Assembly (NCBI GenBank): GCA_965237675.1
Contig: OZ250150.1
Span: 3,712,001-3,776,000 of the forward strand
Length of the DNA: 64,000 nucleotides
Source: Candidatus Latescibacterota bacterium
Lineage (GTDB): Bacteria > Latescibacterota > UBA2968 > GCA-2709665
Direction of reading: 5' to 3'
Both the position numbers and the translations under genes were made by a program. The notes below the pieces were generated by a model. It did no database searches. It worked only from the letters and a program-made list of their open reading frames with translations, and was not told the origin of the DNA. This document shows positions 1 to 64,000 of the stretch, in pieces (position 1 is the first letter of the stretch; every line of letters begins with the position of its first letter).

Positions 1-2
1 GG

Positions 3-1199
3 CGTGGCCGCCCCGCGTGTGTTTTTGCCGAGGCCGAACTCCCGGATGGGGACGGTTTTCCGGTTCTTGAGGAAGCCCACCGGCATACGCCGGTGATTAT
101 GGTAAGCGAGGGATTTTCTCCGGATCAGGTATTCTCCGCCATTTCAGGCGGTGCATATGACTGTTTGTCCAAGCCCGTGGACGACCCGACGTTGGACGGG
201 CTGTTGTATCGCCTTCGCACGGACCGGAACCCGACGCCGGCAGAGGTGGGTCCGGCCGAGCCCGTTTCGGACGTCGACGGCGAGATGGTTGTAGGGCGTT
301 CCCAGAAGATGGTCGAGGCGTTAAAAACCGTGGCTGCGGTGGCGGGCAGCTCGGCTACTGTTCTGGTCTGCGGAGAAAGCGGCACCGGCAAGGAGTTGAT
401 GGCCAGGGCAATCCATCGGGCGTCACGGAGAACCGGGTCGTTCGTGGCCGTCAATTGCGTGGCCGTTATGGAAACCCTCATGGAGAGCGAGTTGTTCGGG
501 CACGAGCGCGGCGCCTTCACGGGTGCCGCCGGCCGGCGCGCGGGATGTTTTGAGCAGGCCAGCCAGGGTACGCTCTTTCTGGACGAGATTGGAGATGCAC
601 TTCCTGCTTTTCAGGCCAAGCTGCTGCGCGTGCTGGATCAGGTTGAATTCTGTCGCGTGGGCGGCCAGGAATTGATCCGTCCTGATGTGCGCGTGGTTGC
701 GGCCACGAATTCCGATCTGGAGCATCTCGTGGAGAAAGGGGCTTTCAGGGCTGACCTCTATTACAGACTCAGCGAAGTTACCGTTCAATTGCCGTCGCTT
801 CGAGACCGACTGTCGGATATTCCCTTGCTTGTGCGGCGGACGCTAAGCGAGATCCAGCACCGCACCGGTCGGACCCTGGTGGGCATATCTCAGGAGGCGA
901 TGCACCGTTTGATGGTCCATCCGTGGCCGGGGAACGTCAGGGAACTACAGAATGTGCTCGTCCGAGCCGCCCTTCATTGCCGGGGGCAGACGGTTCAGTG
1001 CAATCACCTGAAGGGTCTGATTTGGGACGAGTCGGCTGAGACCGGCGAATCCCTGACCCTGGCGGATGTGGAGCGCAGGCATATTGAACAGGTTTTGAAT
1101 GCAACGGGCTGGAACCGGGGCAGGACCTGTGAGATTCTGGGGGTGTCGCGTCCTACGCTCAGAAGAAAGATCAGAGATTATGGACTTCTCAAGGGCTGA
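3..1199 (+). CDS. Sigma-54-dependent response regulator (NtrC/AtoC family), 5' truncated by window edge
   Basis: Frame open from base 3. Partial receiver (LPDGDG...PVIMVS...GAYDCLSKP), Walker A GESGTGKE, GAFTGA loop, Walker B LFLDEI, WPGNVREL, C-terminal Fis-type HTH. Confidence 0.93.
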   Translation, partial: RGRPACVFAEAELPDGDGFPVLEEAHRHTPVIMVSEGFSPDQVFSAISGGAYDCLSKPVDDPTLDGLLYRLRTDRNPTPAEVGPAEPVSDVDGEMVVGRSQKMVEALKTVAAVAGSSATVLVCGESGTGKELMARAIHRASRRTGSFVAVNCVAVMETLMESELFGHERGAFTGAAGRRAGCFEQASQGTLFLDEIGDALPAFQAKLLRVLDQVEFCRVGGQELIRPDVRVVAATNSDLEHLVEKGAFRADLYYRLSEVTVQLPSLRDRLSDIPLLVRRTLSEIQHRTGRTLVGISQEAMHRLMVHPWPGNVRELQNVLVRAALHCRGQTVQCNHLKGLIWDESAETGESLTLADVERRHIEQVLNATGWNRGRTCEILGVSRPTLRRKIRDYGLLKG

Positions 1200-1262
1200 G
1201 CGGGTCTTTCTGGGGGAATGCGTGGCTGACGACGCGCTTACCTCAAACCCGCGCCAAGGCGC

Positions 1263-1291
1263 TTGACATCCTGCAGGCCGAAGTGCATGAT
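1263..1291 (+). promoter_or_regulatory. Putative sigma-70 promoter for thrC
   Basis: TTGACA (1263-1268), 17 bp spacer, CATGAT (1286-1291), upstream of the AGGAGG RBS and ATG 1366. Confidence 0.45.
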
Positions 1292-1365
1292 AAGATCGTC
1301 CCGGCACGGCGATTCGGCGGATGAATCCTCGGGTGTTCGTTTCCTTGTCTTTAATAGGAGGGCGG

Positions 1366-2556
1366 ATGGGATATTTGATCGATCTGGTTTGTACCCGATG
1401 TGGAAAAACCCATGAAAAGCAAAGGCTGTGGAATCTGAGCGCCTGTTGCGGCGCACCGCTTTTCGCCAGGTACGATCTGGCGGGAGCTGCGAGATCTCTC
1501 AATAGAACCGGTTTGCCAGGGCGAGTGCCGACGATGTGGCGATACGAGGAAGTGTTGCCGGTCGAACGGGCGGTGTGCCGCGTGAGCCTGGGAGAAGGGT
1601 TCACGCCGCTGCTGGAGGTTGGGTTGCTGGGCAAGCGGGTAGGTGTGCCCAACCTTTACGTAAAGGACGAGGGTGTCAATCCGACAGGATCGTTCAAGGC
1701 ACGCGGTCTGTCGGCGGCGATATCCAGGGCCGTCGAGTTGGGTGCGGCGGCCGTGGCCATTCCTTCTGCGGGGAATGCAGGGGGGGCAACCGCGGCCTAC
1801 GCAGCCCGGGCGGGGCTGCCTGCATATATCTTTATGCCTTCGGATGCCCCGGTGGCAAACAGGGTGGAGTGCGAGCGGTTGGGTGCGCATCTGACGCTTG
1901 TGGACGGATTGATTACGGATTGTGGGAAGATCGTGGCCCAGCGGAAGGTCGATGAGGGCTGGTTCGACGTATCTACGCTCAAGGAGCCGTACCGGGTCGA
2001 GGGAAAGAAAACAATGGGGTATGAACTCGCCGAGCAGTTGGGCTGGGAGTTGCCGGACGTCGTTCTCTATCCTACGGGTGGCGGCACGGGCCTGGTCGGG
2101 ATGTGGAAGGCGTTTGACGAGATGGAAGAAATGGGGTGGATCGGTTCCAGACGGCCCAGGATGGTGGCCGTACAGGCCGCGGGCTGCGCGCCTATTGTCA
2201 GGGCATATGAAGCGGGCGCCGAGTCGGCCGATCTGTGGGAAAATGCCGAAACCGTCGCTTCCGGCCTGCGGGTACCTGGTGCCGTGGGGGACTTTCTTAT
2301 GCTTCGAGCCATTCGGGAAAGTCACGGTACAGCTGTCGCCGTCACCGACGGGGCGTTAATGGCGTGCGTTGAGGAAATGGCTTCGGCGACAGGCATTTTT
2401 CCGGCGCCCGAGGGTGCGGCGACGCTTGCCGGCCTGAATCAACTCGTCGCGGACGGATGGATTTCTTCTGAGGACAGGGTGGTGCTGTTCAATACCGGTA
2501 CCGGGCTGAAATATATCGAAGCCATTGAAGCGTCAAGCCCTGGGAACGCCAGGTGA
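1366..2556 (+). CDS. thrC: Threonine synthase (fold-type II PLP enzyme)
   Basis: LGEGFTPL, KDEGVNPTGSFKARG (PLP lysine), SAGNAG, YPTGGGTG, FNTGTGLKY. Start placed at ATG 1366 after AGGAGG. Confidence 0.88.
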   Translation: MGYLIDLVCTRCGKTHEKQRLWNLSACCGAPLFARYDLAGAARSLNRTGLPGRVPTMWRYEEVLPVERAVCRVSLGEGFTPLLEVGLLGKRVGVPNLYVKDEGVNPTGSFKARGLSAAISRAVELGAAAVAIPSAGNAGGATAAYAARAGLPAYIFMPSDAPVANRVECERLGAHLTLVDGLITDCGKIVAQRKVDEGWFDVSTLKEPYRVEGKKTMGYELAEQLGWELPDVVLYPTGGGTGLVGMWKAFDEMEEMGWIGSRRPRMVAVQAAGCAPIVRAYEAGAESADLWENAETVASGLRVPGAVGDFLMLRAIRESHGTAVAVTDGALMACVEEMASATGIFPAPEGAATLAGLNQLVADGWISSEDRVVLFNTGTGLKYIEAIEASSPGNAR

Positions 2557-2816
2557 TCTGTCAGGCACGGCCGCCGGCGCAGACTGTGCCGGTTTCCCGG
2601 TTCAAGAAATGCGGCACTCGACACGGCGCAGGGTCTTCGGTTCGGAAATCCGGTCGTGTCATCAGCAAGCCGGCGTCGGTTTCAGATCCACCGAGTAGGT
2701 TCGGTGCCGGGATCGTGTAATGCCAGCGGTTGAACGGGCTCTTCTCCAGTGGACAGGATTGCGGGCAAACCGAGTTAGGGGAATAGTAAAGGCTGACGAA
2801 AGGCGGTGCCAGGCCG

Positions 2817-3206
2817 ATGCTCAAAACGGAGATCGGGAAATTCCAGAGTTTCGTTCTTGAAGAAACGGATACCGTCGTGGTCATGGGAAACGTGAAACCC
2901 CACGCGGAGTATCTTGTGCGGCTCGGGTTCAGCCGGCACCCGGAAACGGGCGAGTATGTCGGTTCGGGCGCCAATCTTTACGCAATGGCGCCGGACGACT
3001 TCTACGACAGATTCAGTGCACGTGCCGGTACGGATCCGGAGCTGACCGCGCAAGCTTGCGATGGAGAGGATTTCTACCAGATCGACGGACTGCCGCTGGT
3101 CGTGGAGAATGCCGAAGGCGACCCGTATATTGAAGGGATCACGGCCGTGGATCTCGAGACCCGAATCTACATCGAACAAGGCGTGGCGAACTTCAGGGTC
3201 GGATAG
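2817..3206 (+). CDS. Hypothetical acidic protein, 129 aa
   Basis: Natural composition, fills the gap between thrC and the IS. No motif recognised. Confidence 0.65.
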   Translation: MLKTEIGKFQSFVLEETDTVVVMGNVKPHAEYLVRLGFSRHPETGEYVGSGANLYAMAPDDFYDRFSARAGTDPELTAQACDGEDFYQIDGLPLVVENAEGDPYIEGITAVDLETRIYIEQGVANFRVG

Positions 3207-3275
3207 TGTTCGGTCCCGGAAATAGATTGCCGAAATTCTTCCGCCTAGTGGTCGATTTCAGAAATAGGTATAATG

Positions 3276-3304
3276 TTGTCTGGAACCGGGTGTGTGCTTA
3301 TAAT
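3276..3304 (+). promoter_or_regulatory. Putative transposase promoter inside the IS left end
   Basis: TTGTCT-N17-TATAAT, followed by a GGAGG RBS and ATG 3340. Confidence 0.55.
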
Positions 3305-3339
3305 AAGGTTGTCTCCCCGACCGCGTTGGGAGGTAACCG

Positions 3340-4471
3340 ATGCCTGGACCGAAGCCGAAGTATCAACCCGAGTTTGAGACGGAGGAGATCGCAGAGGCTC
3401 GTAGGATTGCACGACAACGAACGGCACCCAGCTCCCATGTTCACCGGGCCAAGATGGTCGTGATCTTGTCGGAGCATCCGGACATCTCGCACGAGAGGCT
3501 GGCTCAAGCCGTTGGGGTGCACCCGAGAACGGTGATGAAATGGCGAAAGCGCTGGTCGGTTGAGGGTTTTTCACTGTTGGATCAGCCTCGTAGTGGAAGA
3601 CCCCCGGTTTTTCCCCCCCGAAAGCGTCGCTGAAATTAAGGCCATCGCCTGCCAATTGCCAGCCGTGCGGGAGATCCCGCTTTCCCGCTTCAGCCTCGCA
3701 GAGATGCTTCGGGAAATCCGTTCGGAGTCCACCGTGTCGATCTCCAGGAGCACGCTGTGGCGTCTCCTCAAACAGGACGCCATTCGTCCCTGGTTTCACC
3801 GATCCTGGATCTCTGTCAAGGATCCGCGCTTTCTGGAAAAAGCGGGCCCCGTTTTGGATCTGTATCAAGGTGATTATGAGGGCGTGCCACTGGGGCCCAA
3901 AGACTACGTCCTCAGTGCGGACGAGAAATCGCAGCTCCAGATCCTGGAGCGGGAGTTCCCGTGTTCACCGCCGGGACCGGGCAAACCCATTCACTGTGAG
4001 TCGGACTACAAGCGCCACGGGACCGTGGCCTACCTGGCCGCACTCGATATCAGAAGCGGAAAAATCTTTGGTCGTGTGGATCAAACCACGGGGATCGAAC
4101 CCTTTCAGGCTCTGGTCGACCTCGTGATGAAGCAGGAGCCGTATGCTTCGGCCGAACGCGTGTTCTGGATCCTCGACAATGGGGCTTCCCATCACCCGTC
4201 GACCTCCCCTGCGCGACTCCGGAAGGCTTACCCGAACCTGATCGCCATCCATCTTCCCGTCCACGCAAGCTGGCTCAACCAAATCGAGATCTACTTCTCT
4301 ATCCTTCAAAGAAAGGCACTTACGCCCAACGACCTCGCAGACAGAAAGCAAATGGAAGACCGAATCCTCGGTTTTGAGCGCCGCTACAACCAAACTTCCA
4401 GACCCTTCAACTGGCGATTCACCCGCAACGACCTCGAAGAAAGGCTCCGCGAACTCAAAATCGCCGCCTAA
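3340..4471 (+). CDS. IS630 transposase in two frames (HTH ORF 3340-3633 plus DDE ORF ending 4471)
   Basis: ORF1 has an HTH and DQPRSGRPPVF. ORF2 has SADEK, YKRHGT, ILDN, HLPVHASWLNQIEIYF. The frames join at the T5C7 run at 3608-3619. Confidence 0.88.
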
Positions 4472-4517
4472 CTTGATACTAACTTCTGAAATCGACCACT
4501 AGTCGCCCGGCTGGCTG

Positions 4518-4588
4518 CGTTGCGTTCGTTGCCTCCGCTGCTTGCGCTGAGCTTGCCGAAGCGCGCCTGTCGAGACGTCTTGTCGAAA
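4518..4588. repeat. REP-like extragenic repeat, copy 1
   Basis: CGTTGCGTTCGTTGC-N10-TGCGCTGAGCTTGCCGAAGC; related copies start at 20470 and 20658. Confidence 0.7.
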
Positions 4589-4605
4589 TGCATTCGGCTG
4601 CCGCC

Positions 4606-5931
4606 CTAGGCGTTCAGGTATTCGAGCGTAAGGGCAGCCGCACGATAGCCGCTTTCCACGGCGCTTTCGACTGTGGCAGGCAGGCCCGTGTCGGTCCAGT
4701 CTCCCGCAATGAAGAGATTCGGCGCGGTCGTGCGATTGGGTGGCGGTGAATCGCCCGTCGGAAGCGCGAATGTTGCTTGTCGTTCGCGCACAACCAGATG
4801 GTGGTCCAGAGGCATCTTTCTGGTTTCGGGCAGGAACCTATACAGGTCTTTCAGCGCAATGTCCACGAGTCTTTCATCCGGCTGGTCCACCAGACCGTCT
4901 GCGGCGCTTGCCACCAGGGTTACATGCCCTGGTGACGCTCTGTCGCGACCGTCGTAGAGCATGTGTTTGTTGAATACCCAGTCCATACGGCCCTTGAGGA
5001 GGCCGACGAAAGGCCTGTTGATAATGGGCCCCTTGAACCAGAGGTTGACCGAGAGGATCGGGGAAGGACAGAAGGATTTCAAACGTGCTCTGAGATTTTC
5101 GAAACCTTCCGGCAACAGGCGCGCCAGCGCGGGTGGCGTTATCGCACAGACGGCGGCATCCGCCGTCAAAATTGCGCCCGATCTCAGCCGGATCCGTATT
5201 TTGTTGTTTCCGGTAACGCGCAGTTCGCCGACACCGTCACCCATGTGGCATGTGCCGCCATGCCGCCGGATGAAAGTGCTTGCCGCGCTGGTATACATCG
5301 TGCTGAGTCCAACCCCCGCATAGCCCATCAGGGTTGCATCGGAACGCCCGAAGAATGCCAGTTTCAGGACTGACGTCAGGTGTGTGGCCGGAGCCTCATG
5401 CGGTGATTGATTCAGCGCGGAGATGCACAGCGGATCCCAGAACGCTTGCCTGATGGACGGAGATTGTTTGCATGCGTCCAGCCACTCGTTCACGGTAAGT
5501 CCCGGCGGAGTCGGTGCCTTGAGGGCCGTCCTGACGCGACGCAGCCGAACGACGTCCCCTAAGTCGACCGGCGTGTAACGCATAAAACCGGTCAGCAGAT
5601 TGAGCGGTGGCGGTAGCAGCCGGGGAAACGAGAGGGCCGTGTGTCCCAGGGTGGGATGCAAAAAATCCAGACGGAATCGTTCCTGAAAACGCAGGTAGTC
5701 CCCGGTACCAATGGTTTCCAGGAATTCCCGGGTCTTGAGGTAACACTTCATAAAGAGGTGTTGACCATTGTCTACCGTATCGCCGGATGCGCGATCGGTA
5801 AACGAATAGGCGCGGCCACCCAGGTGTTTTCTGCGCTCCAACAGGCTGACGACGCACGAACCGCGTTCCGACAGGCGAACACCCGCGGCGAGACCCGCAA
5901 AGCCGCCGCCGATGACAATCACGTGACTCAC
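4606..5931 (-). CDS. hpnE: Hydroxysqualene dehydroxylase (FAD-dependent)
   Basis: VIGGGFAG dinucleotide fold, LGGRAYSF, VDNGQHL, AGDWTDTGLPATVESAVESG. GTGA overlap with hpnD. Confidence 0.88.
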   Translation of the reverse strand: MSHVIVIGGGFAGLAAGVRLSERGSCVVSLLERRKHLGGRAYSFTDRASGDTVDNGQHLFMKCYLKTREFLETIGTGDYLRFQERFRLDFLHPTLGHTALSFPRLLPPPLNLLTGFMRYTPVDLGDVVRLRRVRTALKAPTPPGLTVNEWLDACKQSPSIRQAFWDPLCISALNQSPHEAPATHLTSVLKLAFFGRSDATLMGYAGVGLSTMYTSAASTFIRRHGGTCHMGDGVGELRVTGNNKIRIRLRSGAILTADAAVCAITPPALARLLPEGFENLRARLKSFCPSPILSVNLWFKGPIINRPFVGLLKGRMDWVFNKHMLYDGRDRASPGHVTLVASAADGLVDQPDERLVDIALKDLYRFLPETRKMPLDHHLVVRERQATFALPTGDSPPPNRTTAPNLFIAGDWTDTGLPATVESAVESGYRAAALTLEYLNA

Positions 5932-6788
5932 GGCGACTTCCCACGCGTTCCGACCCGGCTGCGAAGCCAGAGGTCCATCGCGGTACCCAGCTTTTTGAGA
6001 TTGTTCACGCGAATTGGATGTCTATAGACGTTGTAGTTGACTGCTTCGATACGGCTGAGAAGACGGCTGTAGATGCAACCCATGATTTCCGCCGGAAAAA
6101 GGCTCTGGCGATCCTCTACCGGGAGGCATTGCGCCGCTTTTTTGTAATAGCTCCATGCCCGGCGACATTGGAATTGCATCAGGTTGCGGAACCGGGTCGT
6201 GGAGACCCCTGCGAAGAGATCCTTTTCCGTGTAATTGAAACGTCTCAGGTCCTCAAGCGGCAGATAGATGCGATCCCTCATCGCATCGGCTTTGATGTCT
6301 CTAAGGATGTTGGTAAGTTGAAGCGCAATCCCGAGGTTGACGGCGTAGTCCTGAGAGGCCCGTTTGGTATAGCCGAAGATTTCGATGCAGATGAGGCCAA
6401 CGACGGAGGCGACACGGTAACAATATTCGTACAGGTCGCCAAAGGTCTGGTAGCGATTCTTGACGAGGTCCATCTCCACGCCGTCAATCAGCCTGAGGAA
6501 GTGTTCTTTCGGGATTCTAAAGTGCTGCAGAGCCTTCTGCAGGTTGGCCGTAATCGGGTGTTGTGGCCTGCCGTCAAAACAGGCGTGGGTCTCAGTCCGC
6601 CAGTTCGAGAGATTTCGGGCCGAGGCTTCCCGCGATGCCGCGTCGTCAACCAGGTCATCGGTGTAACGGCTGAAGGCGTACGTGGCAAAGATGGCCTCCC
6701 GCTTGGTCCTGGGCAGAAACACAAAGGCGTAATAGAAATTGCTGCGCGCTTTGCGCACGAGTGCCGCGGTGTAGGATTTGATGTTCAT
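5928..6788 (-). CDS. hpnD: Presqualene diphosphate synthase
   Basis: SNFYYAF, DDLVD, YCYRVASVVG, ALQLTNILRD, RIYLP. Start set at ATG 6788 (ATGA overlap with the hpnC stop). Confidence 0.85.
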   Translation of the reverse strand: MNIKSYTAALVRKARSNFYYAFVFLPRTKREAIFATYAFSRYTDDLVDDAASREASARNLSNWRTETHACFDGRPQHPITANLQKALQHFRIPKEHFLRLIDGVEMDLVKNRYQTFGDLYEYCYRVASVVGLICIEIFGYTKRASQDYAVNLGIALQLTNILRDIKADAMRDRIYLPLEDLRRFNYTEKDLFAGVSTTRFRNLMQFQCRRAWSYYKKAAQCLPVEDRQSLFPAEIMGCIYSRLLSRIEAVNYNVYRHPIRVNNLKKLGTAMDLWLRSRVGTRGKSP

Positions 6789-7714
6789 ATTGGAAGATAC
6801 CGGGGTTTGTGGCTCCGACGCGGATCCCAGCAGAGGGCGTGGAAGATCAGTCGGAAAATATCCATTTTTTCGACCTTCGGGCGACGACGGAAAATATCGC
6901 ACCCTTCGGTGCAGATCTTGTCGAGGATTCGCAACCCGCCCAGCCAGGTCAACCGGAGTTCGTATCTGAGTCGGCCCGAGACCAGATCCGGCAGTTCGGA
7001 CCCCTTTTGGAATAGTACTCGGGTGCGGTCGATTTCGCAGGCCAGGAGGGCCCTGAAGCCGTCGGTGAGCCGTCTATCGGCCAGATCATCTTCCGTGACG
7101 CCGAAACGAGCCATGTCCTCCTGGGGCAGATAGATGCGACCCCGGGAAAAGTCGATTGCGATGTCCTGCCAAAAGTTGGCCAGTTGAAGTGCCGTGCAGA
7201 TCAGATCGGAAAGATATCGGCGGCGTTCGTCCCTGTACGCGAACAGATGCAGTATGAGGCGGCCCACCGGTGCGGCGGAGTATCGGCAGTAAGCCAGCAG
7301 ATGGTTGAACGTCCGATGCCGGTGTGTGACCACGTCCATTTTGAATGCATGGAGCAGGTCGTGCAGATGTTGGCGAGGGATCTGCTGGGACCGGATCGTT
7401 TCGGCCAGGGCAGTTAGTATGGGGCCTTCGGGCGCTTCCAGGCATGTACCCAGTTTTGCCTCCCATTCGTCCAGCCGTTCCGTACGTTCGTCGGGAGTCA
7501 GGCCGGGTTCATCGGCCAGGTCGTCGGCAGTACGTGCGAAGGCATAGATGCTATACACGTGAGGCCTAATCCGGGCGGGAATCAGGCGAGAACCCACCGG
7601 GAAGTTTTCGTAGTGGCTTCTTGTCAGGGCTTCGCAATAGGCAAACGCGTCGTTCAGTGTCGGGGCGGCGGGTGCATACGGAAATGAGTGCGCAGGATTG
7701 GCATTGGGATCCAT
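6785..7714 (-). CDS. hpnC: Hydroxysqualene synthase
   Basis: HpnC-type SHYENFPVGS, ADDLADE, YSAAPVGR, ALQLANFWQD. Start at ATG 7714 is a best guess. Confidence 0.87.
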   Translation of the reverse strand: MDPNANPAHSFPYAPAAPTLNDAFAYCEALTRSHYENFPVGSRLIPARIRPHVYSIYAFARTADDLADEPGLTPDERTERLDEWEAKLGTCLEAPEGPILTALAETIRSQQIPRQHLHDLLHAFKMDVVTHRHRTFNHLLAYCRYSAAPVGRLILHLFAYRDERRRYLSDLICTALQLANFWQDIAIDFSRGRIYLPQEDMARFGVTEDDLADRRLTDGFRALLACEIDRTRVLFQKGSELPDLVSGRLRYELRLTWLGGLRILDKICTEGCDIFRRRPKVEKMDIFRLIFHALCWDPRRSHKPRYLPI

Positions 7715-7808
7715 GTGTAAAAGATAATTGGAAATATTCGACTTCGCCACCTGTTTGTAACCAAAGAACCAACCTGTATGGGTCATCAGAATGCAAGGAG
7801 ATGCTTGA

Positions 7809-8420
7809 ATGACCGAACGTACACGGGCGGCTGCCGGCCCGCGCGTCATCCCGCCGGCGGGAAGTGAGGAGAAATATCACCAAGTCCACGTCTATTACGG
7901 ATTCGGAAAGGGAAAGACGACGTGTTGTGTGGGGCTGGCAATCCGTGTCCTGGGGGCCGGAGGACAGGTGGCCCTGGTGCAGTTCGACAAGGGGTACGAC
8001 GGAGAAACCGAGCATTACTCCGAGCGCCACATATTGAGGAAACTGGACCGAATCGAGCTGCATCCGACGGGATGTGAACGCATGATGCAGGATGGGTCGT
8101 TTCGATTCGGAGCGGAGCCTCAGGACATTGAGGAGGCCCGGCGCGGGCTGGAACTTGCCCGGCTGCTGGTACGGGAGGGAACACAGGATCTGCTGATTCT
8201 GGATGAGATCCTGGCGGCGGTTGCCTACGGTCTGCTGGAACGACAGGACGTGATGGCATTGCTGGATCTGTACGACGCGGACCGCCGGTGCGAACTGGCG
8301 CTTTCAGGACACAAGGTCTGGGACGCACTTGTGGAGCGAGTCAATCTGGTGACAGAGATGCGAAAGGTGAAGCACTACTATGCGCAGGGGATTCCCGCTC
8401 GGAAGGGAATTGAATTTTAG
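7809..8420 (+). CDS. cobO: ATP:corrinoid adenosyltransferase (CobA/CobO/BtuR family)
   Basis: VHVYYGFGKGKTT P-loop, VQFDKG, LLILDEI, LVTEMRKVKHYY...ARKGIEF; AAGGAG RBS. Confidence 0.85.
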   Translation: MTERTRAAAGPRVIPPAGSEEKYHQVHVYYGFGKGKTTCCVGLAIRVLGAGGQVALVQFDKGYDGETEHYSERHILRKLDRIELHPTGCERMMQDGSFRFGAEPQDIEEARRGLELARLLVREGTQDLLILDEILAAVAYGLLERQDVMALLDLYDADRRCELALSGHKVWDALVERVNLVTEMRKVKHYYAQGIPARKGIEF

Positions 8421-8725
8421 CGTTCCGGCTCGGGTGCGTGGAGCCGGCGGGTTACGGACGCATCATTCGATGCTGGGGCGTTTGCGCGGCGCGCGCCTGC
8501 ATACCGGGTGCCCGTCCGGCCATGCGTCCGGACAAACACACGAAGTGGTCGCGTGCCCGCCAACCGGTGCAGGTGTGGTTGTGACGAGGTGAATGCGCGG
8601 TATGACCAAATCGCCTGCCGTCAAGGGATGGGGAGATTCTGTGCTCCGGGTATCGGAAAAGTGTTTGTTTCGCCCTGCCTGCGCGTTTATCTTGCGGTCG
8701 TTTCGCGTTATGCGATGTCTTTCCA

Positions 8726-8768
8726 CAAAAACAGACCCCCGGATCTTTGTTCCAGAGGTCTGTTTTTG
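8726..8768. terminator. Bidirectional intrinsic terminator after vapC
   Basis: Inverted repeat CAAAAACAGACC...GGTCTGTTTTTG with T-tracts on both strands, just past the vapC stop. Confidence 0.7.
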
Positions 8769-8775
8769 GCTGAAT

Positions 8776-9207
8776 TCAGGTATATTCAATCGGCGCTCGA
8801 ACTTCAAGGCTTTCAAAACGGGAAAAATGCCGGCGGTCGAACGTATAGACGACCTTTATGTCTTGCGACAGCAACCAGGCCGCGCTATATGCGTCTCCGA
8901 AATCCACGTTCTTGTCTACATAGTCGGAAATGGCCTGGGCAATGAAAATTCGATCGCCGACTTCCAAACCGGGCGTATTTATAATAGCCCTGACCTTGGC
9001 TTGGATATCGACGCGGGGGAGTTTGTAGAACGACTCCAGAGTCCAGACGATCTCAGCGATCACCAGAATGCCGGTTACAAGCGCAATCTCGCCGGCACCT
9101 GCCCGGCGCAAACGAGACTCTACTGCATCGGCCTGCTCCGGGACATCATTAGTCAGGTAGCGCAAAAATACATGGGTATCGGCAAATACGCGTTCAGGAA
9201 CCGCCAT
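8776..9207 (-). CDS. vapC: PIN-domain toxin, type II TA system
   Basis: VFADTHVFLR, VIAEIVW, DFGDAY and YTFDRRHF acidic motifs; overlaps the 3' end of the antitoxin gene. Confidence 0.85.
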   Translation of the reverse strand: MAVPERVFADTHVFLRYLTNDVPEQADAVESRLRRAGAGEIALVTGILVIAEIVWTLESFYKLPRVDIQAKVRAIINTPGLEVGDRIFIAQAISDYVDKNVDFGDAYSAAWLLSQDIKVVYTFDRRHFSRFESLEVRAPIEYT

Positions 9208-9445
9208 ATGTTCTCTTACGGGCCTGGGTTTTCCGAACCTGGGCACGAATGCCGTCGAAATCCTGTGGGCCGGAAACAGGTACGCTTCCCCGCAGATCCA
9301 GCAAGGTTTGGTTCAGAGGCTGAACCGAGAACCCGTGGCGTCGTCGAACGAAGACAATATGATCGCCCTCCTGAACGTCGAGTGCTTTGCGAACCTCCCG
9401 GGGCAAGGTCAACTGACCACGACGTCCCACTTTTGCAATCGGCAT
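9194..9445 (-). CDS. AbrB/MazE/SpoVT-family antitoxin
   Basis: MPIAKVGRRGQLTLPREVRKALDVQEGDHIVF is a typical AbrB N-terminus; start set at ATG 9445. Confidence 0.87.
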   Translation of the reverse strand: MPIAKVGRRGQLTLPREVRKALDVQEGDHIVFVRRRHGFSVQPLNQTLLDLRGSVPVSGPQDFDGIRAQVRKTQARKRTYGGS

Positions 9446-9613
9446 AGAAATCTCTTTAATGAACGGACGAATTTGAAATTGACTGTCACATTTAAATATA
9501 CCTGACAATATGCAAGTTGTTTCTGTGACTTGGAAATGGCTCCGTCGGCAGTACCTGTAGTTCAAACGCCAAGAGCCGGTCGGGATTGTCCAATATTGGA
9601 GTGATGCCAGCAC

Positions 9614-12013
9614 ATGGGGAACAGGAACCTGTTACACAGGGGTCGGGTGGCGCTTAGAGGGGCCACTGCGCCCCAAGTCGCATGCCTCTGGGACGGCAAC
9701 ATCGAAACCGCGGCGCAATGGCCGTCGGTGTCGGGAGAGTGCGGGTTCGAGGTCGGGTTCGACGACCCCGTCGCGTGCGATGTGGTGGTGCTTCGATGGA
9801 AGGCGATGCCTGCGGATTACGATGTTGATGTTCGCGCGTCCGGCGCGTGGAAGACGCTGGAATCGATTCGAAACAACGTCGTACTTGGGCCCAGGGTGAA
9901 ACTCCTTCTGCTCGACGGTGTCCTAACCGAGGGGCTGCGGGTTCGGATCTTGCGTCCGGTAAGCAAAGATCTGCACGGCAGAGAGCCTGACCCGGGCGGG
10001 GTTGTCGCCCTGTACGGGGTCGAGGTATACGCGGCAAATCGGCTTCCCTCCTATATCCGGTCATTTCTGCAGCGAGATACGCCGAGCCTGGTTACAATCC
10101 CGGCAGGCAGGCCGGGGCCTGGCCATGAGACGCCGGACCCTTCCTTGTTGGATGCCGGGATCCCCACGTGGGAGCCCATCCCGAAAGATCGCTACAACTG
10201 GCAACGGACCGGGCGGGTGATAAACGAAAAGGATCATGCAAGACGCGCGGTCCTGCATGGGTGTGCAAACGCGTATGCGATTACCAGCGACCAGAGGTAC
10301 GCGCTGAAAGCGCGGGATGCATTGCTGGCAAATCTGGCGCATTACGATCGATACCAGTCGTTTCGATTTATCGGAATAAACTGGAAAGCGGTAACCTTCC
10401 AGGATCCCGCGTATAATTTGAGGGAAACGACCGAAGCGTACGACCTGCTCGCTTCGTCGCCGCATCTTACGCTTTCGGACCGGTTGCGTTTTCTCTTCTT
10501 CCTCGTGGACCTCGGCGAGTTTCAATATCTGGCAATGAGGGATCGCTTCGAGGCACGGGAGAACTGGGCGTCGTGTTCGTTGGCCGAGATGGTCTTTCTG
10601 GCCTGTTATCTGGAGGATTTTCCAGAGGTGGGCCGCTGGTTGAAGCTGGCCGATGAATTGTATGGATCCTGTTTCGAGCCCTTCCTGGACGACGGATACT
10701 GGTGGGAATGTTCGCCTTCGCATTCGGTCTATATGATCAGGGGAATGTGCAGGTACGCGCTGGGCAAGTATCTGATGGGAGATCCCGTGTGGTCGAACGC
10801 GCATAACGGCAAATCGCTGGAGTTCGTGCTGGAGGCCCTGTGCAAGACAATGACACCGTTCGGGGAAATCCCCTCCATCAACGATTCCAACGGTAACGAC
10901 AGCCATCTGCTGACGGACTTTCCGGAACTCCGGGTTCCGCTTTACCTGATCGGGCGCGGAGACCTGTTGCGGATGGCGATGGATTTCCGGGAGGCGCCGT
11001 CCATGCGCGGGGTGGAACTCAGGCCGGTCCGGCAGGAGGATCCTCCCTACACCTCGGTGTTGTTGCCGGATGCCGGGTTGGCGGTGATGCGGGATGGATG
11101 GTCGAAAGAGGACGCGTACCTTATTTTCGATTTCGGGCCGCACGGGGGTGGGCATGGGCACCCGGACAAGCTGAGCTTCGCCATGTTCGCCAATGGACAT
11201 CACTGGATTCCGGATGCATCGAATTCGCCACATTACTGCATTTTTCCTGAACAGGCCACCTGGCACAAGCAGACCCTATCACACAATACCGTGCTGGCGA
11301 ACAATGAGAGCCAGAAAGCATGCACAGGCGAACTGGTGTATTGGCGCACCGACGATGACATTGATATGGTCTGTGCGAAACATCGCGAAGGCTACGAGGG
11401 CCTGGTACACCGCCGTACGATTGTTCATCCCCGGGGCGGATATTTTCTGATCCACGACGCGCTCGATGCTGAAATCGATGAATTCAACCTGGACTGGCTG
11501 TTGCACGTCTATGGCGAGGTCGAGTCACAGGCGGCGGGCAGGGTGTGTTTCCAGAATGGCAATGGCAACCAACGCCTGTTGTGGCTCTCCGATGATATCG
11601 GATCCGCGCCTCTGCCGGTTCACCGGGGCCTCTGCGGCGGTTTCCGGAAACAGGCCTGGACAGGTCAGGGGTATCCGCCCAAAGGGGGGCCGGGTTGGAT
11701 CTATATTCCGTATTTTCGACTGCCGAAACGGATCGCGTCCGGGGGCGGGCGCGCCGAGTTTTTTTCCGTATTGTATCCATTTATCGCAGACGCGCCGGAC
11801 GTGGTCATCGAACGTGTCGACGACCGGTCGGGGCGGGCTTCGGGAATCAGGATCATGCATAATGGCGTAGTGGATGTCTATGCCGGTGCCGTTCCCGGAT
11901 ACGATCCGGGGCGGGATGGCGCCTTTAGATGCGGGAATTTAACCGGACGTTCCAAAGCCGTATTCGTGCGACGCTACGGCTCGGACGCGGTCTATCGGAA
12001 GGATTGTGATTGA
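9614..12013 (+). CDS. Heparinase II/III-like polysaccharide lyase with N-terminal discoidin-like region
   Basis: DGYWWECSPSH, PSINDS, AGLAVMR, GPHGGGHGHPDKLSF, TLSHNTV, HRRTI are typical of the family; no obvious signal peptide. Confidence 0.72.
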   Translation: MGNRNLLHRGRVALRGATAPQVACLWDGNIETAAQWPSVSGECGFEVGFDDPVACDVVVLRWKAMPADYDVDVRASGAWKTLESIRNNVVLGPRVKLLLLDGVLTEGLRVRILRPVSKDLHGREPDPGGVVALYGVEVYAANRLPSYIRSFLQRDTPSLVTIPAGRPGPGHETPDPSLLDAGIPTWEPIPKDRYNWQRTGRVINEKDHARRAVLHGCANAYAITSDQRYALKARDALLANLAHYDRYQSFRFIGINWKAVTFQDPAYNLRETTEAYDLLASSPHLTLSDRLRFLFFLVDLGEFQYLAMRDRFEARENWASCSLAEMVFLACYLEDFPEVGRWLKLADELYGSCFEPFLDDGYWWECSPSHSVYMIRGMCRYALGKYLMGDPVWSNAHNGKSLEFVLEALCKTMTPFGEIPSINDSNGNDSHLLTDFPELRVPLYLIGRGDLLRMAMDFREAPSMRGVELRPVRQEDPPYTSVLLPDAGLAVMRDGWSKEDAYLIFDFGPHGGGHGHPDKLSFAMFANGHHWIPDASNSPHYCIFPEQATWHKQTLSHNTVLANNESQKACTGELVYWRTDDDIDMVCAKHREGYEGLVHRRTIVHPRGGYFLIHDALDAEIDEFNLDWLLHVYGEVESQAAGRVCFQNGNGNQRLLWLSDDIGSAPLPVHRGLCGGFRKQAWTGQGYPPKGGPGWIYIPYFRLPKRIASGGGRAEFFSVLYPFIADAPDVVIERVDDRSGRASGIRIMHNGVVDVYAGAVPGYDPGRDGAFRCGNLTGRSKAVFVRRYGSDAVYRKDCD

Positions 12014-12115
12014 TCGCCGGCCCTGCTCCGGGTTCCGACGATCCGCTCGTTGGTTCTGGAATGCGGCGCCTGGCGTCGGTGTGGCCGGATCCGTCCCGGG
12101 GCGAGGGGGTGTAAT

Positions 12116-12910
12116 TTGAACAGCGAACACATCTTTGAAGGGTTGGATGGCCGGCAGCGATCCGCGAAGCCCCGGGACCAGGGGTTGACCATGGTGGTGG
12201 ACTGGGGTCTCGGGTCGGGGGCGCAGTCTGATTTGATAGAGACCGCGGCCCCTTTTTTTGACTTTGCGAAGGTGGCTGTCGGCATTTCGAGGCTATTGAC
12301 CAACGATGTGCTGACAGCGAAAATCAGGCGCTATCTGGACCGCGGTATTGAACCGTTTCCGGGCGGGCAATACTTGGAATACGCGGAGGTGCAAGGCAAG
12401 GCCGACCTTTACTTGCCGGCCGTGGTTTCCGCCGGCTATCGCTGGGTCGAGGTGTCGGACAACCTCGCGGTGGTGACGCACGAATGGAAGCTGAGAATGA
12501 TCCGGCAGGCGGTAAACGTCCACGGACTTATGGTGTTGGGGGAGGTCGGACAGAAGGAAGGACTGAACGTGGGTATTCCCATGGCGGATGATGTGAAGGC
12601 GTGTCTGGGCGCGGGAGCCCGTATCGTGCTGTTGGAAGCCGCCGAACTGGTCAGCGATGAGGCCGGCGTTGTCCGGCAGGTCGAGCAGGCCGTGAAGGCC
12701 GCCGGCCTGGAAAACGTTATGTTCGAATTGCCGGGACCGTGGATTGAAGGCGTGAACCCGCACGACATCCACAGGATGCGGCGGAGCCTTATAGACCGGT
12801 ACGGCCCGGAAGTAAATCTGGGCAACGTGCTGCCGGATGATCTGATGACGCTGGAAGCATATCGCCGAGAGCTGGGCGTCAATGCGGGAAGCGCCCCGGA
12901 AGAGGAGTGA
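12116..12910 (+). CDS. comA: Phosphosulfolactate synthase (ComA)-like protein
   Basis: KPRDQGLTMVVDWG, DFAKV, PGGQYLE, VEVSD, EVGQK, VMFE, YGPEVNLGNV, LEAYR. TTG start at 12116 after a G-rich RBS is assumed. Confidence 0.75.
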   Translation: MNSEHIFEGLDGRQRSAKPRDQGLTMVVDWGLGSGAQSDLIETAAPFFDFAKVAVGISRLLTNDVLTAKIRRYLDRGIEPFPGGQYLEYAEVQGKADLYLPAVVSAGYRWVEVSDNLAVVTHEWKLRMIRQAVNVHGLMVLGEVGQKEGLNVGIPMADDVKACLGAGARIVLLEAAELVSDEAGVVRQVEQAVKAAGLENVMFELPGPWIEGVNPHDIHRMRRSLIDRYGPEVNLGNVLPDDLMTLEAYRRELGVNAGSAPEEE

Positions 12911-12913
12911 TCG

Positions 12914-14104
12914 ATGAGATTGGCGGATTCGAATGGCGGGATTCTGATCGACGACGAGTTTCCGTGCGCCAGTGCTGGAGAGATGCGTATAGCGCCTGAG
13001 GGATTTTATGAGATAGGCTACCGCCCCGAGGCGATCCCCCGGTGGTTTCAGGATCTGCTCGATGAATTATTCGATGGAGCCGGGGTCCCGAAGGAATATA
13101 TGGCGCACGTACGAATACGCGATACGGCCGACGCCAGGCAGCGGGTGAAGCTCCGATTTCTGTTGAGCAAAAAGGGGTCGAACTATATGTATCCCCCCTG
13201 GTGGGTATGGCGGGAGAATACGGGTTGGGCATGGTTGCCGCGTGAAGATACGGACTATCACGAGCACGAATTTATGGACGTGGATGTGGATATCCATCCG
13301 GGAGAAACCGTCCGGATCGCCTCCGCGCCCTATGAGACACCCGATACGGTACTTGAGAAGGCAAGACGGTTGGCCGAATACTCCGACATCTGGACCTGTC
13401 GAGAGATAGGCACATCCGCCCAGGGACGACCGCTTCCGGTGCTGGAGTCGCAGCCGCGCGAACTCAAACTGCTGATCGATGCGACCATGCAGTCTTGCGA
13501 GCCGGTGTCGTGGGGCATTATGCATGTGGCACACTGGCTGACCATCCCGACAGCGCGGGCGCAAAGACTCTTGGAGCAGGTGCAGTTCTGCCTCATGCCG
13601 ATGCTGAATCCGGACGGCGTCTATGTGGGCCATAGCGTTACCAACGCCGTCGGAGAGGTACCCAAGTTCGGAATCAACAATCTGGTGGAAGGCAAGGGTG
13701 CTCCGAAGGAAACCGGGGCGCTCTGGAACTATCTGCTGGATACCAGACCGGATGCGTCGATTGAAGTGCATGCACATTTTACCCGGGAGGGATTTACCCG
13801 GAGTATCGGTATGCACGACAAGGATTCCATGCCGAACCATTTGAGGCCAAAGGGCGCCATACTTGAGGCGGCGATCAGGGAGAATTACCACGTGGAGCCG
13901 CTCCAGAACCGGCGGGTATTGATCGACCCGCGAGAGCCGGAGCTCGATGTCTACGGAGACCGGTATGTGAGCGAACATGCAGGTACGATTCGAACGTTTC
14001 TGCAGGCGGTTCCCGACAGTATCGAGTCCCACTGTGCCGACGTGAGGGAAATGGCCGAGACCATCGCGAATGCTCTGATTACGTGGAAAGCCCGCGGCGG
14101 ATAG
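12914..14104 (+). CDS. M14 zinc carboxypeptidase-like protein (divergent)
   Basis: IGTSAQGRPL, MPMLNPDG, IEVH; the expected HxxE appears as QSCE. Confidence 0.6.
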   Translation: MRLADSNGGILIDDEFPCASAGEMRIAPEGFYEIGYRPEAIPRWFQDLLDELFDGAGVPKEYMAHVRIRDTADARQRVKLRFLLSKKGSNYMYPPWWVWRENTGWAWLPREDTDYHEHEFMDVDVDIHPGETVRIASAPYETPDTVLEKARRLAEYSDIWTCREIGTSAQGRPLPVLESQPRELKLLIDATMQSCEPVSWGIMHVAHWLTIPTARAQRLLEQVQFCLMPMLNPDGVYVGHSVTNAVGEVPKFGINNLVEGKGAPKETGALWNYLLDTRPDASIEVHAHFTREGFTRSIGMHDKDSMPNHLRPKGAILEAAIRENYHVEPLQNRRVLIDPREPELDVYGDRYVSEHAGTIRTFLQAVPDSIESHCADVREMAETIANALITWKARGG

Positions 14105-14245
14105 GTAGAAACGGAGTGTCCGGCTGTCCGGAACGAGCCTCCCCCGCCGACAGGAACGATAGAGAGCGGGTCAAAGGGCGTGCCGCTGTTCCCGGGATCG
14201 CATCTTCAGCAGCAGGTTCGTTGGAGGGTTTAACGAAAGGAGTCG

Positions 14246-15040
14246 ATGGTGAAAATTGGTGTGACACAGATCATTCTGGGTCGGCTTTCGCTGGACGAGA
14301 CGCTGGAGTTGTGCGGGGTCGCCGGCTATGAGGCCCTGGAACTGGTGTTTAGCGAAGGCGGAGATCCCGACGTGAATATGAGCGACGATGAGATCCGGGC
14401 GGTACGACGAAAATGTGATGACGCCGGACTCGAAATTGGCAGTTCGATAGCGCAATACGCGGATCGCGGGAATTTCTTGAGTTTGAATACCAGCGACCGT
14501 GAGCAGGGCGTCAGGTGCCTGGTGCGATCGATTGAAATCGCGCACGCTCTGGGTATCGACGCGGTGCTGCTGCATCCCGGCCAACTCACGTCCGAGGGCA
14601 CGTATGAACAGGCCTGGGACGGGATGTCGGGCGCGATCACGGATGTGGCTCGGTTGGCAGAGGAGAAGGGAGTCTCCGTGGGTATCGAGAACGTATGGAA
14701 CAAGTTCCTGTTGAGTCCTCACGAGATGGCCGCGTTTGTGGATGGCGTGGGGAGCCCGCGGGTAGGGACCTATCTCGACACCGCGAACATGATGGCATAC
14801 GGTTTCCCCGAACACTGGATTCGGGGCCTCGGAAGACGTATTGTAAGGGTGCATTTCAAGGATTTCAGGCGCAGCGAACACCGATTTGTGGATCTCATGG
14901 ACGGCGATACCGACTGGCCCGCGGTGATGGCCGAACTGCGCGCCATCGGATATCGTTCTCCGGTGGTCCACGAGGTTTCGGGGAGTAACGACGCGCAGAT
15001 TGAGACGGCACGGCGAATGAGAAAGATTGTGGCGATGTAG
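14246..15040 (+). CDS. Sugar phosphate isomerase/epimerase (xylose-isomerase-like TIM barrel)
   Basis: IENVWNKFL, YLDTAN, VHFKD, GDTDW, terminal HE; AAGGAG RBS. Confidence 0.87.
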   Translation: MVKIGVTQIILGRLSLDETLELCGVAGYEALELVFSEGGDPDVNMSDDEIRAVRRKCDDAGLEIGSSIAQYADRGNFLSLNTSDREQGVRCLVRSIEIAHALGIDAVLLHPGQLTSEGTYEQAWDGMSGAITDVARLAEEKGVSVGIENVWNKFLLSPHEMAAFVDGVGSPRVGTYLDTANMMAYGFPEHWIRGLGRRIVRVHFKDFRRSEHRFVDLMDGDTDWPAVMAELRAIGYRSPVVHEVSGSNDAQIETARRMRKIVAM

Positions 15041-15052
15041 GTACGATTTGCT

Positions 15053-17122
15053 GTGCTTCAGAAGTCGGGAACTCAATTCCCGGCCCTGATGATTGATCGA
15101 GGAGTGCGGATGCGTGAGCCACGTTTGATCTCCACGAGGGGTTTGGCACGTCCGGGGAGAAACCCCGCACATCAGGCCGTGGAGGATCGCGGAACGACGG
15201 TACGGGCGCTGATTTTCGGGTTGTGTCTGTCCCTTGCCATTAGTGTTCTGGGCAACGTGGTACGGTATATTCTCCATTCCTCGTTTATGGCCTACAGTCA
15301 CATGCCGATGGGGAATCTGATTGTCTGGCTGTTGTCCATCCTGGTCTGTGCGGTGCTGGCGAAATGTTTCGGCCGTACGTTCGTGTTCTCGTCCAGCGAA
15401 TGGATTACGGTTTTTGCAATGGGTTTCATAGCGTCCCTCGGGCCGACCTACGGCGTGAGCGGCTACCTCGTGGGTGTCATTGTGACACCCTATTATTTCG
15501 CCACTCCCGAGAACCGGTGGGCCGAGTTTCTGCATCCGTATCTCCCGGAGTGGATGATTCCGACCAACAAGGATGGGGCGATGACCTGGTTTTACGACGG
15601 GCTGCCCCAGGGGGCCGCGATTCCGTGGGAGGCGTGGACGATGCCCCTGTTCTGGTGGTTTACGTTTGTCTGTGCGGTGGCGTTGGCATGCCTGTGCGCG
15701 TCCGTGATTATCCACAGGCAGTGGTCGGAGAACGAGAAGATTGTGTTTCCCGCAATGGAACCGATCGTGGAGATGGCTGGCAACGCCGGGTCGGGCAGAC
15801 GGTGGCTCCCCGAGTTCATGGCCGGGAAGGCCTTCTGGACTGGATTCGTGATCGTATTCTTTATTTTCAGTTGGAACATCATCGGATGGTTCAAGCCGGG
15901 GTTTCCCGTTTTTCCCACAGCGAGGGGAACCTGGATTCCGCTGGGACAGGCGTTTCCGCCCCAGTGGATTTTTGTGAGTACGGTTGTCATCTGCTTTTCC
16001 TATTTTGCAAGCCTCGAGGTGTTGTTCAGTCTCTGGTTCTTCGACATGGTGTTTATTTTTGAGGGTGGATTCTTGAACCGGCTGGGGGTGGAGGCGATTT
16101 CGCCCCACTATATGACCGGCCGGTACGCCTGGCAGACGGCGGGGGCCTTTGTCGGAATTGCCTTCTGGTGGCTGCTGGTTTCCCGGACACATCTTCGCCA
16201 GGCATTCCATAAGGCGCTCCGGCCGGAACGTGTCCCGATGGACGACCGGCGGGAACTGATATCCTATCGTGCGGCATTTATCTGGCTGGGCATTTCAACG
16301 GTCTATGTCATTGCCTGGTTGTGGCAGGCGGGAATGGACTTCAGGGTGATTTGCCTGTTGATTCCCACGATGTTTCTGATCTATTTCGGGGTGGCGAAGA
16401 TACTGGCTGAGACGGGTCATATTTATATAGGATCGGCAACCCGGGCCTGGGAACTGGCTGCGGCGGTCCTGGGCGGCGCCAGCGCTGTCCCGGCGCCCAC
16501 CCACGCGATCATGTACCCGGCGTCGGTATCGCTCAACCACTTTCGCGCATACACGTTTTCGTTGGGAATGCACCTGAACCGGCTCGGAGATTTTCTTGTC
16601 GCGGGCCATCGATGGTTCTTCGGCGGCGTTTTCGCCGCGTTTATCGTGGGCGTCGTGGGCTCGACCCTTTTTACGATCTGGTTGGGATACACCATCGGCG
16701 GGTACAACTTCCAGCCCAACTGGCTGATTATCCGCGCCGGTATCGGCGGGTACCAGCGAGGGGTGAACGATATTCTGTCACCGGAACCGACGGAGGTGGA
16801 GGATTACTGGTTCTTTTTGGCCGGCTTTATTGTCATGATGGCGTTGAATCTGTTGCGGTACCGTCTCAGCTGGTGGCCTTTTCATCCGGTGGGATTCGCA
16901 ATCTCCGGCGCCTGGCTGACACGGCTGACGAGTTTTACGCTGTTCCTGGCCTGGCTGGTGAAGTTCATCCTGCTGAAGTTGGTGGGTGCTGCGTTCTATC
17001 GGAAATCGCGTCCGTTCTTCATAGGAGCGCTTACGGCATATATTCTGGTTACGACGCTGGGGTTGATCGTGGACGCCGCATTCTTCGAAAAGCAGGGACA
17101 CACACTCCACAAATGGTATTAG
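15053..17122 (+). CDS. DUF6785/DUF6784-like polytopic membrane protein (putative transporter), paralog 1
   Basis: Many TM segments; PYYFATPENRW, RQWSENEKIVFP, WWPFHPVGF. True start may be slightly downstream (about 15110). Confidence 0.7.
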   Translation: MLQKSGTQFPALMIDRGVRMREPRLISTRGLARPGRNPAHQAVEDRGTTVRALIFGLCLSLAISVLGNVVRYILHSSFMAYSHMPMGNLIVWLLSILVCAVLAKCFGRTFVFSSSEWITVFAMGFIASLGPTYGVSGYLVGVIVTPYYFATPENRWAEFLHPYLPEWMIPTNKDGAMTWFYDGLPQGAAIPWEAWTMPLFWWFTFVCAVALACLCASVIIHRQWSENEKIVFPAMEPIVEMAGNAGSGRRWLPEFMAGKAFWTGFVIVFFIFSWNIIGWFKPGFPVFPTARGTWIPLGQAFPPQWIFVSTVVICFSYFASLEVLFSLWFFDMVFIFEGGFLNRLGVEAISPHYMTGRYAWQTAGAFVGIAFWWLLVSRTHLRQAFHKALRPERVPMDDRRELISYRAAFIWLGISTVYVIAWLWQAGMDFRVICLLIPTMFLIYFGVAKILAETGHIYIGSATRAWELAAAVLGGASAVPAPTHAIMYPASVSLNHFRAYTFSLGMHLNRLGDFLVAGHRWFFGGVFAAFIVGVVGSTLFTIWLGYTIGGYNFQPNWLIIRAGIGGYQRGVNDILSPEPTEVEDYWFFLAGFIVMMALNLLRYRLSWWPFHPVGFAISGAWLTRLTSFTLFLAWLVKFILLKLVGAAFYRKSRPFFIGALTAYILVTTLGLIVDAAFFEKQGHTLHKWY

Positions 17123-17173
17123 AGACTGTATTGCATTGCCAGGCTGCGCGGATGCGCCGCATTTCCTCTGGCG

Positions 17174-19195
17174 TTGATACGGGGCTGTCCAATGGCTGAA
17201 CGCGGCGCGGCCGTTCGGCAGGCCGCACAACGAAATCTCGAAACGTCCATGGCGACCGAGGACCGGGGCGTAACGCTGCGGTCGGTCATCTTCGGCCTTT
17301 GCCTGGCCGTGGCCGTCAGTCTCCTGGCCAACACCGTGCTCTATCTGGTTCATGGCTCGCTGATGGCGTACAGCCATATGCCCATGGGCAATCTGATATT
17401 GACCATGCTGTCAATGGTCGCCTGTTCTGTGCTGGCCATTCGATTTGGAAGGCCTTTTGTGTTTTCCCGATCGGAGTGGTTGACCGTTTTTGCAATGGGG
17501 TTCGTGAGTTCGCTCGGACCTACGTATGGCGTGAGCGGATACCTTGTGGGTGTGATCGTGTCCCCATATTACTTCGCCACGCCTGAGAATCGCTGGTCAG
17601 AGTTTCTGCATCCGTATCTGCCGGAGTTTATCTTTCCTCAGAACAGAATGGGGGAGATGAGCTGGTTTTATAACGGATTGCCACCCGACTCGGCCGTGCC
17701 CTGGGAAACCTGGGTGGGGCCACTGTTCTGGTGGTTTACATTTATTGCGGCAGTGGCATTTGCCTGTTTCTGTGCGTCCATTATCATCCACCGCCAGTGG
17801 TCGGAATATGAAAAGCTGGTTTTTCCGGCCATGGAACCGATCGTGGAAATGGCGTCATCCGCCGGTTCGGGGAAACGGTTGCTACCGGATCTGATGCATG
17901 GTCGGATGTTCTGGGCCGGGTTTTCGGTCAGCGCCTTCATTTATTGTTGGAACATGATCGGCTGGTTTTTCCCGGCCTTTCCGAGTTTTCGCATGACGCC
18001 GGGTTGGTACCTGCCGCTGGCACGGGACTTTCCCGCACTGTGGATTTCGTTCAATACATTCGCGGTGTGTTTTGCCTATTTTGCCAGTCTGGAAGTCCTG
18101 TTCAGTCTCTGGTTCTTTGATCTTTTCTTCGTGATCGAGTCGGGAATCCTGACCCGGCTGGGAATGCCATCGTGGCACTCATACCGGTCTGCCGGACCCT
18201 ATACGTGGCAGACGGCAGGCGCATTCGTCTGTCTGGCTGTTTTCTGGGTCTTGATTTCGAGACGTCATCTTCGGGATGCGTTCCTGAAAGCGTTACGACC
18301 GTGCAGCACGCATATCGACGATAGCCGCGAGCTCATTTCCTACCGTGCGGCGTTCCTCGGCCTGGGTGTCGCGTGTGGTTATGCTGTCGCCTGGCTCTGG
18401 AATGCCGGGATGGACGTGGGTGTGATTATACTTACGGTGCCGACCATGTTTCTGGTTTACCTGGCGATGGGGAAGATTCTGGCGGACTCGGGTCTGGTTT
18501 TTCTGAGTTCACCGACATCAGCTCGAAGCCTAGTACAGGCTGCTTTTGGGGGTCCCAGGGGGATACCGGCGGCAACCCACGCCCTGTTCTATCCCACGGC
18601 CGTGGCATTGAGTCACTTTAAAGGGACGATATTCACATTCGGCATGCATGCCAACAGGCTCGGAGAATTCGTGGCGGGCAACAGAAGACGGTTGTTCTGG
18701 TCCGTGTGTGCCGCGTTTCTCGTGGGACTCGTGGCGTCCACCTTATTCGTTGTCTGGCTGGGGTACAGGGTGGGTGGATACAATTTCGAGCCGAACTGGC
18801 TCGTGACGCGGGCCGGGCACAGGGGTTTTCAGGGGGCGGTAAGCGACATCATCTCGCCCAAACCGATGCAGTCTAGCGAATATCTGTTCTTCATTGTCGG
18901 CGTGTTGGCCATGGGGGGAATCACCTTTATGCGCTACCGGTTTGCGTGGTGGCCCTTTCATCCCATAGGTTTCGCGCTCTCCGGTTCCGCCCTTTCACAT
19001 TTGACCGGGTTTACGATATTTCTGGCCTGGAGCATGAAGGCGATTCTGTTGAGATTTTTCGGAGCTGCTTTCTACAGGCGCTCGCGTCCTTTTTTTGTCG
19101 GGCTTCTCATCGGGTACGTGTTTTCGATCGCGCTTGGGCTGGTGTTGGATGCCGTCTGGTTTGTGCCGCAGGGCCACCGGGTCCATACCTATTAG
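17174..19195 (+). CDS. DUF6785/DUF6784-like polytopic membrane protein, paralog 2
   Basis: Tandem paralog sharing MAYSHMPMGNLI, SLGPTYGVSGYLVGVIV, PYYFATPENRW, WWPFHP. Start uncertain. Confidence 0.7.
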   Translation: MIRGCPMAERGAAVRQAAQRNLETSMATEDRGVTLRSVIFGLCLAVAVSLLANTVLYLVHGSLMAYSHMPMGNLILTMLSMVACSVLAIRFGRPFVFSRSEWLTVFAMGFVSSLGPTYGVSGYLVGVIVSPYYFATPENRWSEFLHPYLPEFIFPQNRMGEMSWFYNGLPPDSAVPWETWVGPLFWWFTFIAAVAFACFCASIIIHRQWSEYEKLVFPAMEPIVEMASSAGSGKRLLPDLMHGRMFWAGFSVSAFIYCWNMIGWFFPAFPSFRMTPGWYLPLARDFPALWISFNTFAVCFAYFASLEVLFSLWFFDLFFVIESGILTRLGMPSWHSYRSAGPYTWQTAGAFVCLAVFWVLISRRHLRDAFLKALRPCSTHIDDSRELISYRAAFLGLGVACGYAVAWLWNAGMDVGVIILTVPTMFLVYLAMGKILADSGLVFLSSPTSARSLVQAAFGGPRGIPAATHALFYPTAVALSHFKGTIFTFGMHANRLGEFVAGNRRRLFWSVCAAFLVGLVASTLFVVWLGYRVGGYNFEPNWLVTRAGHRGFQGAVSDIISPKPMQSSEYLFFIVGVLAMGGITFMRYRFAWWPFHPIGFALSGSALSHLTGFTIFLAWSMKAILLRFFGAAFYRRSRPFFVGLLIGYVFSIALGLVLDAVWFVPQGHRVHTY

Positions 19196-19337
19196 GCCAG
19201 GCAGGCGCGGTGAACAGAGGACACTACGGCAGTGTATGGATTCTTGGATTATTGAGGTGCGTGGCCGTATCGCGAATGACTCGGGGATAACGCGCATTTT
19301 CCACAACAGCCAATCGGCAAAGAAAAGGAGAATTGAA

Positions 19338-20384
19338 ATGCCACACGGCATTCGCAGGGTGGCGGCGATAGACGGCGGTGGACGGATTGTGGTGATTGAC
19401 GAGCCGGTTCCACAGCCCGGGCCCGGTCAGGTTCAGGTTGAGGTCAGGGCCAGTTTTGTGAGTCCCGGTACGGAACTGGGTGGAGTGAAGAGACTCAGGG
19501 AGAACCCGCGAAACGGCCCGCCGCGCCCGTTTGGTTATTCCAACGCAGGCGTGGTCATCGGACAGGGTGAGGGGTGTGAGAGTATTCCTGTCGGTACGCG
19601 GGTGGCATGTATGGGCGGTGGCTATGCGCAACATGCAACCCACGTCTGCGTACCCAGAAACATGGCGGTTCCAATGCCCGATTCCGTGCATTTTGAGGAT
19701 GCGTCGTCCATTCATCTGGTCGCCACGGCGTTGAATGCCGTCCGCCGGGCTGAGTTGACTTTGGGTGAATATGTCGCAGTGGTCGGACTGGGACCGGTGG
19801 GGCAGTTCTCCTGCCAATGGGCCCGGCTTGCCGGCTGCCACACGGTTGCTCTGGACCGGCTGCCGATGCGCCTGGCGGTGGCGAAGAAGACAGGGGTGGA
19901 CAGGATCGTGAACGTAAGCGAGGAGGATCCCGTCGCGGTGTCCACGGAATTTACGCATGGATATGGTACGGATGCCGGCATTCTCGCCTTCGGAGGCGAT
20001 GGCACCGGGGCTTTCAAAATGCTCGTGGCAATGATGAAACGGGCGCCCGATACACACCAGATGGGCCGGATCACGATCGTCGGCGGGGCGAGAATCGAAC
20101 ACGTGTTTGCCGCCGGATTGGGCAACCTGGATGTACGGAGCGCGGCCCGGACGGGCCCCGGATATCACGATGAAGCCTGGGAACACGGACGGGACTATCC
20201 GCCGGTGTTTTTGCAATGGACCACAAGAAGGAACCTGGAGGAATGTCTCGGGTTTATGGCCTCCGGGGGGATGCTGGTCGAACCGTTGATCACCCACCGG
20301 GTTGGGATTGCCGACGCCCCGGAAGCCTGTGAAGACTTGATACAACGACCCAATGAAGCGCTCGGTGTGGTGCTGGTGCCATAG
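19338..20384 (+). CDS. Medium-chain (zinc-binding family) dehydrogenase
   Basis: VSPGTE, PFGYSNAG, VVGLGPVG Rossmann motif, PLITHR; AAGGAG RBS before ATG 19338. Confidence 0.82.
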   Translation: MPHGIRRVAAIDGGGRIVVIDEPVPQPGPGQVQVEVRASFVSPGTELGGVKRLRENPRNGPPRPFGYSNAGVVIGQGEGCESIPVGTRVACMGGGYAQHATHVCVPRNMAVPMPDSVHFEDASSIHLVATALNAVRRAELTLGEYVAVVGLGPVGQFSCQWARLAGCHTVALDRLPMRLAVAKKTGVDRIVNVSEEDPVAVSTEFTHGYGTDAGILAFGGDGTGAFKMLVAMMKRAPDTHQMGRITIVGGARIEHVFAAGLGNLDVRSAARTGPGYHDEAWEHGRDYPPVFLQWTTRRNLEECLGFMASGGMLVEPLITHRVGIADAPEACEDLIQRPNEALGVVLVP

Positions 20385-20469
20385 AGGCGGTACCGGAAAT
20401 TTGTCACAATTCTTCCCTGTCTGCGTGCGTGAGGCTGCACGCACAGGCAGGCGCCGGTTCATCCCGTCT

Positions 20470-20708
20470 CGTTGCGTTCGTTGCATGCATTGCCTTCGTT
20501 AAGCCTGTCGAAACAAGCTAGTCGAAACGTGGTCATTGAGCTTGTCGAAGCGCCCGCGTTTTGCTACCCTTCGACAGGTCATGGTGCACCGTTCGGTGCC
20601 CTTCGCCGACCCTTCGACAAGCTCGTGGAGCGGCTTAGGGTCCCGGCTAACGATGTTCGTTGCGTTCGTTGCATGCGTCGCATGCGCTGAGCCTGTCGAA
20701 ACAAGCCT
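20470..20708. repeat. REP-like repeat cluster (two direct copies plus inverted TGTCGAA/TTCGACA units)
   Basis: Direct copies start at 20470 and 20658. Perfect 13-bp inverted pair GAGCTTGTCGAAG (20538-20550) and CTTCGACAAGCTC (20612-20624). Confidence 0.75.
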
Positions 20709-20743
20709 ACTGGAAATTTCAAGCAGCAAAAGGGGAATTACGT

Positions 20744-21826
20744 ATGTCTGATAAACGGTATAGAGGCGGCGCGATTGGCCGGACGGGCCGCGGCGGCTAT
20801 GGCCACGGCCTTCATCTGGGCCTGGCGGCGGCGGGCAACGTGGATCTGGTCGCCGTGGCGGATCCGGATGCGGCGGGGCGCGGGGAAGTCGCGGAGGCTG
20901 TGGGCGCGGAACGGACCTTTGGGGATTTCGGGGAAATGCTCAAAAAGGAAGCGCTTGATATCGTAACCGTGGGTCCCCGCTGGTTGGATTGCCACGAGGA
21001 GATGGTGCTTGCGTGTGTGGAAGCGGGCTGCCACGTGTATTGTGAGAAGCCGATGGCGCACAGCCTGGAATCGGCTGACCGGATGCTGTTGGCGGCAGAA
21101 CGGGCGGGTGTCAAGATCGCGGTGGCGCACCAGGGAGTCTATTTGCCACAGGTCCAGGCCGTGAAGCGTATGCTGGACAGCGGAAGCATCGGCCCGTTGC
21201 TGGCGATTTACGCCACCGGCAAGCAGGATCATCGTGGCGGCGGTGAGGACATGATCGTGTTGGGTACACACCTCTTCAATCTCATGCGATTCTTGGGGGG
21301 CGACGTAGCCTGGATGAGCGCACAAGTCGTGGTGGGAGAGCGAGAATTGCGACCAGGGGATGCCTACGAGGCCACGGAGTCCATTGGCCTGATTGCCGGG
21401 GACTCCATACAGAGTTTTTTTGCGTTTCAAAGCGGCACGGCCGGTTTTTTTGTGTCGAGGGCCAATCAGCCGGGCAACGGACAGGGTTTCGGCGTGGAAC
21501 TGGTGGGACGCGACGGACGGCTTCTACTGCGAGGTGGAGCGCCCACCGTGGTTGTGTCGTATCCGTACAGCGTATTGGCGCCGGAGGACCCGTCTCAGAC
21601 GTGGGAGGTGCTGAACCTGGATGCCGCACCGCTGGCCGACGGCAACCGACTGGCGATTCTGGACTTGATTGAAGCTATCGAGCAAGACCGGCAACCCCTG
21701 TCGAGCGGAGTGGATGCCGTTAAGGCGCTGGAGATGGTTCTGGGGGCCTATGCGTCGCAGATCTCAGGCGGGCGCGTGGCATTTCCTATGGCCGACCGCA
21801 CCCACCCACTTGAGGAATTCGTGTAG
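20744..21826 (+). CDS. Gfo/Idh/MocA-family oxidoreductase
   Basis: IGRTGRGGYGHG, VAVADPD, HVYCEKP, GTHLF; start set at ATG 20744. Confidence 0.88.
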   Translation: MSDKRYRGGAIGRTGRGGYGHGLHLGLAAAGNVDLVAVADPDAAGRGEVAEAVGAERTFGDFGEMLKKEALDIVTVGPRWLDCHEEMVLACVEAGCHVYCEKPMAHSLESADRMLLAAERAGVKIAVAHQGVYLPQVQAVKRMLDSGSIGPLLAIYATGKQDHRGGGEDMIVLGTHLFNLMRFLGGDVAWMSAQVVVGERELRPGDAYEATESIGLIAGDSIQSFFAFQSGTAGFFVSRANQPGNGQGFGVELVGRDGRLLLRGGAPTVVVSYPYSVLAPEDPSQTWEVLNLDAAPLADGNRLAILDLIEAIEQDRQPLSSGVDAVKALEMVLGAYASQISGGRVAFPMADRTHPLEEFV

Positions 21827-21884
21827 TCTGAATGCGGCGTTGGCATAGGAGCCTGCGCTTCAGAACCGATTAGAGTACTGAACC

Positions 21885-21931
21885 ACACTATATATTGCGT
21901 TTTAAAGTATATTATTAACTATATATAGTAT
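21885..21931. promoter_or_regulatory. Tandem NrdR boxes
   Basis: ACACTATATATTGCGT (21885-21900) and TAACTATATATAGTAT (21916-21931) match acaCwAtATaTwGtgt at 15/16 and 13/16, with a 31-bp period. Confidence 0.7.
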
Positions 21932-22020
21932 GGTAGGTTTTCTGCGGCGAAGACTCCTGGTTTCCGGATACACGCCGTCAATATCGACTGAACGGATCCG
22001 GAGGTTCATTTACGGATGCT

Positions 22021-22049
22021 TTGGACATCCCGGGGGTTTGTCTTATATT
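22021..22049 (+). promoter_or_regulatory. Putative sigma-70 promoter for the PAC2-family gene
   Basis: TTGGAC-N17-TATATT, about 90 bp upstream of ATG 22139. Confidence 0.4.
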
Positions 22050-22138
22050 ATCCACGAGTGGAATTCGTAAAACCATATTGCATCGGTTTCCGGCCTGCTC
22101 AATCGGCATCACGGCCCCAGGCGGAAGGATGAATTGAG

Positions 22139-23101
22139 ATGAATGCAAAGATTACCAGAGACATATCAGATCGGCTGCGTCCGTCGACAATGTTGGCCGC
22201 GTGGCCGGGCATGGGCAGTGTGGGTGTCGGGGCGCTGGATTACATTCGTCGAAAACTGGATGCGCTGCCATTTGCGGAAATCGACATGAGTGAATACTTC
22301 GCGCCGGAGGCAGTCGTTGTGGAAAAAGGACTGGCCCGCTCGTTCTCGGACCTGCCCAGCCATGTATTTTACTATGTGGAAGAGCCTCCGTTGATCATTT
22401 CCGAAAGCGAAGCCCAGATTCCAGGGATGGGTGGCACGGTTCTGATGGGACATATGCTGGATCTTGCGCAGCGGTTCAAGGTAGAGACCATCTATACGGG
22501 CGCCGCGTATGCGATGCCGATTAGCCACGACGAACCTGTACAGGTGCTCGGGGCGGCCAACGAGGAAGGCCTGCGCGACGCGCTTGCGCAGTACGGCGTG
22601 GAGATCTTGCAGGAAGGACACATTGCCGGTCTGAATGGGTTGCTTCTTGGATCGGCGGGGCTTCGAAATATCAGGGCGGCTTGCCTGCTGGCGACGATGC
22701 CCATGTACGCGCAGATGATGCCGAACCCCAAGGCATCGCGGGAAATTGTCCGAGTCTGGGGGAGAATGCTGGATCTGGATGTGAATATGTCCGAGATCGA
22801 CCGGGCCGTTGAACGGATGGACAACACCATGTCCCAGATAGAAGAAAAGATTCGCACCACCTTTTCCACAATGGAACACGAAAGCGACGACGAAATTGAA
22901 CTGGAGGAAGTGGACGAGGAGCAGGTGCCTCAGGTGGTTATGGAACGGATCGAGCGGCTGTTTGGAGAGGTGGAACACGAAACAACCAAAGAGAAGGCAT
23001 CCCTCTTGAAAAGGGAACTCGACCGGTGGAATTTATACGGTTTGTACGAAGACAGGTTCCTGGGTCTCTTTCGCAAAGATAGTGGCCCCAATCGTGGTTG
23101 A
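22139..23101 (+). CDS. PAC2 (proteasome assembly chaperone-like) family protein
   Basis: AAWPGMGSVG, YTGAA, GHIAGLNGLLL, ACLLATMP, PNPKAS, acidic helical C-terminus. Confidence 0.78.
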   Translation: MNAKITRDISDRLRPSTMLAAWPGMGSVGVGALDYIRRKLDALPFAEIDMSEYFAPEAVVVEKGLARSFSDLPSHVFYYVEEPPLIISESEAQIPGMGGTVLMGHMLDLAQRFKVETIYTGAAYAMPISHDEPVQVLGAANEEGLRDALAQYGVEILQEGHIAGLNGLLLGSAGLRNIRAACLLATMPMYAQMMPNPKASREIVRVWGRMLDLDVNMSEIDRAVERMDNTMSQIEEKIRTTFSTMEHESDDEIELEEVDEEQVPQVVMERIERLFGEVEHETTKEKASLLKRELDRWNLYGLYEDRFLGLFRKDSGPNRG

Positions 23102-23287
23102 ACGTCCCATGGCCGGCCGTTCCTCTGTTTTTTCGGGGTTGTAAATGACAGGTATCGACGGATCTCGATTTACGTCGTTGTTCTCCGGAGAACGACCCGC
23201 GCGTGTTTATGGTTCAATCCCCGGCGCCAGATAGTGGGGTCCCACACGTACAGCTTGTCACAAATGGAATAGGATAAGGAGACAAAA

Positions 23288-24364
23288 GTGTTTCCAGAGC
23301 CTGCCGATAGTTCTCTGTTGAAAATTGATCTGTACAGCGATACGGCAACGAAACCCACCCCTGAGATGCGGGAGTTTATGTGTGCGGCGGAAGTCGGCGA
23401 CGAGCAGCGTGGCGAAGACCCGTCTGTGAATGAGCTGCAGGAGATGGTGGCTGACATGCTGGGCAAAGAAGCCGCATTACTGCTGCCATCAGGCACGATG
23501 TGCAATCAGATCGCCTTTGCGGTGCATTGCCGCCCCGGAGATATGGTTCTCCTGGAACGGAATGCCCATCCATTACATTCCGAAGCGGGCGGAGCGGCCG
23601 TCCTGGCGAGCGCGACCCTCTACCCGATTGACGGGGTCAACGGACACTTTACGGCTGAGCAGGTGGCGGATGCCATTCAGCCCGCGACCCGCTACTGGTC
23701 GGGCTTTCGACTGATGGCCGTGGAACAGACCACAAACCGCCCGGGTGGGCGCGTTTGGCCGTTGGAACAGATGCGGGGGGTCTGCGAGGCGGCACACGAA
23801 CGCGGTGTGCAGACGCACATGGACGGTGCCCGTCTGTTCAATGCGGTTGTCGCGTCAGGGATTTCGGCAAAGGACTACGCGGAAACCTTTGATTCACTCT
23901 GGATCGATCTGAGCAAGGGTCTGGGTGCGCCCATTGGCGGCGTATTGGCGGGCGAGTCCGGTTTCATTGAAGCCGCGTGGCAGTGGAAGCAGCGCGTGGG
24001 CGGCGCCATGCGGCAGGCGGGTTTTGTCGCGGCCGCCGGAACTTATGCATTGAGACACAATATAGATCGGCTTGCCGAGGACCATGCCAACGCCAGGCGG
24101 CTGGCGGTCGGCATCTCGGACGCCCCGGGCATTCAGGTGAATCCGGACGAGGTCGAAACCAATATGGTGAAATTCGACGTAGGTGGTACCGGCGTGAGTT
24201 CGAAAGTATTTTCAAGCCGGTTGCTTGCCGAATGGGGTGTCCGGGTGAGCACGCCGGGCCCCACTGCGATTCGCGCCATCCCCTATCTGGGCATCAGCCA
24301 GGCCGACGTTGATGAAGCCACGCGTGCGATCTGTACACTGGCGGCGGAGTTGGCGCAGGTCTGA
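23288..24364 (+). CDS. ltaE: Low-specificity L-threonine aldolase family
   Basis: IDLYSDT.TKPT, GEDPSV, PSGTMCN, HMDGARLFNA, LSKGLGAP, GGAMRQAG, DHANA. Confidence 0.88.
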   Translation: MFPEPADSSLLKIDLYSDTATKPTPEMREFMCAAEVGDEQRGEDPSVNELQEMVADMLGKEAALLLPSGTMCNQIAFAVHCRPGDMVLLERNAHPLHSEAGGAAVLASATLYPIDGVNGHFTAEQVADAIQPATRYWSGFRLMAVEQTTNRPGGRVWPLEQMRGVCEAAHERGVQTHMDGARLFNAVVASGISAKDYAETFDSLWIDLSKGLGAPIGGVLAGESGFIEAAWQWKQRVGGAMRQAGFVAAAGTYALRHNIDRLAEDHANARRLAVGISDAPGIQVNPDEVETNMVKFDVGGTGVSSKVFSSRLLAEWGVRVSTPGPTAIRAIPYLGISQADVDEATRAICTLAAELAQV

Positions 24365-24560
24365 AACACTGCCGGACAATGATTGAATAGCAGATCACTT
24401 TTTTCGCAAACAGGCCCATAATTCCTTCTCAGGAGCCTCCCCACCAAGAGATGGATCCTTCCGTCCGGCGGCATTAACCCCTAACCGCCCGTCACGATAC
24501 GGAAGTGACAGACTACCCTTCGCGCAGGACAACCAGAAAGGCCTCGGAGCCTACCGACTG

Positions 24561-25379
24561 ATGCGAATCATCGATCCTCACGTTCACGTGTGGGTGAACG
24601 ACCCTGCCTATCCCTGGGCGTCGGACAATCCGAATCCGCCCACGGAAGATGCGACCTGTGAGCTGTTGCTGGAGCAGATGACGCGTCACGGTACGGAAAA
24701 GACCGTGCTGGTGCAGGTGATTCACTACAAGTGGGACAACCGGTACGCGGGCGACTGCCTGAAAAAATACCCGGACCGCTTTGAAGGGGTCTGTCGCGTG
24801 GACCCTGAGAGTCCGGCCGCGGCCGACGATCTGGAACGATGCGTGGAGGAATATGGTTTCCGTGGCGTACGGCTGAGCCCGTCAGCGGGGCCGGAGGGGA
24901 ACTGGTTCACGTCCCCCGACCTGGACCGGCTCTGGCGGAGAACGCGAGATTTGAACGTGCCCATGTGCATTCTTACGGAGCAGGAGCGCCTTCCGGACCT
25001 GGAGCGCTGGATTCGGAAGTACGAGGATGTTCAGGTTTGCGTGGACCATATGGCCAGACCGCGGGTAAACGTGCCCGATGGCGCCGAAAAACTGCTGCAA
25101 CTCGCCCGGTATCCGCAGGTCTACGTTAAGATTTCGGGCACCTGGGCGGTGTCTCACGAGGCTTATCCGTACCGGGATACCCACTTAGTTGTGAAACAGG
25201 TGTACGACGCGTTCGGACCGGAGCGGCTTATGTGGGGTACCGACTGGCCGCTCGTCGAAAAAGAGTGCGGCTATACCGGAGCGCTGGATCTGGTGAGGAG
25301 GGAGCTGGCGTTTCTGAACGAATCGGACCGGGAATGGATCCTGGGCAAGACGGTGCTCAAGCTCTGGCCGTTCGATTGA
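24561..25379 (+). CDS. Amidohydrolase-2 family (lactonase-like)
   Basis: IIDPHVHVW, VDHMA, YVKIS, FGPERLMWGTDWP. Confidence 0.87.
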   Translation: MRIIDPHVHVWVNDPAYPWASDNPNPPTEDATCELLLEQMTRHGTEKTVLVQVIHYKWDNRYAGDCLKKYPDRFEGVCRVDPESPAAADDLERCVEEYGFRGVRLSPSAGPEGNWFTSPDLDRLWRRTRDLNVPMCILTEQERLPDLERWIRKYEDVQVCVDHMARPRVNVPDGAEKLLQLARYPQVYVKISGTWAVSHEAYPYRDTHLVVKQVYDAFGPERLMWGTDWPLVEKECGYTGALDLVRRELAFLNESDREWILGKTVLKLWPFD

Positions 25380-25407
25380 CGAATGGCCTGCAGGCGGGGA
25401 GGCATCC

Positions 25408-26226
25408 ATGTATAAGGTGTCGTACAACGGCACGAACAAGAAGGTCCTCTGGCAGGAGATGTGGCGCCACGAGTTCGAAGAGGCCTTGAGGCATGATCCG
25501 ATTGTAATTCTGCCGACCGGATCGGTGGAGCAGCACGGACCCCACTGCCCGATGGATGTCGATATCGTGGGGCCGTTCTACATGGCGGCTTCGGTGGCGC
25601 AGCGGGTGGAGGACTTTCCCGTGATCGTCGCGCCGCCCATCTGGTCCGGGTTTACACACTACAACAAGGGGTTCGCGGGCACCATCAGCCTGCGGATCGA
25701 GACATACCTGAACCTGGTCGGCGACGTCTGCCGGAGCATCTATGACAACGGCTTCAAGCGTATCGTGATGGTGAACGGGCACGGGGGCAATCAGGCGCCC
25801 AATCACGTCGTGCGGGACACCATTGCCGAGGAGAATGTGTTCGTGGTGGCCTATAGCTGGTGGCAGTCCGTCGCGGCGGAAATGCTCGAATGGAGCGACG
25901 CGGATAACGGCAGTGTCGGGCATGGCGGAGAGTGGGAAACATCGGTCATGCTGCATCTACGGGAGCATCTCATCGCGAAGCCCCTTATGAACGACGACGT
26001 CTTCCCGAATCCATTCAGCGAGGAATTCCGCCATTTCGGTGGGTTTTCGGAGCGGCGTCGGGATACGCGCGATATCACCGGAACGATGGGCAGTTCGACC
26101 GTGGCCAGCGCAGCAAAGGGGGAGCGGGTGTTCAACCTGGCGGTGGACCGGCTGGAGCACCTCGTTCGGGAGTACCACGAACAGCCGGTGAGGCAGTACA
26201 GAGAGTTCGGTTCGCACTGTCTGTGA
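25408..26226 (+). CDS. Creatininase/creatinine amidohydrolase family
   Basis: PTGSVEQHGPHCP.DVD, VNGHGGN, GHGGEWETS. Confidence 0.88.
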   Translation: MYKVSYNGTNKKVLWQEMWRHEFEEALRHDPIVILPTGSVEQHGPHCPMDVDIVGPFYMAASVAQRVEDFPVIVAPPIWSGFTHYNKGFAGTISLRIETYLNLVGDVCRSIYDNGFKRIVMVNGHGGNQAPNHVVRDTIAEENVFVVAYSWWQSVAAEMLEWSDADNGSVGHGGEWETSVMLHLREHLIAKPLMNDDVFPNPFSEEFRHFGGFSERRRDTRDITGTMGSSTVASAAKGERVFNLAVDRLEHLVREYHEQPVRQYREFGSHCL

Positions 26227-26490
26227 GAACCGACCGCGTCGAACCGTTCACCGCCTCTCACACCGGCCCAGACGGGCGACGTCGAGGGGCGTTTTTTTCC
26301 GAATCGGCGATGGAGGAAGGTAAACGGCCTTAGCGAGTGGTTGGAGGCGAGACGATTAACGATGGCGTTCCGATTGATCCGGGTGACGTGGCTGGTCCTG
26401 TCCGGGTCCTGACGCGACCGGATCGGACGTCGCAGCGCTTCTGAGGGTTTAACGCGACACGAAAAGGCATCCGCCAGGAGGGTCCGAGGC

Positions 26491-28107
26491 ATGTCGAATC
26501 TGCTTTATTTTGATTGTCACGCAACCGTTGGGCAGCGGCCGATGAAACATCCCCGGGTGCGCTGGTCTACCGAGCACCTTCTCGAAGATATGGACCTGGC
26601 CGAGATCTCCGGCGCATTGATAACGCACGGCGTGGCCGTGAGTTACGATCCTATTTACGGTAATGATCGGTTACGGTCGGAACGGGCGAAAGCGCCTGGC
26701 AGGCTCTTTCCCGCGTGGTGTATCGTCCCCGTGGGCGACCCCGGCTTCTTCGCCGACGGCGACTCGCTGATCCGGGCAATGGAGGACGAGGACGTTCGGG
26801 CCGTCCGTCTGGTTCCGGGTGGATTTTCATTGCATCCTGAAGTGGCGGGTTCCACGTTCGAGGTGCTGCAACACCACGGAATCCTGACGTTGCTGGAGGT
26901 GGGGTGGGGAACGCCGGATATTTTTCCGTTCTTTCATGAACTGCTGCGCCGGTATCCACGGCTGCCGGTACTGTTGACGGACCACGTCTGGAGCCAGCAG
27001 CGACACGTTTACGCATTGATGCAGCGGCACGAGAATCTGCACCTGGAATTTTCGTCCTACCAGATCAACCGGGGTATTGAGAAATATGTGGCGGATTTTG
27101 GAGACGAACGCCTGTTGTTTGGTACCGGAGGCACGGAAAAGTCGCCCGGCGCGGCGCGCTTTTACGTGGATTATGCCCAAATCTCTGAGACGTCCAAGCA
27201 GAGGATCGCGGGCGAGAATTTGATGAGGTTGTTGAAGGGACAGGGGCCCGTCGAATCGGCCTCGCCCTCGGAGGGAGCCGATGGAATCGTGGCCGAGGCC
27301 AGGGCGGGTCAACCTCTGTCCGTGCCTGTCCTCGACGCCCACTCCCACGTGCTGCACGAAGGCGGGCAGACAGCAGGTGTGAATTATCTCATGTACGACG
27401 GCGACGCCGAACATATGCTGGCCCTGAACGAGCGTTGCGGCATCGACCGAACCGCCATGATGGGTTGGAATGCGCCGGTCTGCGTGGATGCCCACGACGG
27501 CAACGAAATTGTCTGGCGCGCCATGCGGCAATTCGGCGACCAGGTCATCGGCGTGGCGGTTATCGATCCAACCCATATGACCGCTGCCGAGATGGAGGCC
27601 GAGATACGCCTTCGGTACATCGATCAGGGATTCGTGGGAATGAAACCCTATGTGCGGATGAACCTGAATTACGAAGACGACGGATTCACACCCTGGTGGG
27701 AGTTTGGCAACGAGCACAGCCTGTACGCGTTGATGCACGTGGCAGGGCATACGGGCGGCGTGGCCGGTATCGGAAGGCTTGCGGAGCGGTTCCCGGAGGT
27801 GAGTTGGTTGATCGCGCACGCGGGCGGAAGTTATGCGTTTGCGGAGGAGGTGGCCGCCTGCATTCGGGCGCACCCGAACGTGTATGCGGAGATCACGCTG
27901 ACGCCCGTGACCAACCGTGTGGTGGAGTTTCTGGTGTCGGCAACGGACGAGGACCACGTGCTGTTCGGCACGGATGCCCCTATGAGAGATCCGCGCCAGC
28001 AGCTCGGATGGGTGGTGTGGGCGGCGTTGCCCGTAGAGGTAAGAAAGAAGGTTCTGGGCGGGAATTTCCAGCGCATACTGGATCGCGTGAAGTTGCCTCG
28101 CGCGTGA
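26491..28107 (+). CDS. Tandem two-domain amidohydrolase
   Basis: Two TIM-barrel units: FDCHAT...LLFGTG and LDAHSH...IAHAG...VLFGTDAP. Confidence 0.8.
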   Translation: MSNLLYFDCHATVGQRPMKHPRVRWSTEHLLEDMDLAEISGALITHGVAVSYDPIYGNDRLRSERAKAPGRLFPAWCIVPVGDPGFFADGDSLIRAMEDEDVRAVRLVPGGFSLHPEVAGSTFEVLQHHGILTLLEVGWGTPDIFPFFHELLRRYPRLPVLLTDHVWSQQRHVYALMQRHENLHLEFSSYQINRGIEKYVADFGDERLLFGTGGTEKSPGAARFYVDYAQISETSKQRIAGENLMRLLKGQGPVESASPSEGADGIVAEARAGQPLSVPVLDAHSHVLHEGGQTAGVNYLMYDGDAEHMLALNERCGIDRTAMMGWNAPVCVDAHDGNEIVWRAMRQFGDQVIGVAVIDPTHMTAAEMEAEIRLRYIDQGFVGMKPYVRMNLNYEDDGFTPWWEFGNEHSLYALMHVAGHTGGVAGIGRLAERFPEVSWLIAHAGGSYAFAEEVAACIRAHPNVYAEITLTPVTNRVVEFLVSATDEDHVLFGTDAPMRDPRQQLGWVVWAALPVEVRKKVLGGNFQRILDRVKLPRA

Positions 28108-28238
28108 GTGCTTTGACATACCATTCGCAGCTTGCACAACGCCCCTTGCACGGGGCGTCGCAGGCGATTTGGCAGGCGTAGAGTTGGGTGGAGACCGGTG
28201 CGAGGGTGTTTCCACGCTCAGGGAGAGAATTCGGAGAC

Positions 28239-29312
28239 ATGGACAGGATACGAGTGGCTCAATTCGGATTAACCCACCCGCATTCCCTGGCGCATCTGAA
28301 GACGCTCCAGTTGTCGGAAATGGTGCGAGGTATTGTGCTGTACGACGACGATCCGGGGGTTGTCACGGAAGTGCACGACTCGATGGGCGAAAAGGTCCAT
28401 GGATCGTATCACGACCTGGATGAAATGCTCGAGAAGGAGTCCTTTGAGGTCGCGATCGCGGATTTTCAGAATCACGTTAATGGCGCGCTTTGCCTCCGGC
28501 TGATTGAGCAGGGGGTGCACGTGATAAGCGAGAAGCCGATTTCCGGTTCCGCGGCGGAACTCTCGCGTGTTGTCGACGCGGCGTCCCGTTTTGGCGTTAA
28601 GCTGGGCGTGATGTACCAGAATCGGTATCACCCTGCCGCACAGGAGGCGCGCCGATTGGTGCAGGAAGGGATCATCGGCCGGGCAACCGGCTGCGAGGCA
28701 AGGATGATCACGTCGCAGGTCAAGTTTCGGAATCCGCGACACTGGTTGTTCGACAGGCGTAGGGCGGGTGGCGGGATCCTCTCGTGGCTGGGATGTCACT
28801 ATATCGATCTGTTGCGTTATGTGTTGGACGATGACGTGGTCGAGGTCTGTGCGATTGCCGATACCCTGAGCGGCGAGGACATTGACGTGGAAGACGTGGC
28901 GTCGCTCGCATTCCGGTTCAGAGGGGGCGCCATCGGGAGCCTGCATGCCGGGTATCAGCTTACGATGAGCATCCCGGGTTATGCGGGTGCGACGTACGAC
29001 AACTACGTGGGGTTTCGCGGCACCGAAGGAAGGGTGTTCTGGAATCCTGTCGATAGGCCGCCTGTATTGCACGCCGAAAGCGCGACTGCGGACTGGCAGG
29101 CCTCCCCGGTGCGCTCGTTTCGATATACGTTGCCCGAGCTGGACTGTTACGGCGGCGCGTTCGGAATTGCGTTCCTGGAACGTTTTTTCCGGGCCGTGAG
29201 CGGAGACGGAGAGCCGCCGGCCACCGGCGAGGACGCGCTCAAGGTGGGCAGGATCATCGAGGCGGCCTACGAGTCCAGCGAAACCGGCCGTCGGGTGGCG
29301 GTGGAGAGGTGA
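28239..29312 (+). CDS. Gfo/Idh/MocA-family oxidoreductase
   Basis: HVISEKP, GGGILSWLGCHYIDL, DVED, IIEAAYES; start set at ATG 28239. Confidence 0.87.
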   Translation: MDRIRVAQFGLTHPHSLAHLKTLQLSEMVRGIVLYDDDPGVVTEVHDSMGEKVHGSYHDLDEMLEKESFEVAIADFQNHVNGALCLRLIEQGVHVISEKPISGSAAELSRVVDAASRFGVKLGVMYQNRYHPAAQEARRLVQEGIIGRATGCEARMITSQVKFRNPRHWLFDRRRAGGGILSWLGCHYIDLLRYVLDDDVVEVCAIADTLSGEDIDVEDVASLAFRFRGGAIGSLHAGYQLTMSIPGYAGATYDNYVGFRGTEGRVFWNPVDRPPVLHAESATADWQASPVRSFRYTLPELDCYGGAFGIAFLERFFRAVSGDGEPPATGEDALKVGRIIEAAYESSETGRRVAVER

Positions 29313-29388
29313 GTCGGGAAGTGGAAATTGGGAAAGATTGCTTCATTGTCGCTTTTGCCCCGGGTGTCTTGTGGACGATTCCAACGAC

Positions 29389-30201
29389 ATGAGAACATTG
29401 GCGGGGGGAGCGGTACAGTCGCTGGGCCTCGCCGGTTCCCCCGACATGCAGAGCGGGTTCGCCCCGATCGCCCACCGGGCCGGAGTGAATTTCTTTTTCT
29501 TTTACGGCCAGAACTTTAGCGGAATGGTTGACGGTCTGAAGCGCCTGCTCGAGCAGCGCAGGGACAAGGTGTTTATCGCGACGGGTACGGAGTCCCGCGA
29601 CCCGGGTGAAATGCGGGCCTATTTGGACAACGTGCGAAGGATTTTGGGTGTGGATGCGATCGACCTGTTTTTTGCGGAGTATGTGTCGCCGGCCGATGAC
29701 ATTGATGATGTGCTCGGGGAGGATGGCGCGGTGGACGAAATCTGGAAATGGAAGTCCCAGGGAAAAGTCCGCTATGTTGGCGCAACGGCCCATAGTCGGC
29801 CGCTTTCGGTCGCGTTGATCGACAGCGCCCGGATCCAGGTCTTGATGCACCGGTACAATATGGCGCATAGAAAGTCGGAAAAGGCGGTGCTTCCCGCCGC
29901 TGTGGCAGCGGGGATCCCGGTTGTCGCCTTTACGTGTACGCGCTGGGGATCGCTTCTCAAGGGGCATGCCAATTGGCCGGGCCCGGCGCCTACGGCGGCG
30001 GGTTGTTACCGGTTTGTCCTGCAGCATCCGGCTGTCCACCTCGCATTGACCGCGCCGGCCACCGAGACCCACCTGCGGCAAAATCTGACGGTGTTGACAG
30101 AGCCTGGCGAACCGGACCCGGAAGAGATGGCGGCGTGGAAATCATACGGGGACGTGGTTTACGGAGAAGGCGCCGATCCATTTGAAACACGCTGGCCTTA
30201 A
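29389..30201 (+). CDS. Aldo/keto reductase family (divergent)
   Basis: SLGLAG, IDLFF, QGKVRYVGATAH, RYNMAHR, CYRFVL. Start uncertain (29338 or 29389). Confidence 0.75.
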   Translation: MRTLAGGAVQSLGLAGSPDMQSGFAPIAHRAGVNFFFFYGQNFSGMVDGLKRLLEQRRDKVFIATGTESRDPGEMRAYLDNVRRILGVDAIDLFFAEYVSPADDIDDVLGEDGAVDEIWKWKSQGKVRYVGATAHSRPLSVALIDSARIQVLMHRYNMAHRKSEKAVLPAAVAAGIPVVAFTCTRWGSLLKGHANWPGPAPTAAGCYRFVLQHPAVHLALTAPATETHLRQNLTVLTEPGEPDPEEMAAWKSYGDVVYGEGADPFETRWP

Positions 30202-30214
30202 ATCGGGAGGCAGG

Positions 30215-30982
30215 ATGAGCCGATGGTGTCTGTTGATGTTCGCGGTCGTCGTTGCCGCATCTGGTCCGAGCGCCGGGAATCCGCCGGCAGAGGGATTCAA
30301 TGTTGCCGCTTCGGACGCCAGGGCGATTGAGATTGCCGATGCCGTAATGAGGAATATGGGAGGCCGTCGGAACTGGGACGGAACCCGTTATCTCATCTGG
30401 AAATTCTTCGGCCGGCGGTTGCACGTGTGGGACCGATGGACCGGCGACATCCGCTTTGAGGAGGCCGATCGTGTCACGCTGATGAACATCAATAGCCGAC
30501 AGGGGCGCGTCTGGAAGGGCGGAGAGGAAATCGCGGAGCCGGATTCTTTGAAGAAATATCTGAACCGCGGGTACCGCGCCTGGATCAACGATTCCTACTG
30601 GCTGGTGATGCCCTACAAGCTGAAAGATTCAGGCGTGACGTTGAAGTATCTGGGCGAGGGAAAGATGGAGAACGGGCGGGAGGCGTTTGTATTGGCACTT
30701 ACTTTCGATGACGTCGGGGTGACGCCGCAGAACAAATACGACGTGTACGTGGACAGGGAACGCATGCTGGTGGAGCAGTGGGCGTTCTACAGAAAGGCGT
30801 CCGACGCGGAACCACGGATTGTCGGCCCGTGGGCGGACTGGAAGCCGCACGGCAGGATCCTGCTTTCTGCGAATCGGGGCCGGACATCGCATACCAACGT
30901 GGCCGTTTTCGATGACCTGCCACGCACAGTGTTTGAATGCCCCGATCCCGTTGACATGATGGCGTTCGACAGAGCCAGGTGA
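30215..30982 (+). CDS. Hypothetical secreted protein
   Basis: GGAGG RBS, hydrophobic signal peptide, Trp-rich body (WINDSYWLVMPYKLKD, GVTPQNKY). Confidence 0.7.
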   Translation: MSRWCLLMFAVVVAASGPSAGNPPAEGFNVAASDARAIEIADAVMRNMGGRRNWDGTRYLIWKFFGRRLHVWDRWTGDIRFEEADRVTLMNINSRQGRVWKGGEEIAEPDSLKKYLNRGYRAWINDSYWLVMPYKLKDSGVTLKYLGEGKMENGREAFVLALTFDDVGVTPQNKYDVYVDRERMLVEQWAFYRKASDAEPRIVGPWADWKPHGRILLSANRGRTSHTNVAVFDDLPRTVFECPDPVDMMAFDRAR

Positions 30983-31053
30983 GAACTGACAACACGGATA
31001 TCGCCGACTGTTTTTTTGTTGTGCATTTGCCGCTTTGGAAACGCGGATAAACA

Positions 31054-31085
31054 AAAGAAGGCCCTTCGCTTACGGGGCCTTCTTT
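31054..31085. terminator. Intrinsic terminator hairpin
   Basis: Perfect 11-bp inverted repeat AAAGAAGGCCC-N10-GGGCCTTCTTT after the 24561-30982 gene run. Confidence 0.7.
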
Positions 31086-31153
31086 CGTGTGTTGTACATC
31101 CGCTTTCTTGTTGATTGCCGGATAATCCACCGTGCGGCGGCGGGTCGGATTTC

Positions 31154-31182
31154 TTGACTTGGGATGTCGATTTGCTTATGTT
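31154..31182 (+). promoter_or_regulatory. Putative sigma-70 promoter
   Basis: TTGACT-N17-TATGTT. Confidence 0.4.
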
Positions 31183-31522
31183 GTGAAGACTCTGCGGCGT
31201 CGAAAATAGACCGAATTGATCGGCAATGTGCAGACTGTCGCCTGTCGGGATAGGTTCCAAATAATAAGGGCTTTCCGGCAATCGATTTCTCGTCCGGAAC
31301 GCCCTGTTTCTAGACAAACCAGCCGCTTTGAGGCAAAAATTCCCCGCTTGCCGTCACTGCATTGATTAGCAGGTATTTGTTCGATCGAAAGATGGTAACG
31401 GCGACGGAGGGGTTGGCGGTGGCGAACTGCGCTGCCACGCCTCGACGTATTCCAGAATAGCAGACGATCGCGTAAATCAATTGCCGGGTCACCAAGATTA
31501 CAGATAACAAACCCAAGGGAGG

Positions 31523-32281
31523 GTGGCTATGCGTTTCTTTGTGAGATGGATCATCATTGGATTGCCGATGTTGTGGCCGGCAATCGGACATGCGCAGTTG
31601 TTGGACGAGAAGCCCAAACCCGCGGGTGGCGATCCGGCGGGCGCATGGATGGCGGACTCGACGTCGCTGCCCGTTTGGGCGGCCCCCAACTTGCTGGCTT
31701 TACTCACCGATCCGTCCATCGACGGAGTGGTAGACGGAACCCTGAAATTGAAGGCCGATTCCGGTACCTACGAGGCGGATTACGTTGCGTCGGTCAAGGT
31801 AAAGCTGACGGTACCTCGTTTGGGGGCCAGCATAGATAGTACGTTTGTCGTGCCGCGGAAACAGGAGGGCGTCTTCGAAATCAAGGATTCAAACCTGATC
31901 CTGGAATACACGCCCGAGGATGAAGAGACGACGGTGAGGGATACGTTGGGATTTACCGTAAGGGAAGATTCCCTGTTTCTGGTACAGGTCGTTCCGCTCG
32001 GTCAATATGGCCCGTTATTGGCTAACTTCAATATGGAGGCGCCCCTGGCCGTGTTGGGGTTCGAGAAGGTGGAGGACGAACCCGATCCCGTTGAACCGCC
32101 CGCGATCACTGCGGACTTCGATGGGAACGGGATGGTGGATTTTCAGGACTTTATTGCGTTCGCGCAGAATTTCGGGCGGAGCGAGGGGGACGCGGATTAC
32201 GACGCCCGGTTCGACCTGAACGGCAACCAGGAAGTGGACTTTCAGGACTTTATTGCGTTCGCGAAACAATTCGGCAAGTAG
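31523..32281 (+). CDS. Secreted protein with C-terminal dockerin-like/EF-hand Ca-binding repeat pair
   Basis: Signal peptide ending GHA-Q, Pro/Glu linker, then ADFDGNGMVDFQDFIAFAQNFG and FDLNGNQEVDFQDFIAFAKQFG. Confidence 0.8.
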   Translation: MAMRFFVRWIIIGLPMLWPAIGHAQLLDEKPKPAGGDPAGAWMADSTSLPVWAAPNLLALLTDPSIDGVVDGTLKLKADSGTYEADYVASVKVKLTVPRLGASIDSTFVVPRKQEGVFEIKDSNLILEYTPEDEETTVRDTLGFTVREDSLFLVQVVPLGQYGPLLANFNMEAPLAVLGFEKVEDEPDPVEPPAITADFDGNGMVDFQDFIAFAQNFGRSEGDADYDARFDLNGNQEVDFQDFIAFAKQFGK

Positions 32282-32325
32282 CGATAAAGCTGTGAGGGTA
32301 AGTTGCGGCCGGGAAACTGTGGTCG

Positions 32326-33096
32326 CTATGGGACGCCGGTGAGGAGGAGTCCGCCGTCCACGGGCAGAGAGACACCGTTGATGCTTGCCGCGTGGGGGCT
32401 GGAGAGAAAGACCACGGCGCGTCCGATGTCTTCCGGTGTGCCGCCCCTGCGCGTGGGGATGAAGCCGTGGAGGCGTTCGGGCGCGCTGCCGCGCGGAGGC
32501 GGGTTCTGCCCGAAGGCGTGTACGGTGTCCATATAACCGGGGAGAATCGCGTTGCAGCGAATGCCGAGGGGCGCCAGTTCGTAGGCCATGCTCATGGTAA
32601 GCCGCAGGATGCCCGCCTTCGCGGTGCCGTAACAGGTGTCGTTTTCCCATACGGACTGCGCGTGCACCGAGGAGATGCTTACGATGCTCCCGCCATCGCC
32701 CCGGTCTGCCATGCTTCGCGCAGCAGCCTGGCTGCACAGGAAATACCCTTTCAGGCAAACGTCGAGCGTGCGGTCCCAGATTGCTTCGGTGATTTCCATG
32801 AAGGGCCTGTTCTCGGACCAATAGGGGTTGTTCACCAGGATGTCGATCCGTCCGAAACGATCCAGAAAAGCGCCGAACATCCGCTCCACGTCTGCGGCGC
32901 TGGAGATATCGGCGTCAAAAAAGGCGGCTTCCCGGCCCGATCTCTGAACCAGATCGAGGGTTGTTTCAGCATCGTTGTCCTGCTCAATGTCGTTGATGCC
33001 CACGTCGCAGCCGGCTTCCGCCAGCGCCTGGGCGATTCCCCGGCCAATGCTGCGCCTGGATCCGGTAACAAGCGCTTTTCTGCCTTCAAGCAACAT
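32326..33096 (-). CDS. Short-chain dehydrogenase/reductase
   Basis: ALVTGSRRSIG, IDILVNN, YGTAK, NAILPG, VDGG. Confidence 0.9.
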   Translation of the reverse strand: MLLEGRKALVTGSRRSIGRGIAQALAEAGCDVGINDIEQDNDAETTLDLVQRSGREAAFFDADISSAADVERMFGAFLDRFGRIDILVNNPYWSENRPFMEITEAIWDRTLDVCLKGYFLCSQAAARSMADRGDGGSIVSISSVHAQSVWENDTCYGTAKAGILRLTMSMAYELAPLGIRCNAILPGYMDTVHAFGQNPPPRGSAPERLHGFIPTRRGGTPEDIGRAVVFLSSPHAASINGVSLPVDGGLLLTGVP

Positions 33097-33196
33097 AAGT
33101 ACACCTCGCTAAGAGTGGAGCCTGGAACGGAATACGGGTTTAAAGCATGAAATACGATATCGTTTTGCACGTGTCAAACATAAAAGGGGGGAGGCA

Positions 33197-33919
33197 ATGA
33201 TGGCTTCCCCCTCTGATTTGAGAGGTGTATTTTTTCTTGCGGCCCTTTTGCTCGGTCTGGCCGGGCGGGCCCCTGCCGAGGAGCCGGAGTCTATAACGAC
33301 GACATTTGAAGACAGTATGTCGGTTGTCGAGGATTCAACAGACGCGCCGCTTGCGCCGGAACTGCTGGTGGCCGTCGCGGCAATGGAAGCCGGAGACTAC
33401 AAATTGGCGGCAACCGAGCTTCAGGCGCTTGCCATGGAGGATTCCGCGCGCATCGACGTTCAACGCATGCTGGCAAGCGCTTTTCTGCGTCAGGAAGCCT
33501 ATGCGCAAGCGGTCGAGGTCTGCGATCGGATCGCAGTGCTGGACTCTACGGATGCAGGTGTAAGGGTCGCCCTGGGTTTCTTGTACGAGAAGCTGGGGGA
33601 TGTAGACCGTTCCCTGGCGGCGTATGCGAAAGCGCTCGAAATGGATGCCGAAATGATTCAGGCGTATCAGGGGTTGGGATGGATCCTCGTGCAGCGGCGC
33701 CAGCTTCAGGAAGCCATGAACATGATCGGGAAGACCACCGAACTTGCACCGGAATACGCGCCGAATTACGTGCTGATGGGACGTGTTCTCACCGCGCAGG
33801 GTTTTTTCGAGAATGCCAGGAAGGCCTTCGAGACCGCGTTCAGGCTGGACCCCAGACTGCGCGAACAATATGGAATCCTGCTTCAGGAGCTTGTCCTGAG
33901 ACATCGCCTCGTACAGTAA
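33197..33919 (+). CDS. Secreted tetratricopeptide-repeat protein
   Basis: GGAGG RBS, signal peptide, TPR patterns (ALGFLY...AYAKALEMD, AFRLDP). Confidence 0.8.
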   Translation: MMASPSDLRGVFFLAALLLGLAGRAPAEEPESITTTFEDSMSVVEDSTDAPLAPELLVAVAAMEAGDYKLAATELQALAMEDSARIDVQRMLASAFLRQEAYAQAVEVCDRIAVLDSTDAGVRVALGFLYEKLGDVDRSLAAYAKALEMDAEMIQAYQGLGWILVQRRQLQEAMNMIGKTTELAPEYAPNYVLMGRVLTAQGFFENARKAFETAFRLDPRLREQYGILLQELVLRHRLVQ

Positions 33920-34058
33920 ACGATCCGGAAGCAGGATATTCTGTTTCTCCTGTCGCGCCTATCGTTTTTGGGGTATTGCAATCCGGGAGTTTATTTGACG
34001 CGAGTATAGGGCAATAGGGGGATGTCGCACGGAAAAAACGGATGATGGGAAAGGGGAG

Positions 34059-34817
34059 TTACTTGAGGTGAAAGCCGATGGGCATCACCATCCAGACCTT
34101 GCGTATTTCGCCCTCGTGCTTTCCTGGGCGGAAACGGAACTGGCGCGCGGCAGCAATGGCGTTGTTTCGAAAGATCTCCGGTCCACTGATGACCTCTGCC
34201 TTTTCCACGCGTCCTCGTTTGTCCACAAGGACACGAACCTTTACCACGCCTTGTTGTTTCGCCTTGTGGGCCTCACGGGGATATTCGGGTGCTACGATGC
34301 GAATCGGATGGGGTTTGTATTCGATATCGAAAATATCCATCGGATGGTCGGACGGGGGTCCTGCCGCCACCGGTCCCTTCAGGCGAAGATCCAGAGGGAG
34401 TGTGTCGAGATCCAGTTCCGTGGTTTCGATAGTAACGTCTTCAGGCACTTCCTCCCCGTCAACCTCGATCGGTACGCTCGGGCGGGGTGGCGGTGGTGGA
34501 CGCTGGGCCTGGGATGTTTCGGGAATCTGCGCCCACTGGACGACGTCGATCTGTGGGTCGTTCAACACCACGGTCGGGACATGTTCGGGGTAGAGGAGTA
34601 CGGTGAACAGCATGAGCAGAAAGGATGCGCCCACCGATCTGAGCATTCGGGTTCGATAGGTGAGTTTGAGGTCCATATCGGGGTCCTTGGATCGAACGGA
34701 AACACGAACACCCGTTGGACAATCCCTCAGGAGGCGCACGAACCTCTCCTGGTGCTCACGAAATCGCGCCAACTGTGCCAGGAGCGAATGACTGAAGCGA
34801 TGGTGAACGATTTTCAT
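34059..34817 (-). CDS. TonB-family energy transducer
   Basis: TM anchor, PPPPPRP linker, TonB C-domain PEYPREA...GVVKVRVLVDKRGRV...FRFRPG. True start may be nearer 34676. Confidence 0.82.
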   Translation of the reverse strand: MKIVHHRFSHSLLAQLARFREHQERFVRLLRDCPTGVRVSVRSKDPDMDLKLTYRTRMLRSVGASFLLMLFTVLLYPEHVPTVVLNDPQIDVVQWAQIPETSQAQRPPPPPRPSVPIEVDGEEVPEDVTIETTELDLDTLPLDLRLKGPVAAGPPSDHPMDIFDIEYKPHPIRIVAPEYPREAHKAKQQGVVKVRVLVDKRGRVEKAEVISGPEIFRNNAIAAARQFRFRPGKHEGEIRKVWMVMPIGFHLK

Positions 34818-35176
34818 TGTTAAGTTCGGTGAGGGCTTGTGTGGAATGCAAGTATGCTGGCGCGTGCAGCGGGAAACGTTTTTCGTTCCAGGGGCGAATT
34901 CCGGCGGCCGGGACTTGCAGGCGATCGATCATCGACGTCCGCCCGGTGGCCGATGCCTTTCGTCCGTCGGTCGGTTCCGCCTTTTTCCACTTAGACCCTC
35001 AAAGCGAGAAAAGGTTCCGGGCCGACGGCTTTCCTCAGCCCGGCCCGGCAGTTGCTGAGACGACATGAATTTTCGCTCGTGGACATTCGGCCCACAGCGC
35101 TAACGCAGAGGTTCCTGAAGCCAGAAATTACTAAGTTAGTCCATACGTACGCAAAGTCAAGCGCAAACTTGAAACA

Positions 35177-35548
35177 ATGGTGCGGATACACGAGAACACG
35201 GCGGGCTATGGCGTTATGAACAGCAGAGCGAGCTTTCCCATGCGGATCGATGTACGGCGGGACGACGGGGAAATGGTAATCGAGTGGCACGGCGGCCGCA
35301 TTGACCGTCTGCCCCTGTCCGAGTTGAGGCGCTGGTGTCCGTGTGCGCTGTGTTCGGATCAACGCGAACATCAGTCCCGCGATCAGGGTCTGCATATGTT
35401 GACGTCGGAGGAGCGTGATGCAAACGCCGACGTGGCGGATGTGATTCCGGTGGGGAGGTATGCGATACAGATCAAATGGGGCGACGGACACGACACCGGA
35501 ATTTATACGTACGACTCCCTGCGAAAAATGGGCGAGGATTTGCCTTAG
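35177..35548 (+). CDS. DUF971 (GBBH-like N-terminal) metal-binding protein
   Basis: LRRWCPCALC and VGRYAIQIKWGDGHDTGIYTY signature; start may be a later ATG. Confidence 0.85.
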   Translation: MVRIHENTAGYGVMNSRASFPMRIDVRRDDGEMVIEWHGGRIDRLPLSELRRWCPCALCSDQREHQSRDQGLHMLTSEERDANADVADVIPVGRYAIQIKWGDGHDTGIYTYDSLRKMGEDLP

Positions 35549-35843
35549 AGAATTGCCAGGGACGTGATGCGGGTTCCTCGTTGACCGCGAACGGTGGCGG
35601 TTCGGTCGTTGAGATAGGACGACGCTTCGTCGCCCTTGTGGCGGCGCATAACCCTTCCGCCATCGAAGCAGGGAATCCGTAGTGTCGCCTCGCAACCGAA
35701 ATTCCTGACGCCGCGAAACTTCACGACCGTGTCTCGGGTTACGGAACCTATCCATGGGATCAATCGTTGACGAGTGGGAAATGTGAAGCCATATTATGCA
35801 CGGAGGGATCGGTCAAGGTGTCCCAAACATTCAGGAGAGCGTT

Positions 35844-36767
35844 ATGGCGCAGACAATCGACGCAGGTTTGGTTGCAAACCCCGGAAAGGCGATATCTGAA
35901 ATGTTGCCTCACCGTATACTGGGAAAAACCGGGGTGCGGGTATCCATTCTTGGCTACGGCTCGGCACCGGGCGGAATTGGCATGGGCGACGATGACGCCA
36001 TTTCACTTTGCCATAAGGCCATCGATCTCGGCGTGACCTATATCGATACCGCGCCGGGATATGGCCGGGCGCATCTGCAACTGGGGCAGGTCATGGAAAG
36101 CAGGAGGGACGAAGTCTTCCTGGTCACCAAGACGCCGGCCGACGACGCGGCAGAGGCGTTGTCGATGTTGGAGAAAGGATTGAAAGACCTGCAGACCGAG
36201 CAGGTCGACCTGGTATACGTGCATTCGATGGGCAATCGGGATGTGGACAGGGTGCTGGCCCCCGATGGCGCGCTTGCGGGTCTGCGGGAGGCGAGGCGCC
36301 GGGGATGGACCCGGTTTATCGGAGTCACCGCGCACAACGCACCCTGGCGGACCGTCCGGGTATTGAGCGAAGCGGAGATGGACGTGGTGATGCTTGCCAT
36401 GAACATTGCCGACCGCTACACGTACAACTTTGAAAATGAAGTGCTGCCTCTCGCCTATGAGCAGAACGTCGGCGTGGCGGCCATGAAAGTCTACGGGGGA
36501 GCGTTGGGGATGAATTACGACAAACCGACTCTGTCGGCTCTGGCTTCGCACGGACCGCACGATCATAAAGCAGCGCTCCGGTACGCGCTGGGGCTGCCGG
36601 GGGTTGCCACGGCGGTTATTGGGATGTTCACCGAGGCCGAACTGGTGCAGAACGTGGAATGGGTGCGGCGAATTACGCCGCTGAATGCCACCGATAGTCT
36701 CGCTGCCGAGCACATTGGCCGACAGGTAGCCGCAGACTGGGGGCCGCATTACGGAGCGTTAGAATAG
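35844..36767 (+). CDS. Aldo/keto reductase
   Basis: RILGKTG.RVSILGYG, YIDTAPGYG, FLVTK, VDLVYVH, AMKVYG; AGGAG RBS. Confidence 0.9.
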   Translation: MAQTIDAGLVANPGKAISEMLPHRILGKTGVRVSILGYGSAPGGIGMGDDDAISLCHKAIDLGVTYIDTAPGYGRAHLQLGQVMESRRDEVFLVTKTPADDAAEALSMLEKGLKDLQTEQVDLVYVHSMGNRDVDRVLAPDGALAGLREARRRGWTRFIGVTAHNAPWRTVRVLSEAEMDVVMLAMNIADRYTYNFENEVLPLAYEQNVGVAAMKVYGGALGMNYDKPTLSALASHGPHDHKAALRYALGLPGVATAVIGMFTEAELVQNVEWVRRITPLNATDSLAAEHIGRQVAADWGPHYGALE

Positions 36768-36783
36768 AAAGCGAAACGAAATA

Positions 36784-37938
36784 ATGATCTCAGGGAGCCT
36801 TGTTGCCGCACGATTCACACAACTGGCGGGTGGGGTCCGCCGGGTTCTGCGCGGCGTATGGCCCGGCCTCGCAGGGCTGGCGCTGTGCGCGTGCGGGGTC
36901 GATGAAGCAGGTTCACCCCTGGGGGGTGTAACGCCCAGGTCGTTTGGCGTGGTCGGGCCGATGGTTGAACCCAGGAGGGATCACACGGCCACCCGACTGT
37001 CCGACGGCACTGTGTTGATTGCCGGAGGGGTACACGTGGTGTCCGCCGGCGTTGAAGAACCGCTGACCAGTGCGGAGATCTTCGATCCGGTCACGGGACG
37101 GTTTCGGCTTACGAACAGCCTGCCGGAGGGGCGTAGCGGGCACGTAGCCGCCTTATTGAAGAACGGCAAGGTGTTGATTGTGGGCGGGTTGATTGTGGGC
37201 GGGGGTGGGCAGACGTTGGTCCTGTACGATCGGGATTCCGGTTCTTTTCTCAGCAGTGGCGCCAGAAGCAGAATTCAGCGCCTGCGAACAGCGACGACGT
37301 TACAGGATGGCAGGGTGCTGCTGTTGGGCGATTTGAGTTTCGCGGCGGAAATTTACGACCCTGAAGAAGACGATATTGTAAAGAGGGTCACCGCGAGTAC
37401 AAGGCGCGTGCAGCATACCGCGACGCTGCTGAATACCGGCGATGTGCTCATCGCGGGTGGAGCCGTAAGATTTGCCGAGCGATTCGATCCGGCAACTGAT
37501 AAATTTACGGTGCCCCGTGGCGCCACCTTGCAGGATCTTAGATTCGGACATACGGCGACGTTGCTGACCGATGGACGTGTGTTGCTGGCCGGCGGCAGTG
37601 CCGTGATCAGCGGACAGGTGTTCACGCCCGTGAACAGCACCGAGGTTTTCGATCCGGACATCCCGTCGTTCCGAGAGGCGGGATTCATGCGGATCCCAAG
37701 GTTCGGACATGCGGCCACCCGGCTGTCCGATGGAAAGGTGCTCATTGTGGGCGGCGCGGCCGCCGATGCCGAGGTCTACGATCCCGGTACGGGGGCGTTT
37801 CAGTTCGTGGGTGGAGACGCGGGCCGGGTACGAAGCGGCGCTACGGCCACCCTGTTGAACGATGGCCGGGTGCTGGTGGCAGGAGGTGTGAACGAGGAAT
37901 TTTCGTATCTCGAGCATGCCGTGGTCTACAATCCTTAA
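36784..37938 (+). CDS. Kelch-repeat beta-propeller, probable lipoprotein
   Basis: Repeated R..HTAT.L.DG.VL.AGG...AE.FDP units; lipobox-like LCAC. Confidence 0.85.
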   Translation: MISGSLVAARFTQLAGGVRRVLRGVWPGLAGLALCACGVDEAGSPLGGVTPRSFGVVGPMVEPRRDHTATRLSDGTVLIAGGVHVVSAGVEEPLTSAEIFDPVTGRFRLTNSLPEGRSGHVAALLKNGKVLIVGGLIVGGGGQTLVLYDRDSGSFLSSGARSRIQRLRTATTLQDGRVLLLGDLSFAAEIYDPEEDDIVKRVTASTRRVQHTATLLNTGDVLIAGGAVRFAERFDPATDKFTVPRGATLQDLRFGHTATLLTDGRVLLAGGSAVISGQVFTPVNSTEVFDPDIPSFREAGFMRIPRFGHAATRLSDGKVLIVGGAAADAEVYDPGTGAFQFVGGDAGRVRSGATATLLNDGRVLVAGGVNEEFSYLEHAVVYNP

Positions 37939-37965
37939 GATTCTCGAACGTCTGGCCGACACAGG

Positions 37966-38006
37966 AAAACCGAGGCTGAATCCCGCAGGGGCGGCCTCTG
38001 TTTTTT
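37966..38006 (+). terminator. Putative intrinsic terminator
   Basis: GAGGC...GCCTC stem followed by TGTTTTTT, downstream of the Kelch gene. Confidence 0.5.
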
Positions 38007-38177
38007 GTGCTGTTTTTTCTGACGATATTTCGATGGCATCGGCATATTGCCGGCCGGTATTGAATCCGTATCGTCTGCCTCTTCACCCTACGACAGCGCC
38101 GAATCGATTGCGCTGAACCCGGTGAATTAACGCGACTGTTTCAGGTTTGTCGGATACGTCTCTGAGGTCAGGTTTCT

Positions 38178-40175
38178 ATGAGCCAGCCCGACTTCGAAAA
38201 TCGATTCCAGCCCCGGGGAGATTCGCCGGTGTCTGCCGGCGAGGGACTTCGCGGAATCGTAATCGCGCTGTCGGTTGCCATGTTGGTTTTCGCGTGTGTC
38301 GCGGCGACATTTCTGGAGTTCAGATCCCGCTCCGCCCATATGGCAATGGCGAACCTTCCTCTGGCAGTGCTATTGCCCTTTGTTGCATGGCTTCTGGTAA
38401 ACGCCCTCCTGAAGCGGTTTTTTCCCCGGCTTTCCCTGACTTCAGCGGAGTTGCGGCTGGCGTTGAGCATGCTCTGGGTGGGAGGATCGTTTGCGGGGTA
38501 TAACTGGATTACGCAGTGGGTTGGCGCTATGGCGGCGCCCAGGTATTACGCATCGCCCGAGAACCGGTGGCGGGAGTTGATTTTTGACTATCTGCCGTGG
38601 TGGATGTTCCCTTCGGATTTTCCGGGAGTGACCGAGGGGTTTTTCCTGGGGATCGAGAAAGGTGCCGCGGTGCCCTGGGGGGCATGGCTGGGACCCGTTT
38701 TCTGGGCGATGTCCGCCGGCGTGGCGATGACGGCGATCGGCGTGGGGGTGACGGCGGTGTTCCAGAAGCAGTGGGTGCAGCACGAACGGCTTACCTATCC
38801 CCTGGCGCAGGTGCCGATCGATCTGACGGAAGGCTTCGACCGGAAGCGAGGTTGGCCGCCGTTTGCACGCCAGTGGTTGTTCTGGGCAGGTTTTGCGGTG
38901 TCTGCGGTTCCCTTGCTGTGGAATCTGGTTGAATATTGGGCGCCCGGTTTTCCCCGCCTGGCGATTTTCGACGCCTATTATGGACCGAGCGGGCCCAGGG
39001 GCGCTGAGTTATCACGTTATTTACAGCCCTTTTCCTATCGTATGTTGCCCACCGTGCTCGGGTTTACGTTTCTGTGCGATTTGAATATCCTGTTCAGCAT
39101 ATGGTCGTTGTGGCTATCGGGCCAACTGGGCTTATATGCAATGTCCAGGGTCGGATTTTCGGTGGGTCTGGTGGGGCAGGAGGCCAAACCTTCGGCAATT
39201 TTAGGCTTGTTCACCCATGGCGTCAGCATGGGATTGGTGGTATGGACGTTGTGGGCCGCCCGGGGTCACCTGAAAAGAGTCTTTCGGCAGGTGGTTCGGC
39301 CGCGCGATGGCGAAGAGGCGGAAACTGCGATTCTCCCACCCCGATTGGCTCTGCTTTCGATATTGGCCGGCGGCATCTATATGGTTTTCTGGTTGAACAG
39401 GGCGGGTTACAGCGTGACAGTCGGCCTGTCCTGGCTATTGCTGTTCTGGGCGAGTATCCTGGTGGTGATGAAGTTTCTGGCCGCAAGTGGATTTGCGTAT
39501 CTGTTTCCCAGTTTCGGAACTTCCATCCTGAATATGACCGTCGGCGCAAACCGGATGAACGAATCCACCTTGGTGGGTCTTCGCCTGGTGAACTGGAGAC
39601 TCCTGGCAGGCTGGCGGTTGCCGGCGGCGCTTCCTCACGTCGAACGTCTGCTCGGGCGGTCGGGTCGCGTCGGGTGGGTGGTGGCCGGCAGCCTGGTGGC
39701 GGGTATGCTGGCGGCGATCATTTACACGGTTTCCATCTGTTACCAGGAGGGAGGCAGTACGTTCCGGACGTGGTCTCTCGTGGGCGCGCCCCGGGGGATG
39801 TACGAGGGTATCGCGAAGGCGGTTGCCGACACCGACCCCGAAGTAACCGATCCGGGAAAGATCGGCGTGTGGATTCTGGGTGGCCTGACTGCGGGCGCAA
39901 TACAGTTGATGCAGAGCCGATTCTCCTGGTGGCCGCTTCATCCTCTTGGCGTCATGCTGATGTCGAGCGGCTACGTTAGCCTCTATGTGTTGGATATCTT
40001 CCTGGTGTGGCTGGCCAAATTGATGGTTCTCAGGTTTGGCGGGATTTCTTTGTACAGGCGAGTCAAACCGTGTTGCTACGGATTGATTGTGGGTTATGTA
40101 TTCGCGGTCGGGTGTTCTTTTTTGGTGGATCTGATCTGGTTTCCCGAAGGGGGTCACTATATCCATGGATACTGA
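38178..40175 (+). CDS. DUF6785/DUF6784-like polytopic membrane protein, paralog 3
   Basis: PRYYASPENRW, KQWVQHERLTYP, WWPLHPLG; same architecture as the 15-19 kb copies but more divergent. Confidence 0.7.
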   Translation: MSQPDFENRFQPRGDSPVSAGEGLRGIVIALSVAMLVFACVAATFLEFRSRSAHMAMANLPLAVLLPFVAWLLVNALLKRFFPRLSLTSAELRLALSMLWVGGSFAGYNWITQWVGAMAAPRYYASPENRWRELIFDYLPWWMFPSDFPGVTEGFFLGIEKGAAVPWGAWLGPVFWAMSAGVAMTAIGVGVTAVFQKQWVQHERLTYPLAQVPIDLTEGFDRKRGWPPFARQWLFWAGFAVSAVPLLWNLVEYWAPGFPRLAIFDAYYGPSGPRGAELSRYLQPFSYRMLPTVLGFTFLCDLNILFSIWSLWLSGQLGLYAMSRVGFSVGLVGQEAKPSAILGLFTHGVSMGLVVWTLWAARGHLKRVFRQVVRPRDGEEAETAILPPRLALLSILAGGIYMVFWLNRAGYSVTVGLSWLLLFWASILVVMKFLAASGFAYLFPSFGTSILNMTVGANRMNESTLVGLRLVNWRLLAGWRLPAALPHVERLLGRSGRVGWVVAGSLVAGMLAAIIYTVSICYQEGGSTFRTWSLVGAPRGMYEGIAKAVADTDPEVTDPGKIGVWILGGLTAGAIQLMQSRFSWWPLHPLGVMLMSSGYVSLYVLDIFLVWLAKLMVLRFGGISLYRRVKPCCYGLIVGYVFAVGCSFLVDLIWFPEGGHYIHGY

Positions 40176-40180
40176 CCAGC

Positions 40181-40942
40181 ATGATTAAGTGCGCGGCGAT
40201 CGACGTTTGTGGGGTAAGCAAGGTGTTTGAGAGCGATGCCGGCCGGGTGGTGGCGTTGAAGGACGTGAATTTGCAGGTTCCGCATGGCGCTTTTGTGAGT
40301 GTGATTGGACCCTCGGGTTGCGGAAAGACCAGCCTGATGCGCATTGTCGGTGATCTCGAGGTGCCGACGTCCGGCATGGTTCGGGTGAACGGAAAGATGC
40401 CGGCGGAGGCGAGAAAAGCGCGGGAGATTGGGGTGGTCTTTCAGAGCCCCGCCCTGATGGGCTGGCGTACGGTGGAGGAAAATGTGAGGCTGCCCGGCGA
40501 GATCTTCAACGATACAAAGGTGGGAGCACAGGCCCATGAGATGATTCGGGCCGTGGGGCTGCAGGGGTTCGAGCAGTCCTATCCGAGGCAGCTTTCGGGT
40601 GGCATGCAGTCAAGGGTAGCCATCGCCCGTGCGTTGACCTACCGACCCGACGTATTGTTGATGGATGAACCGTTCGGCGCGCTGGACGAGATGACACGAG
40701 AGAGAATGCAGTTGGAACTGCTGCGTATTTGGAGGGGTGCAAAGCCCGCGGTCCTGTTTATTACCCACAGCATCCCGGAGGCCATTCTGCTATCGGATCG
40801 GGTCGTGGTGATGTCGGCTCGCCCCGGGCGTCTGGTGGGTGACCTGCAGGTAGATTTCCCAAGACCGAGAAACGTGGATCTGCTGGCACGACCGCGTTTC
40901 GTTGAGATGGTGGCGCACCTCAGAACACTGCTGGCGGGTTAG
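40181..40942 (+). CDS. ABC transporter ATP-binding protein (NitT/TauT type)
   Basis: GPSGCGKT, YPRQLSGGMQ, LLMDEPFGALD, FITH, VMSARPG; start set at ATG 40181. Confidence 0.9.
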   Translation: MIKCAAIDVCGVSKVFESDAGRVVALKDVNLQVPHGAFVSVIGPSGCGKTSLMRIVGDLEVPTSGMVRVNGKMPAEARKAREIGVVFQSPALMGWRTVEENVRLPGEIFNDTKVGAQAHEMIRAVGLQGFEQSYPRQLSGGMQSRVAIARALTYRPDVLLMDEPFGALDEMTRERMQLELLRIWRGAKPAVLFITHSIPEAILLSDRVVVMSARPGRLVGDLQVDFPRPRNVDLLARPRFVEMVAHLRTLLAG

Positions 40943-41029
40943 GATCAATTGACCGCCGGGATTGGACTTCCCCACATCCCGAGCGTGCCAGGAACCCGCT
41001 GTTCCGCCATGGAAACGACGCCGATACGA

Positions 41030-42001
41030 TCAGGGAGCCGGTGGCAGCAGATCGGAAACGAAAAGTCTGGCGACGTCGACCTTGCGGTTGACCAGACCCA
41101 GATCGAACAGAACGTTCTGGGTGTGTGACCATCGTTCCGCGGTCTGCGCACCCAGCCCGAAGCGTTCGACGTCCGTGCTCATCAGGATGGGGATGAGTTG
41201 TTCGAAATTGGCCCGGTTGAATGCGGCGTTGCTTTCCGGGCGGTAGGCCATATACGCAGCAACGGCATCCTCCGGGTGATCGATGGCGTATCGCCAGCCT
41301 TTCATACTGGCGCGGACGAATTTCCGTACGACGTCCGGATTGTTTTTTACATAGTCGGTATTGGCAATGATGTTGGTGCTGTACAGGTCGATGCCGTATT
41401 GGGCAAACGCAATACGGGTTACGGCTCTACCCCGGAGCTCAACGGTCACCGGCTGGTCTTCGGTATAACCCAGCATGGCATCGACCTTTCCGGCAAGCAG
41501 GGGGGCGGGACTGGATTCCGTCATTCCCATCAGCTGCACGCGGTCTTCATCGATGCCGACCTTTTTTAGAAAAGCTTGGAATTCTCGATGTTTGGTACCC
41601 CCGATATTGACACCAACCCGTTTGCCGATAAGGTCTTCCGGTTTTCGGATGTCATTCTCTTCCAACGCGTACACGACAACCGGCGAATGCTGGTTGATCA
41701 CGGCCAGCGAGACCACGGGGATGTCTCTCGTGCGCGCCATCACAGTGGCGGAACCACTGGAGATCCCCAGCTGATACTTGCCGCTGCCCACCAGACGTGC
41801 TGTCGTAGGTGCGCCTGTGCCTTCGAGAATTTCAACCGAAATTCCCTCGGCATCGTAGTATCCCTTCGCTTTAGCCATAAAAAAGCCGGCGTGCTCCATC
41901 TGTGCTTTCCAGTCCAGAAGCAACTGGATCTGCTGTGTTGTGTCCGGAGGTCTTCCACAGGCAGACAGAACAGCAAGAACGAGCCAGACCAGGCGGTTCA
42001 T
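41030..42001 (-). CDS. ABC substrate-binding lipoprotein (NMT1/THI5-like)
   Basis: Lipobox LSAC, LLLDW...HAGFFMAKAKGYY, DLIGKRVG, GKVDA; GGAGG RBS. Confidence 0.87.
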   Translation of the reverse strand: MNRLVWLVLAVLSACGRPPDTTQQIQLLLDWKAQMEHAGFFMAKAKGYYDAEGISVEILEGTGAPTTARLVGSGKYQLGISSGSATVMARTRDIPVVSLAVINQHSPVVVYALEENDIRKPEDLIGKRVGVNIGGTKHREFQAFLKKVGIDEDRVQLMGMTESSPAPLLAGKVDAMLGYTEDQPVTVELRGRAVTRIAFAQYGIDLYSTNIIANTDYVKNNPDVVRKFVRASMKGWRYAIDHPEDAVAAYMAYRPESNAAFNRANFEQLIPILMSTDVERFGLGAQTAERWSHTQNVLFDLGLVNRKVDVARLFVSDLLPPAP

Positions 42002-42030
42002 TTGAATCCTCCCGAGTATTTTTACACAGC

Positions 42031-42822
42031 CTATCGGCGGAGTGGATCACGAAAATCGCCCCAGCGTTTGAGCAGGAGCCTTTCCACGCCTTCCACAATC
42101 AGGAAGAGGAGCGTGCCCATCGCGCCCAGTACAATCAACGCGGCGAACATCAGATCCGTAGCCAGTTCGGAGTTGGCCAGCCGCGTGAGATGGCCCAGGC
42201 CGGCGCTGGCGCCCACGAATTCTCCCACGACCGCACCAATAACACTCAGGGTAACGCATATTTTAAGTGCGGCAAAAAGATAAGGAATAGCGTTGGGCAG
42301 GCGAACTTTAATCAGAATCTGGCGCCGACTCGCAGAAAGCGCGCGCATCAGGTCCAGGATGAGCGGGTCCACGGAAAGCAGGCCGCGTGTTGTGTTGATA
42401 ATGACAGGAAAAAAAGAAATGAGCGCGGCGATGATGACCTTGGGGAACAGTCCGAGGCCGAACCAGACGATAAAGAGAGGGGCCAATGCTTCTTTTGGAA
42501 AGGTTTGGGACGAGATGACGATGGGATAGAGCATCCGCTCGATTACGGAAGAGCGAGCCATGATAACGGCGCCGGCGACGCCCGTGGCGCCGCCGAGAAG
42601 AAAGCCCAAGAGCGCTTCCTGCAGAGTCACCCAGGCATGGGACAAAAGCGTGTAGCGTGCCGAGATCAGTTTACCGAGAATTCGTGAGGGCGCCGGCAAA
42701 ATATAGTCGGCAATTTCCCAGACGTACACCAACAGTTCCCATACGCCAAGCGTGAGGAGTACGAATACGAGGGAGAGGCCGTATTCCCGTATCGCAATTC
42801 GAAGGGCTCTGACCAGGATCAC
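42031..42822 (-). CDS. ABC transporter permease (NitT/TauT type)
   Basis: ILPAPS, ALAPLFIVWFG, FFPV, RLPNAIPYLF, GAVVGEF. Confidence 0.9.
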   Translation of the reverse strand: MILVRALRIAIREYGLSLVFVLLTLGVWELLVYVWEIADYILPAPSRILGKLISARYTLLSHAWVTLQEALLGFLLGGATGVAGAVIMARSSVIERMLYPIVISSQTFPKEALAPLFIVWFGLGLFPKVIIAALISFFPVIINTTRGLLSVDPLILDLMRALSASRRQILIKVRLPNAIPYLFAALKICVTLSVIGAVVGEFVGASAGLGHLTRLANSELATDLMFAALIVLGAMGTLLFLIVEGVERLLLKRWGDFRDPLRR

Positions 42823-43196
42823 GGTTCAAACAGAATAACTTGGGCCTGTATGAAACCGGCCTGGTTCTGATATTCCGGGTTTTCGTTCATTGCCATAAAA
42901 AGTGGCCCTTCGTAGGGTGAAAAAAAATCAAAATAGACCCCTGCGGCGAGGGGTGGATTCTCGGGACCGACCCTGCAGATCAGAGCGCCCACATTGGTGC
43001 CAGGCAGCAGATAGTCTTCTCCGGCCAAATTTCCTTCGATTCCGTTGGCGCTGCACCACACGATGGTGGCGGGACGCATTTCGGGCGACCAGATGCCCTC
43101 GGCGGAGATCACGATGCGCTGGTCTCTTTGCACTCGCAGGTACAATTCCTGCCAGATTGCATTTGGTCGAATGGTCTTGTTGATGGTCAGTGGCAT
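42819..43196 (-). CDS. Small beta-sandwich protein, possibly LecA/PA-IL-like
   Basis: W...ISAEGIW, GALICRVG, GPLFMAMNE...YQNQAG resemble PA-IL-type domains; GTGA overlap with the permease start. Confidence 0.5.
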   Translation of the reverse strand: MPLTINKTIRPNAIWQELYLRVQRDQRIVISAEGIWSPEMRPATIVWCSANGIEGNLAGEDYLLPGTNVGALICRVGPENPPLAAGVYFDFFSPYEGPLFMAMNENPEYQNQAGFIQAQVILFEP

Positions 43197-43551
43197 GGGT
43201 TTGTACTCGATTCTGTGTGCGAAAAGGATTTCGCCTTGCCGCTACAAGATAGAGCCTCCCAGCGCCAATGTCAAGCGGGGAGGTCTTCATGCCCCACGTG
43301 TGGCGGCCGGCGTCTTTGGCTTTTGCCGAGGTGTATGGAGAACGTGCGGGACTTGGGCCGGAATCGACTGTTTACCGACAGGCGACTGAAATAGGAAGTG
43401 CTGCCCCGCGGTTGCAGGCTGCCGGGACCCGCACTCTGCCGTTCTGACTTCGCAGGGCCCTGAATGAAACAGGGTAGGCCGCACATGCCTGGACCCTCGC
43501 GGTCTCCTCGATGGCATTCCGGATAGGACGGAAACGACGAAAGGTTGCACG

Positions 43552-45315
43552 ATGGAATTTCATCTGACTCTGGATTTCAGGGACGACTTCACCGCCAGCG
43601 CGATTCCATGGACCGCCGAACGATTCCGGGAATACATACGCCTTGTGGCCGATCTGGGGATGACGGGTATTCACTGGATTGAGATGGGGGACAAGGAGAT
43701 GGGCAAATGGGATCGGGGTTCGTCTACCGATCTCAGGGGCAGAGCCCGCGAGTTCGTGGAGGCTGTTCCCGATCCCCTGGCGTTTCTGTGCGAGGAGGCG
43801 CATCGTGTCGGAATGAAAGTTTACGTTGTGCATAAGATAAACGATATGGCCAGTTTCGGCCCCGGACGGTTTTATCCTCTCGGAACAGCGCCCGACGTGA
43901 TGCCGGGCATTCCCCAGATCGGGGGATCGGGCCAGATGGCATTCCGATGGCTTCGCCGGCATCCGGACCGGCGCGTGGAGATTCACCCTTCGCTAATGGA
44001 AGCCGCGAGCACTCGGAAACCCGTGGGGACCATTCGTTTCTGGCACGAAACCGGTCGCCTCGAAAGGGTTCCGGGCATTGAGATATTTGTGAGTGAGACG
44101 AATGCACGTTACGTTCCCTACAAGGGTACCAGAGAAATCGACGTTTCCGTGCGAAGGCGAAAGCCACCTGTATATACGCCGGCGCCGGAAAGACGTTTCG
44201 GGCAGGAAGGGGATTTTGCCTGCATCGAAATCTCCGGCCTCGAGATATCGCAACCGTTTTTTTGTGTCCGCTTCGCAGATTCAGTCGGTCTTACCAACAC
44301 CCTCGCGGCACTCCTGGAAGTGGAGGACGTGCACGGAGAACCCGTCGTTTTGACGTGGGGATTCTGCCCCCGGTCGGATTATTCGAAATCTCTCGGTTCG
44401 TTTGAAGAAACCGGCATCGGGTTTGACGCCAACTGGCATGTTCCTTTCGAAGACCATCCCGGGGGTGCCGAATGGCAGTATTCGGCGGGAAGGTACCGGC
44501 TGAACGTGGATAAGGTTCCCTTTGTCGGAATTGCCCGCGGCAGAAACCGGTTTCTGTCCTCAGCGGTCGAACTCGGTTATCCTGACGTCAGACGCTGGTT
44601 GCTCGACATCGTTCAGTATGAACTGGACGCGGGCTGCGACGGGGTGGACATTCGGGTGGAATGTCATACACAGAATATGGATTTCGAAAATTACGGATTC
44701 GGGCAACCCATTGTCGAAGCGTTTCGGGATCGATACGGCGTGGATATAACCCGGGAATCATTCGACCGGGGCGCCTGGCGGGCATTGCGGGGAGAATATT
44801 TCGATCTGTTTCTGAAGGAAGCATCTGATCTGATTCGGTCACGTGGAAAAGAACGATGGATACACCTGACCGGATATCCCGGCATGGATCGGCAGCCCCG
44901 GCAGCAGAGCCTCTATCAGAAGTACTGGAACTGGCGGAAATGGTTGGCGGAAGGCTGGGTGGACGTTGTGAATTTCAAGCGATTCCAGGCGAGGGGTCTT
45001 TCACCCGGGCAGCGGGGGGAAATTGACCGTTTCTATCGAAAGGCGCTGAACCACTGCAGGGATCTTGACCTGCGAATGGCCTACACTCCCGATCCGAGAT
45101 ACGAGGGCATGAGCGAGGAGGAATTCGTGGACATGGAACTGCGGAATATCCATCGTATCGCGCGGGACGGATTCGAAATCTACAATTTCTATGAGGGTTG
45201 TACCTACATACGTCTGACTGAACACGGATTCAAAGTCGATGCCGGGAATTTATGGCGAAACGTCCGTGAATGGAGTGAGGCACACAACCACGCACCGGGT
45301 CGTGACGGCTCTTAA
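43552..45315 (+). CDS. Hypothetical glycoside-hydrolase-like TIM-barrel protein (GHL10-like)
   Basis: DPLAFLCEEAHRVGMKV, YPDVRRW, CDGVDI, FRDRYGVD, WRKWLAEGWVD. Confidence 0.55.
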   Translation: MEFHLTLDFRDDFTASAIPWTAERFREYIRLVADLGMTGIHWIEMGDKEMGKWDRGSSTDLRGRAREFVEAVPDPLAFLCEEAHRVGMKVYVVHKINDMASFGPGRFYPLGTAPDVMPGIPQIGGSGQMAFRWLRRHPDRRVEIHPSLMEAASTRKPVGTIRFWHETGRLERVPGIEIFVSETNARYVPYKGTREIDVSVRRRKPPVYTPAPERRFGQEGDFACIEISGLEISQPFFCVRFADSVGLTNTLAALLEVEDVHGEPVVLTWGFCPRSDYSKSLGSFEETGIGFDANWHVPFEDHPGGAEWQYSAGRYRLNVDKVPFVGIARGRNRFLSSAVELGYPDVRRWLLDIVQYELDAGCDGVDIRVECHTQNMDFENYGFGQPIVEAFRDRYGVDITRESFDRGAWRALRGEYFDLFLKEASDLIRSRGKERWIHLTGYPGMDRQPRQQSLYQKYWNWRKWLAEGWVDVVNFKRFQARGLSPGQRGEIDRFYRKALNHCRDLDLRMAYTPDPRYEGMSEEEFVDMELRNIHRIARDGFEIYNFYEGCTYIRLTEHGFKVDAGNLWRNVREWSEAHNHAPGRDGS

Positions 45316-45356
45316 CCACACAACCGCGGTCTCGGCTCAAAAGAGGGGATGCCTGA

Positions 45357-46907
45357 ATGATGCGGAATGAAGTTATCGAAGTGGGATCTGGAAAGCAGTT
45401 GTTCGTGGATTCGAAGTTCGTTGCGTCCAATGAGGGTGTCGCCTTTGTAATGAACCCGCCGTATCAGGCGTACGAACCGGTACTGATGCCGGATCAAACC
45501 TGGGAGCGGCGGCCTGGAGCGAGTTATGGAATTTATAGCAGCATTCTAAAGGACGCAGACGGAAGGATACGCGCCTGGTATCACGTTCGCATCGGCGACT
45601 ACCGTTCCGGTAAAGACGAGGCCCACGTGGCTTACGCCGAGTCCGCCGATGGCATCCATTTCACCAAGCCGGTCCTGGACCTGTTTGAGTCCAACGGAAC
45701 AACGCATAATAACGTTGTCATCCCTGGCGATATAGGAGGAAGTTCCGTGTGGATCGATCCTCACGCACCGCCCGAGGTTCGCTACAAGACCCAGGCGAAA
45801 GTCTATTCGCCGCCCGAGGTATGGGGGCATCTGCACATGCACGGGTCGCCCGACGGGATTCACTGGAAGCTGGTGCGTGACATCGAGCTCAGTCGCGGCG
45901 GGTGGGATACGCAAACTATCGTCTTCTGGGATCCGCCGGTCGGGCGTTACGTAATGTATACCCGACACTGGTTTGCGAAGCGGCACGGGACCGCCGGGGG
46001 AAATTTAAACTACCGGACGGTGCGCAGGCTGGAGTCCGACGACCTGCTTGAATGGGGCAATCAGCGAATTGTAATGCGGCCCGACGACGTGGATATGGAC
46101 ACCTATGAGACGCCCGTTCCCGTTCGACCGGAGGGACCGGAACGCCCTTACGGTCGGGTACCGGTCGACTACTACGGTGCTTCGGTCTTCAAATATCCTG
46201 ACCCTGAGGGTGTGTATGTCATGCTGGCCAACGCAAACTGGTATTGGTACGACCGCGAGCCGATTGTCACCGTCATGCGCGACGATATGGGCGTCGCGCG
46301 TGAAGAGACCCAGAATATCTATGGTCCCAGCCGCTTCGACGCCCGGCTGTCCGTAAGCCGGGACGGCATCAACTTTCAGCGATGCGGCGGGCGCAAGGCC
46401 TTCCTGACGCCCGGCAAGGAGGGGAGTTTCTCTTCCCGCATGGTATGGGCGACGCCGAGTCCCGTACCGATGGGGGACGAGTTGTGGATTTACTACAGCG
46501 GTACAAACAGGGATCACGACGGCCTTGTCGATCCGTCGGCTGGAAGGCATCTCAGCGGTATCGGCCGTGCCGTGATGCGGTTGGATGGATTCGTATCCGC
46601 GGACGCCGACTACGGAGGCGGCGAACTTGTCACACCGGCAATACGATTTGACGGGGCGCAACTGGAATTGAACCTGGATACCGGCGGGGGAGGCTCGGTG
46701 AAGGTGGAGTTGCAGGATCATCAGGGCCGGCCGTTAACCAATTATACCGAATCGGACGCCTCATTCTTGTGCGGCAACTCCGTACGGATGCCCGTGCGGT
46801 GGGGAGAGAAGACGGAGGTCGGCGAGTTGTCGGGGAGGCCGATCAGGATACGCTTTGTCATGCGCGACTGCAAGCTGTATGCGTTTCAATTCACGTCGCC
46901 CGGTTGA
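45357..46907 (+). CDS. Hypothetical beta-propeller glycoside-hydrolase-like protein
   Basis: Asp-box-like repeats YAESADGIHF, SPDGIHW, SRDGINF; DELWIYY; MRLDGFVS; C-terminal beta-sandwich. Confidence 0.6.
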   Translation: MMRNEVIEVGSGKQLFVDSKFVASNEGVAFVMNPPYQAYEPVLMPDQTWERRPGASYGIYSSILKDADGRIRAWYHVRIGDYRSGKDEAHVAYAESADGIHFTKPVLDLFESNGTTHNNVVIPGDIGGSSVWIDPHAPPEVRYKTQAKVYSPPEVWGHLHMHGSPDGIHWKLVRDIELSRGGWDTQTIVFWDPPVGRYVMYTRHWFAKRHGTAGGNLNYRTVRRLESDDLLEWGNQRIVMRPDDVDMDTYETPVPVRPEGPERPYGRVPVDYYGASVFKYPDPEGVYVMLANANWYWYDREPIVTVMRDDMGVAREETQNIYGPSRFDARLSVSRDGINFQRCGGRKAFLTPGKEGSFSSRMVWATPSPVPMGDELWIYYSGTNRDHDGLVDPSAGRHLSGIGRAVMRLDGFVSADADYGGGELVTPAIRFDGAQLELNLDTGGGGSVKVELQDHQGRPLTNYTESDASFLCGNSVRMPVRWGEKTEVGELSGRPIRIRFVMRDCKLYAFQFTSPG

Positions 46908-47210
46908 TTCCGTGAGCTCCGCTGAGGAACTCGCTGAAACAGGTCGGCCCCGACGACCTCGCCAGAGATGTCAGCGAGCGCATTTCCCTTGTGCGAGCCC
47001 GTTTGCGTGTTATCGGATTGGAGGATTAAATGGCAAATTATGAGGTCGTTGTCAAGACCCTCAAACCCATCCTTAAGGGTCCAACCATCCAAAGACCTGG
47101 GGCCAGCCTCTCCATCCTGGTGTCTTTTCCAACGCCCGCATGCAACAAGATCGAAAGGGACGCCGCGGGTCTCAGGCCTCTTGTTCCTTGCAATCGACTC
47201 GGTGAACGAT

Positions 47211-48033
47211 CTACCAGGCATGTTTTTCGAGAAGCGCCTTGCTCTTGAGTACACCCTCGTGATCGTCGGTTTTGCCCTCGTATTCGATACCGTAGGGGTT
47301 GTTGTAGCCTGCCTCCTTGAGGATGCCGAGGGCGGCGGCGCAGTCGATTTCCCGTGATTCTCCGTCCGGGTCGAAACTGAGGAACTTCGCGTGAATCGCC
47401 CAGGCGTACGGGGCGACCCTTCTGAGGTTTTCCAGCTTGTCGTCTTCGGCCGGCCAGTTGAGGAAATCGGCAAGTACGCGGCAGTGGTCGTTTCCGACCG
47501 CGTCCATGATCCGCAGGATGTTGGCCGCCGATACCGATACGCCCCCGTGATTCTCCATCAGCAGTCGGATGCCCGCCTGGGTGCAAAGTTCCGAGAGTTC
47601 GCCAAAGCTGTTGATACACTGTTCAATATGTGTTTCGTTGACGGGTTCACCCCGACCCGGGCCGGTGTTGGCGCGAAACGCGTTGCAACCCAGCGCCAGG
47701 CATGCACCGATCCATTTTCTGTGATTCTCCACGGCTTGTTTGCGTTCCTTTTCGTCTGGAGAAGAAAGGTCGCCGTGGCTGTCCACCGCGATGTTCAGCA
47801 ACCGTACGCCCGAATCCTCCGCGCGTCGACGCAGTTCGACAAGATACCCATCGGCCAGACGACTGGTCGCGGGGCTGTCCGGATCGGCGAAGACAAAGAA
47901 GGGGCTGTTGAGCTCCAACAGACGAATGTCGAATTCTTGCGACGGCAAGAGCGGGAAAGTCGAGGAGACGCAGGGGGTTCTCGGATTGTCTGAACCGACG
48001 ATGAACGCTCCAGCCAGCCAGTGAGATTTCCAT
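47211..48033 (-). pseudogene. Sugar phosphate isomerase/epimerase with an internal frameshift
   Basis: N-terminus MEISLAGWSVHR...LDFPALAV is in one frame; the rest (QEFDI...MENHGG...DFLNW...IHAK...GIEYEG) is in another. One extra base near 47940. Confidence 0.75.
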
Positions 48034-48067
48034 GGGAGTTGCCTCCGTCGTTGGTTTGGGTTTGCAC

Positions 48068-48096
48068 TTGCTTTTGCGGCGGTGTGGGAATATAAT
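48068..48096 (+). promoter_or_regulatory. Putative sigma-70 promoter for ggt
   Basis: TTGCTT-N17-TATAAT. Confidence 0.5.
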
Positions 48097-48261
48097 ATTC
48101 CGCCCCATGCTTTGCGAGCGCTACCTGTTCTTCCGGTCGGCGGCAATGACCGGCGAATGGAAGCGCCAATTCAACGGGTCGCGCAAACCCAACGAAGGAC
48201 GTGTGCGACCGTACTTCCTCCCCAATGCGGATTTTCGCGTGCATTTTCGAAAGGACACCCC

Positions 48262-49830
48262 GTGAAAGGCATGGTTACCGCGCCGCAACCGTTGGCTGTA
48301 GATGCCGGCGTGAAGGTGTTGGCCGATGGCGGGAATGCCGTTGATGCGGTCGTAGCGGCAGCGTTTGTTCAGATGGTGACAACGCCGCGAAGCTGCGGAA
48401 TCGGTGGCTTCGGCATGATGTACATCCATACCCCTGAAACGGAGACGATCCTGGATTTCCACGGAAAGGCCGGTGGGCGGGTTCGACCCGATATGTGGGA
48501 ACGCGAAATCCTTCGAGAGAACACCACGGGATACGGATACACGCTCAGGGGGCAGGTCAACGAACTCGGCTATGGCGCGGTTACAACACCCGGTACGGTG
48601 GCCGGCCTTTACAGAGCCCATGGCAGATTCGGGACCATGTCGTGGCGAGAGATCCTTCAGCCGGGTATCGCGGTTGCAACGGACGGATACGAGGTGACCC
48701 GTACAGAGGCGGCGTCATGGAAACAGATCCCGACTCCCGAGACGACACCGTGGATAACGGTGGCGACGTCGCCCTACGAGGGCGGGGGTGAGTTGATTGC
48801 CAACCCGGATATGGCCAGGACGTTCTCAATTTTGGCCGAGGGTGGGGCCGAGGTTTTCTATCGCGGTGATCTGGCCAGGACAATCGCCGATGACATGGAA
48901 AAGGGCGACGGATTTGTGACCCTCGAAGATCTGGCGAGTTACGAGGTGACGGTTACCCGGCCGTTGTATGTGCAATATCGGGACTATACCGTTGCCTCCA
49001 ACCAGCCTCCAGGCGGAGGACTGACCATTTTACAGATGCTGAAAATTCTCGAGGGTTACAACCTCGCGGACATCGGATACCTGACCCCGGAATACGTGTA
49101 CACCGTTTCCATGGCGATGAAGGCCGCATGGGCAGACCGGGCAAACTGGATCGGGGATCCTGCGTTTGTGGACGTACCGATTGAAGATCTGTTGTGTGAA
49201 AAACGGGCGGTGGCGTGGCGGCGGCGCATCGACGCCCGTGAGAAAATCACCATTCCTCGATGGCACCCGCCGGAGCCGCCGTGCACCACGCATATAACCG
49301 TCGTGGACAGGTGGCGCAACGTGGTCGGCCTGACGCACTCACTGGGATCGGGTTCGGACGTGATCACCCGGGGATTGGGGTTTATGTACAATAACTGTAT
49401 GAATTGTTTCAACCCGGTGCCAGGTTACGTGAACTCCATCGAGCCGGGCAAGTCCAGAACAACCGGTATGGCGCCGACACTGGTGAAATTGGGGGACGAT
49501 CCTTTCTTCAGCGTGGGCGCGCCGGGGGGTACCCGGATTGTGACCGGGATTCTCCACGCCATTCTGAACGTGATCGACCACGGCATGACGGCGACCGAGG
49601 CGATCGCGGCCCCTCGATTTGATTGCCAGAGCGATGTGATTGTCGCCCACTCCAGAATTGCGCCCTCCGTATGTGAAGGCGTACAGGCGATGGGCCACGA
49701 AATCCAGTCTCTGCTGGGCGGCTACGGCGGGATTGCCTCGGTCCATGGCGTTATTCTCGATCCGTCCACGGGAGCCCTCGACGGCGGGGCCGATCCCGGT
49801 TCACCCGGAATGGCGATGGCGGCAATGTGA
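48262..49830 (+). CDS. ggt: Gamma-glutamyltransferase family
   Basis: GGNAVDA, GIGGFG, PGTVAG, FYRG, catalytic TTHITVVD, GAPGG.RI, GGADP. GTG start 48262 after AAGGA. Confidence 0.9.
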   Translation: MKGMVTAPQPLAVDAGVKVLADGGNAVDAVVAAAFVQMVTTPRSCGIGGFGMMYIHTPETETILDFHGKAGGRVRPDMWEREILRENTTGYGYTLRGQVNELGYGAVTTPGTVAGLYRAHGRFGTMSWREILQPGIAVATDGYEVTRTEAASWKQIPTPETTPWITVATSPYEGGGELIANPDMARTFSILAEGGAEVFYRGDLARTIADDMEKGDGFVTLEDLASYEVTVTRPLYVQYRDYTVASNQPPGGGLTILQMLKILEGYNLADIGYLTPEYVYTVSMAMKAAWADRANWIGDPAFVDVPIEDLLCEKRAVAWRRRIDAREKITIPRWHPPEPPCTTHITVVDRWRNVVGLTHSLGSGSDVITRGLGFMYNNCMNCFNPVPGYVNSIEPGKSRTTGMAPTLVKLGDDPFFSVGAPGGTRIVTGILHAILNVIDHGMTATEAIAAPRFDCQSDVIVAHSRIAPSVCEGVQAMGHEIQSLLGGYGGIASVHGVILDPSTGALDGGADPGSPGMAMAAM

Positions 49831-49973
49831 GAATTAAAAGTGGATCGCACCGGCCGTTGCCGGATTTTCCACCTTTGCCGCGGTGCCCGGGCAGGGGTCA
49901 TCATTCTTCCTCAGGGCGGGCGAGATGGTGGTTCATGGTCACATGAGTGGTGACAACAGAGAAAGGAAACCTA

Positions 49974-51173
49974 ATGTTTGAAACGCTCGAGATGGCACCC
50001 GCAGATCCGATTTTGGGATTGACCGCGGCATATAACGAAGATACCGATCCTAATCGAATCAATCTCGGCGTCGGTGAGTATAAAGACGGCGATGGCAACA
50101 CACCGGTTTTCAAGTCGGTGCAGAATGCGGAAACCCGGATCCTCACCCGGCAGACCACCAAGAACTACCTGCCGATTTCGGGTGGGCCGGAATATGCGGC
50201 CGCAGTACAGGCCCTTTTGTTTGGTCCAAATCATGAAATTGTTACAGGCAAACGAGCGGCAACCGTACATGCTCCGGGCGGGACTGGGGGATTGCGGGTT
50301 GCCGGTGATTTCGTACACAAGCTGTTTCCGAACGCCAGGATCTGGCTGAGTGATCCGACCTGGGCGAATCATCCCAATGTTTACAGACACGCAGGGGTCG
50401 CCTTGGAGACCTATCCGTATTTGGATAAGGATACAAACGGCCTGGATTTTCCCGCCATGCTCGATGCCCTTAGGGCGGTTCCAGAGGGAGATATCGTACT
50501 GTTGCACGGCTGTTGTCACAACCCGACGGGTATCGATCCGACGCCCGAACAATGGGCGCAGATCGCAGCCGCAGCCGGGGCGAGCGGCTGGATCCCGCTT
50601 GTCGACCTCGCTTACCAGGGGTTGGGTGAAGGGCTCGAGCCGGATAGACAGGGTTTAACGGCGCTGTGTCGTTCGGGTGCGGAATTGATGGTGTCGAGTT
50701 CGTATTCAAAGAATTTCGGTCTGTATAACGAGCGCGTCGGCGCGTTGACCCTCGTGGCATCGTCGCCTGAGGCGGCCAGGGCGTTGATGAGTCAGGTGAT
50801 GATTTGTATCCGTGCCAATTATTCGAACCCGCCGGCCCACGGCGCGGCCATCGTGACGGAGGTTCTGAACGATTCCCGGCTTCGCCGCCAATGGGAGGGT
50901 GAGGTAAAAGAGATGCGGAACCGCATCAACCGTATGCGCTCTTTGTTTGTGGATACCCTGGAACGGAAGGGTGTACGGCGCGATTTCTCCTTCATCGCCA
51001 GGCAGCGGGGCATGTTCTCGTTTTCGGGCTTGAACAAGGAACAGGTGGATGCCCTCCGAGAGAGATATTCAATCTATATGGTGGGTTCGGGTCGGATAAA
51101 CGTGGCCGGCATCACCGAGGTGAATGTCGACTATCTCTGCGATTCGATTGCCGCGGTGCTGCGGGCGTCGTAA
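49974..51173 (+). CDS. aspC: Aspartate/aromatic aminotransferase (subfamily I-alpha)
   Basis: PADPIL, INLGVG.YKD, GGTGGL, PTWANH, HGCCHNPTG, D.AYQG, SYSKNFGLYNERVG, GRINVAG. Confidence 0.9.
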   Translation: MFETLEMAPADPILGLTAAYNEDTDPNRINLGVGEYKDGDGNTPVFKSVQNAETRILTRQTTKNYLPISGGPEYAAAVQALLFGPNHEIVTGKRAATVHAPGGTGGLRVAGDFVHKLFPNARIWLSDPTWANHPNVYRHAGVALETYPYLDKDTNGLDFPAMLDALRAVPEGDIVLLHGCCHNPTGIDPTPEQWAQIAAAAGASGWIPLVDLAYQGLGEGLEPDRQGLTALCRSGAELMVSSSYSKNFGLYNERVGALTLVASSPEAARALMSQVMICIRANYSNPPAHGAAIVTEVLNDSRLRRQWEGEVKEMRNRINRMRSLFVDTLERKGVRRDFSFIARQRGMFSFSGLNKEQVDALRERYSIYMVGSGRINVAGITEVNVDYLCDSIAAVLRAS

Positions 51174-51262
51174 CACCTCGGCATCGACGAATGTGGTGCG
51201 TGCGATCTTACCGCCGATCCGATCGAGGTGGGAGCAGCCGTGAAAGCGCGGGCGAGTAAACG

Positions 51263-52765
51263 ATGAACGATTCGCTGTTCTGGGGAGACCTGCACACGCA
51301 TTGTGCGATCAGCTATGGTTACGGCAGTCTGGACCGGGCCTTCAGACTGGGCCGCGAGCATCTGGATTTTTGTTCGGTGGTAGGACATGCGACGTGGCAC
51401 GACATGCCGGTCGATCGGGATCGTCACGGCTTCATCATCGACTATCATAGAGAGGGATTCGCCACGCTGAAGCGAAACTGGAAGCACGTGAAGGAAACGG
51501 TGAATCGGTATAATCAGCCGGGGCAGTTCGTCACGTTTCCGGGTTATGAGTGGCACTCGTGCGCCTACGGTGACCACAACGTGTATTACATGGAAGACGG
51601 CGGCGAAATTGTCGAGCGCGATAGCCTCGAGGAACTGGACGAAGCGCTTGAGGGGCAGGAGGTTATGATTCATCCCCATCATATCGGTTATGGCGAAGGA
51701 TATCGCGGGATAAACTGGTCCCATTTTGACGCTCGGCGGTCTCCGGCCGTCGAGATTCTGTCCGGCCATGGGGGGTCGGAGCGGGACGGTGGGCCGTACC
51801 CCATGTACCATACGATGGGGCCCAGGCAATATCGGGGAACGTTGGCATACGGGCTGGAACTCGGTCACCGGTTCGGATTTCTGGGAGGCACGGATCATCA
51901 CGGGGGATATCCCGGGCATTACGGAGAGGGAAGAACCGGCGTGTACGCGCCGGAACTCACGCGCCGGGCGATCTGGGACGCGATCCGCGCCAGACGCTGC
52001 TATGCGGTGACGGGGAATCGGATCGCGTTGGATTTTTCCATTAACGATGCGAAAATGGGTGACGAGGTTGCGTTTTCAGGCCCCCGTGAGATTCGTGTAT
52101 CGGTGAGTGGATCCGACGTGCTCGACCAGATAGAGGTCGTGAAGAACAACCGGCCGTTGAGACGTGTTTTCGGACCCCCGCCCGTTGCGGCGCTGCCTGA
52201 CCCGGTCCGGGCGAAGATCCGCGTGGAATGGGGCTGGGGCGACAAAGAGGAGTGGGTGCGATGGGATGCTCGGGTTCGGCTTTCCGATGGACGGCTGGTT
52301 TCCGTGGAGCCCTGTTTCACCGGCGACCCCGTGCTGGCGCCCTCGGCGGATGGTGCGGTTACGGAAACCGGTGAGGAACCGATTCACGGCATTGTGGCTC
52401 ATGATGAACGGCATGTGGCCTGGTTTTCCCATACCCGGGGCAATTCGCACCCGTACCTGCGGGGCACCAACGCGTTGGTCCTGGAATTGGATTCGCCACG
52501 ATCCGCCTCGTTGGAATTCAGTCTCAACGGCGCGACCTATCGCTACGTGCTGGCGGATCTCTTCGAGGGATCCAGGAGCGAATTTATCCGGGGATGGCGA
52601 TCCGAGGCCATGCTCGTGCACCGGGCCGTGCCCCAGGCACAGCTGCAGACGACGCTGGAGTTTGAAGATGACGAACCGGAGCGCGAGACCGATTTCTATT
52701 ATGTCCGTGTGGCGCAGGAGAACAACCAGTGGGCCTGGGCCAGCCCTATCTGGGTGTCGAGTTGA
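51263..52765 (+). CDS. PHP-like metallohydrolase (DUF3604/CehA-McbA-like)
   Basis: WGDLHTH, PGYEW, GDHNV, HPHH, GGTDHH, RRCYAVTG, YYVRV.Q...AWASPIW. Confidence 0.75.
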   Translation: MNDSLFWGDLHTHCAISYGYGSLDRAFRLGREHLDFCSVVGHATWHDMPVDRDRHGFIIDYHREGFATLKRNWKHVKETVNRYNQPGQFVTFPGYEWHSCAYGDHNVYYMEDGGEIVERDSLEELDEALEGQEVMIHPHHIGYGEGYRGINWSHFDARRSPAVEILSGHGGSERDGGPYPMYHTMGPRQYRGTLAYGLELGHRFGFLGGTDHHGGYPGHYGEGRTGVYAPELTRRAIWDAIRARRCYAVTGNRIALDFSINDAKMGDEVAFSGPREIRVSVSGSDVLDQIEVVKNNRPLRRVFGPPPVAALPDPVRAKIRVEWGWGDKEEWVRWDARVRLSDGRLVSVEPCFTGDPVLAPSADGAVTETGEEPIHGIVAHDERHVAWFSHTRGNSHPYLRGTNALVLELDSPRSASLEFSLNGATYRYVLADLFEGSRSEFIRGWRSEAMLVHRAVPQAQLQTTLEFEDDEPERETDFYYVRVAQENNQWAWASPIWVSS

Positions 52766-52885
52766 TTGTGCGCAAGAATATGGAGATGTGGATGCGTATG
52801 ATTGGCGCGATTGGTTGCACCGGGTTAAGATCAGGGGTATCCGTGAGCGCCGTGTGGAATGTATCGTGAGAAATGGAGGTCGTTC

Positions 52886-53659
52886 ATGGTTCTGAAAGAC
52901 CGGGTGGCGATCGTGACCGGTGGCAGTTCGGGAATCGGCCGGGGCGTCGCCCTGGAATTTGCAGGAGAGGGGGCGACGGTGGTGGTGGCCGATGTCCAGG
53001 AGGCGCCGAAGCAGGGGAAATATCACGAGCAGGAGGTTGGGTCACCGACTCTGGAGGAGGTTCGCAGGCTGGGTAGTGACGGGATGTTTATCGAAACCGA
53101 CATGGGTGACGCCGCCGCGGTTGAGGCGCTGGTGAATCGGACGGCTGATGCGTTCGGTGGACTGGACATTCTGGTGAATAACGCGGGGATACACATTCCG
53201 GGAGACAGCCAGTCGCTATCGCTGGAGGCGTGGGACAGGGTGATCGGAGTCAACTTGCGAGGGGTATTCGTCGCGTCCAGAGCCGCGATTCCTCATCTGA
53301 AGCGATCTCAAGCCGGAAGAATCATCAATATCGCGTCGGTGCATTCTTTTGGCGGTGGTGGGGGTCCCGCCTATGCGCCCGCCAAAGCCGGCGTGGTCAA
53401 CCTCACGCGCGATCTGGCGATGGAAGTGGCGCCGGAAGGGGTTACGGCAAACGCGATCTGCCCGGGCTATATCGAAACCGCCATCCAGGACTATCTGACG
53501 GAGGAACAGATCCAGGATGCGCTGGACAGGACGCCGCTTCCCCGATTCGGATTGCCGCGGGATATCGGCCGAGCCTGTGTGTTTCTTGCGTCCTCGGATG
53601 CGGAGTGGATTACGGCGGTGGCGTTGCCGGTAGATGGCGGCTGGCTCGCCCCGGTTTGA
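52886..53659 (+). CDS. Short-chain dehydrogenase/reductase
   Basis: VTGGSSGIG, LVNNAG, YAPAK, NAICPG, VDGG; GGAGG RBS. Confidence 0.9.
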   Translation: MVLKDRVAIVTGGSSGIGRGVALEFAGEGATVVVADVQEAPKQGKYHEQEVGSPTLEEVRRLGSDGMFIETDMGDAAAVEALVNRTADAFGGLDILVNNAGIHIPGDSQSLSLEAWDRVIGVNLRGVFVASRAAIPHLKRSQAGRIINIASVHSFGGGGGPAYAPAKAGVVNLTRDLAMEVAPEGVTANAICPGYIETAIQDYLTEEQIQDALDRTPLPRFGLPRDIGRACVFLASSDAEWITAVALPVDGGWLAPV

Positions 53660-53728
53660 TCGGATACGGATACATACCGCCTCGGCTGGCGCATCGTGTC
53701 CGCGCACTGCCCGATTCTTGAGGAAATT

Positions 53729-54796
53729 ATGGAGATTCGAGCCGTCCGGGAAGACGAAATCGAGGAGACGTTAGAACTCCAGAGACTGGTATTTCGACCG
53801 GACGAGGGAGCGGGGGCGCTCGACCGGTACCGGACGTACGTGCGGGACGATCCGAGCTATCGGCTGGATCAGTCGCGGGTTCTCCTGGAAGACGGGCGAA
53901 TCGTGGCGCATTTGCGGGTATGGGATCGGGCAATTCGCGTTCGCGGGGCTGTGATTCGCGCCGGCGGTATCGGCAGCGTGCTGACCCACCCGGAATACAG
54001 GGGCAGGGGATTTGCGCGTGCGCTGATGCGGAAAACGGAAGCGTATATGCTCAATGCCGGGTACGACGTCGGTCTCCTCTTTACGATTATCGGGACACCA
54101 TTCTACGAGACGCTGGGTTGGGCACCCATTCCGCTGCCGACGTTTGCGATTGACCTGGCGTCCGGAACCGTCGACCACGAGGTGAGTCGTGTCAGAACTC
54201 TGGATGTCGCGCGGGATCTGGATGCCGTTATGGCGATTTACGAGCAGTGTTCCCGCAGCCTGACCGGTCCTGAAGTGAGGCCAAGGGAGTACTGGACGGC
54301 AGGCCCCTCGCGAATACGGGGTGTTTTCCCTCAGTGGGGCGTTGGGCAGGATGCGGATCTGTGCGGTTATGCGACCTTCGACGCAACCGGGGATCGGATC
54401 TGGGTGAAAGAAGGATGCGTTCAGCCATCGCATGAAGCGGTGTTCGCGGACCTGGCGCGGTGGGTTTGCCGGTGCGCCCGCCAGAACGGATTGACTCGGG
54501 TAGAGGGCAGTCTTCCGGCGGAACACGGGTTGGTACGCGCGCTCGAAGAGGTCTGTGGTTCCACTGCGGCGTGGGACGGCCACGATGAGATGATGTTGAA
54601 GGGAATCAACTGGCGAAGAATCAAGGAAAAGCTGGACGGGAATCCGCCGCCCGGGGGAGCGCCGGCAGCCGAGGGAGCGTTCTGGCGCGCGTTATTCGGT
54701 CAGGATGTGGACGGTATGGATGAATCGCTGACGGAGTGGATGGATTCGTTGCCGGAGTGCGAGGGGCCGTTCTACTGGTGGAGCGATATTTTTTAG
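53729..54796 (+). CDS. GNAT acetyltransferase, Eis-like
   Basis: GIGSVLTHPEYRGRGFARALM acetyl-CoA motif, FYETLGW, second GNAT-like domain. Confidence 0.82.
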   Translation: MEIRAVREDEIEETLELQRLVFRPDEGAGALDRYRTYVRDDPSYRLDQSRVLLEDGRIVAHLRVWDRAIRVRGAVIRAGGIGSVLTHPEYRGRGFARALMRKTEAYMLNAGYDVGLLFTIIGTPFYETLGWAPIPLPTFAIDLASGTVDHEVSRVRTLDVARDLDAVMAIYEQCSRSLTGPEVRPREYWTAGPSRIRGVFPQWGVGQDADLCGYATFDATGDRIWVKEGCVQPSHEAVFADLARWVCRCARQNGLTRVEGSLPAEHGLVRALEEVCGSTAAWDGHDEMMLKGINWRRIKEKLDGNPPPGGAPAAEGAFWRALFGQDVDGMDESLTEWMDSLPECEGPFYWWSDIF

Positions 54797-56661
54797 TATT
54801 CGCAGCGGCCGTGGTTGGGGTTGAGCCGCGCTTCGGCATCGTCCACCATCCCTTTCAGAATTTGTGCTGCAAGCTGGTCGATGGCGGTTTTCGTCTCCTC
54901 CAGGTTGGATCCGCACAGGTGAGGATGGTCCACAGACGCCGCTGAGACGTAGTATTTGATTTTGGGTTCCGTGCCTGAAGGTCGGGCGGTGACACGGGAA
55001 TGGCCGGCGGACGTGAAGGTGAAGGCAATCACGTCGCCCTTTGCGCCGTCGATCCTTCGGCCGATGCCCGTCTGCAGGTTCAGTGCCCTCCCCACCCTTC
55101 TGTCGATGATCTCCACGATGTCGCAGCCGCCGATCTGTCGGGGTGGATGGGTTCTGAGGGATTCCATAATTTGAACGATATCCCGGCTGCCCTGTGCCCC
55201 GGATCGGAAAACGGACTCCTGGATTTCCCTGAAGTATCCGTATTCCCTGTAGATGTCGTCCAGGTAGTCTCGCAGTGTGCGCCGACGGGTTTTCAGGTCC
55301 GCGGCGCATTCCGACAGGAGGACGGCGGCAACGGCGGCGTCCTTGTCTCTGGTGAAAGATCCGGCCAGATAACCGTGGCTTTCTTCGGTTCCGAAGAGGA
55401 ATTTGGCGCCCGGCAGAAGATTGGCGATAATCCCACCGATGTATTTGAAGCCGACCAGCAGGTCGTCTACCACCGTGGCGTCGAAGGCACGTGCGATGAT
55501 GGACGTGAGGTCGGTTGTGACGATTGTTTTCGCGACCACGCCACCGCCCGCCGGTTCCCGGCGGTTCTTTTTCGTCTGTAAGAGGTAGTGGCACAGGACA
55601 ACGCCAATCTGATTGCCGTTGAGCGCAAGATCCTCAAGGGGGGCGTTCCATCCGTATCGGGAATCCGGAACCGCGCACCCGAGCCGGTCGGCGTCGGGAT
55701 CGCTGGCAATGACCATATCGGCGTCGATCTCGGCGGCTTTTTCTACGGCCAGAGCGAGCGCGCGGGGATCTTCGGGGTTGGCGATGCCGTTCCGGACCGT
55801 CGGGAAGTTGCCGTCCGGTTGCGCCTGCGATGCAACAACGTGCAGGTCCGCGTAGCCGAGGATATGCAGGACCGGCGATATCGACGTGGTACCCACACCA
55901 TGTAACGGAGTGTAGACCAGACGGACGTTGCGTTCGGGGCTGAGAGAGAGGTTCGCCAGTTCACGCAGATAGAGCGTGTCGATGGTCCGGCCGAGGTTTC
56001 CGACGAGGCCCTTTTCAACCGCCTGACTGAAGTCGCACTTCTTGATTGCACGTACGGATTTGACTTCCGCGATGATGTTTCTGTCGTGAGGAGGCACAAC
56101 CTGGCCGCCGTCGGACCAGTACACCTTGATGCCGTTGTCGGTAGGCGGGTTGTGGCTGGCGCTGATCACCACACCGGCAACCGCGTTGGTCTGCCGGACC
56201 GTAAAGGAAAGTTGGGGGGAGGACCGGAATGTTCCGAAGAGTCTGGCGTGGATACCGTTGCCAGCCAGAACAGCCGCGACCTCATTGGCGAAGTCTTCCG
56301 AATTATTCCGGGTGTCGTATGCGATGACAACGCCACGATGCGGTGTATCGGTGCCGGATTTGAGGATGTATTGTGCGATTCCCTGGGCGGCTTCCCCGAC
56401 GGTTCGCAAGTTGATGCGGTTTGGACCCGGCCCCATGGCGCCCCGAATCCCACCGGTGCCGAATGCGATCCGGATGCGAAAGGCGTCTTCGAGTTCCTCC
56501 ACGTCTCCAGCCAGCACCAGGTTCTGAATATCTGCGACAGCGGCAGCGTAAACGGGGTCGGTGAGCCAGAGTACGGCGTTCTTCCCGGCGGCTCCGGAGA
56601 GTTCGCCCGCGGCGACCCAGAGTTCGATATTTTTGAGGATGTGCGTGGGCGTTTTTTGCAC
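54793..56661 (-). CDS. pgm: Phosphoglucomutase/phosphomannomutase
   Basis: FGTGGIRG, ISASHNP (phosphoserine), DPDADR, GFKYI, EESHG, RPSGTEPKIKYY. Confidence 0.9.
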   Translation of the reverse strand: MQKTPTHILKNIELWVAAGELSGAAGKNAVLWLTDPVYAAAVADIQNLVLAGDVEELEDAFRIRIAFGTGGIRGAMGPGPNRINLRTVGEAAQGIAQYILKSGTDTPHRGVVIAYDTRNNSEDFANEVAAVLAGNGIHARLFGTFRSSPQLSFTVRQTNAVAGVVISASHNPPTDNGIKVYWSDGGQVVPPHDRNIIAEVKSVRAIKKCDFSQAVEKGLVGNLGRTIDTLYLRELANLSLSPERNVRLVYTPLHGVGTTSISPVLHILGYADLHVVASQAQPDGNFPTVRNGIANPEDPRALALAVEKAAEIDADMVIASDPDADRLGCAVPDSRYGWNAPLEDLALNGNQIGVVLCHYLLQTKKNRREPAGGGVVAKTIVTTDLTSIIARAFDATVVDDLLVGFKYIGGIIANLLPGAKFLFGTEESHGYLAGSFTRDKDAAVAAVLLSECAADLKTRRRTLRDYLDDIYREYGYFREIQESVFRSGAQGSRDIVQIMESLRTHPPRQIGGCDIVEIIDRRVGRALNLQTGIGRRIDGAKGDVIAFTFTSAGHSRVTARPSGTEPKIKYYVSAASVDHPHLCGSNLEETKTAIDQLAAQILKGMVDDAEARLNPNHGRCEY

Positions 56662-56850
56662 AGAATTGCTCCTGTTGAATGCCCGCCAATTCCGTTGAAG
56701 ATAGATTGCGGCATGCCCGGCGGGTGCCCGCCGGTTCGGTGCTTTCTAATATATCCTATGAGAGGCCACGATCAACAGATAAATCGCTTGACTTTCGGAA
56801 GGCATTGTGCATATTGTTCGTAAGTGAAACAGTTATAAGGAGTTGGCCAT

Positions 56851-57540
56851 ATGCCTACACTCTTTTTGTTGCCGCTCGCAGCCGTGTTGTTTTTCCTGCA
56901 ACCGGTCCGAGTGTGGGCAAGAGGAACGTGCGGCGAAGGGCGGGAACCGGGGTTGGATTTGCGTTTGAGGCCGTGGATCGGTTTGGCGGGTATCCGGCTA
57001 TTCTACGCCAATGGCACATGGCGCGTGGGGGCGCTTGCGGGGTGGTGGACGGTGTGGACAACGCCGCTGGGAAAAGATAAGAGTCGGCGCAAGAAAAGCG
57101 GCACAAAGGAACGGGCCGAAGGGAAACCGCATGTTCTGGACCGGCTCTCGGCAATGGGCGATCGTTTGGCGCGGATTGGGGTTTATTTCAAGAGGCTGTG
57201 GTTGCCCGCACGGCGATTTGCGTCGCGGGTTCTGAAGGGGTTCCGTTTGCGCCGCTTTTCCTGTAAGGTCGTATTTGGCGCAGCCAATCCGGCCACCACC
57301 GGACAGGTTTTTGGGTACTTCATGGCGGCTTCGTCTTTAGCCGGGATAAGCGGATGCATTGAAGCGACCCCGGATTTTGAGCAGCGGCGGCTGGATGGCG
57401 AAGCCGAGGTGGAAATCCGGGTGTATCCCCACCGGCTGTTATGCGCGGTTGCCTGCGTTGCGTGGTGCGCAGCGCTGGCCTGGTTTTTGGAGCGACGTGA
57501 TCTGAAGCGGAGACAGGGGGCGTCAGGCGTGCCGGCGTAA
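56851..57540 (+). CDS. DUF2953/YtfI-like membrane-associated protein
   Basis: N-terminal hydrophobic segment, FGAANPATTGQVFG and TPDFE motifs; directly upstream of ytfJ. Confidence 0.65.
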   Translation: MPTLFLLPLAAVLFFLQPVRVWARGTCGEGREPGLDLRLRPWIGLAGIRLFYANGTWRVGALAGWWTVWTTPLGKDKSRRKKSGTKERAEGKPHVLDRLSAMGDRLARIGVYFKRLWLPARRFASRVLKGFRLRRFSCKVVFGAANPATTGQVFGYFMAASSLAGISGCIEATPDFEQRRLDGEAEVEIRVYPHRLLCAVACVAWCAALAWFLERRDLKRRQGASGVPA

Positions 57541-57568
57541 TGAGTTGAGTGGACCTTGAGGAGGCGTT

Positions 57569-57970
57569 ATGTCTGTTGAAGATCTCATCAAGACGGTGAT
57601 GACGGAATTCCGCCAAATGGTAAAGACGGAGACGGTTGTGGGCGAACCGATCGAGATAGGGGGGACGGTTGTGGTACCGGTGTCCAGGATTTCGTTCGGG
57701 TTCGGCGCGGGCGCGGGCGCGGACAAGACGGATGGTGGCGGGAGCGGAACCGGCGGCGGGGCTTCCGTGGAACCGCTGGCATTTTTTGTGATTCGAGACG
57801 GAAAAGCACAGATTCTCCCCGTACAGGAGAAAGAAGGATCCATAAAGGCGTTGTTGGATCTGGCACCGGACCTTCTGGCAAGAGTGAAGGCGTTCAAGGA
57901 GAAGAGAGACAGGAAAAGAGCCGAGGCGGAAGTCGAGACCGATTCCGGTGGTGACGACGTGAGCGCATAG
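57569..57970 (+). CDS. ytfJ: YtfJ/GerW family protein
   Basis: TETVVGEPI...VPVSRISFGFGAG...GTGGGASVEPLAF signature; GAGGAGG RBS. Confidence 0.85.
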   Translation: MSVEDLIKTVMTEFRQMVKTETVVGEPIEIGGTVVVPVSRISFGFGAGAGADKTDGGGSGTGGGASVEPLAFFVIRDGKAQILPVQEKEGSIKALLDLAPDLLARVKAFKEKRDRKRAEAEVETDSGGDDVSA

Positions 57971-57982
57971 GTCGGAGGAGCC

Positions 57983-59212
57983 ATGAACCGGCTGCTGCTT
58001 CTGATTCCGACAACGACCTATCGCACTCACGCTTTCATGGCCGCCGCCGCGTTGCTCGATGCAGCGGTGGTGGTGGGAACCGACCGCCGTCAGGCGCTGG
58101 AAAGTCAGATACCTGGAAGTACGCTGGCGCTGGACTTTGCAAGGCCCGCAGCCGCCGTGGAGGAGATTGTCGCTTTTTCGAAGGCGTACCCAATCCGGTC
58201 GGTGGTGGGCGTGGATGATAAGACCGTCCTGATCGCCGCGATGGCATGCAGGGCACTCGGACTTCCGCACAATTCGGTTGCGTCCGTCCGTGCGTCCCGG
58301 TACAAACACGTAATGCGCCAGATGCTTGCTGAAACAGGCCTGCCCTCTCCGGGGTTCAGGCTTTTTTCAATTTCGGAAGATCCGGAGGTGGCCGCCACAG
58401 AGGCGAAATATCCCTGTGTGTTGAAACCCGTGTATCTGTCCGCCAGCCGCGGCGTCATCCGCGCGAACGAAAGCGGGGAATTCGTGACGGCTTTCAACCG
58501 GATTCTGCGGTTGATTTCGGAGTCTGCCCACGATGCGCCTGAAGGCGGAGATTGCATTCTGGTGGAGGACTACATACCAGGCGAGGAGGTGGCGTTGGAG
58601 GGATTGCTGGTGGAGGGAGAGTTACGGACCCTCGCCTTGTTCGACAAACCGGATCCGCTCCGCGGGCCGTATTTTGCCGAGACACTGTACGTAACGCCCT
58701 CCCGGCTGCCCGAATCCACGCAGACACAGATCCGTGAGACCGCGCAGAGGGCCGCGCGTGCCCTTGGGCTGGGCGTGGGGCCCGTGCATGCCGAGTTGCG
58801 GCTGAATAGACGCGGCGTCTACGTCGTGGAAATCGCAGCGCGGTCCATCGGCGGGCTGTGTTCGCGTGTTTTACGTTTTGGCGCCGGCGCGTCGCTGGAA
58901 GAGCTGATTCTACGCCAGGCAACGGGGAACGCTCCGGGCGACTTGACGAGGGAAAATACCGCGGCCGGCGTGATGATGCTGCCGGTGCCGAAGCCGGGAA
59001 TTCTGCGGTCGGTGCAGGGGTTGGAACGTGCACGGTGCGTACGTGGAATTGTTGAGGTCGTGATGACCATTCCCCTGGATCAGCCTGTACAACCGCTGCC
59101 CGAGGGCGACCGGTATCTGGGCTTCATCTTCGCACGCGAAGAGACACCCGTGGCGGTGGAAGCGGCCCTTCGCGAGGCCTACCGCCGTCTCGGGGTGGTC
59201 ATCGAGGGATGA
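57983..59212 (+). CDS. ATP-grasp domain ligase
   Basis: YKHVMR, YPCVLKP, SASRGV, LVEDYIPGEE, PVHAELR, VEIAARSIGG; GGAGG RBS. Confidence 0.87.
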   Translation: MNRLLLLIPTTTYRTHAFMAAAALLDAAVVVGTDRRQALESQIPGSTLALDFARPAAAVEEIVAFSKAYPIRSVVGVDDKTVLIAAMACRALGLPHNSVASVRASRYKHVMRQMLAETGLPSPGFRLFSISEDPEVAATEAKYPCVLKPVYLSASRGVIRANESGEFVTAFNRILRLISESAHDAPEGGDCILVEDYIPGEEVALEGLLVEGELRTLALFDKPDPLRGPYFAETLYVTPSRLPESTQTQIRETAQRAARALGLGVGPVHAELRLNRRGVYVVEIAARSIGGLCSRVLRFGAGASLEELILRQATGNAPGDLTRENTAAGVMMLPVPKPGILRSVQGLERARCVRGIVEVVMTIPLDQPVQPLPEGDRYLGFIFAREETPVAVEAALREAYRRLGVVIEG

Positions 59213-59289
59213 TAGGGTGGCATTCAATCCGACGGGAGCCTGATCGGATTGCCCTGCGTCATTCCTTTAGCGACGTGCTTCCCGTTCTT

Positions 59290-59323
59290 CCAATCAGACA
59301 AGAGCAAACTGCTCTTCGGTTGG
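59290..59323 (-). promoter_or_regulatory. Putative bacterial SECIS element
   Basis: mRNA hairpin AAGAGCA-GUU-UGCUCUU (59316-59300) begins after a 13-nt spacer from the UGA, has G first in the loop, and a lower CCAA/UUGG stem. Confidence 0.7.
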
Positions 59324-60703
59324 CTCCGCTCAGCAGTACCAGGGCTCGGTGAGGCGGGGAAGGGATTGGCGGTTCGAGTCAATACCGGAATCGAACTCCG
59401 GGGCCGGGCGGCCCAACAGGTGGTGGAGGTACGACCGGATTCTATGGAAAATTTCTCGCCGGCTGGTGTCCTGATTCTGAAGCCGTGTGACCAACCGGGT
59501 GAGTTCGTGTTGGAGCCGATCCAACCGTACATCCGGATGTGCCCACGGATATGACAGGGTTTCGGGTGCGAAGGGTTCCACCAGGTCCCGAATCTGGGCA
59601 AGGTCCAGGAGTCTTGAGCCTTTGGGGATGAGCAGCCGTATCGTGAGCTGTACGGGAGAGACGTTCTCGATCAGGTCAAGGCCCGCGAGGGTGTCCAGAA
59701 AGCCGGCATAGTGCTCCATGGTGGCCCAGGGCGTGAACGGGATGAAGGTCGGATTCATTACGAGTTCGTGTCGTCGAAAGAGATGCACGACTTCGATGAA
59801 GTCGTCGACTGTATGGCCCTTGTCCAACCGCGCGAGGACCCGGTCGTCGAGGGACTCGACGGCGGTCGTGACAATCGCGCACCCGGTATCTTTGAGGAGG
59901 GGCAGATAACGGCTATACCCTAGCAGATGTTCGATTTTGACGGTGATGTCGTAGGTGACATCGGGAAATGTTTCGTGGAGCCTTTTTAAAATCGGTATGG
60001 CGTGGCCGATACCGTTGAAGAAGTCGGGATCACCAAACGTGATGTGACCGGCCCCCGCGGCGACCTGTTTCGCAATGTCGTCCAGCACGGTCTCCGGTTG
60101 CACAATACGGAATCTGCCCCTGTACACGGGCACCACGGGACAATGGCGACAGAGATGTTTGCAACCTCGGCTGGCCTCCGTATAGCCGACGGTTGTGAGA
60201 TGTCCGTCCTCTGTGGATAGTCGCGCGTATCGGGAAAGGTCCGGCAGGCCTGTCCGGTCGGGCGGAAGAAACCGCAGCCTGGCCAGGGAAACGACGGGCT
60301 CTTCCTGATCCGGGGTGGCGCTCGAGGCCTCTTGCAGACGCCTGCAGAGTTGAAGCAGTCCGTTTTCGAATTCTCCGCCGAGAATGGTCTGGGCGCCCAC
60401 GCTTCGCAGGAAGGATTCGTTCACGGATGCATAGAGCCCATAGAAACAGAGGTGGGCGTTGGCATTCTGTTCGCGGGCTCTTAAGGCAAGCGGTACGGCA
60501 AGTCGCGTTGCCGTGTGCATTGGCACGTAGAATGCTACCAGATCGGCGTCCCGAACGGCCTCGTCAGGAAAATCGTCTATTGAAACGTCAGCCAGGACAA
60601 CGTGGATGCCCGCCCTCCGCAACCATCCTGCCGGCGAGGCCAGACCGAATGGCTGACGACCCAATTCGTAGGTGGACACGAGCACGACTTTGAATGGACG
60701 CAA
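59294..60703 (-). CDS. CUAEP-tail radical SAM selenoprotein (UGA at 59332-59330 read as Sec), 469 aa
   Basis: EASRGCKHLCRHC (CxxxCxxC), N-terminal B12-binding-like region. The tail reads LTEPWYC-TGA-AEPTEEQFALV-TGA and a hairpin follows the first TGA. The TTG start is uncertain. Confidence 0.88.
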
Positions 60704-60736
60704 TGGGGAGATGGTAGGCAGCCCTTGGTCATCCTG

Positions 60737-60785
60737 AAAAAAACGGCAGACACGGGGGCGGCCCTCACGAAGTCTGCCGTTTTTT
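60737..60785. terminator. Intrinsic terminator after nfuA
   Basis: AAAAAACGGCAGAC...GTCTGCCGTTTTTT, a 14-bp inverted repeat with T-tracts on both strands. Confidence 0.75.
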
Positions 60786-60796
60786 GTAAGCTGTTG

Positions 60797-61381
60797 TTAT
60801 TTTGAGGACTGGTAGTACGGGTTCGTACCACCCGCGTGTTCGGTCACGTCGAGGATCTCTTCAATTTCGGGCACGGCCTCCTTGATGAGGACTTCGACAC
60901 CCTGTTTGAGCGTGACATCCACCATGCCGCAACCCTGGCATCCTCCGCCGAACTGGATGTACGCTTTATTGTCCTTTACGTCGATCAACGAGATATGACC
61001 ACCGTGCATGGCAACGCCGGGGTTGATCTTCTCGTCGATGATGTTCTGGATCTTCTCTGCAGTGGTGCCTTTCAGATGCGAGGGAACCTTGTTGGGATTC
61101 TCTATCTTGAAACCTCTTCCCATCAGGCTGTCCACAAAGTCCAGGATGATGTCCTGGGCATACGGGGCGCTTTCCTGGCCGACGTAGACATTGAACCCGT
61201 CGAACGGGGTGACGTCGTCGTCTTCGTTTTCCTGCCCGTCGGCGACAAAGCCGAGTCGGTAGTTGGCCTGCAGAGGCGATACCGCCTCTGCTTTGACACG
61301 AACGCCAACGATGGCCGACTCCTGGTTCCGGATAAGGTTGACGACCTCCTTCTGCGCGGCTTCGGTTACGGTGATGTTCAT
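60797..61381 (-). CDS. nfuA: Fe-S carrier NfuA (degenerate A-type domain plus Nfu domain)
   Basis: ITVTEAA...LDFVD...GFKIENPN, then INPGVAMHGG...FGGGCQGCG...TLKQGVE...DVTEHAGGTNPYY. Confidence 0.88.
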   Translation of the reverse strand: MNITVTEAAQKEVVNLIRNQESAIVGVRVKAEAVSPLQANYRLGFVADGQENEDDDVTPFDGFNVYVGQESAPYAQDIILDFVDSLMGRGFKIENPNKVPSHLKGTTAEKIQNIIDEKINPGVAMHGGHISLIDVKDNKAYIQFGGGCQGCGMVDVTLKQGVEVLIKEAVPEIEEILDVTEHAGGTNPYYQSSK

Positions 61382-61421
61382 ATCGACCTTCCCCTTAGAG
61401 AGGTGTGCTTTGCCAGGGCGG

Positions 61422-61916
61422 TCAAGACTGAAGCGCCACTGTCGGTCTTGCAGGATGTTCGCGGTCTATTTTCTCCTGAATTTTCATCAGCGCGAACAAC
61501 AGGTCTTCAGGCCGGGGCGGGCAGCCCGGCACGTAGATATCCACCGGCAAGAACTGATCGACGCCCTGAACAAGCGTATACGTATTGAAAACGCCTCCGG
61601 ACGATGCGCAGGCGCCCATCGAAATCACCCACTTCGGATCCGGCATCTGATCGTAGATCTTCTTGAGAACCGGCATCATCTTGATCGATATCCGACCTGA
61701 TACAATGAGCAAGTCGGACTGCCGTGGCGAGAACCGCACAGCTTCCGCGCCGAAGCGAGCCATGTCGAAGCGTCCGGAGAGCGTGGCCATCATTTCGATG
61801 GCGCAGCAAGCCGTGCCGAATGGCATTGGCCAGAGGGATGATTTCCGCGCCCAGTTAATCATTTTGGACAGAGTGGTTGTGAAAACGTTATCGCCAAGGC
61901 CCGTCTCAAGTCCCAT
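61422..61916 (-). CDS. nuoB: NADH-quinone oxidoreductase subunit B-like 4Fe-4S protein (stand-alone)
   Basis: [54 protein letters not shown]. Confidence 0.9.
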
Positions 61917-62019
61917 TGATCACCTCTGCAGAAGGGTTGGAAACGTCACGTGAGATGTACGTCGCCGGCGAAGCGTCCACGACGTACCGACCGGTTGGCA
62001 ACCCGCCCGCGGCGTTTTG

Positions 62020-62499
62020 CTAACCCGAAACCTGAATCAGCTCGTCCGTCACGTTCTGCAAACAGGCATCCATGGCCTGTTCTTCTCCCAGCAGATCATT
62101 CAGTGTAACGCGGCTCAGCAGCTGATCGATCATGGACTGTACCGAGGTCCACAGCGATCGTATCGAACAGTCTACGGAGTGCGTACATAGTAATTCCCGG
62201 CCAGCGTGTTCCTCGCAGAATTCCGGTGTGAACAGTCGACCGCCGAGTGCGGTCAGTACGTCGCCGACCACAATCAGGTCAGCAGATTGCGCGAGTCTGT
62301 ACCCTCCGGCCTGTCCTCGAACGCTTTCGACGAATTCCCCCAGCCGCAGAAGACGCATCAGCTTGGCGACATTTGGGATGGAGAGGCCTTCAACCTGGCT
62401 GATCTCAGATATGGAGAGGCCGCCGCCGGTTTCTCTCTGCCTGCGGCCAATCTGAAGCAGGCACCGAAGCCCGTATTCTTCCCCGGCGCTCAATTTCAT
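62020..62499 (-). CDS. Rrf2-family transcriptional regulator (IscR-like, three C-terminal Cys)
   Basis: EYGLRCL, wHTH, VESVRGQAGGYRL, FCEEHAG...CTHSVDCSIRSLW. Confidence 0.88.
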   Translation of the reverse strand: MKLSAGEEYGLRCLLQIGRRQRETGGGLSISEISQVEGLSIPNVAKLMRLLRLGEFVESVRGQAGGYRLAQSADLIVVGDVLTALGGRLFTPEFCEEHAGRELLCTHSVDCSIRSLWTSVQSMIDQLLSRVTLNDLLGEEQAMDACLQNVTDELIQVSG

Positions 62500-62640
62500 G
62501 GCGCTATAGCTTTCTTGGATGGGTTGGACGTCTGATTGAATCCATCTGTTCGGCTAAACGGCTCCATGGATCCGGAAAGTCCGCGTCGTCGGCCTCGGCA
62601 CCCGCGACGGTGGGGGGTGTGGCGCGGTTACGGGTTCCGA

Positions 62641-63150
62641 CTAAAACAGTCCGAGCTCGAGTCTTGCTGCTTCGGACATCATCTCCGGGTTCCACGGCGG
62701 ATCGAAGGTCAGATCCAGGTTGACGTCTCGGACACCGGAAACCGAGCGGGTGACGCTTTCAACCTGCCCGGGCAGGATACCCGCGGCCGGACATGCGGGG
62801 GAGGTCAAAGTCATTTTAACGTAGGTCATCCCGGAGGGTTCGACCTTGACTTCGTATATGAGGCCGATATCGTAGATGTTGATCGGAATCTCCGGATCGA
62901 AAACCGTGCGATGGGCGGCGATGATGTTATCTCTGACGCCTTCGGTGTTTATCGAGTTTTCGGTTTCGGCCGCGGCTGCGGCCGCTTCGGCCATCTCTTG
63001 CTTTTCTTCCTTGCTTGCGGCGGCGTGCGCCGTCAGCGCGCTGATGTCGACGGGATTCGCCTCGTCTGCCGCGTTTGTATTCGACTCGTCGCTTGGAGGC
63101 GAATCGTCTTCTTTGTTCCTGTACAGTCGGTTCAGCAGTCGGTTCAGCAC
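62641..63150 (-). CDS. sufT: DUF59/SufT-like Fe-S assembly protein
   Basis: VFDPEIPINIYDIGLIY, MTLTSPACP, TFDPPW.PEMMSEAARLELG. Confidence 0.85.
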   Translation of the reverse strand: MLNRLLNRLYRNKEDDSPPSDESNTNAADEANPVDISALTAHAAASKEEKQEMAEAAAAAAETENSINTEGVRDNIIAAHRTVFDPEIPINIYDIGLIYEVKVEPSGMTYVKMTLTSPACPAAGILPGQVESVTRSVSGVRDVNLDLTFDPPWNPEMMSEAARLELGLF

Positions 63151-63173
63151 GATGGATTCCTCCCGTTAGACGC

Positions 63174-63629
63174 CTACTCGGTGGTCACAGGCAATTCGCG
63201 TTTCTCAAGTGCTGCCACAAGGGTGTGCCACGCCAGGGTTGCGCATTTGATGCGCACAGGGAACTCTCTTACGCCCGAAAAAACGGCCAGTTTGCCGATA
63301 CCGTCGGTGACGGGTTGGGTCGAAACATCGCTGGTGACCAGGTCGCGGAACTTTCCGAAGAGCGATTGTGCTTCCTGAAGGGTCCGTCCCTTGACCGCGT
63401 CGGTCATCAGAGATGCCGACGCCTTGGAGATGGCACATCCGGCGCCTTGAAAAGCGATATCTGCAATGCGGTTGCCGTCGATTTTCACGAAGAGGTTGAA
63501 ATGGTCGCCACACAACGGGTTGTACCCCTCGGACGTTCGATCCGCGCCGGTCATCGACCGGAAGTTGCGCGGACTCCGATTGTGGTCCAGAATGACCTGT
63601 TGGTAGAGTTCTCGGAGATCGGACATCAT
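63174..63629 (-). CDS. sufU: SUF-system NifU-family protein
   Basis: LYQQVILDH, NPLCGD, GCAISKASAS, PVRIKCATLAW. Confidence 0.9.
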   Translation of the reverse strand: MMSDLRELYQQVILDHNRSPRNFRSMTGADRTSEGYNPLCGDHFNLFVKIDGNRIADIAFQGAGCAISKASASLMTDAVKGRTLQEAQSLFGKFRDLVTSDVSTQPVTDGIGKLAVFSGVREFPVRIKCATLAWHTLVAALEKRELPVTTE

Positions 63630-64000
63630 CGGAAGACCTCATGGGTCGTGTGCAACGCCCGTACGAGCGTGTCGATGTCTTCCCGCGTATTGTAAAACGC
63701 TGTGGCCGCTCGGGTCGTCGCGGGAATATTGAAGTGCCGCATCACAGGTTGGGCGCAATGGTGTCCGGCGCGGACTGCCACGCCTTGCTGATCAACGATG
63801 GTGCCGACGTCATGCGGGTGGACACCGTCCAGAACGAAGGAGATGACACTGACTTTCTCTTCAGCCGTTCCTATGATTCTCAGCCCTGATATCTCGGAAA
63901 GGGCGTCGGTGGCATAGGCCAGCAGGTCGTTCTCGTAAGCGGCGGCCGCTTCCAGGTCGATCCGGTTCAAATAGTCGATGGCGGCGCCGAGCCCGATACA
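63626..64000 (-). CDS. sufS: Cysteine desulfurase SufS, C-terminal part (runs off window)
   Basis: GLGAAIDYL, HPHDVG, group II catalytic loop VRAGHHCAQP; ATGA overlap with sufU. Confidence 0.9.
   Translation of the reverse strand, partial: CIGLGAAIDYLNRIDLEAAAAYENDLLAYATDALSEISGLRIIGTAEEKVSVISFVLDGVHPHDVGTIVDQQGVAVRAGHHCAQPVMRHFNIPATTRAATAFYNTREDIDTLVRALHTTHEVFR

Follow-up and report, generated by a model that had tools for sequence, protein, structure and literature searches.

An in-frame UGA near the end of a radical SAM gene

The question raised by this locus is where a radical SAM gene ends. In the window, that is, the whole 64-kb stretch of DNA analyzed here, the open reading frame called with translation table 11 occupies positions 59330-60703 of the minus strand including its TGA (59333-60703 without it) and encodes 457 amino acids ending in WYC. 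The minus strand at this point reads CCC TGG TAC TGC TGA GCG GAG CCA ACC GAA GAG CAG TTT GCT CTT GTC TGA, with in-frame TGAs at 59332-59330 and 59296-59294, confirming the claim of an initial sequence-only reading that the frame stopping at WYC-TGA stays open up to a second TGA. The UGA at 59330..59332 (minus strand), directly 3' of Cys457 (TGC, 59333-59335), is very probably decoded as selenocysteine, residue 458, by SelB and tRNA-Sec, with a small SECIS hairpin as the signal; this judgment, which covers both the selenoprotein and the SECIS identity, comes from comparison of sequences. So decoded, the full gene (59294..60703, minus strand, with a putative TTG start at 60703) would comprise 469 codons including Sec458, plus the terminal TGA at 59294-59296, and the predicted protein is 12 residues longer than the gene-caller product. 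Its translated tail after Sec, AEPTEEQFALV (11 codons, 59297..59329, minus strand), is identical in 21 of 26 relatives, and the vicinal Cys457-Sec458 pair would be placed on this C-terminal tail.

Conservation of the codon and the tail was assessed both in close relatives and across phyla. Orthologues above the cut-off were found in 26 of 61 related genomes; they are 53-96% identical to the window protein, and each of the 26 has exactly one TGA, at the Sec position. Most differences among the codons 3' of this TGA fall on third positions, and the sequences cease to be conserved at the second stop codon (TGA in 16, TAA in 8, and TAG in 2 of these relatives). Among 80 named loci from several phyla, the Sec codon is TGA in 63 and TGY (Cys; TGC or TGT) in 17. 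The sequence C-[TGA/TGY]-AEP is kept in all 105 homologous loci where a search for C[U/C]AEP found the tail, and one locus beyond the 105 (L063) has C-TGA-VEP. Aligned homologue C termini thus take the CCAEP or C-TGA-AEP form that had been anticipated, rather than ending at WYC with no AEP.

If the UGA were a true stop, the protein would end at WYC, and what is conserved downstream would be a terminator, a regulator, or another RNA element. The table-11 call does end at this UGA, as do 103 of the 120 best database homologues (W[YF]C ends), among them the RefSeq-derived entry for the Thermomicrobium roseum megaplasmid homologue, and the next stop codon follows the hairpin. However, the differences downstream are synonymous, recur with the period of the codons, and reach precisely as far as the second stop; the 17 homologues with TGY at this position carry the AEP tail in frame; the curated NF040546 profile spans the tail, which adds 22 bits to the score; and no U run lies 3' of the hairpin. 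We consider a true stop very improbable and the W[YF]C entries to be products of the truncation by standard gene calling that had been predicted from the window sequence. A single TGY-to-TGA change in a Cys-Cys ancestor would also suffice to generate the observed codon, in which case the gene would be a truncated or decaying copy bearing a recent nonsense mutation. Such an origin is extremely unlikely, given that TGA is fixed in 26 of 26 orthologues and present in 63 of 80 loci of other lineages, that the tail is under purifying selection, and that the Sec machinery is complete.

The machinery consists of selA (561 bits), selB (358 bits), and tRNA-Sec (73 bits; tRNA-SeC with anticodon tca according to ARAGORN), which form one cluster in the same genome, and of selD (363 bits), all above their cut-offs. 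The genome thus has the full set of genes that a selenoprotein at this locus implied. The selD gene has its own in-frame TGA, followed by a hairpin that begins at the same distance from the UGA as in the radical SAM gene and has, by eye, the loop GGUC; the minimum free energy (MFE) structure predicted by RNAfold for this 44-nt stretch is another pairing (z = 0.53). For T. roseum, selB was not found in a search of the megaplasmid alone. The open frame by itself would be compatible with an alternative genetic code in which TGA is an ordinary sense codon. Yet the CUAEP gene itself terminates with TGA in 16 of 26 relatives, the neighboring ATP-grasp gene terminates with GGA TGA TAG where its LAL_C2 domain ends, and no internal stops were encountered in the selA, selB, and ATP-grasp searches, so that a recoded TGA is scarcely credible.

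Contigs from RNA libraries of three studies cover the gene. Three of them, ∼95% identical, span 59080-61500, and shorter ones, 95-99% identical, lie inside the gene. These are assembled contigs from relatives in which DNA carry-over is possible, and they give a weak hint that the gene is expressed.

A minimal SECIS hairpin within the last 11 codons

The hairpin occupies 59299..59317 (minus strand), with the 5' arm AAGAGC at 59311-59316, the loop AGUUU at 59306-59310, and the 3' arm GCUCUU at 59300-59305. In the window, it can be written AAGAGCA-GUU-UGCUCUU, begins 13 nt past the TGA, and lies within the last 11 codons; for 59299-59317, RNAfold predicts exactly a 7-bp stem (-7.8 kcal/mol, z = -2.81, with 0 of 200 shuffles as good). 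The 7-bp hairpin that was described from the letters of the window is therefore present in the window fold, but its seventh pair, A20-U24, is not retained across homologues, where the conserved core consists of six stem pairs and a 5-nt loop, A-G-K-U-N. The fold of the region stands out for the 19-nt stretch but is unexceptional for longer ones: a 39-nt stretch gives z = -0.56, and for a 76-nt stretch, the MFE favors a different pairing (z = 0.15). At permissive thresholds, no SECIS family of Rfam was detected in 58900-59700, which covers the 3' end of the gene, the tail, and the downstream region. The sole Rfam match there, Guanidine-I, was at chance level (E = 9) and was rejected.

A chance origin of the hairpin is excluded because of comparative evidence and not because of the fold alone. 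On average, the hairpins of 83 unique TGA forms have an MFE of -9.1 kcal/mol and those of 17 unique TGY forms an MFE of -2.8 kcal/mol (Mann-Whitney p = 2e-9, uncorrected for phylogeny), and a G in the loop, 21 nt past the UGA (n21), is present in 83 of 83 TGA forms versus 12 of 17 TGY forms. Changes on both sides of a pair occur at 4 of 7 stem pairs in each of two hairpin registers, each sequence being assigned to its better-pairing register, by which the percentage paired is inflated. None of 500 shuffles equalled the covariation score, and pairing falls when the partners are slid; these slid controls are unaffected by the register sorting, and the MFE contrast is likewise register-free. One Cys form (L133) retains a perfect hairpin. 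With its compensatory changes and its absence from most Cys forms, the hairpin behaves as a SECIS element. The bSECISearch model, as quoted in PMC13188914, describes a loop of 3-9 nt, a stem of 4-16 bp, a distance of 16-37 nt from the UGA, an MFE of ≤ -7.5 kcal/mol, and a G followed by U within the first two loop positions. The window hairpin, with a UGA-to-loop spacing of 19 nt, agrees with this consensus on every point, although it is minimal and located at the extreme end of the reading frame. The last residues of the tail co-vary with the stem (EEQFAL, EEQVAP, GDQLAP, RDQLVP, and GDQLVS), and the hairpin is a clean example of a minimal SECIS that dictates the final residues of a protein via its stem.

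Family membership and relatives of the enzyme

The assignment of the protein to a CUAEP/CCAEP-tail radical SAM family, first made without database searches, held up in profile searches. Against NF040546, "CUAEP/CCAEP-tail radical SAM (seleno)protein" (curated cut-off, 500 bits), the truncated protein scored 590.5 bits and the read-through form, which aligns with profile positions 1-467 of 468, scored 612.7 bits. The C-terminal motif C-[U/C]-A-E-P is present as WYC-TGA-AEP (59321-59341, minus strand). The Pfam Radical_SAM domain PF04055 covers residues 178-331 (51 bits), and the cobalamin-binding domain PF02310 scored 21.1 bits against a cut-off of 32.1. The radical SAM cluster motif CxxxCxxC, here CKHLCRHC (60140..60163, minus strand), supplies Cys181, Cys185, and Cys188, which are conserved without exception in an alignment of 120 sequences. 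With its above-cut-off score over the full profile, its C-U-A-E-P motif, and the Sec/Cys alternation of its kin, the window gene is a plain member of NF040546, with no distinguishing feature. The family name is already found on public records ∼80% identical to the window protein. Both the family and its selenoprotein nature were therefore already catalogued, and the window gene adds another member. The sole printed mention found in the literature searched is in a passage of one preprint (10.1101/2022.07.06.499078), where the family is called "uncharacterized"; terms for the family are absent from the main text of a 2026 selenoproteome review (PMC13188914).

The second-best family is ArsL (NF040542), with 279.9 bits over profile positions 2-405 of 423, below the cut-off of 450. 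A Priestia member of the ArsL family is 34% identical to the window protein over residues 4-401; the domain order is the same, and beyond a common W-HPD-x-LD segment, both proteins end in a short tail that bears soft residues side by side. The tails themselves differ: that of ArsL is RCCLKC (KRCCLKC in the Priestia member), which is absent from the window protein, whereas the latter has CUAEPTEEQFALV after a longer linker, and ArsL reportedly provides three soft ligands compared with the two of a Cys-Sec pair. According to two reports, the RCCLKC cysteines bind As(III) and are required for product formation (10.1101/2024.02.01.577332; 10.64898/2026.04.29.721666). ArsL-family genes lie within arsenic islands, whereas queries from a B. 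cereus plasmid (ACR3, ArsC, ArsR, ArsD, the MIP channel, and the ArsN-like GNAT; arsM was not among them) found arsenic genes in 0 of 106 CUAEP loci and none in the 64-kb window. Because no arsenic genes were found near CUAEP loci, the analogy with ArsL is one of chemistry and not of arsenic metabolism.

The AlphaFold2 model of the enzyme has a pLDDT of 91.1. Its best structural match is AprD4, a radical SAM 1,2-diol dehydratase (PDB 6fd2; Foldseek E = 9.8e-19, TM 0.67-0.69), which has a Rossmann-like N-terminal domain like that of the model but is only 17% identical, lacks a Cys-Sec tail, and catalyzes another reaction. A passage of a review (PMC12931638) groups AprD4 with ArsL homologues as non-cobalamin-binding enzymes. 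A sequence search of the PDB returned no chain at E ≤ 0.001, so that there is no ArsL-family structure to compare. The rare vicinal Cys-Sec dipeptide is shared with HgcA, SAO-locus proteins, a MerT subgroup, and KCU-star, but their folds are unrelated to that of the window protein. In a passage of the above-mentioned preprint, its author ties the Cys-Sec dipeptide to interaction with heavy metals (10.1101/2022.07.06.499078). The surroundings of the window gene showed no mercury or organometal genes.

A proposed ATP-grasp partner

The convergent neighbor of the enzyme, at 57983..59212 on the plus strand, encodes a 409-aa ATP-grasp protein of the L-amino-acid-ligase type (PF13535 and PF18603 LAL_C2) and uses TGA as its stop. 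Among the 61 related genomes, its orthologue (E ≤ 3.4e-106) occurs in the same 26 as the enzyme and adjoins it in 23 of the 26, and the remaining 35 genomes yielded just four weak ATP-grasp matches of ∼30% identity. Across the 80 named loci, an ATP-grasp gene lies at most 1.3 kb from the enzyme in 50 (41 of the 56 that are flanked by 3 kb or more on each side), and the other 30 have none within the flanking DNA covered. Lineages with the pair include Acidobacteriota, Methylomirabilota, Chloroflexota, and the window's own (records labelled Latescibacterota or Gemmatimonadota). This linkage to the CUAEP enzyme is new here, and we propose that the ligase is a functional partner. The partner shares the ATP-grasp_4 and LAL_C2 domains with the L-amino acid ligases BacD and DdaF, its best named equivalog matches (71 and 49 bits, respectively); it represents an unnamed family, since every NCBIfam match is far below its cut-off.

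Directly upstream on the same strand (60797..61381, minus strand) lies a gene for an nfuA-like Fe-S carrier (TIGR03341, 155.9 bits; cut-off, 269), the sole full-length match in the genome. It is found upstream of the enzyme in 26 of 26 relatives and in 10 of 80 named loci. Between the two genes, 35 nt before the TTG start, there is a terminator-like hairpin with a U run (60738..60785, minus strand); the fold of 60738-60792 has -25.5 kcal/mol and z = -5.32, with 0 of 200 shuffles as good. A consensus scan missed this terminator because its loop is too long for the pattern, and a consensus promoter scan found no promoter-like site. Other surroundings are of a housekeeping nature as well, including nuoB and, in 31 of 80 loci, aconitase. 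Given this context and vertical inheritance, a core function fits better than an antibiotic. Several neighbor clusters that seemed conserved on the first pass were discarded because they consisted of antisense shadow ORFs within the genes for aconitase and the ATP-grasp protein. A search of literature listings for DUF169 returned nothing relevant to function.

Possible chemistry of the Cys-Sec tail

By analogy with its nearest characterized relative, we tentatively propose, as a possibility short of an even chance, that the protein is an ArsL-like enzyme. The [4Fe-4S] cluster would cleave SAM so that its 3-amino-3-carboxypropyl group is transferred to a soft nucleophilic atom (a chalcogen or metalloid) that the Cys-Sec pair holds. 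The product would be a non-proteinogenic amino acid, the substrate for ligation by the co-conserved ATP-grasp enzyme of the L-amino-acid-ligase type. The suggestion of the initial reading that the pair may be a redox arm, or else a site for a soft metal or metalloid in the manner of ArsL, accords with the rank of ArsL as second-best family.

It is also possible, if somewhat more doubtful, that the tail is not a substrate site but a redox arm that forms a selenenylsulfide and, during a canonical 5'-deoxyadenosyl reaction, quenches a substrate radical by supplying electrons or a hydrogen atom. Mammalian thioredoxin reductase has a selenenylsulfide-forming C-terminal Gly-Cys-Sec-Gly. Several features of the window protein and its family are in line with such an arm, namely, the canonical CxxxCxxC motif, the alternation of Sec with Cys as in redox selenoproteins, the position of the pair beyond a poorly conserved linker (block-mean pLDDT, 64-77; tail, 75-80), and surroundings made up of housekeeping and Fe-S-related genes, with none for metalloids. 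Conversely, ArsL uses its Cys-rich tail to bind its substrate and not for redox chemistry, and a redox arm leaves the conserved amino-acid-ligase partner unexplained.

The transfer of a 3-amino-3-carboxypropyl group, as proposed above, can be extended to the family. Under this broader and rather unlikely proposal, the radical SAM enzyme and the ATP-grasp enzyme would constitute a widespread, mostly vertically inherited two-enzyme pathway, in which an ArsL-type transfer to a soft non-arsenic atom, perhaps selenium or sulfur borne by the Cys-Sec pair, would be followed by formation of a dipeptide or amide by the ligase.

Implications

The probable key residue and the tail are missing from most public entries, as they are from 103 of the 120 best homologues, in a very large family (at least 8,000 clusters at 90% identity and at least 588 genomic loci) that is the sister of ArsL and has no assigned reaction. 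To our knowledge, ArsL is the sole radical SAM enzyme of canonical fold known to form a 3-amino-3-carboxypropyl species. The proposed chemistry, if true, would be the second natural example of such SAM cleavage, and it would belong to core metabolism rather than to an antibiotic cluster. With a conserved amino-acid-ligase partner and a cultured host of the Sec form, T. roseum, the reaction is open to experiment.

Read-through of an in-frame UGA into a conserved tail

Under translation table 11, the radical SAM gene is called as an ORF of 457 amino acids (59330-60703, minus strand) whose C terminus, LTEPWYC, is followed by TGA. As the sequence-only reading described, the frame stays open beyond this codon: it continues GCG GAG CCA ACC GAA GAG CAG TTT GCT CTT GTC TGA on the minus strand, adding the tail AEPTEEQFALV before a second stop at 59294-59296. 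The family proposed there was likewise correct, given that NF040546 ("CUAEP/CCAEP-tail radical SAM (seleno)protein"; cutoff, 500 bits) scores 590.5 bits on the truncated protein and 612.7 bits on the read-through protein, the latter over profile positions 1-467 of 468. The gene is an ordinary member of this family. ArsL (NF040542) ranks second at 280 bits, under its cutoff of 450, with an alignment that ends before the tail. Pfam detects Radical_SAM and, below threshold, a B12-binding-like N-terminal domain. The CKHLCRHC cluster motif (residues 181-188), Cys275, and Cys457 are invariant across a 120-sequence alignment.

The genome containing the window (5.6 Mb, 3 contigs) encodes the complete set of selenocysteine (Sec) components searched for, namely, selA (561 bits), selB (358 bits), tRNA-Sec (73 bits; called by ARAGORN as tRNA-SeC, anticodon tca), and selD (363 bits). 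The first three are mutually adjacent (G000:C1:4984023-4987542, minus strand; loci L001, L007, and L018). The selD gene (G000:C1:309559-310482; locus L014, ~1527-1570) has its own in-frame TGA and is a selenoprotein gene itself, reading ACC TGC GGG TGA GCG GCC AAA. TGA otherwise serves as a stop in this organism; the ATP-grasp gene next to the enzyme terminates with GGA TGA TAG where its last domain stops.

A gene above the NF040546 cutoff is present in 26 of 61 related genomes, in every case with precisely one internal TGA and reading WYC-TGA-AEP. The tail AEPTEEQFALV is identical in 21 of the 26, and the linker immediately upstream of it is highly variable. Variation in the tail DNA falls mostly on third codon positions (GCG/GCA, GAG/GAA, CCA/CCG/CCC, ACC/ACT, TTT/TTC, and GTC/GTG/GTT/GTA), and similarity stops sharply at the second stop (TGA in 16, TAA in 8, and TAG in 2), which together are the signature of translated sequence.

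A wider scan of one genome per species yielded at least 588 loci encoding relatives, of which the best 80 were retained. By record label, the nearest of these are Latescibacterota and Gemmatimonadota, with many Acidobacteriota, Methylomirabilota, and Chloroflexota and further loci labeled Calditrichia, Entotheonella, Verrucomicrobiia, and Nonomuraea. In these best 80 loci, the Sec position is TGA in 63 and a Cys codon, TGC or TGT (TGY), in 17, and AEP comes next in all except L063, which reads C-TGA-VEP. Because AEP is kept after TGA or TGY and the Sec machinery is present, both objections raised in advance fail, namely, that homologs might end at WYC with no conserved AEP and that the genome might lack the machinery.

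The truncation by gene callers that had been anticipated is widespread. Of at least 8,000 protein clusters matching at E ≤ 1e-30, the best 120 were inspected: 103 have W[YF]C as their exact C terminus, 16 run to full length as CCAEP forms, and 1 is a CCSEP form. Some database entries are already titled "CUAEP/CCAEP-tail radical SAM (seleno)protein." The Sec form also occurs in a cultured organism, on the megaplasmid of Thermomicrobium roseum DSM 5159 (NC_011961.1; locus L137, 6947-8455), where the annotated coding sequence stops at WFC and the frame runs on through TGA-AEPLEDPSGPV with a GGACCC-GUC-GGGUCC hairpin. Its neighbors encode a PLP aminotransferase, an MFS transporter, and a GNAT/ABC-ATPase fusion; an ATP-grasp gene was not found at this locus.

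A covarying hairpin downstream of the UGA

The hairpin AAGAGCA-GUU-UGCUCUU begins 13 nt past the first TGA, and 59299-59317 (minus strand) folds into that stem at -7.8 kcal/mol (z = -2.81; 0 of 200 shuffles as good). The sequence-only reading was accurate on stem and spacing; however, a single-sequence description alone would not exclude chance. Folded singly in wider context, the sequence is unremarkable (39 nt, z = -0.56; 76 nt, z = 0.15, with a rival pairing), and an Rfam search over 58900-59700, spanning the 3' end of the gene, the tail, and downstream DNA, returned nothing. The bacterial SECIS model, as quoted in a 2026 review (PMC13188914), has a stem of 4 to 16 bp, a loop of 3 to 9 nt starting with G and then G/U, a distance of 16 to 37 nt from the UGA, and a minimum free energy (MFE) of ≤-7.5; the hairpin of the window falls within these bounds.

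With n1 as the first base past the UGA, two registers were seen: class a (53 unique sequences, including that of the window), with stem n14-n19/n25-n30 and loop A-G-K-U-N, and class b (30 sequences), with stem n13-n19/n24-n30 and loop A-G-U-U. Paired cells amount to 86.5% and 89.5%, respectively, figures inflated by placing each sequence in its better-pairing register, and to 44 to 58% and 32 to 61% with partners slid. Four of seven pairs in each class change on both sides (28 and 14 cells), and the covariation scores of 0.231 and 0.239 (shuffled means, 0.123 and 0.106) were attained in 0 of 500 shuffles for either class. For example, at one class a pair, 28 sequences have AU, 18 have GC, and 5 have GU. 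In a register-free test, which avoids the assignment bias, the mean MFE of n13-n31 is -9.1 kcal/mol in 83 unique TGA forms versus -2.8 in 17 unique TGY forms (Mann-Whitney p = 2e-9, uncorrected for relatedness). All 83 TGA forms have the loop G (n21), and 81 of them encode Gln with CAG; at that codon, the TGY forms have CAG (11), CAA (5), or GAG (1). One Cys form (TGC; locus L133, ~4293-4400) retains a perfect 6-bp hairpin, GCGAGC-AGGUG-GCUCGC, which may be a trace of a recent switch from Sec to Cys. As the stem varies, the residues that it encodes vary with it (EEQFAL, EEQVAP, GDQLAP, RDQLVP, GDQLVS, and TGQLAG), indicating that the last tail residues are shaped by RNA as well as protein.

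In selD, a hairpin read by eye (AGUCC-GGUC-GGACU) starts at n13 past the UGA; for this 44-nt stretch, RNAfold assigns the MFE to another pairing (z = 0.53). Separately, 59298-59353 (TEPWYC-UGA-AEPTEEQFALV) is the sole match, at ≥90%, of several short RNA-library contigs with unrelated flanks on both sides. Nucleotide conservation of the tail region extends to different organisms in these samples.

Genomic neighborhood

The main new observation is linkage to a ligase. The convergent downstream neighbor (57983-59212, plus strand) encodes a 409-amino-acid protein with ATP-grasp_4 and LAL_C2 (L-amino-acid ligase) domains; its best named matches, BacD and DdaF, are both far under their cutoffs. This gene adjoins the enzyme in 23 of the 26 relatives, and an ortholog (E ≤ 3.4e-106) is present in exactly those 26 of 61 genomes that have the enzyme, nonadjacent in G016, G054, and G056; the remaining 35 genomes contain only four weak matches, at ~30% identity. 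Since the compared genomes are kin, this co-occurrence reflects a few independent events at most. Of the best 80 loci, 50 have a homolog no more than 1.3 kb from the enzyme; among the 56 loci flanked by 3 kb or more of DNA on each side, 41 do. The homolog follows the enzyme directly and co-directionally in 43 of the 50, is convergent in 5, and is found upstream in 2. Twelve of the 80 (e.g., L083, 4543-5262) have a DUF169 gene (PF02596) downstream of the enzyme, in 5 cases between enzyme and ligase. Directly upstream of the ATP-grasp gene of the window, on the same strand (56851-57970), are a DUF2953-like ORF (229 amino acids, weak match) and a GerW/YtfJ-family ORF (133 amino acids); the latter was seen in 14 of the 26 relatives, where flanks often ended within the ORF.

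On the enzyme's own strand, the upstream genes are an Rrf2-family regulator, nuoB, and an nfuA-like gene. The last is directly upstream in 26/26 relatives and in 10 of the best 80 loci; since the genome has no other full-length match to NfuA, it probably serves as the housekeeping copy. Between it and the enzyme, a strong terminator-like hairpin with flanking A and U runs (60738-60792, minus strand; -25.5 kcal/mol, z = -5.3) ends 35 nt ahead of the TTG start. A consensus scan found no promoter-like site, and no obvious ribosome-binding site is visible. Assembled RNA-library contigs from three studies, which come from relatives ~95% identical, cover the gene across the UGA and tail; DNA carry-over is possible, and they give only a weak hint of expression. 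Aconitase is near the enzyme in 31 of the best 80 loci, divergently upstream in 30 (e.g., L113, 3254-6130, and L067, 3173-5854, both minus strand); in many Acidobacteriota-type loci, it diverges from the radical SAM and ATP-grasp pair. When nfuA, nuoB, and the Rrf2-family gene from the lineage of the window are counted as well, neighbors are often Fe-S proteins, possibly by coincidence.

Possible chemistry

AlphaFold2, run on the 120-sequence alignment, gave a model (pLDDT, 91.1; pTM, 0.90) with its lowest block-mean pLDDT over the linker (64 to 77) and values of 75 to 80 over the tail. The PDB fold that this model matches best is AprD4 (6fd2; E = 9.8e-19, TM 0.67 to 0.69), followed by TsrM, OxsB, and MiaB; a PDB sequence search with the enzyme gave no matching chain. 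AprD4 and ArsL homologs have Rossmann-like domains but do not bind cobalamin, according to a 2026 review (PMC12931638).

The analysis establishes that the gene belongs to the family, that the signals and machinery for Sec recoding are in place, that the tail is conserved, and that the ligase gene is linked to it. The chemistry is inferred, with ArsL as the closest characterized relative. ArsL is reported (10.1101/2024.02.01.577332; 10.64898/2026.04.29.721666) to split SAM into methylthioadenosine and a 3-amino-3-carboxypropyl species; the three cysteines at its C terminus bind As(III) and are needed for product formation, not for SAM cleavage. The enzyme belongs to a sister family with a vicinal Cys-Sec pair at the equivalent place. 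By analogy, it might transfer the SAM-derived group onto a soft atom held by that pair, a tentative reading that is favored but less likely than not; the product would then be an amino acid, exactly the type of substrate an L-amino-acid ligase uses. Against this stand the presence of only two soft ligands, conservation that appears housekeeping-like, and the lack of metalloid gene context: B. cereus plasmid queries (ACR3, ArsC, ArsR, ArsD, the MIP channel, and the ArsN-like GNAT) found no arsenic-related genes in the 106 CUAEP loci or the window. That the Cys-Sec tail instead acts as a redox or hydrogen-donor arm is only slightly less likely, and the remaining probability lies with some other chemistry.

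A similar association was seen for the ArsL family. Of 37 matched records, 27 are Priestia or Bacillus plasmids, and two of these were looked at: the arsenic islands of a Priestia megaterium plasmid (L138, 2178-3999) and a Bacillus cereus AH820 plasmid (L139, 1145-2973). Both carry an RCCLKC-tail (ArsL-family) radical SAM gene and, in addition, an operon for a carboxymuconolactone decarboxylase-family protein, an ATP-grasp_4 protein with weak LAL_C2 similarity, and ArsR. Searches with the plasmid ATP-grasp_4 protein pick up the CUAEP-linked ligase at 42 of the 106 loci (E ≤ 1e-6). Thus, an ATP-grasp ligase recurs beside both sister radical SAM families.

NF040546 and its Sec/Cys alternation are already catalogued in NCBIfam, and one preprint (10.1101/2022.07.06.499078) mentions the family as uncharacterized; full-text searches for "CUAEP" and "CCAEP" returned no other relevant paper, and the 2026 selenoproteome review (PMC13188914) does not use the family terms searched for in its main text. 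What the analysis adds for the family is the covariation of its SECIS element and the loss of that element in Cys forms, the extent of its truncation in databases, a cultured carrier in T. roseum DSM 5159, and its partnership with a ligase.
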